A DNA stretch of 64,000 nt from Octopus vulgaris. Lineage: Eukaryota. Both the position numbers and the translations under genes were made by a program. Shown here piece by piece: positions 1 to 64,000 of this stretch (positions within the stretch are counted from its first letter, which is position 1; each line of letters starts with the position of its first letter). Location of the stretch: the NCBI GenBank assembly GCA_951406725.2, contig OX597817.1:36952001-37016000 (forward strand). The letters are read 5' to 3'. The notes beneath the pieces were generated by a model that made no database searches, was not told the DNA's origin, and saw nothing but the letters and a program-made list of their open reading frames with translations.

Positions 1-726
1 ACACAACAGTTATATTTACTGTGGATTATTTTCAGTGCAGTTACAAATATTTAGTAATGTCGCTATTTTCAGTGAAGAGTCATTTGTAAAGATACTTTTA
101 GCACTGTAATTAAATGAAGAAACATCAATTAAAGACGATAATAAATCGTTGAATTTTAATTACTTGCGACAAGGTAACGTCACTGTAATAGCTTTACATC
201 GTACATATTTATCATTGTAAGTAATTTTGCGACACATTGGAAAAGATATATCAGAGGAATAACTACAACATTGCGATTGTTTTGAGTTTTATAGTGTACA
301 GCTTTCTATAAATATTGTAAGATACAATTAATTCATAATCTTGTCTTTCTGTAGACACTTATTAATTTGTAAATTCTATTTAATTTACTAAACGCACGCA
401 TGGATGAAGATTGTGCATTGATATGTATTCATATATGTAATATATGTATGGAAGTGTGTCTTTCTGTGGGTGAATGTATGTGTATATATACATAGGTGCA
501 CGTATCTATGTGTGTGTGTATGTGTAAATAGCAAGGTGAGTGGATTTGGGCATATTAATAAGCTTTCAAATGGAAAAGGTACTGAAGGAGAAACAGCGCT
601 ATCCTCAATGACTCACACATCACGTGACGAATCATCTCTTTTGTATGATCTTACTGATTCTGTCACAAACATATTTATTCTCGCTTATAAATGTATATAT
701 GGACGCACACACACATGTACATAACG

Positions 727-728
<2 letters not shown>

Positions 729-809
<81 letters not shown>
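729..809. repeat. compound (CA)n(TA)n microsatellite
   Basis: Directly visible; representative of dozens of similar tracts in the window. Confidence 0.95.
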
Positions 810-872
810 CCCAGAAGTATGAGTTTGTGTGTGTGTGAGTATTAGTGTTTGTAGGAGTAAAAGTACGTATCT

Positions 873-905
<33 letters not shown>

Positions 906-963
906 CACATACATAAGAGTATATAACTATGATATTTGAATACCTGTACGTTCACATACAAAA

Positions 964-1017
<54 letters not shown>

Positions 1018-1310
1018 TTTTTAGATAAATTATGTCCAACGAAGCATCTATCCTCCTAGCAAACCATTTGTCAATGTAACATGTAACCATATCATGTGTG
1101 CATTTAAAGATTCAGTAACCAAGTAAAGGCATACTTCTACTGTCTACATCTGTTCACTGAGCTATAAATTTATACATCAACATACTATTAACACATAGCT
1201 GCCATGAACAGAAATAGATGTATCGTCGTTTGCTACTTAGTAGAGGAGGGCTGAGAATAGCTGACCTTGTTTACCAGGCACCAGCCCGAGTCCTTATATG
1301 TAATAATAAA

Positions 1311-1356
<46 letters not shown>

Positions 1357-2220
1357 GCAGTGAGATGTGCGTATGTGTATATTCAATCAGAAACATAAGA
1401 GCATGCCTATGTATCTAGCCTGCAGGCGTTTCAAAACGCTATATGCTCTGTATTAATTCGTGCGCATGATTCGAAGATATAAGGCTTATGACGTAGAGTG
1501 CATATATATATATATGTGTGTGTGTGCGTGTATCTGTATTATAATTGTATGTGTGTTAGTGTAGTATTGTGTGAGTTTGGGTGTTAGATGGATGGGGAAA
1601 GGAGACGTAGAAGAAGAGAGGGTGAAAGAAACGGAGTGTAACAGAAATAGCATAGCTTGCGTGTTCATGGATGTTTAACATCCAGTGTAATTTTTGTTTC
1701 TCTTCTGACACTCTTTACACACGCTTACACACACACATACACACTCAAAGAGGTACCTATGCGCACACATATTCAGTCTATGTTCGTCTTTATAATTAAT
1801 TATAGCAGAGTATGTTGTACTGTAGTTGATTTGATAACAGTTTTGGGAACTTGATCTCAGTGTTAAAAAATACATATATATGTTTGTTTGTATGTTATAT
1901 GTATGTGCGTATTAATAAGTGCATATAATATATACGACTTTTGTGGAAAAAACGGGAGTAGCATGTATATAGGGATCGGCAAAATGTTACATAAGTCACT
2001 CAACGTCGAGAGTTTCGTAATGACATTTATCAAACTATATGTGTGTGTGTGTGCGTGCGTGCGTATGTATGTATGTATGTATGTATGTATGTATGTATGT
2101 ATGTGAGAGTATCCATATACTGGCAATTTACATCGATGCATATATTACGTTTTACGTTTGCATGTGTATCACATATTTCTCTCTCTCTCTCTCACTCCCT
2201 ATATATATATACACACACGA

Positions 2221-2605
2221 AGGAGTAGCTGTGTGGTAAGTAGCTTGCTTACCAACCACATGGTTCCGAGTTCAGTCCCACTGCGTGGCACTTTGGGCAA
2301 ATGTCTTCTACTATAGCCTCGGACCGACCAAAGCCTTGAGAGGATTTGGTAGACGGAAACTGAAACAAGCCCGTCGTATATATGTATATGTATGTATATA
2401 AATGTGTGTGTGTGTGTGTGTGTTTGTCCCGCCAACATCGCTTGACAACCGATACTGGTGTGTTTACGTCCCCGTAACTTAGCGGTTCAGTAAAAGAGAC
2501 CGATAGAATAAATACTGGGGTCGATTTGCTCGACTAAAGGCGGTGCTCCAGCATGGTCGCAATCAAATGACCGAAACAAGTAAAAGAGTAAAGAGAGTAA
2601 AAGAG
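2221..2605 (+). mobile_element. SINE family A (tRNA-like head, CORE-like centre, internal (TA)n/(TG)n, AAAAGAGT-repeat tail)
   Basis: Head with A/B-box-like motifs (TAGCTGTGTGG, GAGTTCAGTCCC); GGCACTTTGGGCAAATGTCTT resembles the CORE-SINE motif; more than 10 near-identical copies in the window. Confidence 0.9.
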
Positions 2606-3034
2606 TACACACCCAGGGAGAGAGAGAGAGAACTTTTCTTTGAAATGTGTTGTACTAAATACACGACAGTGTTCAACTTTAATCTGTTTTTCTCGTTTCT
2701 TTTGTCTCTTTTTCTTTTGTCAGCGAGATTCTATATGTGTTAAGTAGCTCTTTGTTTAGATTGCGTAACTCCACGAAAGACCTCTTGTTCTCAATGAATC
2801 TTACAAGGAGTCATGAAAATGAATTTATGATTATTTATGGTTTTTAAAATAGTTTTAAATATTTCAGAATTTCCTTAGGTGACTTTTGTAGTTTATTTCT
2901 CGTATGTTGTATCAGAGCGTCGATTCCTGCTTTATACTTTGTTTCTCATTAATCTTCCATCATGTATCTATTATTCTTTTGTAGAATTCAGTACAAGATG
3001 GTACTGGTGTCAGCTAATATTTCTCCTAAACTAT

Positions 3035-3432
3035 GGCGATGAGATGGCAGAAACGTTAGCTCTCCGGGCAAAGTGCTTAGCGGCATTTTGTCTGCCGCTT
3101 CGTTCTGAGTTCAAATTCTGCCGAGGTCGACTTTGCCTTTTATCCTTTCGAGGTCGATAAATTAAGTACCAGGTACGCACTGGGGTCGATATAATCGACT
3201 TAATCCGTTTGTCTGTCCTTGTTTGTCCTCTCTGTGTTTAGCCCCTTGTGGGTCGTAAAGAAATAGGTATTTTGTCTGTATTTACGTTCGGAGTTCAAAT
3301 TCCGCCGAGGTAGACTTTGCCTTTCAGGCTTTCGGAGTCGATAAATTAAGTACCAGTTGCATACTGGGATCGATCTAATCGACTGGCCCCTCCCCCAAAA
3401 TTTCGGGTCTTGTGCCTAGAACAGAAAAGAAT
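3035..3432 (+). mobile_element. SINE family B, head-to-tail dimer (Nin/Deu-domain-like)
   Basis: GAGTTCAAATTC B-box followed by GCCTTT(C)ATCCTTTCGRGGTCGATAAATTAAGTACCAG, which resembles the Nin/Deu conserved SINE domain; occurs twice here and many times elsewhere. Confidence 0.85.
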
Positions 3433-3496
3433 ATTTTTTCCAAACTGGTCTTGTTTTGTTTTCTTTATAATGTGTTGTCATGATTTCTTTATGAAT

Positions 3497-3528
<32 letters not shown>

Positions 3529-4212
3529 ACACGCACACACGTACAAACACATATATCTATATATGGCGGCTCAATTTACATTCCCCGTATATTTGCATTC
3601 TTTCATTGTTTTATAGCTCTTGAAACCAGATGTATCTATAGCAATTTAACAATTATATTATAGTTCCATTTTCTTTTCTTACGCCTTACATAAAATTGTT
3701 AATATGGATAGTTAAGGCATGAATAAACAATATAATTGAATGCAAAAATACATAATAGAACTAAAGAAATAATTGAAAGTTTGAAAGCAGAAACAAGAAA
3801 ATATATCCTAAAGGTTTGGTTTGTGCACGGCACTGTGGCATTAACAACATTCTGCTTGTTATTTTTTATACAGTCTTTTTTGGTGGGGGAATTAATATAG
3901 TAATGATGATGATGATGATAATAATAATAATAATAATGATAATAATAATTATTTCAGTGATAAGTTGGTGATAATGGGTAATTTTTTGGTGAGGGCGTTA
4001 GCGAGACTTTTGTTGATGAAGATATGGATGGAAAGGAAGAAAATGAAAGCTATCATTTACAACCTTATTATTCTAATTGACTATTGCTGCTGCTACCACA
4101 GCAATGTCATTAATGATGGTGCTACTACAACTGATGCAGTGTAGGGTGAGCTGGACGTGGGAGTTGTAATAATGAACGTTATGACGAAGTTGATTACAAA
4201 AAATAAATTAAT

Positions 4213-4565
4213 AGGCGTAGGAGTGGCTGTGTAATAAGTAGCTTGCTTACCAACCACATGGTTCCAGGTTCAGTCCCACTACGTGGCACCTTGGGCAAGT
4301 GTCTTCTACTACAGCCTCGGGTCGACCAAAGCCTTGTGAGTGGATTTGGTAGACGGAAACTGAAAGAAGCCCGTCGTATATATATATGTTTGTGTGTCTG
4401 TGTTTGTCCCCCACCCAACATCGCTTGACAACCGCGGTTCAATAAAAGAGACCGATAGAATAAGTGCTAGGCTTACAAAGAATAAGTCCTGGGGTTCGAT
4501 TTGGTCGACTAAAGGCGGTACTCCAGCATGGCCGCAGTCAAATGACTGAAACAAGTAAAAGAGTA
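4213..4565 (+). mobile_element. SINE family A
   Basis: Colinear with 2221-2605, with a short internal deletion. Confidence 0.9.
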
Positions 4566-4741
4566 ATAATGAAATACTACGTGTTATCCACATTACCATA
4601 TAACGTTACATACCGCAACTATTACAATACACTACTAATACTATGGTGGTAGTTGTAACAGTAGTAGTTGGAGTAGCAAAGTTATCATAGGTGTCATCAT
4701 TATCAGCATCATTATTATCCGGACAACAACAACAGTTATAA

Positions 4742-4901
4742 CCTTTTCTACTCTAGGCACAAGGCCCGAAATTTTGTGGGGAGGGGCCAGTCGATTAGAT
4801 CGACCCCAGTATGCAACTGGTACTTAATTTGTCGACCCCTAACGGATGAAAGGCAAAGTCGACTACGACGGAATTAGAACTCAGAGCATAAAGACAGACG
4901 A
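4742..4901 (-). mobile_element. SINE family B (partial)
   Basis: Reverse complement of 3270-3430. Confidence 0.85.
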
Positions 4902-5075
4902 GAGAATTGGGTATTGTTACATGGCTAATATGTTACATGGTGTGCTATGCCAGCTTTTTTTCTTCCCTAGGTTAAAGAATGATAAAAGAATGGATTAAAT
5001 GTTTCACAGTATTTTTTCTTATTGATTAATTCCAGTACGTATTTGAATAAAAATAACGCTGGATTTCAGCTATAC

Positions 5076-5130
<55 letters not shown>

Positions 5131-5670
5131 GAGTGAGAGAGCAGTGCATGCCATCATAGTGACACTGGAGTAAAATATGCCCATCATGACGACCCGTGTG
5201 ATAAGGGTACACCAGGCACATGCATCACAACCATTTGTGCGTGACGTGATGATCTCATATCAAGATAAACAGCACATAACCTTGCAGATGGGGCCCAGTT
5301 AGAATTTTCTTCTGGTCAAGTAAGCCATCCCGCTCAAAAGGTCTCTGAATAAGGGTTGTTTAAGGATGTTGAACGAAACACCCGTGTTTCCAGAGGTGAA
5401 TTATTCAAACCCCAAAGAATCCCTCTCAACACATGGCTATGATACTCCCCCACTACTTCAGCTTGTGATCAGAGATGCACATTTCGTCAGCCACTAAGGG
5501 ACATGGTCAACTGGTTAAGGTCAAAAAGCTAACAAGCAAATCTGTGGTATTGAGCAGAATATTTGCTGTAGCCCATCTTTTATACCAAGACAAAACAATG
5601 TACACGATAACACTTCCAATCAGTTAAGATCAGAATCCACGAGGGCCACTGCCTGGTACTCCATTAGGGC
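5131..5670 (-). mobile_element. ~540-bp interspersed repeat family F embedded in (TTA)n
   Basis: High-identity reverse-complement copy at 32653-33161; flanked on both sides by (TTA)n tracts; orientation inferred. Confidence 0.85.
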
Positions 5671-6951
5671 ATTTATTATCATTATTATTATTATTGTTAT
5701 TATTATTATTTCTTATATGATGGAAACGTATTTTTAAAAAGGAAATATTTAAGAGATAATTAAATAATAACGTAATAAAGCATTGTAAAATTGTTACGTT
5801 TAACCTGTGATATTTTTTACTGATATAAGGTTCATTCATTTCATAACATCTAGTACTATGGAATGTTTCATTAAGACGATATCAACCTTTCAGTGCGGCC
5901 AGTACAGTGTACTTGTACAATAATGATTAAATTTGAGCTTGTTAAAACTTTGAAGTCGTATCATTGAGATATCGTCAGCTTTTTAGCCGGCGCAAATATG
6001 ATATATTTTCTTATCCATAAATGAAAAGAAGCAATGTACACGTATAAAGAATTGGACATATTTGATCAGAAGAGTAATGAGTTCTAAAAAAAAAAATTAC
6101 ATTTCTTCTTTTTTGTCTTGTAGTTAAGCAAATCGGAACAAAGACAGGGAGAACAAGCATATAGACACGCGCACACGCGTGAGTGTTTGTATCAAACTGA
6201 GATGGAAACTGTAATACAATACCAACTAGAAATATCTTTTTATAGAAACTCAATGATGATTTTTCTATAACAAATTATATTTGATGAATGACCTCAGTCC
6301 AAAACGTTAAACTTATCGAATCGTCATTGCATCTGAAATATATAGTTTTAGAAACTCTCTTCGATTTTACTCTGACTAAAATCCTCTGCTTTAAATCTGA
6401 TTTTCTTCTAATATGAGACTTCCTAATTAATATAATATTTTGGACACCGCTGAAAAATCTTACTCATATTAGTAATTAAAACAGAACATCGTGATTTTAT
6501 TATTTCTTCAACACTACAAATATGAAAACTTAGGCGAATGTACGAAACTACTATTGTTACACATGACATTATTTGCGCACCTGCTCTTTTGTTGCTAGTG
6601 ACTGCTATTCTTGCCTCTGTTGTTGCTTAGAAAACCATAGTTCTCGTTATCAATAAGTACATAACTTGTTTCTTGTCATTTCTATCTGCGGTCGTTGCTT
6701 GGCGATAGAACTTACCAGAAGCAATTTTGTAATTATTGTAATACAAACTTTTCTTATACAATCATTAGCTATACACATTCAAGAGTTCTAACGAAATATA
6801 TGAAATATATATTTACAACGTATATCAACAATTCGTTTCTAATTAAACCGAATCATATCCATGCACACATATATGACAACGCAAATGCAGGTATGAATAC
6901 ATACATACATATGTATATATGGGTGTGTATATAAATATGTATATAAATATG

Positions 6952-6998
<47 letters not shown>

Positions 6999-8863
6999 CT
7001 TTTTTTACACACATACGTATTTATACATATCTATATTGATATATAAGCAAATATACACACTCTGTGTGTGTCACGTCAATTAGACGGGACTTAACTTATT
7101 GCTGAAAACTGAAGTACCAGACACAGTCTGTTACTTTGAAAAATTATTAAAGTATATGCAACTAGCAATCATCTATTAAATTGAATACTAGCTGTGAGAC
7201 ACAGCAAGAAAGAAATTAGAGATGGATATTAGGTGGTATAAATTGAGCAATTTTTTTTTCTTTTGTTTTCAATTTTGATTCCTAAATCCAAGGATATTGC
7301 GTAGATGAGAAGCTTACAAGCGAGGTAAACAACTGGATGTTTGAATTTCAACGACCTGGACTCAGAGCGTCTTTTAACACATATTTTATTACCACACAAC
7401 TTCGCATTTGTTCTACGCACTTATTTTATCGATATCAATGACAAAGAACTAAAGCTAACATGTTAAGTATTAACTGGTTGATTCTGCCACAAATCTTTTA
7501 CTGCTTTCAAGTGTAACCAATATAGAAGGAAATTCATGTTCGGTATCCAGCAAGTCTATGAGTGGCTTGTTTCCAAGTAATTCGTTCAAATGTGTATAGT
7601 TTGTATGTTTTAAGGAACGATTGTGCTTTGTGGTTTACTGCTCATTGTCATAAGTTGATAGAGTCAATTCCAGGAGCACGTAGCGCAATGTATCCCTGAG
7701 TAATACACTTCGTTTCTTGTTACTTCTATCAGTTTAACTGTATATGGGCACAAGCCGGGTAGTGGTACAGCTCTCTGCCTCCAACTTTCACATCCTAGAT
7801 CTGCCGCTGGGATAAAAGTGAGGAAGTCGAGAGTTTACTTTCGACATTTGACAGCATAGGTATCTCAAGTAAATAGTTCAGGCAAAGTAAATGTGACTAA
7901 GCCGTTCAAGCTTGCGAGTGATAAATTGGCTGTTCGGTGACGCAGGACAAACAATAGGGAAAAACTGTGATGAATTTTCAATGAAGAAATGCTTTTGTTC
8001 TTAAACCTCATTCTGAAGGACTACCAAGGTTTCAGAATTTCCATATTTGGTTTCCAATGTTTTTTAATATCCGTAGAATAACCTAGAGTTATTGCTGTTG
8101 TTGCTGTTTGACTCCAAGTTAACCCTGAATGAGTTATCCTATGATCAATTGAACTGTGTCTGCGAGTGCGTCTGGCTTGTCTTCATACATAGCGCACCGA
8201 GAATAACCATTTTCAATTGTGACTTACCTTCTTTAAGACGATACATTGAGATATTATGAAGATTGGGATGTTATTTCAAGCTGTAGAGTGACCATTTTGA
8301 GGCTTCCTCGTTGACTCGACACTATCCTTGAAAAAAGATAATGTGAAATCAATTAACCCTTTCTTTGGAAAGGGCCAATTATTTTGGGGTTGTGTTTTAT
8401 AGAATCATATAAAGCCTTGTAAATATGTTCAGAGTTCAGATTTCGTTGATATTAATTTCACGTTTTCAAAGTAAATGAAATAACTACTATGTCAAATACT
8501 GACATCTGTTAAATTGCCTTTCTCCCTCTCAGAAATGTGTGGCCAATCTTTCCTTTAATACATCATTATTATGGATGTACGTCGTGATGGATTGCTGACT
8601 CCCAGGAAAAATAAATGCCTTTTGGCTTTATTTTTATCCCTCCGTATTCAATGTTCAACTCCAGCCTGAGTTTGCGTTGCTTTTATTCCAACTTATATGG
8701 ATAATATTTAACGATATTCATGCATCAGGGTGATTTTAAATCGTCTCTGCCCTCATCTAAAATTGCGTGGCCTTGGGCCAAACGCAGGCATCCTTAATAT
8801 CAGCCATGTAGAAGGCATTCCACTAAAATCTGGCCATGTGCCAGCTCCAAAGGAAAACTAATC

Positions 8864-8899
<36 letters not shown>

Positions 8900-9902
8900 T
8901 CACATAAAGAATTTTGAAAACCAGCTACAAAAACGAAACAATAATTCTGTTTCTAAAGATACCACTGAAATATTTTCTCGTATGTAATAAATGAAATTAT
9001 TCATCAAACAATTCATGATAGCTCAAGAAATTTGATTGGAAACACAGATTGAAGATAAAGATTATTTAGATATCCATATCCTGTTCTATAAATAATCGAT
9101 GGCTTTCTAATATCCTCGAAACAAACAAAAAATATGTAACATACACAAATATTAGAGTTTGCGTGTGTGTGTAAGTATAGAGGTATGCATGTATTTGTGC
9201 GTACGCGCACAAGAGTGTGTGAGTGTATGTATGTGTGTGTACTTGTGTGTATCTGAGTGTTGTAGGTTTAGCTGCGTGCGATTGTCTGGTGGTGTAGATC
9301 GGTGGGTTAATGAATTAGACAGCCACACCTACGCAAAAATTTATACACTGAAACTTTCATGCATGTGAAATGATGTGCGTGTGTGTGTGTGTATAATGTC
9401 TATTCTTGTGTGTGAATACAGAAATACTTGCATATGTACGTACACAGTAGTCCTAAACATGGAGAACGATGAGAATATAAACTGTAAAATTCACCGGAGA
9501 TTTTCTGGATGAGAAGCGAACGAAATACGCTTTCAAATAAAAGAATACAAATAATGAATTTCAAAACGCGCTGGTTAAAATTGGTTGAGGAAGAAAATAG
9601 ATAGAAATAGACCAGATTATTTAAACGATGGCTACCTTCAGGGAAAATTTCGAATCAGTGGAGACTGAAGTGCATTATTATAGCATTTGAATTATATTTA
9701 GTTTTTATAATAAATATATTGCAATTTATTAATATTCGTTGAAATCATCTCTTGGAACAAATTATGAATCTCTCTGTCTCCATCGCTCACCCTTTCTCTA
9801 TGTATATCTGTTTCGCGTTTCTTCTGCTACATTGCATCTATCTAAAGCTTGTGCATGTTTGAGAATTTGCATATACGCGCACGCATGCATACATACATAT
9901 AA

Positions 9903-9937
<35 letters not shown>

Positions 9938-10081
9938 TTGTATATACACATACACACAGATACTTGTGTACGTGCATTTAAGTGAATATTTTTTGTATGA
10001 TGTTTATTAAGGTGTATTTGTTTGCCTATATATATATATAGATTCAAGAATTGCATTGAAATTTCATTGTGTGTGTGTGTA

Positions 10082-10113
<32 letters not shown>

Positions 10114-10785
10114 ATGTATAATGAATATAAATGCATAAATATATTTATAGATATATATGTAAACTATGCATGTTTATACATTTTTACATACACACACACA
10201 TACATAAAATTAGATTTCAGTGCAATTCTTGAATCTTTCAATTAAAATGCAAAACCCTCACCATAGAAAGCATAATTTGTTATTATAGCAATTATTTATG
10301 GTCATGTGATTTAATTTTTTAAACGTGAAGAGTTCCTTAGTTTCTATAATCATTCCTTTTCTTATTTTTCTTCGTTTATTTCGATTTTTGTTAAGTGTGC
10401 AACATTGTTTCTCATCAAGACATTATTATTTCCTGTTCGTTATATATAATAATATAGTGCAAGGTCTTAATTTGTTTTAGTTTTGAGTAAACATTCATCG
10501 TTCTCCTAGTTGGATAGCTTTGTTCTTCATCTGACTGAAAGTCATAGATTAACAAAATATGAAAAAAAATTGAATCAGTCTTAGATATTTTGTAACTAAC
10601 ACTGATGTAACATACCTTATATCTCGAAAAAAAGTGTAAACAATGATAATTAGATCCAATCCTGATCAACTCCGGGGGAATGAAAAGTAGGCAGGGTTTT
10701 GACAGGATACAAAATTAGGACGTAAAAAGTCAAAAACCCAGAAAAAATGCCCTCCATGGATTTGTCTTTAACTGACCTTTAAAGA

Positions 10786-10940
10786 AGGAGTGGGTGTATT
10801 GTAAGAAGCTTGCTTAATAACCACATGGTTCCGGGTTCAGTCCCACTGCGTGGCACCTTGGGCAGGTGTCTTCTACTATAACCCCGGGTCAACCAAAGCC
10901 TTGTGAGTGGATTTGGTAGACGGAAACTGTAAAAAGCTCG

Positions 10941-10991
<51 letters not shown>

Positions 10992-11224
10992 CACGCACAC
11001 ACACATGTATGTGTGTGTTTGTTATTTGTGTCTTGTCTGTCTCTTCACCATCGCTTGACAACCGATGTTGGTGTGTTTACGTTCCCGTAACGTAGTTGTT
11101 CGGCAAAGAGACCGATAGAATAAGTACTAGCCTTACAAAAAAATAAGTCCTGGGATTGATTTGTTCGACTAAAGGTAGTGCTCCAGCATGGCTGCTGTCA
11201 AATGACTTAAACACGTAAAAGAAT
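10786..11224 (+). mobile_element. SINE family A
   Basis: Full-length match to the other copies; expanded internal (TA)n. Confidence 0.9.
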
Positions 11225-12391
11225 AGATTATTTTCGGTTTTCTATTTTGTTTGCATGATTGTTGATGTGGATGCGTGTGTAGGAATATATTTTGCTGAAA
11301 ATTTGGGGGACCATTATGCAAATAACACATGCACTGGTTGTATTTCCCTTCTTTTATTGTTATATACTATTTTTATTCTGCTACTCCAATGACGCTCTCT
11401 GCTGTCTCCGCTTTCTTTCCTTTTACCACTCTTGTTGCCATTCCTATAAGGCTTTTTACAGTTTCAATCACCCAGTCGTTTTCTGTAATAGAAAAGAGAA
11501 AAGTTCTATGTTGATATTTATATTAACTCTAAACATAAAGCAATATAGCTTCAAATATAATCTGACTGGGTATACAATCTTTAAGTAGAGGGTTCGATTC
11601 TCGGACAGAAGTGGCGGTTTGCATCCTTGAAAAACGCAATTCCATTCGTAATGTTTCAGTCATTTCAATTTAGAAAGGATCACCATCGCCATCTGTTAAC
11701 TTTCCATTGAAGCGCTTTGTAGAATCAGTAATTTAAACAGCACAGAAACCGGAATAAAATTCGGACTAAGGCTTCGTACTCCATTAAATATTCCATCAGA
11801 GCTTACCGGCGTTGAAACAAAAACAACAACGACAACGTGAGCTACCCCCTTTCTAAGATGTTCATACATTTCCCTTGTAAGAATTACTTAGGAACCCCAC
11901 ATATTCTCACTATTTTTTAAATACTTCAACATCTTCCCGCGGGTGGCAACCTGTCTTTAACCGTTCTGACAAGCTTTAAAAAAAATGCTCAAAATCACTC
12001 ATCATCATCATTTCACTTTCATCTTACATACCTACTTAGTCAAAAGAGATAACAATATGCTCAAGGTACGCCAGTGGTAGTAGTTGTAGTAGATCTATTA
12101 TTAAGAAACTTCGAGAACTGCTTATTTACTTAGTTTCTTACAGAAACTCACCTCCCACCACTACCATCACCACAAAAAATTATAAGCATTCTAAGAGTTC
12201 CAACAAACGCTTCTGTTCTAATTTTTAGCCTCTTAATATATTGAGAATCCAAGCTTATGTTTTTTAAGCCGATGCCAACAAGCCTTATTTATATCTTTTT
12301 CAAGATAGACCATTAATTCTTAAATTCCTCTTCCATAGACACATGAAATGTAGCAAGAACAAGACTAAGTATAAACTGACAACAAGGTTTT

Positions 12392-12449
12392 ACTATTATT
12401 ATTATTGTTATTATTATTATTGTTATTATTATTATTGTTATTGTTATTA

Positions 12450-12486
<37 letters not shown>

Positions 12487-12490
12487 CATT
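12392..12490. repeat. (TTA/TTG)n microsatellite
   Basis: Directly visible; explains the poly-Leu ORF. Confidence 0.95.
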
Positions 12491-12764
12491 AGTGATACTG
12501 ATAGTGATGTGGTTGATTGTTTTTTCTTGTTATCTATCTGCTAACATTTTAGTTTACCTTGTCGTTGTTGTTGTTGGCTGTAAGTGCATATGTTCTTTTG
12601 CAAAATCGTAAATGTACGAAGAGATAAGCATTATCTTCTTTACTAAATATCAGAACTGGAAGCCTCTCCACATTTATGTATTATTGTTTGCTTTCATGTA
12701 CATTTTCATACGTACATACATTCACACACAAACATACACGCACATACACTCATATACACTTATT

Positions 12765-12809
<45 letters not shown>

Positions 12810-13498
12810 ACATCAAAGTATACATATGTATACAAATATAGAGGCACATATATGTATACTAACACAAAAGCATATATATATATATATATATAATATTTTT
12901 TATATATATTATGTTTTATTTTCTGATTTAAAGAATATAGTCCATTAATGACATGGCTAATATCTTAATCTCTTGCTATAGACGCTGTAGAAATTTGCAA
13001 AAAGACGACCGACAGAAGCTAATAAGGATGGCTTGTAAGATTACCAATAACAATAATAGAAGGTGATTTCCGTTAATATACAAACACATAGTTTCAATTT
13101 TGGTAGAAAAGGAATGAGAAGAATTAACATGGGTAAAACAGTATACATGAATGTATGTATACAGGTACGTGTGCAAGTGTGTATGTCTGAATTCTTCTAC
13201 GTATAGCTTGAAATATGTGAGTAAAAGCGAAAATACCTAAGACAGCAACAGCATACTACTACGAAAAAAATGAAAAGTATAAGGTGAAGAAAAGTAACAT
13301 CTGGTTGTGAGACATGTGTTGGTACCAGCAGGAGTTGCATTTTGTATAGGAAAAGGAAGAGAAAAACACGACGCTGAATATATAAACAACTGAAAGCTTA
13401 CATATGTTGGCAAATGCGGAGTATACTCATATCTACAAATAAGCGACAAATTACTTACATGCGTTCATCCACAGATGCATACATATAGCAACACACAC

Positions 13499-13535
<37 letters not shown>

Positions 13536-14901
13536 CATATTATATATTCATATAATACACATAGTAAGAGGGAGAGAGAACGTATATATATTTATTATTC
13601 AAAGGAATTCCAGCTCTGTCTATTTTTTATGTTTTATTTATATACTTTATAATATTAATATAGAATATATAGTATAAATAGTATATATAGTAAAATGAAA
13701 TGAAGTATTGTCTTATTGAATAGATGAAATATTGAATATAAAATACTAAGGGACTAGTATACTTTCTTACATTAAAGCAGTCTTCAATGTCCCAGGTTAT
13801 AACAGGAGTGTATGTATGTATGTATGTATGTATGTATACTCAAATACACACACGAAAAACACTCTTGCTAAATAGATCACGTTAAGCAAGATATCGAATT
13901 AACCAGACCAAATCTGATTTAAGAGGGTGTCTATGTTGACCTCTGCCGATATCTTGCACTGTATTGTGCTGCCCCGTCTTTGGCATTGCAGCTCTTAGGA
14001 AAATTTGCATCAGTCGCTGTTTATTTTACATTACAGCTTCAAGACCATTAATTCAAAGAATAAGTCCGAGTTTCTATATTTGAACCAAATATTGCTACAA
14101 ATAAGGAAGTTATAGTTAGGAAAGTTGTAAGGAGCATTGTGCAAAGAAGCCATTAGTTCCGGATATATACAAAGCTAAGGAGAAACTCACAGCATTTCTT
14201 TTGAAATATGATATTGATTGCAAATTCTATGAGATCATCTGTTGGGACAAGAAAGTTGGAAGAGATATCCATCAAGAAGTAGTGACGAAGCGATCTCCTC
14301 ATTAGCGCTTCTGCAGTAATACTATCCGTATTGAAGAAAATCACGGTTTCTTTCCATATTAACTAAACATCGAGAAATCGCTATGAAGCAATAAATAAGG
14401 TAGCACAGAAACCGAGGAATTAAGGAATTGGTTAAATTACGTAACTAAAGTCTTAGCAGTTTTATCGACATCGTGAAACCATTAAGAGGACTCGTTATCC
14501 AGAAATAGCTTCGGTAAGGTAAGGTAAACAAATGAAACTCAGCCAACTCTTCGAGTCAGGCCGTTAAAATATGCTACAGTTGTTAAGCTTACTGATAATA
14601 CTAATAACCTACCTGTGACCGAGTTAGTCCTTCCTCGGTCATCTCACCCATCGAACTCTACTCACTCAAAATGTCAAGTTATCACATATATCTTTATCCT
14701 ACCTAAGTTGGTATGAAGTTTAGTAGTCATGTAACACAGATAAGTGAAGTAGTCACCTATGCATTATCCTTGATGTATATACACTGTTGGTAGGCCGGTT
14801 ACTGTGATATTCGTCTTGAGATAATATTCTTAAGGACATACTGACATATTGTGTTAAAAACAATATCGGAGGGAGGAAAAAGTCGCAACAGTATTTGCAG
14901 T

Positions 14902-15090
14902 GAAGGTGCAATGGCTCAGTAGTTAGGGCAGCAGACTCGCGTCGTAAGAACGCGGTTTCGATTCCCAGACCGGGCATCGTGAATGTTTATTGAGCAAAAT
15001 CACCTAAGTTCCACGAGGCTCCGGTGGGGAAGGGGTGAACCCCTCTGTACTCTTTTACCACAACTTTCAATCACTCTTTCCTCCTACTTC
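14902..15090 (+). mobile_element. SINE family C (tRNA-derived head), 5' part
   Basis: A box TGGCTCAGTAG, B box GGTTTCGATTCC; matches 15571, 17181 and 33521(-). Confidence 0.85.
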
Positions 15091-15570
15091 TTCCACAAAG
15101 CAGAGGAACCCACTATGGTGTGGTAAACTTCCAGACCCTAGTCTAGATTGCGAACCCTCTGTACCCGAGGATGGTTCAGCTCTCCATCCGTTAAAAGCCA
15201 CCGTTTACGGAATGAGGATAACAACTCAGCTTTCGCGCCCGTGCAACCGTGTGTGGATCTTCAAGTTGCCACACGCATTTTCAGTCGCTTAGAGTAGACT
15301 CGAATTATAGATTATTCTTCGTGGCTAATGGCGTGAGTCCTCATTGGAAGAAGAAGAAGACAGCAGCAGCGAGCGATAACATGAGATGCATTTCGATGGT
15401 TTTTAATCTCTCCGATGACTTGTACTTGCAGCTAGCCACGTGTGTAAACAAAACTACATTGCCTCCCATTGCCTGGTGTCGCGCAAAAGCCACCCAAAAA
15501 CCCATTTTAATATAACGTTAAATGTTTTGCAAAATATGTATTTATATGTTTTATGTAGAAACGTTGTTTG

Positions 15571-15846
15571 TGGATGCACAACTGCCCAGTGGCTAGGGCA
15601 GCGGACTCGCGGTCGGAGGATCGCGGTTTCGATTCCCAGACACCTAAAGCTCCACGATGCTCTAGCAGGGGGGGAGTGGCGACCCTGTTATACTCTTTCG
15701 CCACAATTTTCTCTCACTCTCTCTTCCTGTTTCTTGAGTAACACTGCGATGGACTGGTGTCCCGTCCAGCTGGGGGGGGGGGGCACATACGCCACAGAAA
15801 CCGGGAAACCGGGCCCATGAGCCTGGCTAGGCTTGAAAAGGGCGTA
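15571..15846 (+). mobile_element. SINE family C
   Basis: Colinear with the reverse complement of 33228-33521. Confidence 0.85.
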
Positions 15847-16055
15847 AAGGAAAGGAAGAAACGTTGTTTATAGAATATTTCCTATATAGCATAAGTATAA
15901 GTATTATTGGTTATCTCAGATAATCGGTTAAAATGGACAAACTTCTCTCTATTAATGATTTAATCGTGAGTCGTATGCGTGTGTTTGTGTGTGTGTGTGC
16001 GTGCATGTATGACACTCTCTATGTCTCTCTCTCTCTTTTTATCCATGTATGCTCT

Positions 16056-16270
16056 TTACTCTCTTATTGTTTCAGTCATTTGACTGCGGCTATGCTGGAG
16101 CACCACCTTTAGTCGAGCGACTCGACCCCGGGACTTATTCTTTGTAAGCCTACTACTTATTCTATTGGTCGCTTTTACCGAACCGCTAAGTGACGGGGAC
16201 ATAAACACACCAGCATCGGTTGTCAAGTAATGCTAGGGGGACAAACAACACACAAACATACATGCACACT

Positions 16271-16317
<47 letters not shown>

Positions 16318-16477
16318 GACGGGCTTCTTTCAGTTTCCGTCTACCAAATCCACTCACAAGGCTTTGGTCGGCCCGAGGCTATAGTAGAAGACACTTGCCC
16401 AAGGTGCCACGCAGTGGGACTGAACCTGGAACCATGTGGTTGGTAAACAAGCTACTTACCACACAGCCACTCCTGCG
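16056..16477 (-). mobile_element. SINE family A
   Basis: Full-length reverse complement of the family A copies. Confidence 0.9.
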
Positions 16478-16970
16478 TATGTATGTATTTATTTATAGAT
16501 AGAGGGATAGATGGAGGGAGGGACGGATATGTGTGCGTGTCTGTTAGTGCATACTTAAAATAAAAATCATGACGGCGTGCGCATAGCATTTATTCAATAT
16601 GTCACCCGTTGTGCTTTATTTCTCCTTAAGCCAAGTTTACGTGATCGGCCAGAGCTTGTATGTCAGAGAAGGTCTGCGGGTGCGCACACACATTTGCTTT
16701 CGTTTTATCTCACTTGCAATTTTTTTTCCCTGAATGTATGCGTAAGAGTAAGAGAATGTGTGTGTGTGTAGGTTCTGTGCTTCAATAATTCGATATGTGA
16801 AATCTTCAAAGTAATCTTCCATATGTGGGCTGAGGAAGTTACACCTCCCCCATTCACAATGTTTCTTTTTGAAAATGGTCCAAATGTTTGCGTGAATCAA
16901 TATATATATATGTGTGTTTGTGTATGTGCGTGTCTGTCTGTATGTATATATATCTGTGTATGCATATATG

Positions 16971-17049
<79 letters not shown>

Positions 17050-17180
17050 GTATGCATGCATATATATATATACACATATATATATTTATATGTATGCATG
17101 CATATATATATATATATATGTATTATAGGTAAGCATGTATGTATGCATGTATATATTTATAAGTATGAATATATATATAG

Positions 17181-17405
17181 TGGAGGCGCAATGGCCTAGT
17201 GGTTAGGGCAGCGGACTTGCGGTCGGAGGATCGCGGTTTCGATTCCCAGACCGGGCGTTGTGTGTGTTTATTGAGCGAAAACACCTAAAAGCTCCACGAG
17301 GCTCCGGTAGGAGGTGGTGATCCCTGCTGTACTCAAAAGGCGGTGCTCCAGCATGGCCGCAGTCAAATGACTGAAACAAGTACAAAAAAAAAAAAAAAAA
17401 AAAAA
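17181..17405 (+). mobile_element. chimeric SINE: family C head + family A tail + poly(A)
   Basis: 17181-17334 matches family C; 17335-17382 (AAAGGCGGTGCTCCAGCATGGCCGCAGTCAAATGACTGAAACAAGTA) matches the family A 3' end; followed by an A run. Confidence 0.8.
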
Positions 17406-18799
17406 ATTTATGTATATATGTATGTTTATATATATATATATATAATTCTAAACATAATTATAATCAGGGGTCAGCCAATTGCTTCACCACGCACTGAATT
17501 TAGAAATAGGAGTTAGAATGCCTTTTCTGCTACCACTGAGATTTCCCAGACAGTAACACACTTTTTACGTAGGCAAAAAAGAAAAAAAGATAACGAATTT
17601 ACACGACTCAGATTAGCTACATACTCGTTTCGAGATTAAAATAAAGTAATATTTACTTACTTATTTCCCATCTTAATGAATTAATTAATTTTACCCTGAT
17701 ATATATACATGCATTCACATATATGTATATATACACTTGTATGTGGCCATGTATGTTTTTGATATACATGTATACACGCTTGTATTTATTTATCTTTCTC
17801 TTCCCCCCTCTCTCTCTGTATATATATATATATGTATATATACACACGCGCACACACATTTATTTCAGTCATTGGACCATGACCATGCTTTGTTTGAAGA
17901 GTTTAATCGATCAGATCTACCCCAGCGCTTATTTTGAAATCTAGTACATATTCTATCGCTCTCTTAAGCCCAATCGCTACGTTACGGGGATACAAGCAAA
18001 TCACCTCTGGCATACATAATACACACACACACACATTTATGAGTCCCATTATCGTTTATGTTTCCAAATTTACAATTCATTACATTAGTGATTGCTTACA
18101 TTTCTTAGAGCAATTGAACATGAAACTAAATGATTGTGATCTGAACTTTTTAAATATACGCCTTTGCCTGTACTATGAAGAAATATGTAAGACAGACGTG
18201 ATACATTGCTGCGTCTATCAATGGTAGTATTTTTCAGCGATCATTTCAGCTATTTGCATATATCTGTCGCCTACCTTCTCTTGCTCGTCGTCTCACCTTT
18301 CTTTTCTCATTGCTGATCTTTTAACTCTGAAAGCAAATAAGTTTCATTCATTAACGGCCATTTAGTTAATATTTAAAGATATAATCATAAAGATTTGGAT
18401 AATTTCAAATCTAGCATTTATCGACGAGAATTAGAATATATTTGACAATAAGAGATAGAATCTCGAGAAACGCTCCCCACAAAAATAGAAATTCAAGTAA
18501 CGAAAATACGTAGAAAAGATTATCTGAATATATGTGCGATTAATTAAGAGAATCACTTCACGTTTATAATTTCAAAACGTCAATATCATCATTTTTAAAT
18601 CAATATTACATCAATTTTGCTGATGCGGTCTGTTTATCTTTTCTTTTCCTTTTTATTTTTATAATCTCTCTCCTTACAACTCTACTGCCAATGACATCTT
18701 TAGAATATCTGCTAAAATTTAATTCCGGTTGAACAAATGTCATTCTGATTTTGTAAACAATCGATTATTAAAGAATAATCGTACAGAATTCTGCAATTT

Positions 18800-19085
18800 G
18801 AGGAAGTTTAATGAACAATATTTAAATCCAAAACTCCGTCGAAAGGCCATCATCAAATGCCTTGCTTCCAGTATTATAAGCTCGGGGGCACATCAGTGCA
18901 CTGGGCCCTATAGTACACGTATTTATTGACAGCAAAGTCACAGCTATACTGGTTAGAAATAGATCCCTAGACACCCGAAACTCCAGGATAATTTCCCAGT
19001 GTGCTCATGCCTTATGACAGGGCAGTCTGCACCCAAAAAGACAGAATCTTTCTTTTCCCGTTCTATACGGCAATCAAACTTAAAC
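18800..19085 (+). mobile_element. possible decayed CR1/L2-type LINE ORF2 3' end
   Basis: Translations LRRKAIIKCLASSII and ESFFSRSIRQSNL resemble the LxxRR...YKII and SFFPRxIRxWNxL terminal motifs; weak, by-eye match. Confidence 0.3.
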
Positions 19086-20052
19086 ATTTAGTAAAATCTT
19101 CTCAAGATTTAACACATATAGTCTGTAATGAAGCGTGAAGAGTTGATCATTTCTGTAATAGCCTCATCAGAAACAAAACAAGTTTTACACTGAAGGAGGA
19201 AGTCAATATTTTATTTTCATCATTACGAATCATAATATTTGTGAGCTGATAATGGTTAGGTTTTAAGTTTTATTAGAAGCTGATATTATGTGTGTGTGTG
19301 TGTGTGATGTCGTATTTCTTCTCTTACAGAATTTATAATCTTTCTTTTTATCTTTGTAATATTTGGCTTCTTTTGTTAATCTAAAATAATTCCTATAAAG
19401 TTTTTAGGAAACCTATTACGAGAAAATTTCTTTCTTTCCAAACATCGTTGGTTTTTATCTTTTATTACTTCATTTCCTTCTTATTTTCGAATTATTTGGT
19501 TTCCCCTCCAGGCTTTTACCTCTTCTTTAGCAGCAAATAACTCTATGTCGAGTAATGTTCCTCTCTTTTTCTTTTACTTCTTCCGGCCTTTGGTCTGCGA
19601 TCAGATTGGAACATCATCTTTTAGGATTAATCTATCAAATCAGCCATTGTACATTTTTGAAGTCTTGTATTTATTCTCTCGGCTCTTTTGGCGATCCGCT
19701 AGATTACATGGACATAAGCAAGCCAACATCGGTTTCGAATCGGTAGAGGAGACCCATATATATACAAACGTACACATCTTACATATAATAAAACGCAACG
19801 TGTTTTACGTTTGTCTTGCTGGTAGAGGAGGAAAACCAAAACAACAAACGGAGTAGGAAAGAGAGTGATTGTCAGAGACGCTAAATACAGATGAGAGGTT
19901 TTTGCCCTGTAGTCGCTGATATCTTAATCAAAATAAAACCGTAAATTTTTATTGTACATTCAACTTATTAATGTTACACACACACACACACACAGCTATG
20001 AAATTAAAAATTAAACTCTTTTCTTTCCAAGATGATATCGTTCATATATTCA

Positions 20053-20101
<49 letters not shown>

Positions 20102-20116
20102 CATACATACATACAT

Positions 20117-20282
20117 AGGCGCAGGAGTGGCTGTGTGGTAAGTAGCTTACTAACCAACCACATGGTTCCGGGTTCAGTCCCACTGCGTGGCATCTTGGGC
20201 AGGTGTCTTCTGCTATAGCCCCGGGCCGACCAATACCTTGTGAGTGGATTTGGTAGGCGGAAACTGAAAGAAGCCTGTCGTA
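20117..20282 (+). mobile_element. SINE family A, 5' half
   Basis: Match to family A; an older inverted partial copy follows at 20342-20435. Confidence 0.9.
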
Positions 20283-21267
20283 TATATATATATATATATA
20301 TATATACATACATACATACATACATAGAACGTTTTCACACAATTTCCGTCTACCAAATTCTCTCACAGAGGCACCGCGTGGTAGGACTGTACCCGAAACC
20401 ATGTGGTTGCGAAGTAAACATCTTAACCATACGCCTGATAAATTTGAAATTTAGCGACAGCTAAAGTGATAGATATTTGATTATTAAATATCCTTCATTT
20501 GATAATTTAGATATTTAGTAGCGTCATTATCGCATCTTGATCGCCTAATAAGGAACATATGTTAAAATTAACAACATTCATAAAAAATTATTGATAACTG
20601 TCTTACTTCGTTCTTCAACCTGTAACAGATTGGAAACATATTTCATTAAAGGTACAAGCAAATGAAATATTTTCTAAATTTAAATAGATTTCATTTATTT
20701 ATGATAATTTATGTATTTTGAATTACTTTTCTCAGTTTAATGTGTGAAAGTGAGAAAATTTTTTAAAAACTAACTTATTTTAATAAATTCTCTTTAAATA
20801 TTTTATTTGTATATATTGATATATTTTGTTTCATTTCCCTCGTTTCTATTAGATTCTGACGTCAGTTTATATTTATCGGTAGCCAGGAAATATCATTAAC
20901 ACCTTCTACTAAGTTTTGTATTAAAACTGGCATAACGCAACTGCCGGTAAATCAACTACGGTTCGTCTGGTAAAATCAAGTAAGGTTACCTGTCGGTACA
21001 TAATTTAAAGCTTAATGAACATTTAACACGTTGATTTCGAAGTTGACACATATTATTTTGTGTTTTGCGGAAATGAAATTAGCTATATATATATCTGGAT
21101 CCATCTAGTGAAAACTGGTCTGAGCTATTACTCTACATAGCAATATCTTATAATTAGTTTTATCATTCTATGTTTGCATAATTAGTTTTATCATTCTAAT
21201 GTTTGCAGAAGTATACATGCTATATATAAAGAAGTATATATGCTACGATATATGAAACTCATATATA

Positions 21268-21452
21268 TTTCTTTACTACCCACAAGGGGCTTAACACAGG
21301 GGACAAACAAGGATAGACAAACGAATTAAGTTGATTACATCGACTCCAGTGTGTAACTGGTACTTAATTTATCGACCCCGAAAGGATGAAAGGCAAAGTC
21401 GACCTCGGCAGAATTTGAACTCACAACGTAACGGCAGACGAAATACCGGTAG
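21268..21452 (-). mobile_element. SINE family B
   Basis: Reverse complement of 3085-3270. Confidence 0.85.
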
Positions 21453-21582
21453 GCATCTACCAGGCTTTAAAAGATAAGTATTGGGGCTGGTTCGTTTGCC
21501 TAAAATTTTTGTAAGCGGTACCCCAGCATGGCCACAGCCTAATGACTGAACGAGCAGCAATCAACACATATCTACCCCCCCT

Positions 21583-21672
21583 CGTTGTTATGAGTTACGC
21601 ATTACCGCTTTTTAATGCAAATTTACTTCAGTCGTATTGAAAAGCGGTAACGCGTACCTTGGAGTAACGGCG
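21583..21672 (+). other. ~35-bp imperfect hairpin (pre-miRNA-like or tiny fold-back MITE)
   Basis: TACGCATTACCGCTTTTTAATGC pairs with GTATTGAAAAGCGGTAACGCGTA around a 15-nt loop; outer stem CGTTGTTA/TAACGGCG. Confidence 0.6.
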
Positions 21673-22145
21673 TTATATAATCTTAGTGTTAATTAATTAA
21701 TAATAATACTCTAGGTGTTGGGTACTTTTGCATTAAGTTTCAAATCTTCACAAGTTTTATCTTTACACATGTATACTCATATCTATGCTTGTCTATATCA
21801 TGTAAATGTATATAATATTACGTATTTCGCCCGGTGTGCTAACGTTTCTGCCAGATCACCGCTTTATATAAAACTCATATAAAACTCTTCAAGAAGAGTA
21901 AAATCTCACTCACGTCACAATTTACCAGCTGTAAAAATTGAAAAACAAAAAAAGGTAAAAGGTAAGCCATTTCACAATAAGGTCTAGAATACTCTTGATC
22001 GAAATAAAAGCATGGTATTCACAGCAGCAATATTTTTTGTCACATATCTACTCGTTCAGGTCCAACTTGGCGTTAAAGAACAATAATAAATATAAATATA
22101 TGAGGATGTTATACTTTTCTCCCAATATTATATAAGTTGTTCTAG

Positions 22146-22476
22146 ATGGCTCAGTGGTTAGAGCGTCGAGCTTACGATCGTGAGGTTGTGAGCTCGAATC
22201 TCGAACCGGGCTGCGTGTTGTGTTCTTGAGCAAAGCACTTTATTTCACGTTGCTCCAGTTCGCTCAGCTGTAGAAATGAGTTGCGACGTCACAGGTGCCA
22301 AGCTGTATCGGCCCCTTTGCCTTTCCCTTGGATAACACTGATGGCGTGGAGAGGGGAGGCCGGTATGCATGGGCGACTGCTGATCTTCCATAAACCACCT
22401 TGCCCAGACTTGTGACTAGGAGGGTAGCTTTCTAGTTGCAATCCCATGGTCAGTGTCGTGACCGAAGGGGGTCCCC
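22146..22476 (+). mobile_element. SINE family D (tRNA-Arg-like head, CORE/V-like domain)
   Basis: A box TGGCTCAGTGG, B box GAGCTCGAATCT, then TTGTGTTCTTGAGCAAAGCACTTT; second copy at 47268-47541(-). Confidence 0.8.
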
Positions 22477-24164
22477 TGTTCTAGGACGGCGAGCTGGAAG
22501 AATTGAGCTGAGCACTGGGGTCCATGTAATCGGCTCACGCCTTCCTCCGAAATTGCGGGCCTTGTGCCAAAATTTGAAATCATTATATTAGTTGCTCTGT
22601 TGAGTGAAGGCACTCTATTATGCAATGGCGTAAAACGTGATTTCATTGTTAGTTTACTAAGTCACATCAGAATGGCAACGGCAGTAACTTCCCAATCTCA
22701 TTTGTAATCACTTACTTTACCATTTAAGTTACTATCAGACTACTTCTGTTCAATATCCTACATTACTCACATCGGTTAACAAATGGATTAGACTGCTGGA
22801 GATTAATTTTTTGGCCGTGGTTAATATAAGTTTCTCTCTAGGGTTACCTTGTACACTCACGAAATAATTTTTTTGCTTTTATTAGACTAACATATGAGAT
22901 ACATTTTCTTAGATATACATCTCTCTACATTACTGACAAAAATCATACTGAAATGTCTAATGTAGTACTACAGGATAGTGACCACTATGACCGCTTCTTA
23001 TTAATTCAACCATAGCAACATAGATAAGAAAAGAACTGCCTAAGGAAAGAAATTGAATATCTAGCAGGTGAAGATGATGCATCTTCAATACTTGACATAT
23101 TCAATAGGTAGATGCTTGCTTTAAAGAATCTTTCCTTATAGACAGAAGAATAATTCTTTTGAAATTTTATTTCCAAACATCAAGTCTTTGAATGTTATAT
23201 TTCAGTCAGACAGCGGTCAGACGCCTCAGATGTGAATGCAAAAACAAAGAAACAGACGAAAAACTGTTGTAAAGATATCGAACATGAGAGACATTCAGTT
23301 GGCCAAGCAGGAATGTGGTGGGGGTGGTAACACCGGTGATAGTGGTAGTGATGGTGATGGTGGTGGTGGGGGTGAAGCTGGTGGAGGTGATTGTAGTGCT
23401 TGTGAGTGGGTGTGGGGATGGCGAATTAATATGGCCGAGGTGCTGGTGCACTTTTGGATATGAAAGTGACTAGGGAGTGGCGACGGTTGAAGAGAATGTG
23501 AGGTTAGTTTATTGTGGTTTATGATGGCCATTCAGACAGGCAAAATTATTTACGATATTGGCAGAAAGAGAGAGAGAGAGTGAGAGACACAATGGCAATC
23601 AGAATTCAAACAAAAGGCAAGCACACTGACACAGAAACAAGCATATATGTATGTAGACATCTTTGAAAGTAGACCAAAGAAATAGCTATAGAATGAAACA
23701 AAAAAATAAATAAAAGTAAGGAGAGAGGGAGAGAGGTGAGAATGGTAGAAAACAGAGTGTGTTGGTAGACAGGTAAGCCGATACAGATAGGTTGAGATAT
23801 ATGGAGGGGAGTCAATAAAGCTGGCAATGAGTCAACGCACGTCGAAGGTAGGCAAAGAGATGAAAATGTAGGAAGTGAAGAGACCAAATAGATATAGAGA
23901 TAGAATTTAGATAGTAAAATCGATAAGTGTAGGGAAACGCAGCATGGCTGCGTTTAAAAGGTGCAAGTATGTTTGCGTGTTTAAAAAGTTCGCTTTGCAG
24001 CTACGGAGTTCAGGGATTAAATCCGCTACGCATCATATACATTTGTCCATCTAGCATGACTGAAGGTTAACCAAATAACCTGTAGGTCAAATTTTGTAAA
24101 CAAAATCTATGCAGAAGTCTGTAGTTTATATTTTCTCACTATAAGCAAATCATCGATGCAAATT

Positions 24165-24460
24165 TTTGGATTTCGTTTGCCAGATTCCTTATATGAGTTC
24201 GTGTGTTGAAGCATATTCTGTTGTGTCTGAGGAGAGTCATTTTCTTTTTGTGCCTTATAATGTAACACACTCACCGGTAAAATTTCCACTTATTTCTTAT
24301 TTTTATTTTCTTGAAATTTTCGTTGCGCCTTGCAACCTTTTCAATAGTCTTGACTCTTGAGAGTCAAGACTATTGAAAAAAAAAAAAAAGAATTTTACCG
24401 GTTTGAGTGTTACATTATAAGGCACAAAAAGAAAATGACTCTCCCCAGACACAACAGAAT
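24165..24460. mobile_element. fold-back element flanked by a 13-bp direct repeat
   Basis: ~70-bp inverted arms at 24215-24284 and 24391-24460; central 20-bp palindrome at 24338-24379; ATCGATGCAAATT at 24152-24164 and 24459-24471. Confidence 0.8.
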
Positions 24461-24814
24461 CGATGCAAATTGTTCAGCCAGAAATTGCAAAACCATCAGT
24501 TGTATTCCACAGAAGGAGAGGCTACGATATAGGCTGTTGATATTAAATAATGTTACATGATCGTGTTGACCATACAATCTCCTACGTTATAACCATCGGA
24601 CAGTGGAAGATTGCCTTCTTAGCTTTATTAAATGAGCATGGTGGAGTAATCATTACGATGGAATCGTTCAATAGCTTGTGACAACAGCTATTCGGCAAAA
24701 ATCTATAAATGAGCAATGCTCGGACATTTCACGAGTGCTTGCATTATGACTTTGTCTACAATATACAATTCGGTCAGTCTCGCCGGAATTGCCAGGTGTC
24801 ACTCAGTTCTGTCC

Positions 24815-25250
24815 GTTTCCTACCACATTCTTATAACAAGCGCCATTTTCTTTCTGCCAACCTTGACCGGTCTGAAATTCGGTATTCCACGGATTTATGG
24901 ACAAAGAAATTGTCTCTGTTATCCTCTTCGTTCTTCCCTTAGCATCGCAAATACTCCCCAGCTAAAATGACTGGGAATGTTTCCAGTCTGTTGCCAGTCG
25001 CGATAGACGTTTGCCAAGAGTGTGGAGAACAAGTTTGGCATATATCCATAAAGTTCTCAACACAGACCAACTAAACCAGGCAATTTCCCCTCTCCTCCGC
25101 ACAAATATTCACCGCCGACCGTACATCAAATGTGATTTTTTTCTTCTGTTTTTCATACAAATATTCGCCTTTTCGGTCGAGGCCGTCGAGGTAGGTAATA
25201 AAGTCTACCCTTTCCACCATTATCCTCAAAATGCTACTGGAAACTGCACA
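24815..25250 (-). mobile_element. decayed L1/Tx1-like LINE reverse transcriptase fragment
   Basis: Frameshifted translation DFITYLDGL...GKLPGLVGLC*ELYGYMPNLFSTLLANVYRDWQQTGNIPSHFSWGVFAMLR...DNF..I...NTEF...KKMALV matches RT domains 0-2 (K.PG.DG, G.IP, NFRPI.L.N.E.KI). Confidence 0.75.
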
Positions 25251-25787
25251 CATCTGTCCTGAGTCGACGAGTACGCATGCGTCGTGGTTTGCGGAAGTTC
25301 AGTTTGTAACTTTATTACTGTGTCCCTTTTCTCCTACCCGGGTTTTACGAACGCATTTTGCGCTTATATAATCATCAGCTTAACCCTGACAACACAACCT
25401 TTGCAATTGAGTACCACTCTCGCTGCTACTATAATGGCTTTAATGCTTTTCCTATAATGGTTTTTATCCTAGCCACAACACCTCACAATGTGGGAAAGGC
25501 CATGCATAGAAAATTGCACCCAGGATTTCAATAGTAATTTTTTAAATCAGCCCTTGAAAACAGTAAATGTAAAGACGGTACCGACGGGAATTGGACTCAG
25601 CATGCAAAAAGAGGTAACTAAATACCACAAGGTACTTTATTCCTATGCTCTACCGATTCTGCTAATCCAATAATGATAATATTGATTTTTATCATTGGCA
25701 CACGGTCACAAATAATAATTTTGATATTGATATGATTTTCGCTTTTTCATTTCCTTATCAGTCATCTCTTTTCTATTTACATTCTTT

Positions 25788-25828
<41 letters not shown>

Positions 25829-26759
25829 TAGCAGCAGTAGTAATGTCGTCATCATCAGTAGTAAGAACAACTGCACTAAGAATAAAATCGTTATCAACGT
25901 CAATTAACGTCTTTTTTAATATTTTTATTTCTACCCAGAATCCTTTTCATTTATACCCTACTGTTAAAATTCATAAATTAAACGCAATCATGGATGATAT
26001 AATCCGAGGGTAAAATGCGTAAAAATACGGGATGGTCATTGCAAGAAGGCGTTTCCTCTGAGTTAATCTAAGAGTAAATAACAAGATCTGAACTCTATCA
26101 CTACCACCTCTCTCACTCTTACATTCTCGCTCCTCTTTCATTTTTTATGAATGTTAGTCTTTCTTTCACACGCACCCTTTTTATCTCTCTTCCCAAATTT
26201 TCACTCACATCTAAAGAACACGCCGCCATCAGTTTTTCACTCATCTCTATTGTTTGTAATACTAGCTCTTTATCACTCGCACTCAGCTCAATAAAGTTCC
26301 ACTCCAAGAGCTGTCATCAAGAAGTTGCAGCACCCGATCACTCAGTGATGATGCCGTTGCTGTGGAAACAGATTGTCAAATCTAATGACTAGAACGTTAA
26401 CCTAATTTTTCTCTACTGATAAATCAACTTATTTTCAAAGTAGATTTATCGATATCGCATTTTGATTGTACGAGATAAGCTGCTGCCGCTGCTGCTGTTA
26501 CTACTACTGTGGTTGCTTCATATCCAGCATTGCATGATCCACATTGCAATTGTTGTTGCAGTTGCACAATTTGTATCAGCACTTGATTCTGCTGATAGTA
26601 TACCACTGCTTTTACAACTATTATTACAGCTGCACTACACTACTAATACTATTGTCAATACTATCATTATTATTATTGCTTTGGTTGTCGCTACTATCTC
26701 TGTTGCTGATGTTAGTATTCTTATTGCGTTTGTTAGTGTTTTCCTTGCTGCTACTAAGA

Positions 26760-27525
26760 ACGGCAGCGGACTAGCAGACTGGTTAGCACGCCGGACAACA
26801 TCTGAATTACGTTATGAGATCAAATTCCGCCGTGGTCATCGTCTTTATCTTTCATCCTTTCGGTGTCGATAAAGTAATTACCAGTTGAGCCCTGAGGTTG
26901 ATGAAGTCGGATTAGAAACCTCTCCAAAATTTTCAGGCCTTGTGCCTATAGTAGAAAGAATTATTACCACTAAGAAAGAGGTGGGCTGGTTGTATTTTTA
27001 GTGCATGGAGAAAATTCTTTGTGATATTTGTTCGGAATTCAAAACCCATTCAGATCAACTTTGCTTTTCGTTCATTCTCATTTGATGAAATACATTACTA
27101 GTGAAGTACAGGATCGATTTAATTAGATCGCAGATTTCAACCCTTACGCCCATATTAAAAGCAATCGTTATGATAAGAAGTCGTGGGTTTGTGCAAGTGT
27201 CAGGAGGTAAAATGCACAGCGGTATTAAATTACGGCTTCTTACATTCTGGGTTCAAATCCGACTGTGGTAAACGTTGCCTCTAGAATTGAAAAAAATAAT
27301 GTGCCAAATACTTAACCTTTTCCCTATGTAAGAAATAATCATTACCCTAAACATAATGGAAGCTGGGTTGGCAGATTCGTTAGAGCTTTGGAGAAAAAAA
27401 GCGTTGCAATATTTTCCCACCAAAGTTCACAATGACTTTTATTCATCTTTTAGTCGATAGCAAAGAGTACAAAAGAATTATGTTTCTTCAGAGTTCTGGC
27501 CTTGTGCCTATATTTAGGAAGTATA
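26760..27525 (+). mobile_element. array of old family-B-related SINE copies
   Basis: Repeated degenerate GCTGGCAGA..TTAG / TTCAAAT / CTTTCATCCTTT / GGCCTTGTGCCTATA modules in the same orientation. Confidence 0.6.
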
Positions 27526-28698
27526 AGCACCAGCATTATCAGAATTGTTGACACTGTCATTCCTTCACCTGAAGAACGTTAACCTTCCCTGCTGCTGTCT
27601 CTTCTCTTCTACTTTCATTGCTGTTAACACTAGAGATATATATACTTCATATTAAGAATAATATTGATAATTAATATCGTCTCATTACTTTTTTATGTGG
27701 AGCGAGGGTGGTTATAATGGATTAGGATGATCACAGTATTTTATTTTGCTGAAGATAAGAAAGATTAACCCCACTACTTGTTTTTTATTTTATCGATCTC
27801 GAAAGAATGAAAAGCAAAATTGATGCTGCAGACTTTGAGTGCAAAGCATGCAAGGATGTGTGTATAAATACAAGACATTTTACCCGGTTTTCTACCTTCT
27901 GCCCAGTCGATTTTTGTCTGTCCACAGCACTAATAGATTATTATTATTTTATAAAAATAATGATCATGATGATAATTATGGTGATAATGATCATGAGGAT
28001 AATGATGATATTGATATTGGATCTTACATTCCTTCAGAGGACAATATGTTGCTTATTTTGTTTTGTTTCGACAATAAGGTCCAAACTTTGTTCACCATGT
28101 ATTTAATAAATGACCGAATTCATCTTATTCTTAGCAATTTTTGTTTTACTTTGCTTTTTAAAATTTTTTTGTTTTGTTTTTCCTTGCTTTGGGTCTGTTG
28201 CTATATAGCAGTTTAGATGCGTGTCTCATAGAATAACACAGCATAATGGTATTGGCCCGCGGATACGAACATAAAAGACACCGTCAGAATTCCATATTTA
28301 CTTCCAATATAAAGTTTTAATGACTCTCGAAGGACTTTACCATTAGAAATGATTGATTGTTTGAGCTGTATTATTTTATAAGCCTCGTACTTGCCGTGGC
28401 CGAAGAAAATTATCGAGAAAAGCATTCCAGCTATGATATGCCAATGTGCTTCATTTTTTTTTTTTTTTTGCATTTATAGTGTAGCTGTGTGTTCATCATT
28501 TTCAGAAACATTTTGTTTCTAAAACAGGAGAGATTGGGGTGATGGAAGAGTTTATGCTGTTTCTAGCAGGCCAAAGCATCATGTTCCTGGTTTCCTTTGA
28601 CTCGTTCATCCCACTAATATGTTATGTAAGCTTTGAAGGAAAACTTTTACTTGGCATACGACAGTAAAAGGCTGAGAGATTGAGGCACAAATGATCCT

Positions 28699-28741
<43 letters not shown>

Positions 28742-28743
28742 TC

Positions 28744-28784
<41 letters not shown>

Positions 28785-29094
28785 GTGTATGTTTGTTTGT
28801 GTAAATATTTATTCATTAACAACGCTACTGACAAATGCATGACGTGTAAATTAGACAAGTCATTAGACAATTGAGTTCCATCTTGAAATAGATATGAACA
28901 ACGATTTGCTAAAAGTCATCTTCTTCACTCTTCGCAGTTAATTCACAGCAAATACATATCACCCGATGAAACGTCAACATACGGCAAAAAATGTTATGGC
29001 AGTCTTATTTTTTTATTCGTGTAGCGAATAACAGAAGCTATCCTCATATGTTTAGATTTAAATGCTTAAGAACAAACAGAAACACACCATGTGG

Positions 29095-29134
<40 letters not shown>

Positions 29135-29147
29135 CCAGATAATCTGC

Positions 29148-29184
<37 letters not shown>

Positions 29185-29218
29185 TAATCTGCGTGTGTAT
29201 GTATATATATATATATAT

Positions 29219-29262
<44 letters not shown>

Positions 29263-29265
<3 letters not shown>

Positions 29266-29426
29266 TACACATTCTTTATTTTCTCTCCGTGTTTCCTTCT
29301 CTGTTCCTTTCCGTGGAAGAGCGTAGGCTCGAAACGTTAAAGACTTTTTCACTTCCCGAGCGTTATACTAATACATCTGTTTGTTGTCTACACCACCTGT
29401 CTTCGTCTTGTGTTTTTTTTAATTCT

Positions 29427-29429
<3 letters not shown>
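29263..29429 (+). mobile_element. short Penelope-LTR-like element with a degenerate minimal hammerhead, inside (TA)n
   Basis: CTTT-CCGTGGA-A-GAGC(GTAG)GCTC-GAAA-CG-TT-AAAG at 29307-29342; (TA)n on both sides. Confidence 0.6.
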
Positions 29430-29473
<44 letters not shown>

Positions 29474-30013
29474 AAAAGGGTGTAAAACCTAATCCAAGCT
29501 GAGTTGTGATTGAAATTCAGAAGTCAGAGTTAGCAAACTAAACATCCTAAAATAGTTCGTACACTATCAAATAGGACTACAAAGTCTTAATGTCAGATAT
29601 TAACAATATTGTGCAGCTATTGTAGTATATCAGTGTGGTTTTGGCAGATTAACTGAGTGGCAGGGATACAATATCAAAGGTCAATCATAATTGGATACGA
29701 CCAACGTGAATTTGATCTTTCGGCGTATTTAAATATTATTTGCAAATATTTATACATAATCTCTCAAGTAACAAGTCGGATGGTGGTTACGTATGAATGT
29801 CTTCCATTTTATTGACTCATTGTTAAGTAGATCCTTTCAAAACCTTAGCTCTGTCTTTCGTTACCTTACATTATTACCGTCAACACTATTAGACACACCT
29901 AAATAATACTAGCATTAAAAACCAGGATTAAATTTCATGTACAGCTGTGTACACACCCATAGCACTCGCACTCACAGCACTCACAGCACACACACACGCA
30001 CACACACACACAA

Positions 30014-30044
<31 letters not shown>

Positions 30045-30123
30045 AACACACACACACAGACGGACAAACACGCACGCGCACAAACACCCGCGCATGTATA
30101 CATTTAATAACAGCTTGGTTCAG

Positions 30124-30183
30124 CTTCATATGACTAAAAGTTTCGCGGACGCGTAGAACGAATTCATCTCGTCAGATACGAGG
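30124..30183 (-). ncRNA. type I hammerhead ribozyme motif, intact catalytic core
   Basis: Minus strand: UCGUAU-CUGACGA-G(22 nt)C-GAA-ACU(UUU)AGU-C-AUAUGA; helix I 6 bp, helix III 3 bp, GUC site; helix II irregular. Confidence 0.65.
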
Positions 30184-30375
30184 ATATACATGTGTGTGTG
30201 TGTGTGTGTATGTTTAAGAAAAAGAGATGGCACAGGAATAACTGTAGGTATGTTATGAACTTCATTAGCTTACAGTTGCTACTGCTATCTGACGCAGCGG
30301 ACTCTCAGTTGAGCTGTGTCATCTATTTGTCTTATTACCGCTCTATACTCATCAAACACTTTCTTTTGCAACATA

Positions 30376-30497
30376 CGTATAGTGATTTCCACAATGCGTA
30401 AGCGAAATATTAAAGCTCACACGCACACGTATAGTGATTTCCACAATGCGTAAGCGAAATAGTAAAGTCTCACAATGCGTAAGCGAAATATTAAAGC
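30376..30497. repeat. local tandem duplication (about 2.5 copies)
   Basis: CACAATGCGTAAGCGAAATA occurs three times and ACGTATAGTGATTTC twice. Confidence 0.85.
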
Positions 30498-30582
30498 ACA
30501 CACGCACACACAAACACACACACTTACACATACACACACACATATTTGGTGATGAAAAGATAGTTCAAAATATGAATATATT

Positions 30583-30931
30583 TACTTTTGCTTTTAATTG
30601 TTTCAGTCATTAGACTGCGGCCAACTTTAGTCGAAGAAATCGACCCCAGGATTTATTCGTTGTAAGCCTAGTACTTATTCAATCGGTCTGCTTTGCGGGA
30701 AGGTAAACACACCAACGTCGGTTGTCAACCGATGGTGGAGGACAAAGATCCAAATATATACACGACGGGCTTCTTTCAATCACCGTATACCAAATCCACT
30801 CAGAAGGCTTTGGCCGACCTGAGGCTATAATACTATAGTAGAAGACACTTGCCCAAGGTGTCACGCAGTGGAACTGAACTCGGAACCATGTGGATGGGTA
30901 GAAAGCTACTTACCACACAGCCACTCCTGCG
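30583..30931 (-). mobile_element. SINE family A
   Basis: Reverse-complement match with internal deletions. Confidence 0.85.
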
Positions 30932-31464
30932 CATATATATATGTATGTAAGTATATACATATATGTATGTATATATGCATATTCTTTTATTTATATTATA
31001 TGATTGAACGCCACGCATCCATTTATATATAAATATTAATACCCGAATAGAGCGTATATTTTCAGTAACAAATAGATATTGACACGATGAACTGGATTCT
31101 CATACGTGTAAGACTGGATAATTGCGATCTTATTCTTATCTTCAATAAAACAATTAACAAGTATGTTCCCATCAAATAAATTGGTTTTCAACTGTGTTGT
31201 CTAAATACCTATATATCAACGTCTCTGTAGCCGGCCTATATATCTCAATGTTTCCATTTATCTATCTATCTGACTGTCTGTATAGTTATACATCTATAAC
31301 TGCATTTGGTGACGACTGGTGGTGGAAACCATCGTAGTGCAATCTTTTAAACGAACCGAAATATAAAAGAGATTAAACTTTCCACTCGTATTTTCTATAG
31401 GTAGAGAGCACTACAAATGAAAGTAATCAATTTGAATTCAACTTCAGAGAAGTGTATCTGTGCG

Positions 31465-31515
<51 letters not shown>

Positions 31516-31519
<4 letters not shown>

Positions 31520-31724
31520 GTGACCGCGTGTGTACCGTTGGCGATTTTTTCCCTCCGTTTTCCCTTCTCTGGATCTTTCCTTTTCCTATGTTTCTGACGA
31601 AGAGCTTCGCTCGAAACGTAAATTTTTCTTCTTCCCTTCCTTCCTGAGCGTCCAATAATACTATATTTGTTCCGCGTCCTCGCGTTGTTGTGTTTTCTCT
31701 TTGTGTTTTCATGTTTGGATTAAC
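31516..31724 (+). mobile_element. family G: ~205-bp hammerhead-bearing Penelope-LTR-like element in (TA)n
   Basis: CTGACGA-A-GAGC(TTC)GCTC-GAAA-CG-TA at 31594-31620; copies at 33902 and 48694. Confidence 0.8.
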
Positions 31725-32540
31725 TATATATAGATATATAAATACATGTGTAGAGCCTATATTTCAAGTAACAAATAGATATTGACATGTATGTATGTAT
31801 GTATGTATGTATATGAATGAACATATAAGAAGAGAGATTTATGTAAGCGGAAACATATGTTTCTGTGGATGAGTGTGTATATATATATATATATGAATAT
31901 GTCTGGTTTTCTCTGTTTCCTTGATCCTTCTGTAAGCTAAAGAATTGTATATTCAAATCATGAGGTCGACATTTGTCCATGTTTAAAATATAACATTGTA
32001 TCAATGACATTTCGGACGTCGATTTCTCCTTGAGAAAGCGATTCCCAGCATATTTTAAAAGCAAAGAAAATTTCGGGCTTACGCATCATAATTGTGTAGA
32101 GCGCTTCATTTAGCCTGGTAATTGTCATGAATGTATCTCATACGAGTCTCACTAGAAGGCGCGTTTACAGCTGATCAAACTCAAGATGTAATTCTGTTTC
32201 GTTCTCGACAAAAATAAATTGCGAAGGTTAAACAAGAAACGCTGAGATATCATATTTCAAACAGTCGTTCATACGCAACACAAAGCACCCGTAAACACCC
32301 GCAATTACACAAGCACGTATATTCTCATACGTACACAGATAAATAAACACACAAACAAACATCCTTTGTGGCTCAGCATACATATTATGCAAGCATCTGG
32401 GAACAAACCCTGAAAATATATGTGTATGCACTGTAATAGACGTTCTGATATTCATCCGCTTTTGTTTTACACACACGCACAACACACAGAGACACGCGCG
32501 CACACACAAACATTCATATATACATATTTAATATGCCCAC

Positions 32541-32620
32541 GGGCATATGGCGTAGTGGTTAAGAGCGCGGGCTACTAACCCAAAGATTCCGAGTTCGATT
32601 CCAAGCAGAGACCTGAACAC

Positions 32621-32650
<30 letters not shown>
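32541..32650 (+). mobile_element. short tRNA-derived SINE (family E) with (AAT)n tail
   Basis: A box TGGCGTAGTGG, B box GAGTTCGATTCC; poor acceptor stem; directly followed by (TAA)n. Confidence 0.7.
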
Positions 32651-32651
<1 letters not shown>

Positions 32652-32652
32652 G

Positions 32653-33161
32653 TGCTCTGATGCAGTTTATGCCCTGATGCAGTATCAGGCAGTGGCTCTC
32701 ATGGCTTCTGATCTTAACTGATTGGAAGTGTTATCATATTCATTGTTTTGTCTTGGTATAAAAGATGGGCTACAGTAAATATTCTGCTCAATACCACGGA
32801 TTTGCTTGTCAGTTGTTTGACCTTAACCAGGTGAGCATGTCCCTTAGTGGCTGACGATAAGTGCATCTCTGATCACGAGCAGAAGTAGTGGGGGGGCATC
32901 ATAACCACGTGTTGAGAGGGATTCTTTGGGGTTTGAATAATTCACCTCTGGAAACATGGGTGGTTTGTTCAACATCCTTAAACAATCCTTATTCAGGGAC
33001 CTTTTGAGTGGGATGGGTTACTCGACCAGAAGAAAATTCTAACTGGGCCCCACCTGCAAGGTCATGCACTGTTTATCTTGATATGAGATCACCATGTCGC
33101 GCACATATGGTTGTGATGCATGCGCCTGGTGTACTCTTATCACACGGGTAGTTATGATGGG
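32653..33161 (+). mobile_element. family F repeat, inserted at the (AAT)n tail of family E
   Basis: Reverse complement of 5180-5670. Confidence 0.85.
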
Positions 33162-33227
33162 TTGTATCATGTTGACTACGAACCCTTTTGAAGTTAATAT
33201 TCAGTTTAAGTTTTTGTTTTTGTTTGT

Positions 33228-33521
33228 TCCTTCTCGAGCCACGCCTGGCTCATAGGGCCGGTTTCCCGGTTTCCCTTGCGTATAGGTTCCCCACGTGGAC
33301 GGGACGCCGGGCCGTCGCAGGTGAGCTGCAAAATAGTGGAGGAAAGAGTGAGAGAAAGTTGTGGCGAAAGATTCAGCAGACGTTCGCCATTACCTTCTGC
33401 CGGAGCCGCGTGGAGCTTAGATGTTTCGCTCATACACACACACATCGTCCGGTCTGAGATTCAAACCCGCGATCCCTCGACCGCGAGTCCGCTGCTCTAA
33501 CCACTAAGCCATGCGCCTCCA
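33228..33521 (-). mobile_element. SINE family C
   Basis: Reverse complement of the 15571-15846 and 17181 copies. Confidence 0.85.
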
Positions 33522-33901
33522 CTCAGTTTACGTAGTTTAACTTTATACAGCTTGAAACTTTATTTCACCCAAATTTATCGACGTTCATCTGATCTTTAAC
33601 TCAAAATGACAGAAACTATTAAATTATGTGGAAGTTACTCGAACAATTCAGGCCTTATCATCAGGTTTGTGATGACTGCGGTTTTTTGCATTTAGACAAT
33701 ACACGTTTACAGTTAACATTTAACATCTTGTTACCATGAATTACAATTTATGTTCATAGTCTTGAAAATGCCTAGCATATGTCACCCGAACAGCCTTGTG
33801 TATGCAAATAAATATTTTCTATTTTTAAAACCAGCGCTGCATATTCAATGCCATCATTTCGTGTTTGTATAAATATGCATGTGCGCGTGTGGTATGCATA
33901 T

Positions 33902-34108
33902 ATGACCACGTGTGTATAGTTGGCGATTTTTTTCCTACGTCTTCCCTTCCTTGGATCTTTCTTTTTCTTATGATTCTGATGAAGAGCTCCGCTCGAAACG
34001 TTACATCCTCCTTCTTTCTTTCTTTTCCTGAGCGTCCAATAACACTATACTTGTTCCACGTCCTCGCGTTGTTGTGTTTTCTCTTTGTGTTTTCATGTTT
34101 GGATTAAC
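33902..34108 (+). mobile_element. family G hammerhead-bearing element
   Basis: CTGATGA-A-GAGC(TCC)GCTC-GAAA-CG-TT at 33976-34002; colinear with 31516-31724; followed by (TA)n. Confidence 0.8.
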
Positions 34109-34113
34109 TTTAC

Positions 34114-34148
<35 letters not shown>

Positions 34149-34988
34149 GCGTGTGTGTGTCGGTACATATATGCCATATTCTTTGTTTATCTGCTAGCAA
34201 CGCAAAAGAAGGAACACAATGACAATTATACCTGAGTATCAGAATTTCGTTAAAGATCTTCACGTCATATATATTTCACAAAAACTTAGAATGTACACCT
34301 GTGAGAGAGGGTAGCGAGAAGGAGGGTGGATGTGAATAAAGGAGAGTGAGATGGAAATCATATCAATAGGCACGTGAGCGTGAAAAATGCGTAAACAGTT
34401 AAGCAACCAGAAAGCATTGCGTGCTGAGGTATCGCATTTCTTCCTATTTTTATCGCAACCTGTGCTCATCATTGTCATCACCTGCTGTTTATCTTTATCA
34501 ACCATCCACCCCGCTTTGTGGTTTTTGTCATGTTTCGTTTTATATTTCTTCTTTCTTTTTTTTTCCGTGCTTTCTCAGAATATTCCTGTATATATAATTA
34601 TTTGACGCATCCTATTTTAAAGTCCAATTCCTCTTCAAGAGAAATAAGAAACGAAAAGAACTCTGGTTCTTAAAGAGACAATGTTGTTACCAAGACAGTG
34701 TTCTTGGAAAGTTTATGCGCCATTTTCTAACCAATATATTATTGCACCGATACAGGGTGAACAGAAAATATGGTAAATACGTCTAGTTGCACGCAAGCAC
34801 GGGTATTTGTATTAACACGTCTATTGTTAATAGATATAAATGATGTGTCGTATGTTGCGTACGTTAAAACGTTTTAGAAAAGCGTTCAGGTGTTCTCCAT
34901 CCAATGGCTACGAAGGTATACGTATACATGTAGTTGTTTATCTGTCTACCTCAGTATCTCCCTGCATCTCTCTCCCTCCCTCCCTCCC

Positions 34989-35024
<36 letters not shown>

Positions 35025-36394
35025 AACGGCAAGTAAGTCATTTTATCCATTGAATGATTCACAAAACAAATTATATTCACTTTTAAATTATTTCTCAACG
35101 GTAGTAGCAGAATGTTACTTCATAACAAATCCATTGAAATTAGATGTATCACACAACTAAGTTTATAAATATTAATAGACATTTCTACAATTTTCACGAA
35201 AAGGAATTTTGCAATGAGAATTATTGAAAATACATATTTCTATTATTTTCTGTCCTGGAAAAAATAGTATACATTAGCCTGAGATCGAACTCCTATCGGT
35301 AATTATGAACAGACAGCTCGATATTTCAAGGGACATGTTGATTTGATTTTATTGTAATATTGTTGTAATCTTGTAGATGGGGAATCGACAGAAATGTTAG
35401 AACGTTGGGAAAAATGCCAGCTTCATTTGTTCTGGCTGCTTTTGTGCTGAGTTCGAATTTCGCCGATGTCATCTTTCCACTCTTTTTTTCGACGTTAATA
35501 AAATGAAGTACCAATAAAGGACCGAAACTGGCGTAATTCTTTAATCCACTTCTTATTGGAGTTGCTAGTTTTGTACTTGAATTTGAAATATTGTGGTAGT
35601 TTCATCCGAAGGAAGCACTGGCTATGAAAACCTATAATCAATGCGTTTCATCTATTAATACATTGCTCAGTGTGGACTTCTACCTTTAATACAATACAAT
35701 GTGATTTCAAGAAAGCTTGGCTGCTATTTCTAGTAGATCGAACCATTTAGAAACAGCCCTTTCCCGGATTATGCATTTTGCTGGTGATCTTTTAATTTCT
35801 GGAAAGAGGCTAAATGAATCAATAATTAACATAAATTAAAGGCTCTTAATATATTTTGTAATTTTGTATTTTAATTACTCTTCATTTCAATCAATACATC
35901 TAGCGGAATTATTCAGTCAAGAGCTATTCTAAAGACTTGCAATTATAATTACAAGCCATTATTGCAGATCAGAGAATTCCAATATTTTTACCGTTTGAAT
36001 TAAGCTTAAATATAAATGAAAATGTATCGCACCTAAAGTGTATTGCCGAAAATATTGTTAGACACAATATTTGATATTAAATGAACGAAGGAAGAGATTT
36101 AATTGATTCTACAGTTTCAGAAGAATAAGTAAATCTTTAATTAAATTACTTTTATGTATATTGTAATAAATATAATTCTTCAGCTGTGAATGTTCTTTAT
36201 AAGATATATAAATTATGAGGCCTAAACACTATACAGATACAAGCATGGCTCTGTGGTTAAAAACTTCACCCTGCAATCATGTAGTCTCCGGTTCGGTCCC
36301 ACAGAGAAACACTTTGGACGAGTATCTCCTGCTGTAGCTTTGGACCGCCCAATACCTCGTGAGCGGGAAATATATATCTAGTATAATACATATA

Positions 36395-36782
36395 CACTTG
36401 CGTCAGAAATTAATTAGCACTTCTCATTAAATAGGTTAAATACATTAAATAGGTTAAATCAATTAACCTATGAGCTGTTCAAAACGTCTTACGCGATGAG
36501 AAAACTTAGTATGGTGTGATTTCGGTCCTTGCGAGGCGCTACCTATATCTATTAAACAAAGGAAGATTTGTCTGCATCCGCACTCCAAGTTGTTGTTGCA
36601 CTGCTATGTCAACATCATAAGGCTGTAGACTCTCAAACTGCTCTGCAAACAAAGTTACGTCATCGTTCTGCGCAACAGTGAACTCGCAACAAAGCAATAG
36701 TTCGAGATATGGCCACTAGGTGACAGCACATACCTTGAGTGAAGAGCAAATCAAGGGTGCTAATTAATTTCTGACGGTAGTG
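36395..36782. mobile_element. Tc1/mariner-type MITE
   Basis: 26-bp TIRs CACTTGCGTCAGAAATTAATTAGCAC / GTGCTAATTAATTTCTGACGGTAGTG (2 mismatches); TA on both flanks; no ORF. Confidence 0.8.
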
Positions 36783-37210
36783 TATATATATATATATATA
36801 TATTGGGCGGATTTCGGAAATTTTCAATCTTGAAACCTTAATTTAATGAAGACTGAGAGTACTCATATCTTCTAAGAATCTGTGGATAAATTTTGTGGTG
36901 CAGTATTGTTCAAAACGTGCACAGCACACTCCGAATGGCCAATAATACAAAAGCAAGTGAGTATCTCCTAACATGTGAGGCGGAAGTTCGTTTACTTTAA
37001 GCTAATAATCCTCCTCTTCACTCCGACTAAACAAATACACACGTGCGCGTGTGTTCATATTGTGTATGCACATGTTTGCGAGGTGGGTGTGAGATAGAGG
37101 AAGTATCTGCTTGTGTTTGTAATTATTTTAAATTTATTTTTCGGACTGATTTGGTGATGTCAGCTGAACGGTTGCTCACATGATTTCAAAAAAGACCCTA
37201 TCAAATATAT

Positions 37211-37660
37211 TCTTTTCTACTCTTGGCACAAGGCCCCAAATTTTTTTTTTTTTGGGGGGGGGGGCAGTCGATTAGATCGACCCCAGTACGTAACTGGTAC
37301 TTAATTTATCAACAGATACAAGCATGGCTGTGTGGTTAAAATCTCTACTCCGCAACCATGTAGGTTCCGCTTTGGTCCCACAGCGCAGCACTTTTCACAA
37401 AATTACATGCATAAATAAATGCTCGCATTTAAGGCAGCGAGCCAGCAGAAACGTTAGCACGCCGGTCGAAATGCGTAGCCGTATTTCATCTGCCGTTACG
37501 TTCTGAGTTCAAATTCCGCCGAGGTCGACTTTACCTTTCATCCTTTCGGGGTCGATAAATTAAGTACCAGTTACGCACTGGGTCGATGTAATCTACTTAA
37601 TTCCTTTGTTCTTGTTTGTCCCCTCTGTATTTAGTACCTTGTGGGCAATAAAGACATAAG
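37211..37660. mobile_element. SINE cluster: family B(-) 37211-37311, old family A head 37317-37395, family B(+) 37432-37660
   Basis: Each segment matches other copies in the window. Confidence 0.8.
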
Positions 37661-38204
37661 AAACGCTCGCATATATAGATATACATCACGTGTTCACATA
37701 CTCGTACATGTAGTCATATATGCGTATCTTTGTGTGTGTGAAATCAATTCATTTTTTTTTACTTCCTTTTAATATTGGTAAATAGAAAAATAATTGTATT
37801 GAAGTATTCAGTAATTCGATATTTGATGTCAGTGGAAGAACTGTTGATGTTTTTATTTTTTAACATTTTAATCATGTACTGTTGGATAAATTACAATACG
37901 TTGTATTAATGCACTCTATAACTCAAACGCCTACTGTTTGCAAATATGCCTCCTATGTGCGCTTCAATATTCTCTAATATACCACTGGAATATTCAATAA
38001 TTCTTACTATGACTTTACTATTTTATTTCACAATCAACAGTAAACACCGGAAATTTGAATGTCAAATTGTTTCGAACGATGCCTCAGATTTTGGCAAGTA
38101 ACCCTTAATAAGTACAAGAGATTTGTAACGAATACTAAGTGTATGTACTCAATTTCAACAGATAATATAAACCTTATAGAATTATATACATATCTTTTTT
38201 TTGT

Positions 38205-38357
38205 TTTTTACTTTAGTCATTTAACTGCGGGCATGCTGAAGCAACGCCTTAGTACTTATTCTATCGGACTCTTGGGTTGAAACGCTAAGTTACGGGGACG
38301 TAAACACATCAACATCGGTTGTTATGCGATGGTGGGGGACAAACACAGACACACAAC
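38205..38357 (-). mobile_element. SINE family A, 3' half, ending at its internal microsatellite
   Basis: Reverse-complement match; abuts the Penelope fragment. Confidence 0.8.
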
Positions 38358-38360
38358 TAT

Positions 38361-38672
38361 ATATATATATTAACTTGCTCTGGGTGTCGAGGGCAATACA
38401 TAGGCCGAACCAAAAACAGTATACGTCAAAGGATGGCTCTACGTAGATCCCAGATCAAAATTCTGGAATACAGGAAAATTGCATTCAGCGAACACATCGA
38501 TATTTGCGCCCTTAACAAACAATTCACTTTCAGAATTTTTCCCCTCTATAAATTGAGGAACGATGCAGCCTGAAGTCAGCGCATTAGTAAAGAGTCATAT
38601 TTTATCACAAAATATAAACCCCTTTTGAATGCGTCTACTACAAATGACATTATCACAATGGCCTTAGAATAA
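38361..38672 (+). pseudogene. GIY-YIG endonuclease domain of a 5'-truncated Penelope-like retroelement
   Basis: One frame reads IYILTCSGCRGQYIGRTKNSIRQRM...FSEHIDIC...IFPLYKL...*SQRISKESYFITKYKPLLN: IY-CxxC-YIG, conserved R, catalytic E and terminal P.LN; one internal TGA at 38571-38573. Confidence 0.85.
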
Positions 38673-39197
38673 TACCCGCGCAAATATTAAAAACGATATA
38701 TTCAGATTAGTCACTACCACTGAATTTATTCAGAACAATTCTAATCACTACTATTACAACCACAACGGGTCATTTTAGGTCACTTGACAATCTAAGAGGA
38801 TTCCACCAACACCCTACTACTGTCAAACCACTCACGCGGTTTTATTATTCTTTCTCTTCTTTACCCACTTCTTCTTCGCTGCCTCCTTTCTCAGCTACTA
38901 CTACTGCTTAAATAATCAAAACCAACACCTCATATCAAATATTAGAACTACCACTACCTGATAAGACCTCACATGAGTAAAATAAGAGAGCGACAGAGAC
39001 AAACAGACAATCAGACAAAAGGAAAATATCTCTTGCATTTGACAACTATGGTAATATTATTTTTATATATTTCATTTAACTTTTCCACAATTTCAATTTT
39101 TTCATGCTTTACTCTAAGTTGAAACAGTCGCAAATACTGGAACTGGTACTAAAATGTTCTTCATGATAAAATTATTTTAGCATTTTCTACCTTGACT

Positions 39198-39202
<5 letters not shown>
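38673..39202 (+). mobile_element. probable 3' UTR/pLTR of the Penelope-like element
   Basis: Unique sequence between the endonuclease stop and the next (TA)n; GAAACAGTC at 39121-39129 resembles a hammerhead 3' half; boundary inferred. Confidence 0.45.
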
Positions 39203-39255
<53 letters not shown>

Positions 39256-39431
39256 GGAAGAAACTGCTCTTTGAAAAAGTTTTCTTTATTATATTTGTTC
39301 AGCACTAAGCAATACAGATACCCCCATATCATTGTTGTCATAAGAAAGAGAATGAACCAGAGAAGGTCACCTTGGAACCTATTATTGGCGATCAATTATC
39401 ACTGAAAAATATTCCTGTAAAATTAAAGATT

Positions 39432-39474
<43 letters not shown>

Positions 39475-40171
39475 TAAAACATCTGCTGTTTGTATGATGA
39501 TGGAAAGTAAATTTCATTTTTACAAGCTCATTAGTGACGATAAAACTAAAAAAAAACATCAAACAGTTGTGTATTTAATAATAAAACCTCTTACGACTTC
39601 ATCAAAACTTCACATATGCTTTTCAAAATTTATACTTTATTTTTATCTCTTCTAATATATCAACGGTTCATATTTTCCTTATCTCTATTAAAATTTTGAA
39701 ATGTAAATAAAAAAGATAAGTGTAATGTAACTTAATAGATTACAAACATTTATAATTTTATGACATAGAGTTATTAGAGTCTTGGGGAAAAACACGATAA
39801 AAAGACTTAACCGCTGGAATCGTTCTGAGTTATTACCGAAAAACTTATTACATTCTTAAGTGTTAGATTCCACGGTTAAGAGTTTTTCAGATAAACAAGA
39901 TGCAAAAATGTTCTGCACGCTGATCGTAGAATAATGAGATAGAAAGGGTAAAGAGAAATTAGCGACTACAAAAGTACAAATGTTATGCTATAATGTTGCT
40001 GTGAAAAAAGAAAAAAATCGGTTGGCTGTCTGCCATAATTTGTGGTTCGACTCCATTTCGCAGCATCATGCGAAATTTTATCCTGCCGTAACCCTTAAAT
40101 GACCACTATCTTAAAAATATAATATAAAGATTCTCTATGGAAGCCCATCGAATTATATATATATATATATA

Positions 40172-40445
40172 TATACATAAAAGTAAATAAATGGTACAAC
40201 GAAGCACCGATATCTACTGGAAAATAGCGAACGTAATAAATACGACGCTAATGTATAGCTTCACTGCGTATGTACTAGTAAAGATGCGTGTGTGCAACAA
40301 ACATGAAAAAAATTGTCTTACCTCTAGGAAAAACATCTGAAAAATGAAAAACCTACCATTTATTTACTTTTATGTATAATTTTACCCTCACGGGCTATCC
40401 TTTACTGGAAAGCAATACTCTAGTATTGCATTACTATTTTCATTT
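40172..40445. mobile_element. element with a perfect 25-bp inverted repeat, inserted in (TA)n
   Basis: TATACATAAAAGTAAATAAATGGTA at 40172-40196 and its reverse complement at 40354-40378; (TA)n flanks. Confidence 0.6.
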
Positions 40446-41869
40446 ATATATATATATATATGTATGTATGTATATCGTTTACTATATGTTTTAGAAGATT
40501 CTCCTGTGAGTGTTTCTTATAGGAAAACTCACCCTAAGCCCTAGGGACGATTTCTTCGACTGAAGGTGGTGCTCCAGCATGGCCACAGTGAAATGACTGA
40601 AACAAGTAAAAGAATAAAAGAGGACATATATAATCATACTAAATGTATATACATCATTAGAAGGTACACTGCTCTTAAATTGTCTGAGGTAAAATCTTTT
40701 CATAGACTTGTATTAAAACAATATATATTGGAACGGGAACAACAAACACGCTCCGCTTTTCTTATGAATTTGTCCAGTGTAGTTTACTAATGAAAATTTG
40801 GTTACTGGTAATTCGTGGTCACGTATGATTAAGTGAAAATCTATTATTTTTAAATAATAAACCATGGACCATGAGTTTATCGTCGATTAAATGATTTTGC
40901 TTTGCTCAGTAAGCGCTTTTTACTGATTTCTATTGCATCTGAATAGGGAAATCTATTGACGTATCGTTTATTTTAACCAAATCTTCTGAGCAAACCCGGC
41001 ATATTTGAATGTTATTTAGAAAGTAAAAGTTCCACGTATTTTACAAAGATGGAGAAACTTTCTGAAAAAAAAAAAGAATGTAAGAATCATGAATAATATG
41101 CAAAATGACTCGTACAAGCTTTAACGCCTATAATTAGACAATATCAATGCATCTTTTTTATATATATATATATATAAAATATACTGACCAATGTGCAGAT
41201 CGGAAAATATATATGTTGGATACTTGAACAAACAATATCTAGAAATGGAATCAAAATTCAGAAGAAATTGAATATTGATGTTGTGTAAACGTGAATGAAC
41301 ATCCACACTGTGAGCATCTGAATGTGTGGAATCATATTCCTGAAAATTTCAGTGATTTTTGAAATTCTTACGAAGCTATCTTTACCTATATTCTACTCAA
41401 CGCAATCCTATGAGAAATTGTTCCCAGCTTTGAGTAATACAAAACCAAATCAAACAAACAAAATGAGAATGCCTTCGTCACTTCTTGCATCCCATTAAAC
41501 TGTATGAGAGGTATCACTCCCATTAAGGAACTGTTTTCTTGCATAAGCAACAGAAAGTCTATAAAATTAAGAAACTTCATAATTTCATTTTATTAATCTA
41601 GTTTTATGAATATAATTTTATCCATAGCGAACATAGGTCGCTTCCTTTAGGCTTTAACACCACAAACCGAAATATATAGTCACATATAAGTGAAGCTTCA
41701 ATAAGAGGACTATTTGAAATATTAAGATTTATTGTTTTTTGCTTAACTGTAGTAGGAATATATATAAGAAGGTGTCATGAGAAAAAAATTCATTGTAGAC
41801 AATATACTCTACATATATATTAAGTGCTTCTACATCATTGACAAATTGTCTCATTTGAAAACATTCATC

Positions 41870-41915
<46 letters not shown>

Positions 41916-42613
41916 TGAGTGAGTGTGTGAGTGAGTGTGTTCAAATGAGACATTTTAAACTGTGAACCGTGGTATTTAACTCACAGATAACAGCGGTGTT
42001 CATTTCTAGTCGCCAAACATAATTAACAATAATGCTGCGGGTGAGAATCGAGCGGTGTAACACTTGCAAAGATACAAAGAAATTTGGTAGCCATTACATC
42101 ACAGGAGTGCAACAGCTATCTAACGTATCTGATATTAGACACAGACATTTTATCTATGGCAACTCCATCATATTTAATAGGAATCTATCGCGTGTTTCGT
42201 ATAGATGTGCACTAACAAAGTTGAAGTCAGCCGACGCCGAGTTCGCTTAATTTCCTTTTAACATACAATATAATAAGCTATTCAATCATGGTTCAGTATA
42301 AGAAATTACCAAACAAGGTTACACAAAAGAGTGAACACACACACACAAATCCAGAACTATAGACTGACAAAATTATACGTTCGTTGGTCCAGATGCTTTA
42401 TGCCATTTTACTTGGCTCTTTGCGTTCTTTGGACAAATCAGCAAGCCTCTACTTTGTGAACGTCAATCGATCATTGCTTTTCCAACACCAACATCTGGTC
42501 TTTAGGTGTCATTAGCGGAGTCCTCTTTGTTGCAAGTATTCATACCGTTTCTCCGGTCTGAGTCACGGAGACTCTGCACATTGGGACTCTCCTTAAATAC
42601 CACTCAAAGGTAG

Positions 42614-42781
<168 letters not shown>

Positions 42782-42945
42782 CATTTCTCTGTCATATATA
42801 TTTATAAATAATATGGGTGACTAATTCGCAATTCTACCACATTAAGGCAAAAATATATACATCTCTAAAGTGAACAAGAGCACTAATCAGCACCATTATT
42901 GCTAGAAATAAGCGTCAAAACATCTCAGTACCCAACAAAAGCACC

Positions 42946-43104
42946 ATCTTAATGAGCTGACAAGGAAGACAAGCTCCTTATGGTCGCAGATACAGCCAGA
43001 TCATCGATGGGTTCGCATTCTGATACTTAATGCATCTTAACGATCATCAGTGGCTCTCACCGCGTCTAGGGTTAAACTCATCTCACCTTGTCAGCTTATA
43101 AGAT
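42946..43104 (-). ncRNA. degenerate type I hammerhead at the tip of a long rod-like stem (retrozyme-like)
   Basis: Minus strand AGCCA-CUGAUGA-UCGUU/AAUGC helix II-GAA-CCCAUCGAUGA-UC-UGGCU, extended by CGCGG/CUGCG, GAGAUGAGUUU/GAGCUUGUCUU and AGCUGACAAGG/CCUUGUCAGCU. Confidence 0.6.
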
Positions 43105-44295
43105 TTCCATTGAGATCATACATTTATTTCCAAAACAGTGAAAGTGAAAATTATATATGTGGGTGACTAATTCGCAATTTTACGACCTAAAGGGAAAAAA
43201 ATATATATATATATATATATCACCATATAGGCAATAGTCTACAGGCTTTTCGATGTTTTTCCATCATCGCAATCTCTTCCGACACACACTCACAGGTAAA
43301 CTAGCTAAACTGTAATTAAAATGATACAACATATACATCTTACCTACTGGAGTAACTTAACCGAACTGATTTGACACATAATTATAGAGATGCTATAATA
43401 TAACAATATTCCTTCTCTATTCTGACATGAATTAACTGTAAAGTGATATCAGCCTTTCGATAATGAATTATTTATGAGACATTTCAAGAGCAGTCAATCA
43501 ATTCACAGGGTTTATATATCGCCGAATCGATACACATGAATATAATTCTAATGTATTCCACCTCCATCACAAGAACGACAACTTTAATTTAAAGTCATCA
43601 AGCAATGGCCGTTATATCTGCCGAATATTTAGCTGTAATAAACAGACACACGTTAACGGCTTCACTGAAATATAGAATCTATTTCCTTAGATTCAAGTTC
43701 AGTTATTCCGAGCTGAAATTTGATCTAATGTATGTATTGCAACATATACTTTGGACTTTACAGATGTCGGGTACATACACATACAAGCATAAAGAAATGT
43801 ATAACTACATACATATAACAATGAACACACACACATACACACACACAAATAATGCACATATGTATACAAACTCAATAAATTGAATCTGAGTGAAAGAAAT
43901 CCAAATGTAACTTTGTCCACTTCTCCAATTTCCAGTTGGAGATTCACCTTACATACACACACACACGTGCGCGTGTGTACGGCATGTCTACATTGAATCA
44001 TAAATATACTTTTCGATATTACAATTAATTTAAACCCGAATGATCTCAGTAACACACAACTGAATATAAAGCGACCAATTGTTCATTTGAATATGTAGAA
44101 TGGAATTTATTATACTAAATCACGCAAAAAAGGAAACTAAATTTTCGCATGATTTTACTAACTTAATGATTTATGATTTTCGCAACACAAAACGCTTTTA
44201 TTTTGTTTATGTGCATATATATGCGAGTGTGTGGCATTTGCATTTAAGTATGTAAGCATTTGTGTGTGAGTATGTATATGGTGCAGCCCTCTCAC

Positions 44296-44560
44296 CTTTT
44301 TCCATGCCAGCAGGTACAATTTAAGTTTACATACAACGTGGGCTCTACCAGTTTCTGGCCTTTCGCTTCTTCGTTTTTCCTTTTGGTGTTTTCTTCTTTG
44401 TTCTTGCCCATCCTGTTACCTTTGGATTGCAGCGCATCAATTGTCCTCGCTGTGTTAGTTTTCCGTCTGCCTCTGTTATTCACCACAGTCCAGCTCTGAC
44501 TGTCCTCGTTGCAGCCGTTGCTGCTGTCGGTGTTGTTTCGGGGGCCAGTGGTGTTCGCAT
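44296..44560 (-). CDS. candidate exon or LINE ORF1-like fragment (unknown product)
   Basis: 87 stop-free codons (ANTTGPRNN...SWTVVNNRGRRK...LYVNLNCTCWHGK) in a GC-richer island, ending at AAG|GTGAGA; acceptor weak. Confidence 0.3.
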
Positions 44561-44684
44561 CTTTGTAAACTAATTTTTAACACTACACAGGATACACAAA
44601 ACCTCACACTTTGAAAATAAGTGAAACCGGTTAAATTAATGAATCCTTTCAAAAAACTCCTCTTTTCCTTATAGATATATATTA

Positions 44685-45045
44685 TTTTATTTGTTTCAGT
44701 CATCTGATTGCGGCCGTGCTGGAGCACCGCCTTGAAAGGTTTTAGTCGAACAAGTCGACCCCAGGACCTACTGTTTTTAAAAGCGTAGTACTTATTCTAT
44801 CGGTTCTTTTTGTTTGCCGAACAGCTAAGTTACGTGGATGTAAACACACCAACATTAGTTGTCAAGCGGTGATGATGGTCAAACATAAAGACACACATAT
44901 TTAAGTATATATATATATATATATATATACACGACGGGCTTCTTTCAGTTTCCGTCAACGAAACCCACTCATAAGGCCTTGATCCGCCCGAGGCTATAGT
45001 AGAAGACACCTGACCAAAGTGTCACACAATGGAAATGAACCAGGA

Positions 45046-45049
<4 letters not shown>
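44685..45049 (-). mobile_element. SINE family A
   Basis: Reverse-complement match. Confidence 0.85.
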
Positions 45050-45107
<58 letters not shown>

Positions 45108-47267
45108 AGACTATTTTAGAATGTTACTACAATGCACGTAATGGACCGTAAACAGAAGCAAAACCAAAACAGAAGATCATTGTTTACTTTTTTAACTTTT
45201 GATATTTTGGGTTTAATAAACCCAAATCCATATAAAAACTATGGTAGACAATTTAGCACCGTTTACATAAACCAAAATAGCGAAGCAGTTCGTTTTCTCA
45301 TATAACAATGAGATGGGTTTCCCTGAGTGTCAAAATGAAACACAATGCCTGTTGGCGATTCGATTTCACACAGGCTTGCACATATACCAGCTGCCTCATT
45401 AAAAGTCTCGATATATGTTTACAATCCAGCATTATACATCAGATAATTTGAAATAAATGTGCTGGGTATTAATTCGATAGCATCATTTATATAGACGTCC
45501 ACCCACAAGAAAGACACCCAGAGAGCCAAGCCAAAGATTTTCACTAATACAACAAAAGTGACATAACAAAATACCGGAAATTTAAGGATTTAAGAAAATA
45601 TCTTTGCAACTAAACTGAATCCAACTATTAATGAGGTATGAAGTGGGCCATAATGACTGACTTTAAGACTACCAGCCTTCACATGCCTAGTCCCCCGGCT
45701 CCAAAGCTAGTGTGAGGTATATAACTACTTAGTTATTCGTATGAGCGCTGTTGCAGTTAGCTCGGCCTCCACTCATTGTTCTAGTCTTGCGTATGTTTTA
45801 TTTCTGTTAACATTCCAATCCTTTTTCCTCCATTGTTGCAACTTAATGGCTTTCCTAAACACTTAATCTATTTTACTAATCTTCATATAAGCTATAATAT
45901 TCTGGTGTATATATTCACAAATGTACACACAGATATGTGGAAGTAACGGTTGTGTGTAAATATTTTACAAAGGTTGTCTGCAAACTTCATAAGTGTTTCT
46001 GCAGATCTTAGAATGAGTAAAATGAATTAGTGTAATTCACATTTGCCTGGAATAAATGGTAGTGAAAAAGAAATATGCAATATATCATTTCTCTCTTTAA
46101 AGAACTATCAAACGAATCTCAGTGTAAAACACACAGCATATAATGATGGTTAATCTAGTAGAAAATAAGATTAATGATACCGTTTACAGAAGAAAAGGTA
46201 AGCTTGTATTTATTACTGATATCATCGTACCTGCTGTATGTGTGGCATGTCAAAAGAAAATATCTCTTATTTCTTTATATCTTATTCATAGACAAAATTA
46301 CACATTTTTGATAGGAAATGCTTGGCATGTCATATGTTCGAAGAAAGTGGTTTATGAAATGATTAACTGTGAAAATAGGAATAAAAGAAAGCAGAATATA
46401 TCGTATCTTATATCATATATATTTGATAGTCTTTACGTTGCCACCTTATATTAATTACATTTAAACATTATAAGGTACTTTTATCCTCTCACACACTTTC
46501 TCATTGTATCACTCGTATACAGATATATGTTTACAGATAAATACATATAGATGCTAAAACTTTCGAGGAGTGTCACCACTTTGATAAGTTTTTGTTGATT
46601 CTTGGAATTCATCGGAAGATACAATTGTAGGCACAAGCAGCAAGCGTATTCGCTGGTCCGTAACCTAAATTATATTTGACTTGTAGTGTAGCCACACTTA
46701 TCGACACCAGAAGTGTCATAGAATATCGAATGACACCCCAATAAAAGTGATTATATTCGACGAGCCCATTATTTCACAGCTGTATTCACAGGGATTAATA
46801 ACGGTATTTTTTAAATTTGTATTTTTTAACGTGTATATTATATATCAATTGGTTCCAAAATACTTGACCATGCCGGTATAACTGAAGTAACTTAGTGGTT
46901 TAAATGTAATATTTCGAAGATCTCTTGTGGCATGCCCCTAGAGTTACGCACATATGTAGAAAAGCATTCAAATACATTTATAAAATGTATAGTGTTCACA
47001 CACAGGCTTTTATATGTATATATATTTATCTGTGTGTGCATGTGTGTGTATTTGTTTGTGTGTGTGTGTGTGTTTTTATGTATGTATACACCCAGACGCA
47101 CATTTTGTCTTTTCGGCGAAGTGTGTAGCATTCTCCCTTTTTCTCTATTTATCTATTTATCTATCTATCTGTCTGTCTGTCTGTCTGTCTGTGTAAATCT
47201 ACGTGCGTTGCGAGGATATGGACGCATATATACACATATATATATACATATATATATAAAGGATTAA

Positions 47268-47541
47268 CACCCATTTCGGTCACGAATGACCATGAGATTG
47301 CACCTAGCAAATTCCCCTCCGAGGCTCAAGTTCGACAGTTTCCTATGCATACCAATCGCCCCTCTCCACGCCACCGATGTTGTCCAAGGGAAAGACAAAC
47401 GCCGATTCTGCTCGGTACTAGTGCACTAAAACTCGTTTCTACAGCTGGGTGAACGGGAGCAACGTGAAATAAAGTGTCTTGCTTAAGAATACATGACACG
47501 ATTGTTAGCACGACGCCCGAACCACTGAGCCAGACACCTTC
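47268..47541 (-). mobile_element. SINE family D
   Basis: Reverse complement of 22146-22476 with deletions. Confidence 0.75.
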
Positions 47542-47714
47542 ACTACGCACATACACACACAAACAGTCACGCGTGCTAGCACACACGGAAACGCAAAGAG
47601 ACAGAAGAGAAGACTAAGAGATCGAATCACAAACATTCTTTATACTCTAATCAATGGTACCGATACCGTTTGGCTCAAATATAAAGATAAAGATTCTGTC
47701 TTTGACATGTATAT

Positions 47715-48148
47715 ATTCTTTCCTACTCTAGGCAATAGGCCCGAAATTTTTGGGGAGGATGCCAGTCGATTAGATCGGCCCCAGTACGCAACTGGTGCTT
47801 AATTTATCGACCCTGAAGAGAAGAAAGGCTAAGTCGACCTCGGCGGAATTTGAATTCAGAACATAAAGACAGACGAAATACCGCTAAGAATTTCACCCAG
47901 CGTGCTAACGTTTTCGCTAGGTCGCCGCCTTAATCCTTTCTATTCTTGGCACAAGAACTGAGGTTTTGGGAGAGCAGACTAGTCGCTAACATAGACCCCA
48001 GACTTTCATTGGTTCTTAATTTATCAACCGCGAAAATATGCAAGGCAAAGTTGACCTCGGTGGAATTTGAACTCAGAACGTAACAGCAGACGAAATACCT
48101 CTAGGCATTTCGCCGGGTGTGCTAACGAATCTGCCAGCTCACCACCTT
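47715..48148 (-). mobile_element. two tandem SINE family B copies
   Basis: Two ~215-bp units, each matching family B. Confidence 0.85.
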
Positions 48149-48517
48149 ATGTTAGGTATATATTACATTATACATTATACAGAATTCTCAAGTATGAAGA
48201 AAAATAATCACACTATATAACCAGTAGAAATAAAACAAAATATCATAGCTTCTTTTAGATGCAGGCATGACCTGGTGGCATCTACCATACATTTGTTAAT
48301 TAATTTTGGTGTCTATATAGACGCCTCAAAAATGCTGCCATTAATTCAATAGAACGTCGCGGATATGGTGAGGAGAGGACATATATACCCAGCACAAAGA
48401 TGGTGCTCAGTTTGTGCTGAGTGGAACAATGTGAATTATAACGCTTTGCCGCCCGGTCTACTGTTCAAACCCGCGCTGTGATGATCACCAGACCATGCAT
48501 CTTTTTAAAGTATGGTT

Positions 48518-48900
48518 AGGAGTGGTTTTGTGGTAAGAAGCTAGCTTCCTAACCACTTGATTCCATGTTCAGTCCCACTGTGTGTCATCTTGGGCAAATA
48601 TCTTTAACTGTAACCTTGGGCCGACCAAAGCTTTGGGAGTGGATTTGGTAGTCGGAAACTGAAAATAAAACCATCGTATATGTGTGTGTATATAATTTTC
48701 AAAATGTGACCGCGAGTGTACCGTTGGCGATTTTTTTTCCTCTGTCTTCCCTTCCCTGGATCTTTCCTTCTGCTATGTTTCCGACGAAGAGCTCCGTTCG
48801 AAACGTTAAACCCTCCTTCTTTCCTTCTTTCCTGAGCGTCCAATATATATTTGTTCCACGTCCTCGCGTTGTTGTGTTTTTTGTGTTTTCTTGTTTGCAT

Positions 48901-48953
<53 letters not shown>

Positions 48954-49137
48954 CCCATCACTTTTGACAACCGGTATTGGTGAGTTTGCCTCCACGTAGT
49001 TTAACGGTTCGGAAAAATGGACCGATATAATAAGTGCCAGGCTTAAAAAATAAGCACTGGGGTCGATCCATTCGAATAAAACTTCAAAGCGGTGGCCCCA
49101 GCATGGCTGCAGTCTAATGACTGAAACAAGTAAAAGA
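48518..49137 (+). mobile_element. SINE family A interrupted by a family G element
   Basis: 5' half at 48518-48680 and 3' half at 48940-49137; insert lies in the internal microsatellite. Confidence 0.85.
48694..48904 (+). mobile_element. family G hammerhead-bearing element (nested)
   Basis: GTTT-CCGACGA-A-GAGC(TCC)GTTC-GAAA-CG-TT-AAAC at 48777-48811. Confidence 0.8.
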
Positions 49138-49191
49138 TATATATATATATGCATGCATGCATATATAAGTATGTATAGACATACACAATGT

Positions 49192-49248
49192 TGAGAAGAA
49201 GAAGAAGAAGAAGAAGAAGAAGAAGAAGAAGAAGAAGAAGAAGAAGAA
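49192..49248. repeat. (GAA)n microsatellite
   Basis: Directly visible. Confidence 0.95.
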
Positions 49249-50249
49249 AGGAGGAATGAAAGATAGAGGAGTGTTTATGCACGCGCATATTTTGATGAGT
49301 ATATGTCTACAGATGAATAAAATTAAATTTGAAAGAAAAAATATAATCTCAAAGCGTAGCAGCAAGACCAACAATAACAACAGCAAAATCAATAATCATA
49401 ACCATGATAATAGTAATAAGAACAACAGCAGCAGCACAATAGACAAATGAAAGAAAAGAAAATATAATGAAAAGCATAATCGAAAAGAAGCATAATTCAC
49501 TGAACGTATTTAGAATTTTAAAAATGAATGTTTCAGCCGTCCCTTTAGGCATTTCGCTGCTGCTAGTAAAGCTATTAGTTACTTGCAACAACAACAACAT
49601 TAACTGCTAAGAAAAAAAAAAAGAAAACAATAAATGAATGTACAAACAACAAAAATATGTGCAGTAGCAATTGAAGTGTTAGGTATCCTGGAAGAGATCC
49701 ATTCTCAAAATAAGTACGGCAAGCAATTTGATTTAAAAATTTATGGTATCATAGGAAAAAAGAAGAAAAACAAAATGTCTACTCAGAGAGATTTAGATAG
49801 ACGCAAAATTAAATTAGACTTGTATGTAATACAATAAAGTATTGTAAGGTTAGGGTTTGTTTAACATAATTATATTACACCTATACTTTAAGATTTGATA
49901 TATTTCCTGTGGTCTTTTATAGTTTTACTACGCTTTGATATTTCCATATAGATTCTATTTTGTTTTCACTTATTGTAATGTGTGATTTAGTCACTTTGCA
50001 ACGCACACACACACGTATGTACACACACACACACACATGTTATTGTGTCTGTCATAAGATTTGCTTTCTTAGAAGTCAGCTTATTTACGTGTGTGCATGC
50101 ATGTGTGTATGTATTATGTGTGTCTGGCAATCTCTCTGACGGTGTGTCTGATTTATTTCACTACGATAAGTAACCAGTTACTATACTAATCTTTATTGGT
50201 TATCCATACATACTCATGAGTACACACACACACGCACACACACAAACGT

Positions 50250-50288
<39 letters not shown>

Positions 50289-51165
50289 TGTCAGACAGTA
50301 GCAGTGCGAAAGGCTATACGGTAGCTATAAACGAAACGTTAAATCTAAATGCACGCAAAATATGAACTCGTTCCACAATATTTAAAAAAGGAATGCAATG
50401 TCCCAACTGAAAGACATTCGGAATTACCGAATAAAATATGTAAATACAATGTGAACCAATGTGCTGTCCCTTCCATAAACGGTTCCTGGATACGCAACGA
50501 ATGTGCAAGCTCATTGGGAAAATTGTGAGTGTGTCATTGCTCAACCCAAATAAATCTCTTCTATAATCTGGTTTGGACTGCAGACTGTGTAAATTTTCAA
50601 CGATATAACAGTAACAGAAATACAGGCATCAGAATGAAATAGTCCACACTAGTAGAATGTAGAACAAAAATAAAAGCAACATAATAGGTAACAAATAAAT
50701 ACATGGAAAATGATATTCTTCCGATATCAGAAAAGAAAATATAACTATAAAACTCTCGAATATATCAAAATGAAATTAGCATCTCAAAGTTTAAAATAAC
50801 AGTTTATGAATTACGTACGATGATACCAGTAGTAAAACTAATTGTAAATGATGTAATCTACAGAACAAATTATTGAACTGACCAATAACAAATTCAAAAA
50901 CAGCTCTAGCAGTGTAGGACAAGGCTCATCCAAACTGGATATGATTACGCGATCGATAAACAGAAAGGGAGCTAATACTGATTTAACAATTCGAAAATGA
51001 TATACAGATAAATCATTTCAGATAAGCAAATTTCATTTTTGTAATATAAAATTATATACACGATAGTAAAATACAAAACCGAAGCCAAAAACAGCATACG
51101 TGGAATAAAGTATAGATGTGCAAAGAAGTTAGACTGTAAAATCCTGCGATGACAATTTTATCTAT

Positions 51166-51217
51166 CGTAACAGCATTCTGATGATGCTTCATAGCCGAAA
51201 TTCATCAAAACTGTACG
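51166..51217 (+). ncRNA. degenerate minimal type I hammerhead motif
   Basis: CGTAACAGCATT-CTGATGA-T-GCT(TCAT)AGC-C-GAAA-TTCA-TC-AAAACTGTACG. Confidence 0.45.
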
Positions 51218-51457
51218 TTTATCTTTCAGGAGATAAGAGTGAGGACTTTGTGAGTATTTTGTTGTCATATAGGCACTCACTAGAATAATCTCCAACATGT
51301 CCTTAATATAACATCTTTGTAAGCAAAATTCTTCTGTGTGTGTGTGAGTGTGTGTTTATATTTATACACACATGGTTGTTCTATAAAGCTAAATTGTTTA
51401 GCTTTATAGAACTAAATTGTTTAGTGTCTAATTCGGCAGTTGAATTTGTCAACGGGC

Positions 51458-51530
51458 AGGTTAGCTTAATGGTAAAGCACTCAGGTGGAGTCTTTGAGGG
51501 ATATGGATTCGAGTCCCATGGCTGATTGTT
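51458..51530 (+). mobile_element. tRNA-like head (SINE or pseudo-tRNA)
   Basis: A box TAGCTTAATGG and B box GGATTCGAGTCC at tRNA-like spacing; anticodon arm irregular. Confidence 0.5.
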
Positions 51531-51746
51531 GACAAATTGTTATGCCTTATAAGGGTAATTAACCCAGTATTTCTGCCGTTCCAACGGCGACTCTGCGTTC
51601 GAAAAAGGGGCTTGTTATTTGTATCGTACAATACACATTTCGACGCTCCCAATAAAAAACAAATCTTTATTAGTTTACAAACACACACACATATATATGA
51701 AGGAACTGTATGCATGCATCTATTGTACGTAAGCATACGTATATAA

Positions 51747-51819
<73 letters not shown>

Positions 51820-52190
51820 ACAGGTATCTTTCAGTTCCTGTCTTCCAAAACCACTCACAAGGTTTTGGTCGGCCCAAGGGTATAGTAGAAAACCTCTGTA
51901 GAAGTTTCCACGATGTGGGACTGAACCCGGACGAAATACCGCCGCGGCGGACGAAATACCTATTTCTTTACTACCCACAAGGGGCTAAACACAGAGAGGA
52001 CAAACAAGGACAGACAAACGGATTAAATCGATTACATCGACCCCAGTGCGTAACTAGTACTTTATTTATCGACTCGAAAGGATGAAAGGCAAAGTCGACT
52101 TCTGCGGAATTTGAACTCAGAATGTAACAGCAGACGAAATACGGCTACGCATTTCGCCCGGCGTGCTAACGTTTCTGTCAGCTCGCCGCT
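51820..52190 (-). mobile_element. SINE family B (51930-52190) abutting a family A 5' fragment (51820-51929)
   Basis: Reverse-complement matches to both families. Confidence 0.85.
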
Positions 52191-52397
52191 TTTAATTCTA
52201 TCAATCCGCTAACGCTATAGCTATCTTCTGTATCATTATATTCTGTGTCACTATGTAATTGTATCTGTTTACCTCAGTGCATATACATACACACATATAT
52301 ACACATATATTTGATACATACAGTCACACACATATTCATATGCATAAACATCGTTTTTTTCTTTATATATGCTATTTATATATCTGACTGTATGTAT

Positions 52398-52786
52398 AGG
52401 CACAGGGGTGGCTGTGTGATAAGTAGCTTAATTTTCAGCAACATAGTTCCGGGCTCAGTCCCACTGCGTGGCACTTTGTGCGAGTGTCTTCTAGTATTAC
52501 CTCGGGCCGACCAAAGACTTGTGAGTGGATTTGGAAAATAGAAACTTGAAGAATCCCCTCGTATATATGTGTGAGTGTGTATGTATGTGTGTTTTTGTGT
52601 TTGTCCCTCATCACCGCTTGATAACCCATAAACCAGCGGACCGGCAAAAGAGACCGATAGAATAAGTACTAGACTTAGTTAATAAATAACTCTTGTGGTT
52701 GATTTGTCCGACTAAAAGAACCTTCGAGGTGGTGCTCCAGCTTGGCCACAATCAAATGACGGAAACAAGTAAAAGAATAAAAGAGT
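52398..52786 (+). mobile_element. SINE family A
   Basis: Colinear, more diverged copy. Confidence 0.85.
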
Positions 52787-53039
52787 AGAGAGAGAAAGAG
52801 AGAGAGAAAGGGAACTATTTGCGTGTGACTGTATGTGTCATACATGCATATTTGTGCAAATATCTGCAAATAATTATAAACATGTGCACAATCTCACATA
52901 CATACAGGCGTACGTACCTATATACTTATATATTTATGTGCGTGTGTCTGAGTGCAGAGTAATTCGAGAGTTTCTTCAGCATTTACATAAAGCGCCCCTT
53001 TTGCATTCATTCTTTGGCTTCTCTTAATACGTCCCTCCT

Positions 53040-53240
53040 CTTCAGCGCAGTCTTCGCTCATCTTCTCACGGTATTCTTTTCCAACCCCAGCTTCAATCCT
53101 TCCCCCATTGTTGACTGTCACGCCTCAAAGATTCCAAGATAGCTGTTCGACTACCGTTCTTACTGCTACCAGCTGGAGACACCCGGGGAGTTTGATTTAT
53201 GTATACCCAGGCAAGTGAACAGGATTACCATCATACTGCG
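53040..53240 (-). mobile_element. possible decayed R4/Dong-type LINE RT fragment (alternative: + strand exon 53046-53210)
   Basis: Minus-strand frames give LP....IK, SYLGIFEA and, about 13 codons later, KEY.RR, resembling YKYLGILEAD...KEY.RR. Confidence 0.4.
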
Positions 53241-54074
53241 CTGTTTCGTAGGGACAATGAATATTTTCTCATCTTTGATTATATTTTCTTCTAGAATGAA
53301 GACACACTATATGTAATAAATCGTATCCAGAATAAAATAGGATAAGTAGGAAAAAGAAATAATAGAAAAGATATATAAAATACCATTGTAACAAAGTAAA
53401 AAATATTAGAATACCATCTATTATTTAGAAGCAAAAGGGATACTGAATCATCGTGTATATATCGATAGAAGCATATAGTAATGTACAAGCCTGCTTTGCA
53501 CAAATGTATATATGGATTTTATTCTCTGCGGTATAAAGTGTCTATATATATTATTCATCTATGTATATTTTATATATATATCTTTAAACAGTTTTTTTTA
53601 ACTTACTTTACATTTTATATAATTTCTCGTCTCAAATATATATATTTTTTTGTATTAAAAAGTTATCTGTATTTTATCATTCACGCTGAATATAATAAGA
53701 AATACGAAAAAAAAAAATATCCCAAAGCCATTTAAAGAAGGAAATTACTTAGGTTAGCGCTATTTCCTTGTTTGTCGCAAATTTCTGTCTTGACATTTAC
53801 AATGTTATAGTAGATGAAATCAATCTACACTGCATGTCCCACAGTATTTCATTTCATTCTATCGACGCTTCTTTTGTATTTCACTCACTTCCATTTATTT
53901 CACTATACAGAGAACTTAGTTTAGTGGAATTCCATCTCCTGCTTTCCTTTACATCGCATCGGATCATCGGATCAATATCATTCGATTTATAAGTTTAGAT
54001 ACTTATAGCGTATATGAGCAAAGAATGATTATATGTTTGCCTGTATGTATACGTGAATGCGAATGTGTGTATAC

Positions 54075-54116
<42 letters not shown>

Positions 54117-55309
54117 CTGATAAAAAAATAATCATAATAAAAATGAACACGTACATATGAAAATAAATATACACATACACATGAAAAGATATTTAAGAAC
54201 CAAGACAACTCTTCTACATCTTGATTTAATTCGTGATCAATTTTAATTTTATGGTTTCACTCTCTACGCTAACGAACATACTTCTCACTACGGTTCGAAT
54301 TTCAATTGATTAAAGATTATATTCTACCTACGGCAATAGATGTGACAGCCTACACGTTACACATACATACATACATACATATATGAACATTATATAGATG
54401 TATTTATGTTTATCAAGTACGCTTGCATGCATACAATGAACGTATCAGAAGGTTTTCTATTGGTGCTTATATATGTATTAGCCTATTATTGTGTAAATTA
54501 TCATATCCTTATAATGTGTCTGGCTTGACAGACACATTATATAAATACAACATACATGCACACATGTAAGGTATTTTATGTGTATTCGCATTCATATTAC
54601 ATTTATACGTGTGTGCGTGTGTATGTGCGCCTGCAAAAATAGATTATGTTTCCATAAAATTTTGTCGGTGACTTATCTACATTTAACAATTGATTGTATA
54701 TTTTATATTACAAAAGAATGTGCTGCAGAATTATCAAAGCTCGGTTAAATATATATAGAAATACAGATACGCTTTGATAGCAAGTATTAATCACACTATG
54801 AACTAATTAAGCCTTTTCTAACTATTTGATTCAGTTAACTTCATTTATCGAACATGAAAGTGAGACATAATATAATGATCAAACCTCCAACTTAAACAAT
54901 TTTCAAAGTTTTATCAGCAGAATAAATAACAATGGAAAAAGAAAAGTATAATCGATATAAACATCCGTAAAAGTATTATTAATCTTACAGAACACAATCC
55001 CAACAGCAATTTTCCTTTTTTTATTTTCCTGTGTAGAAAAAATTTCAAAAAATTATATGTGTTAATATAGAGGGCAACTAAGGAGTACTTTAATAAAGGA
55101 TAATTTTCAAACACAGGACTTATTTTTTTTAAAATAAGAAAATTAATCATGGAAACGTGACAGAAAATTGGCTTTTACTGGAATAATGTAGTGTATCTTG
55201 ATTGTATTTATGTGTTACTTAACATGATTACAGTTGTTTGTTTGTTTTTTAAAGGTATATTTGTAAATACTTATTCGGCTTTCTTTATACTACTAATCTC
55301 TTACCTTAG

Positions 55310-55563
55310 ACAGTGTAAATGGCGATGCTGTACTATACCCATCAGTATGTATAAGTATTCCTAGGGAGAGAAACGATTGCAAGAAACGAGCTCTGGAAAA
55401 AGAACGACACAGTTGTGTGGAAGGTAAATTTGGGAAATTATTTAGGACAGTGTCTGAGAGCGCGGATATGGTGGATGTAAAATCACAAAGTATATATCGG
55501 AAGGAGATGGAATTCGTCCCAACAGCGGCAAATGGGAACGCCGAAGCATTTCTGCCCTTTTAG
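55310..55563 (+). CDS. candidate terminal coding exon (unknown product)
   Basis: Branch-point-like TACTAAT and CTCTTACCTTAG acceptor; 83 stop-free codons (SVNGDAVLYPSVC...ANGNAEAFLPF*); AATAAA at 55622 and 55661; repeat-poor downstream. Confidence 0.3.
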
Positions 55564-56719
55564 GATTTATCAATAGTGTGTTTAGCCGAAATGCGTCTCT
55601 CCGATATATACGAATACAGTGAATAAATAATCACCGGTGTTACAAGTAACTGTTTGGTTGAATAAAATCCAGCTGTATATAATAGAAGTAGATTAAAATA
55701 GCCATTAGTGTATCATACTTAATGCAGTAGATTAGATAACTACAAAATCCAGAAAAGCAAGATTTCACAAGAAGACAGTTAACAGTTAACTTTTTACCAA
55801 TGTTTGGAGAGAGTTGATGTGACGAGTTTTTACGCAAAAGAATACATATTTCTTTTTCTAAGTTTCTGTGTTCTGTAGATGAGAGGTTCTATAGTATAGA
55901 ATTTTCTCCCAAAACTGTCACAGTTTTCAAGCTGAGACTAATTTCCCAATTATAATGGGAAGTGGAGTTGAGTTGTAACAATCCTACCTAACTGAAGAAG
56001 GGTGATTAATGAAAGAGTATTACCATTCACTTAGAAATGTGTAGAGCTACATGTGGCAATATTAAAATTCACTCCAATCAACTTTTCCCTGAATAAGGAC
56101 TCTATCTAAAACGTTGAATTTTTCACTCCGCAAAGCAAGTTCGCTATATTTTTGGTTGGGTTTTCTAAATAATACAAGACTTGCCAACGCAGAACAACTA
56201 TAGTTTCTTTCGATTTAATTTTTATCACAGATGATAATATAATGCGAGTATTATAAAGATGAAAGCGTAGAAAAAAGATGACAGTCTGGAGGTGTATACA
56301 ATAACAGAGATATCATATGACAATAGATCTGAATGATTAGACATTTGATAAGCTATATCGTAGCTGTAACTATCACGTCTATATACATGGTTTATCTAAT
56401 TACAGTAACAATAGGTCTTCTTTTTTTTTATTAAAAACAGCACAGTATGATTTAAGAGAGAGAATTGCTGGCTGTTATTTCTAGTTTGTAGAATGTCTAC
56501 AAAGACTCTCTTTTTGGTTCAATGAGTGAAAGTTTTGCATTATGGTATCATTCATTGGAACAACAAAACCTTTATGCACTAATGCTGTTTGCAGTTAAAT
56601 TTCAAGTGCTTTTTCTAGTACCAGTCGTATCAAGTTTCCTTTAACATGTTTCTCCATTCGTTAAGATAAGATTCATCTATACACGTATTTCGGCATTGAA
56701 GGAAAACACTGGCGCTTAT

Positions 56720-57245
56720 TCTTAGATTTGAGTAGAATTCATTTGCAAGATTTCAACAGGCTTTATGGCGCAAAGTCTTTTGACTTCCACAGTCTTAGAT
56801 TTCACCACCTTTAAACTTCAATGACTCTACACATTATATTTCACACTTTATATTTCAATGGTTTTACACCTCAGTGGTGTTCGAATTCAGCAGCCTCGGA
56901 ATTCAAGTTTTATATATTTCAGCTACTTCAATTACTTTAGATGTACACTTATTTAGATTTCAAACACTTTCGACTTGATTTACTCAAACGCATTACACGT
57001 ATTTCTTTTTAGAATTTAACAAATTAGGTTTCAACAGCATTAGACTTCAATAGTTTCATAATTTCCGTGGTTTTAATACTCAATGATATTAGAAGTCAAG
57101 TGCGATAAAATTGAACCGGATTTCAACAGTTTCAAACTTATTTCATAGTTTAACAGATTTATAATTTGACCACTTGAAATTCAACTACATCAAATATCAA
57201 ACTATTTCAATAGCTTTCGATTTTAAAGCTTGCAATGCAACAGCA
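56720..57245. repeat. cryptic degenerate 16-bp minisatellite
   Basis: Consecutive units such as GACTTCCACAGTCTTA GATTTCACCACCTTTA AACTTCAATGACTCTA; consensus about GATTTCAACAGYTTTA. Confidence 0.7.
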
Positions 57246-60020
57246 ATTATTATTGTTTTTCTATTTTTGTTTATTTATTGTCTTTGGGCAGTCGGTTCTA
57301 AAACTTTTGATAGTTGCATGGAATTATAAATCAAACAAAGAATATATAATTTTACGGAAATAACACTCTTGTTATGATTATAGAAATGTATGAATAAGTT
57401 ATATATTTTGACAGACCATTGCTATGTTAAAACACCTCAGAAAAATGATGAGGCTTACTATGAAACCTGTCAGATAATTAAGTTACTTTTAAAAAGGAAC
57501 AATTACATGTGTCCCTAAGTGAGAAATGAATTTCTTGTACACATTTTAAAAGTTTATATGCATTCACAAACAGCAAATTCAATTCCAACACATTGTAAGA
57601 CAAAATGAAACTTGATATTTCTAACACCTGTTAGTTTTTTTTTTTTCTAATATAGATATTCACTTTGTTAGCAGACGAGACTACTCAACATCTTATTTCT
57701 ACTTTTACTGTTGTGATCAATAAAACTACTAACATATGCCTTCTTCCATTGCCACTGGCTGATTTCAGTGCATAAAACATTATTTTGACATCTTAATGCA
57801 TTTAGTGTGCAGCTAACAACACTGTTTCAGTTTCTTCGTTTTTATTATTTTTTTTCTCTTTATTACTTTTGTAAAGTGGTTGCTAAAACATATAGGTTAG
57901 ATAAACATCAAGAACCTTTATCTAATTATTTTAGTATGTCTTTAAAACTGAAGGTTATATTCTACTTAATATCCGTTGTAACAATGTCGATGAAGGCATT
58001 TTCTACACGGTACAGTATACGAACGGTTCATATAATTATAAACCACAAAATTTACCGATAACAAACTCCCTTCTTTAACTTAATAACTAAATTGTGTTTC
58101 TAAGAGAATAAATTGGTAAATTCATAGGAACGAAAGAGATAATGAATAACTAACGGTAACTTTAGCTTTATTAATACTCGTTTGGAACTGTGAAGACCCG
58201 ACAATAATAGAGCTTAGTTTAAATAAATATGTATGCATCTGACCTGATAGTTTATTTATGCAGAACTTTCTTTCCTTAAATTCGATTCTATTGTCATTAC
58301 GACGCTACATTTTCAGAAATCATAGTCTTATGCTGATGTTCAGTCTCTCTAGTTGTTCATTACACTATTTTACATTACTGAGGTCATTTACATTTCTTTA
58401 TATTAGTTATTACCATTAACCCAGCTACTTCGAGATACTAGCAAACTGTGTGAAATGATTTTCTTTTAAAGATTCAAAGTAAATGTTACTTAATAATGAC
58501 TACTAAACTTACAGACTACGAATATATAAAACAAATTTAAACATTTCCATTACAATTTATTACTACAAATTTATTTGTGGTACTGATCGGCACATCAGCT
58601 ATGCGCCCAAAGTTTTAAAGGTTGAATTCCTTTCTTTCACACGCACTCACACACACTCATATCACTTGATATCATGGTTAACGTTTAATAAATGTAGTAT
58701 TAAGACGTTCCTAGAAGTTTAGTTCAATACCAAAGCATTTGAGGAAACTGTAATTTTCACTACAATCATACATTTATTGACAGATATAAACATAAATCTG
58801 AACAAATGAAGATTTCTCTTTTTCACTAAAATTCAAAGGCTGTTAGATATGACAACAAGATATCGAGTAAAGAACAAACAAAAAACGGTACAAAAATGAT
58901 CACAAAACAAAATAAAGTAATTAGTTTTATTCTTGATAAATGGCAATAAGTATATAATACAGACTGTGGTAAAATGTCAGTCATGAAGAACGTGGAGAAA
59001 CAGAAGCAGAATTCTTTTAAAGTAATAGCTAAATGAAAAACAGTAGTGCAAAATTTTATTCTTTTTGTAAGAAAAGCCTCTTATGGCCAATACATGACAG
59101 GGAAAAGAGGTGAAGGACGGGAAAAAGGTTAACAGCGAGTACTGAGTTTTTGTTTAAGATCAAGACGTAAACTAAAATGAAATTCATACGATTTGGAAAT
59201 TACCAAATTCTCTCAATGGAGCACAGTATCAAATAAATGAGTGCAAAAAATGTAAAAATATTTCACAATCACATACTTTCAGGTTACTCAATCTTAGCTA
59301 CCATGATATATACACATTAAAAAAACCTCAACGCTGAAACTATGCCAACATTATGGAATATGCACAGAAAAGGAAGAGTACAAAGCCACACCATAAAAAG
59401 CCGCAGGTAATGTTCGATATGCAGATACATATATAGGCAGCAAGATTCAGGCCTTATTGTGAAACACTATCACAATAACAATGTATCCTCACTACCAGTA
59501 CCACCTCAGCATCTACCCCACCATTAAATATGTGGCCTCATGCCAATGTGAGATATCATAATTATTATTTTTGTTTTTGTTATTGTGGTGGTGGTGTTTG
59601 TTGATATTAGTGTTATTATTTATTTCAAAACAGATAAAATTACTAAAATAATATATATTTATCCGTCTTTATTTATCTATGAATGTACATGCCAATGTGC
59701 GTACGCCTATCTTACATGTTTCTACTTCACCCCATTCTTTTTCTCTCTCTATCGTTGAAGTTTAGACATGCACAATTATTCTTATTCTCAATTATTCTTG
59801 CAGTCTTTCTCTGCACCTTTTTCTCTGCAGAAGAGAGCAACTTATCCCAAGAAATATATATCAAAGCCCATATCTTAAACATGTAACGAGAAATATTTCG
59901 GTATATTTCAGTGTATAATAAGTGTGTTGTGTGTACGTACGTGCTTGTGTGTTCTTGTTTTGATATTATTATTTGTATTTGTCTGTGACAATCCACACAC
60001 AATAATTGGTAAAATTACCC

Positions 60021-60077
<57 letters not shown>

Positions 60078-60789
60078 CACACGATAATTGGAAAGTACAC
60101 ATAGGCACACACATATATGCTCATCATATATTCATAAATGTGATGTTTAAACAAACTCTGTCGCCATATTCCTTCAAAAGTAACGTATACATAATTATAT
60201 AGTAAAATTAACGGACAAGAAGCAATGTGTTAGCTTGATGCTTACATATTGACGTTGAGTTATGCATAATTGTGTATATAGAATAATACACACACATGCT
60301 TGTAAATGTATGCACAAACGCATGGAAGTGTAAGTTATACAGATATTTATATAATACCTACTTACTGGGGACTCTGTTCTACACGTATGCACTTAAAATC
60401 AGGCAGACATACGCATACTTATTTACATAGTCATACTGATAGCTTTTGAAGAATTCACAATAATGCAAAGCAAAAATAATGCATAAATAATATAAGTGCC
60501 ACACTTAAAATAATAAAGGAGTCAATGTGATCAACGAAATATCTCGAGAAGTTATGTAAGCATCGCTAATAATTAATGCAATCAATAAAAACAATATACA
60601 TAAGTATTTCACGCAATACTTTACCCACTCTACGCTACGATTATATGTATAGAATTGTTTGGATGAGCGTTTGCATATGCTTGTATGCGTTTATGTATAT
60701 GGTTGCGTGTGTGTATATATAGATAGATAGATAGATAGAGGCATTATGTATTTACGTATGATGTTTCATAAATGTATATATAGAAATAT

Positions 60790-60816
60790 ATGAACATGAT
60801 TTATCTATCTATCTAC

Positions 60817-60847
<31 letters not shown>

Positions 60848-60927
60848 TATATACATATATGTATATATATGTGTATTTATGTGTATATATATGTGTATTT
60901 ATATATATATGTATATATATATATATA

Positions 60928-60966
<39 letters not shown>

Positions 60967-60971
60967 TACGT

Positions 60972-61002
<31 letters not shown>

Positions 61003-61026
61003 ATATATATATATATATATATGTAC

Positions 61027-61109
<83 letters not shown>

Positions 61110-61140
61110 ATATATATTATATATATATATATATATATGC
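60790..61140. repeat. long interrupted (TA)n array with periodic TACG
   Basis: Directly visible. Confidence 0.95.
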
Positions 61141-61430
61141 CTACGCACACTCGTATGTGATTTTGTACATTTATGTATATCTATAAATACGTAATATTCA
61201 GTACTGGCAACTTTGGAAAGTGGCTTCTACTACAGTCCCGGGCATGAGTTTGGAACTATGGACAACCGACGCCTGCATACATATATACAACTACACATAC
61301 ACGCCCGCACATTTGTGCGTGTTTGTGTGTGTGTCTATGCACACTCACATGTGCATGTGTATATAACCGTGTACGTATGTATATAACTGTACTGCACCCC
61401 TCTCTCACTCTCTTCTCTCTCTCCCTCCCA

Positions 61431-61464
<34 letters not shown>

Positions 61465-63388
61465 GATACGTATGGCACTCTTTAATGCAACAACACAATT
61501 TCCTTTAGATATATTTATGTGTATTTATTGATGAAATGATTGACTGATAAACATTCAAATCGAACTGAATACATAAAGCAATACATAGCGACACGATTCC
61601 CATCAAGCTGTTGCTATACATTTGACCAACAATATCTGAATAAACTAGATTTTCTTTAACATAAATAATCCATAATCTTCGACTGCCTTACTTGCAAGAT
61701 GTTCGCCTTTCAGAAAATTCAATCGATAAAACGCAGTTCATTTAGACACCATATATGTCTTTATCGCTTTTCTCTCTTTCTCTCTGAATGTCTTACTTTA
61801 GATTACATTGATATTTACACAGATGTAGATGCGTAGATGCTCTTATACCTATAATTACTGTACGAACGTAGAAGATGGTATCTTCACACACAAACACCTT
61901 CCGTATGAATGTAATATAGCGCATCGTATTCGCCTCTTTTTAGTTTTCCTTTTATCCTTACACGCATATCACCTACCCCCAAACCTACACACAACGAACG
62001 CACACACGCGCATATGTGTATATATGCATATCCATTTATATATATGTGTGTGTGTATAAATGCAAACGTACTCACTCATATAATATATACAGTTCTCTCT
62101 CTCTCTCCGAATAAAAATCTTCCAAAATCTGTCTTGCTCTTCTCCCTACCTTTCTTTATGCAAAACGCGGCGTATATCTAAATGTATACGCACATACATT
62201 CTCATGTATTGTATGACTATCCGTATATTGTACAAAACAATGTAGTATCTAAAAATTAATAATCATCTAAATATATAATCGAATAATTATAGAAGTGTAC
62301 AAAAATATATATATATATATATATATACTGATTATGCATATAAACACAAATAGACAAAAAATATTCTTTTACGATATTGTTTTGTGTAACTGATTAATTC
62401 CAAATTAGCCATTAGATATGAAAACTATGCTATCCTTCTATAAGTAACATAAGGCAAACACCACAATATCAGACACATGAATATCTATGCATTTACAAAC
62501 TTGAAACGCGTTGCTACGTCTTAGAGAATAACTATAGTAATATTCACATCTGCAAAAGCAGAACTTATCAGAGTTTTTTAACCATCACCCCTTTTCACTT
62601 ACTAAAACATTTTCAACGCCTCATCACAATTCCATTCTTAATATACATACGTAATATCATACCAGAATAATTCAGAACTGAGTACGAATTTGACACGTCT
62701 CGTTACTAAACACAGTACAACTGAATACACTATGCATAGGGGATAATATATATTCGGTTTTGTTTTACTTATTTGTTCTTCGAAGTCTATTATTATTGAG
62801 ATGACTTCGTTGGTATTGCCGTTGCAAATGTTTTTACTGCGGCTGATAAACAGTTTATCATAATATTTAACTAAAAGTTAAAGACCGATAAAAAATTTGT
62901 ACAGATGCATCCGACGCCATCTACCTGCCTTTTGTCTCTCTTACCCATATAACATCTTCCACTAGCCCTCAGGGGGTCGGTACTGCTTAGTTTAAGAAGC
63001 ACTGTATTAAACTCTGTATAAAGCATTTTTTTTGTTTTTGCTGTAGTTTCAGCTCATAGCTGCAGCCATGCTGATGCACCGGCGTTTAAAAAGTTTCTTA
63101 TTCTTTACTTTACTAGAGGTAATAGCTTGTCCTATACTTTTCCTGGTGTAATAACTTGTCCAAGTTTATAATCTTAAGAATATTACTTTTTATGCTCGAA
63201 TTTTTCCATATATATATGTCCTGCTGTCCATTTCTTGTTGTTTACGTATTTCACTCGTTTTTTCTTTGTTCATTTTTCATGTTCCACGTTTTTCATGCAC
63301 CGTTGGTGACATCCTATATATATATATCATATGTAACATATGGCATAATTATAAACGGGGCAATTTTTAGCCATTTCTCCGCCAAGTG

Positions 63389-63445
63389 ATAAACAACCTT
63401 AATCGATTTCGCGAACCTCATTGTGTTCTCATCAGAGGTGTTCAC
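63389..63445 (-). ncRNA. type I hammerhead ribozyme motif, intact core, palindromic minimal helix III
   Basis: Minus strand GUGAACACCU-CUGAUGA-GAAC(ACAAUGAG)GUUC-GC-GAAA-UCGAU-UA-AGGUUGUUUAU. Confidence 0.6.
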
Positions 63446-64000
63446 ATCATTCTGACAGTCCCATGAAATACATAACAAATATTAAAATGTTCAATATATA
63501 AATATGATATTTGAATTAAGAAAATAAGTATTTTGATTTTTAGCAAGGAAATAATTGATTATATAGTTCCAATGCCTTAATTGTCCCTATTTATTCTTAA
63601 CCCCAGTGTATATAAAGAAAGCCAGGTCAGTTTTAAAAACATAGCCAGGTTAATGACGTCAAAAGCGAGAACCGAGAAAAATAATAGATTGTAATAAATA
63701 TATATTCATTCAGACATTAATAAATCTAACGCAGAGCTTTAGTTTATTGGACATCATAGAAGCATTGACCATCATAGTAGAACATATAATTCAAACCTGC
63801 CCCTAATTGTTATGATAATTAAATAGTCAGAGGGCGATTTTGTCTTAGCTGTAAATCTATGCAAAACACACACATGCATGAATTATGTATGTGTGTGTAT
63901 GTATGTATGTATATATGTATGTGTGTGTGTGTATGTATGTATATATGTGTGTGTATTCGTGTCTGCAAAAAACACCGTTTAGAAAGACAGTATTAAACGG

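What the first reader, a model, noticed from the sequence alone, without database searches (positions are those of the whole stretch)
30124..30183. Stand-alone hammerhead with a perfect core but non-canonical helix II
Seen (minus strand): all core residues (CUGACGA, G10.1-C11.1, GAA, A15.1-U16.1, GUC), helix I UCGUAU/AUAUGA and helix III ACU/AGU, in a ~100-nt island between (CA)n and (TG)n. Helix II contains GAUG/CGUC and a GAA-UUCG-UUC hairpin, with extra CGC before GAAA. Inference: the best candidate here for an active self-cleaving RNA, possibly a bulged-helix-II variant; predicted cut 3' of C at position 30132.
Basis: partly seen in the sequence, partly recalled or inferred. Interest (0 to 1): 0.75.

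Follow-up and report, generated by a model that had tools for sequence, protein, structure and literature searches.

The report
Decayed Penelope-element hammerhead remnant
This is a real hammerhead-ribozyme motif, but it is one of dozens of mutated leftovers from the end repeat of an old Penelope-like jumping gene; its intact core is likely luck, and it is predicted not to cut on its own, so it is ordinary.

Summary
The type I hammerhead on the minus strand (30181-30126) is real: 1 hit in the window, 0 in 200 shuffles. It is not an independent element. It is a ~90-nt, 5'-truncated pseudo-LTR fragment of an old Penelope-like family, most likely Hydra clade. A decayed full-length copy elsewhere carries this hammerhead at both ends of an RT-endonuclease ORF. 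Across 54 copies, helix II is G10.1-C11.1, one bulged base, then 8 bp (77.7% paired for the whole fold, 0/500 shuffles). The window copy has two mismatches in that stem and no partner hammerhead within 30 kb. The core decays as fast as its flank (11.7% vs 11.6%), and 2 of 35 less-biased copies keep a perfect core, so one perfect core is expected by chance. A copy on another contig has a perfect core and a 9/9 helix II, and is a better bench candidate. A single metazoan PLE hammerhead tested in print did not cleave detectably. Cleavage and expression are untested. The bulge directly after G10.1 is a small family variant absent from a published table of Hydra hammerheads. Earlier scan notes concern other PLE families; none matched this sequence.

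The parts
30093..30182 (-). 5'-truncated pseudo-LTR fragment of an old Penelope-like (likely Hydra-clade) family; extends about 51 nt 5' and 39 nt 3' of the cut site
   Evidence: anchored alignment to other copies; genome searches
30176..30181 (-). helix I, 5' arm UCGUAU
   Evidence: sequence; inner pairs covary in the family, U-A/C-G 20:24 and A-U/G-C 19:14
30169..30175 (-). core C3-U4-G5-A6-C7-G8-A9
   Evidence: column counts
30145..30168 (-). helix II in the family register: G10.1(30168)-C11.1(30145), bulged A 30167, stem 30166-30159 / 30153-30146, loop UUCUA 30158-30154; mismatches A30164.C30148 and U30161.C30151
   Evidence: 9/9 pairs in copy L114, found by a pattern that did not specify helix II
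30142..30144 (-). core G12-A13-A14
30133..30141 (-). helix III ACUUUUAGU, near-palindromic (dimer type); U at 30136 where 46 of 54 copies have A
   Evidence: self-duplex -1.3 vs -3.6 kcal/mol for the majority form
30132..30132 (-). C17 of the GUC triplet; predicted cut between 30132 and 30131
   Evidence: hammerhead consensus (established knowledge); not tested
30126..30131 (-). helix I, 3' arm AUAUGA
30093..30125 (-). 3' tail of the element, shared by family copies
   Evidence: median 3' end +38 nt; 34 of 54 end within 10-46 nt of the cut
29969..30087 (.). (CA)n microsatellite just 3' of the element end, the likely insertion target
   Evidence: a microsatellite follows the 3' end in 34 of 54 copies vs 402 of 2370 random windows
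30191..30212 (.). (TG)n microsatellite at the 5' truncation point

Best explanation
The motif is a mutated, 5'-truncated end-repeat fragment of an old Penelope-like retroelement family, likely of the Hydra clade, whose hammerhead core has likely stayed intact by chance and is predicted not to cut as a lone copy. Shown: the family is dispersed; a full-length decayed copy has the layout hammerhead - ORF - hammerhead at 2.55-kb spacing; that ORF is homologous to an intact RT protein whose model best matches telomerase RT; the hammerhead's helices covary between two subfamilies; and copies decay at a neutral-looking rate. Inferred: in the active ancestor, two hammerheads of a tandem or two-repeat transcript paired through the palindromic helix III and cut the RNA to unit length. 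The element's endonuclease nicked a microsatellite, and reverse transcription started about 30-40 nt past the cut site, so the template was uncut or re-ligated. Here it stopped about 50 nt upstream of the cut and left only the hammerhead. Since then substitutions have broken two helix II pairs and weakened the dimer stem.
For: Family; 54 copies aligned. Full-length copy L080 has hammerheads at oriented 1924-1997 and 4477-4539. Its ORF matches the intact 727-aa ORF of a younger family at 28-34% identity, E 9e-61. The AlphaFold model of that ORF (pLDDT 92.8) best matches TERT, E 6e-10. Copies of the window's own subfamily (L073, L065) lie downstream of the endonuclease region. An inverted truncated copy lies just upstream in 7 of 15 loci, a PLE hallmark (PMC8557442, passages). 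Hydra motifs RWK, DKT, CxCX5C and CxxC/CxH are defined in PMC8557442 section 11 and seen. The family's helix III ACUUUAAGU is identical to that in 5 Hydra families of File S2. Structure. Neutral decay: in 35 copies found mainly by upstream homology, core non-CpG divergence is 40/341, 3' flank 53/455, CpG-prone core positions 30/104, and 2 of 35 have a perfect core. Folding. Print: a single S. mansoni PLE hammerhead showed no detectable cleavage, and dimers only low activity (PMC4209133, parts 1-2 of 4).
Against: The copy keeps all 13 scored core positions, a GUC triplet and a 6-bp helix I. Its helix III variant ACUUUUAGU is the consensus form in two published Hydra families (Penelope-2_HM and -5_HM), so that change need not inactivate it. 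Nearest-neighbour energies ignore hammerhead tertiary contacts. Covariation rests largely on the split between two subfamilies, i.e. few events, and RNAalifold predicted no pairs on the alignment. Pfam found no RT or GIY-YIG domain in either the old or the young ORF, and the Atlas GIY-YIG lead was weak (0.84, 32% of members). The clade call rests on motifs read by eye, not on a tree. The locus is identical over 30088-30179 in a contig of organism B and about 2% different in organism D; these are too close to tell selection from drift.
Confidence: 0.88

Rival explanations
1. Same origin, but the copy retains weak cleavage activity (for example in trans with another family transcript, or at high Mg) without any role for the host.
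For: Perfect core, GUC triplet, 6-bp helix I and 7 of 9 helix II pairs. The helix III form occurs in published Hydra consensus hammerheads. Low activity of dimers and of stabilised constructs is reported.
Against: The helix II closed stem is +2.2 kcal/mol and P(G10.1-C11.1) is at most 0.0001. A competing hairpin over the core has P 0.4-0.9. There is no second family hammerhead in the 64-kb window.
Confidence: 0.08
2. The copy has been exapted as a functional stand-alone ribozyme in a host transcript and is kept by selection.
For: Intact core; the locus is present in close relatives.
Against: The family core is not more conserved than its flank, and about 10% of copies are expected to keep a perfect core by chance (my arithmetic from the rates; observed 2 of 35). 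At least 20 other copies keep these core positions (12, 8 more). Helix II has accumulated unpairing changes.
Confidence: 0.03
3. It is a solo monomer of a non-autonomous retrozyme rather than a piece of an autonomous PLE.
For: Many copies of the window's subfamily are also very short (5' extent 39-67 nt in 16 of 54). Animal retrozymes are argued to derive from PLE pLTRs (bioRxiv 10.64898/2026.07.22.740005, part 1 of 5).
Against: No tandem unit at the locus. Upstream homology among copies runs continuously into the endonuclease and RT coding region. The short copies were found with a short query, so their shortness is partly selection.
Confidence: 0.01

Closest known systems
Hydra-clade PLE hammerheads (Craig et al. 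2021, PMC8557442; section 11, passages, and File S1/S2 tables read)
   Same: C-terminal-EN PLE under 3 kb, microsatellite targets, type I hammerhead in the pLTR. Helix III ACUU-U-AAGU matches 5 listed families, and the window's ACU-UUU-AGU matches 2. GUU triplets are common (10 of 26 rows). G10.1-C11.1 plus a 7-bp helix II is listed for Hydra-1_aMil, Penelope-2_NV, -1_SK and -2_SK.
   Different: None of the 26 Hydra rows shows an unpaired base directly after G10.1-C11.1. The listed octopus element Hydra-1_oBim has a different hammerhead sequence, so this is another family.
Minimal PLE hammerheads of metazoans (Cervera and de la Pena 2014, PMC4209133; parts 1-2 of 4 read)
   Same: Long helix II (7-8 bp), palindromic helix III, an unpaired base at the start of helix II, mostly single truncated copies with high sequence variability, dimer-dependent low activity.
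   Different: Their usual extra base lies between A9 and G10.1; here the variable base lies after G10.1. D. virilis has a further bulge in the middle of helix II.
Metazoan non-LTR retrozymes (bioRxiv 10.64898/2026.07.22.740005, part 1 of 5 read; PMC7229834, search listing only)
   Same: Type I hammerhead related to PLE pLTRs.
   Different: Retrozymes are tandem non-coding units; this copy is single, and its family has an RT-EN ORF.

Membership tests
Type I hammerhead ribozyme | Core C3-U4-G5-A6-N7-G8-A9, G12-A13-A14, A15.1-U16.1, H17 | tested here: met
Type I hammerhead ribozyme | Helices I, II, III around the core with helix I open, supported by covariation | tested here: met
   family level: 77.7% paired, 89 cells changed on both sides, 0/500 shuffles; largely a two-subfamily signal
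Type I hammerhead ribozyme | Stable helix II in this copy | tested here: not met
   7 of 9 pairs, +2.2 kcal/mol, P(G10.1-C11.1) <= 0.0001
Type I hammerhead ribozyme | Rfam hammerhead model match | tested here: not met
   no hit at the gathering score or at E<=10
Type I hammerhead ribozyme | Self-cleavage 3' of N17 | not testable with these tools
   needs an in vitro assay or stranded raw reads
Penelope-like element (EN+) | Hammerhead-bearing pseudo-LTRs flanking one ORF | tested here: met
   family copy L080; the window copy holds the repeat fragment only
Penelope-like element (EN+) | Telomerase-related RT | tested here: met
   indirect: old ORF 28-34% identical to the intact young ORF, whose model best matches TERT; Pfam blank
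Penelope-like element (EN+) | C-terminal GIY-YIG endonuclease | tested here: inconclusive
   motifs seen by eye; Pfam blank; weak Atlas lead
Penelope-like element (EN+) | 5' truncation, inverted 5' copies, 30-40-bp tail | tested here: met
   definition in PMC8557442
Hydra clade | RWK and DKT motifs | tested here: met
   young ORF has both; old-family copy L045 reads R*KAFFF; DKT not recognisable in the old copies seen
Hydra clade | CxCX5C linker; CxxC and CxH in the endonuclease | tested here: met
   L080 reads CNC*NLTNC; CxxC and CxH in several old copies; in the young ORF the second C of the linker is F
Hydra clade | Unit under 3 kb; (TA)n insertion preference | tested here: met
   2.55-kb spacing; microsatellites after 34 of 54 3' ends, (TA)n and others; the window copy sits in (CA)n/(TG)n
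Hydra clade | Phylogenetic placement of the RT | not tested
   no reference Hydra proteins were available as stored sequences
Non-LTR retrozyme | Tandem non-coding units, each with a hammerhead | tested here: not met
   single copy, no tandem unit; the family has an ORF

The most novel reading that the evidence does not exclude
This family carries an unreported hammerhead variant with a freely variable bulged base directly after G10.1-C11.1 and an 8-bp helix II, and this particular copy still self-cleaves as a lone motif in a host transcript. The family-level half (a real, cleaving bulge-after-G10.1 variant) is about even odds but of modest interest; the copy-level half is the unlikely part.
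Probability: 0.06. Interest if true: 0.55.

Novelty: new member of a known kind. Interest (0 to 1): 0.14.

Why it matters
Little as it stands: hammerheads in Penelope-like end repeats, including Hydra-clade elements of octopus, are published, and most genomic copies are known to be single truncated relics. Two small uses remain. It adds a further Hydra-like family with two subfamilies (GUC and GUU triplets, covarying helices). It also shows a bulge position in helix II that I did not find in a published table of Hydra hammerheads or's search; copy L114 makes that variant directly testable. The case also shows that a perfect core in one copy of an old repeat is weak evidence of function.

Tried and rejected
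Rfam: no hammerhead match. RNAalifold gave no consensus pairs, so named structures were counted instead. Pfam was blank on 11 old ORF pieces, 3 read-through frames, the young ORF, and 16 of the window's 21 long ORFs, so no host gene was identified. The homologue search with the endonuclease alignment found nothing among longer proteins, and the PDB sequence search gave only chance hits. P0002's GIY-YIG hit was not used because I did not check that it lies in the homologous part. Expression: no RNA holder listed, and four guessed-RNA contig sets did not cover the motif; this is no evidence either way. Orthologue in the more distant organism E: no long piece was listed over the motif, and contigs laid there lacked the window's private letters at 30136 and 30146; undecided. 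Rows dropped before the 54-copy alignment: 7 partial profile hits, duplicate loci, and L013 (a different family). All 54 copies span the cut site by construction, so that fact is not used as evidence. I first guessed the Neptune clade from recalled motifs; the paper's tables pointed to Hydra. Lunse et al. 2017 could not be read; it is cited only through a review passage (PMC6765202). The supplementary figures of PMC4209133, which I did not open, may already show this bulge position.

Full report
Observation. The parts are helix I UCGUAU/AUAUGA, core CUGACGA, G at 30168 and C at 30145, GAAA, helix III ACU-UUU-AGU, and C17 at 30132. A type I descriptor finds this one site in the window and none in 200 shuffles. 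Rfam does not score it. The 60-mer does not fold better than shuffles (z -0.05).

It is not alone. A DNA search of the own genome gave 7 further copies at 77-84% identity. A core pattern gave 10 matches against 0 for the control. A longer query from one copy gave 49 matches from 40 scored of 106 candidates, a further upstream query gave 41 matches from 40 of 136 candidates, and later searches added more. In 7 of the first 15 loci an inverted, truncated copy lies just upstream. Craig et al. describe this arrangement, and a 30-40-bp tail, as typical of Penelope-like elements (PMC8557442, passages).

The parent element. Homology between copies runs up to about 870 nt upstream into a decayed coding region. 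One locus, L080, holds hammerhead - ORF - hammerhead with 2.55-kb spacing. Its broken ORF finds a younger family with intact frames of up to about 727-774 aa (139 matches) and aligns to one of them at 28-34% identity, E 9e-61. The AlphaFold model of that protein (pLDDT 92.8) has telomerase RT as its best PDB match (E 6e-10). Pfam recognised neither RT nor GIY-YIG in these proteins, so the endonuclease call rests on motifs. Those motifs (RWK, DKT, CxCX5C, CxxC, CxH), the size and the microsatellite targets match the Hydra clade as defined in section 11 of PMC8557442 (seen). Family-typical words occur in that paper's Hydra sequences. No tree was built. Copies of the window's own subfamily (L073, L065) lie downstream of the endonuclease region, so the link is not limited to the other subfamily. 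The window itself has no trace of the ORF and no second copy. The fragment spans about 30182-30093. A microsatellite follows the 3' end in 34 of 54 copies against 402 of 2370 random windows.

The true fold. I aligned 54 copies after dropping 7 partial hits, duplicates and L013. Helix I has 4+4 pairs around a 2-nt bulge. Helix II is G10.1-C11.1, one variable unpaired base (A 29, C 11, T 10, G 3), then 8 bp and a 5-nt loop. Helix III is 3 bp. This structure is paired in 77.7% of cells against 73.8% for shuffles (0/500) and 30-41% when slid, with 89 cells changed on both sides. The signal comes mostly from two subfamilies, one with mainly GUC and one with mainly GUU triplets, so it reflects few events, and RNAalifold found nothing by itself. 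An independent check is copy L114, found with a pattern that left helix II free: it has 9 of 9 pairs in this register, and the stem is in its minimum-energy fold.

State of the window copy. It has 7 of 9 helix II pairs, two of them G.U, with mismatches A30164.C30148 and U30161.C30151. The closed stem costs +2.2 kcal/mol against a family best of -9.3. A hairpin CUCGU/ACGAG that buries the core has probability 0.4-0.9 depending on context. The gap between the hammerhead fold and the ensemble is 13.4 kcal/mol against a median of 15.2 over 33 copies, and 5.8 for L114. Helix III has U at 30136 where 46 of 54 copies have A, which weakens the dimer duplex from -3.6 to -1.3 kcal/mol. Against my reading, this helix III form is the consensus in two published Hydra families, and such energies ignore tertiary contacts.

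Is the perfect core meaningful? In 35 copies found mainly through upstream sequence (the query also held the hammerhead, which if anything favours intact cores), non-CpG core positions differ from the majority in 40 of 341 cells. The 3' flank differs in 53 of 455 and CpG-prone core positions in 30 of 104; 2 of 35 keep all 13 positions. These rates predict about 10% by chance (my arithmetic). Twelve other aligned copies and 8 more keep these core positions. One perfect core among many decaying copies is therefore expected, and it is the one a reader would notice. Close relatives hold the locus with 0 to about 2% difference, which is too little divergence to test selection. Expression could not be assessed.

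Mechanism. Shown: family membership, element layout, fold register and neutral-looking decay. From print: metazoan PLE hammerheads have a long helix II, an unpaired base at its start and a palindromic helix III; a single motif gave no detectable cleavage and dimers gave low activity (PMC4209133, parts 1-2 of 4; review passage PMC6765202). Inferred: the ancestral element's hammerheads cut its transcript as dimers; target-primed reverse transcription at a microsatellite began some 30-40 nt past the cut site, on an uncut or re-ligated template, and here aborted just upstream of the hammerhead; drift has since loosened helix II.

Novelty. Hammerheads in Hydra-clade PLEs are published, including an octopus element with a different motif (File S2 of PMC8557442). 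That paper's table of 26 Hydra rows shows the same helix III and GUU triplets, but no unpaired base directly after G10.1-C11.1. Literature searches showed no description of this family or this bulge position. Lunse et al. 2017 and the supplementary figures of PMC4209133 were not seen and may cover it. Earlier scan notes on this genome concern other PLE hammerheads; none matched this sequence. Verdict: a new member of a known kind, most likely an inactive relic; interest 0.14.

Noticed in passing
L084, L091, L093, L100 (e.g. L091 near 3305, minus); intact ORF L094:967-3150 minus: A young, near-identical Penelope-like family with intact ~727-aa ORFs (most of the 139 matches) carries a hammerhead with A.A where G10.1-C11.1 is expected, a short GCAA-capped stem, palindromic helix III and a GUA triplet. 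Its helices I and III closely resemble the published Hydra-2_aMil motif, and U.U closings are common in published Hydra rows.
   Followed up: partly
G000 C4:36938296-36939126 (about 13 kb before the window start): A copy of that young family with a 604-aa open frame lies just outside the window.
   Followed up: no
L114 (G000 C2:78156305-78156356 +): Best-preserved copy seen of the finding's family: perfect core, 9/9 helix II, GUA triplet.
   Followed up: partly
window 31594 +, 33976 +, 51178 +, 63435 -: Other CUGAnGA motifs followed 12-20 nt later by CGAAA with short stems between; possibly hammerheads of other repeat families, not matched by this family's profile.
   Followed up: no
window 30226-30375: Fragment of a very high-copy repeat directly 5' of the element on the minus strand; summed contig depth above 60000 at 30258-30287 in run X4.
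   Followed up: no
window 30375-30496: Short 52-bp tandem duplication, 95% match.
   Followed up: no
L013 (G000 C5:36253766-36253819 +): A hammerhead of a different family with an intact core, a longer helix II region and palindromic helix III ACUCGGAGU.
   Followed up: no
alignment A2: One subfamily has mainly a GUU cleavage triplet and the other GUC, in step with compensatory changes in helices I and II.
   Followed up: partly
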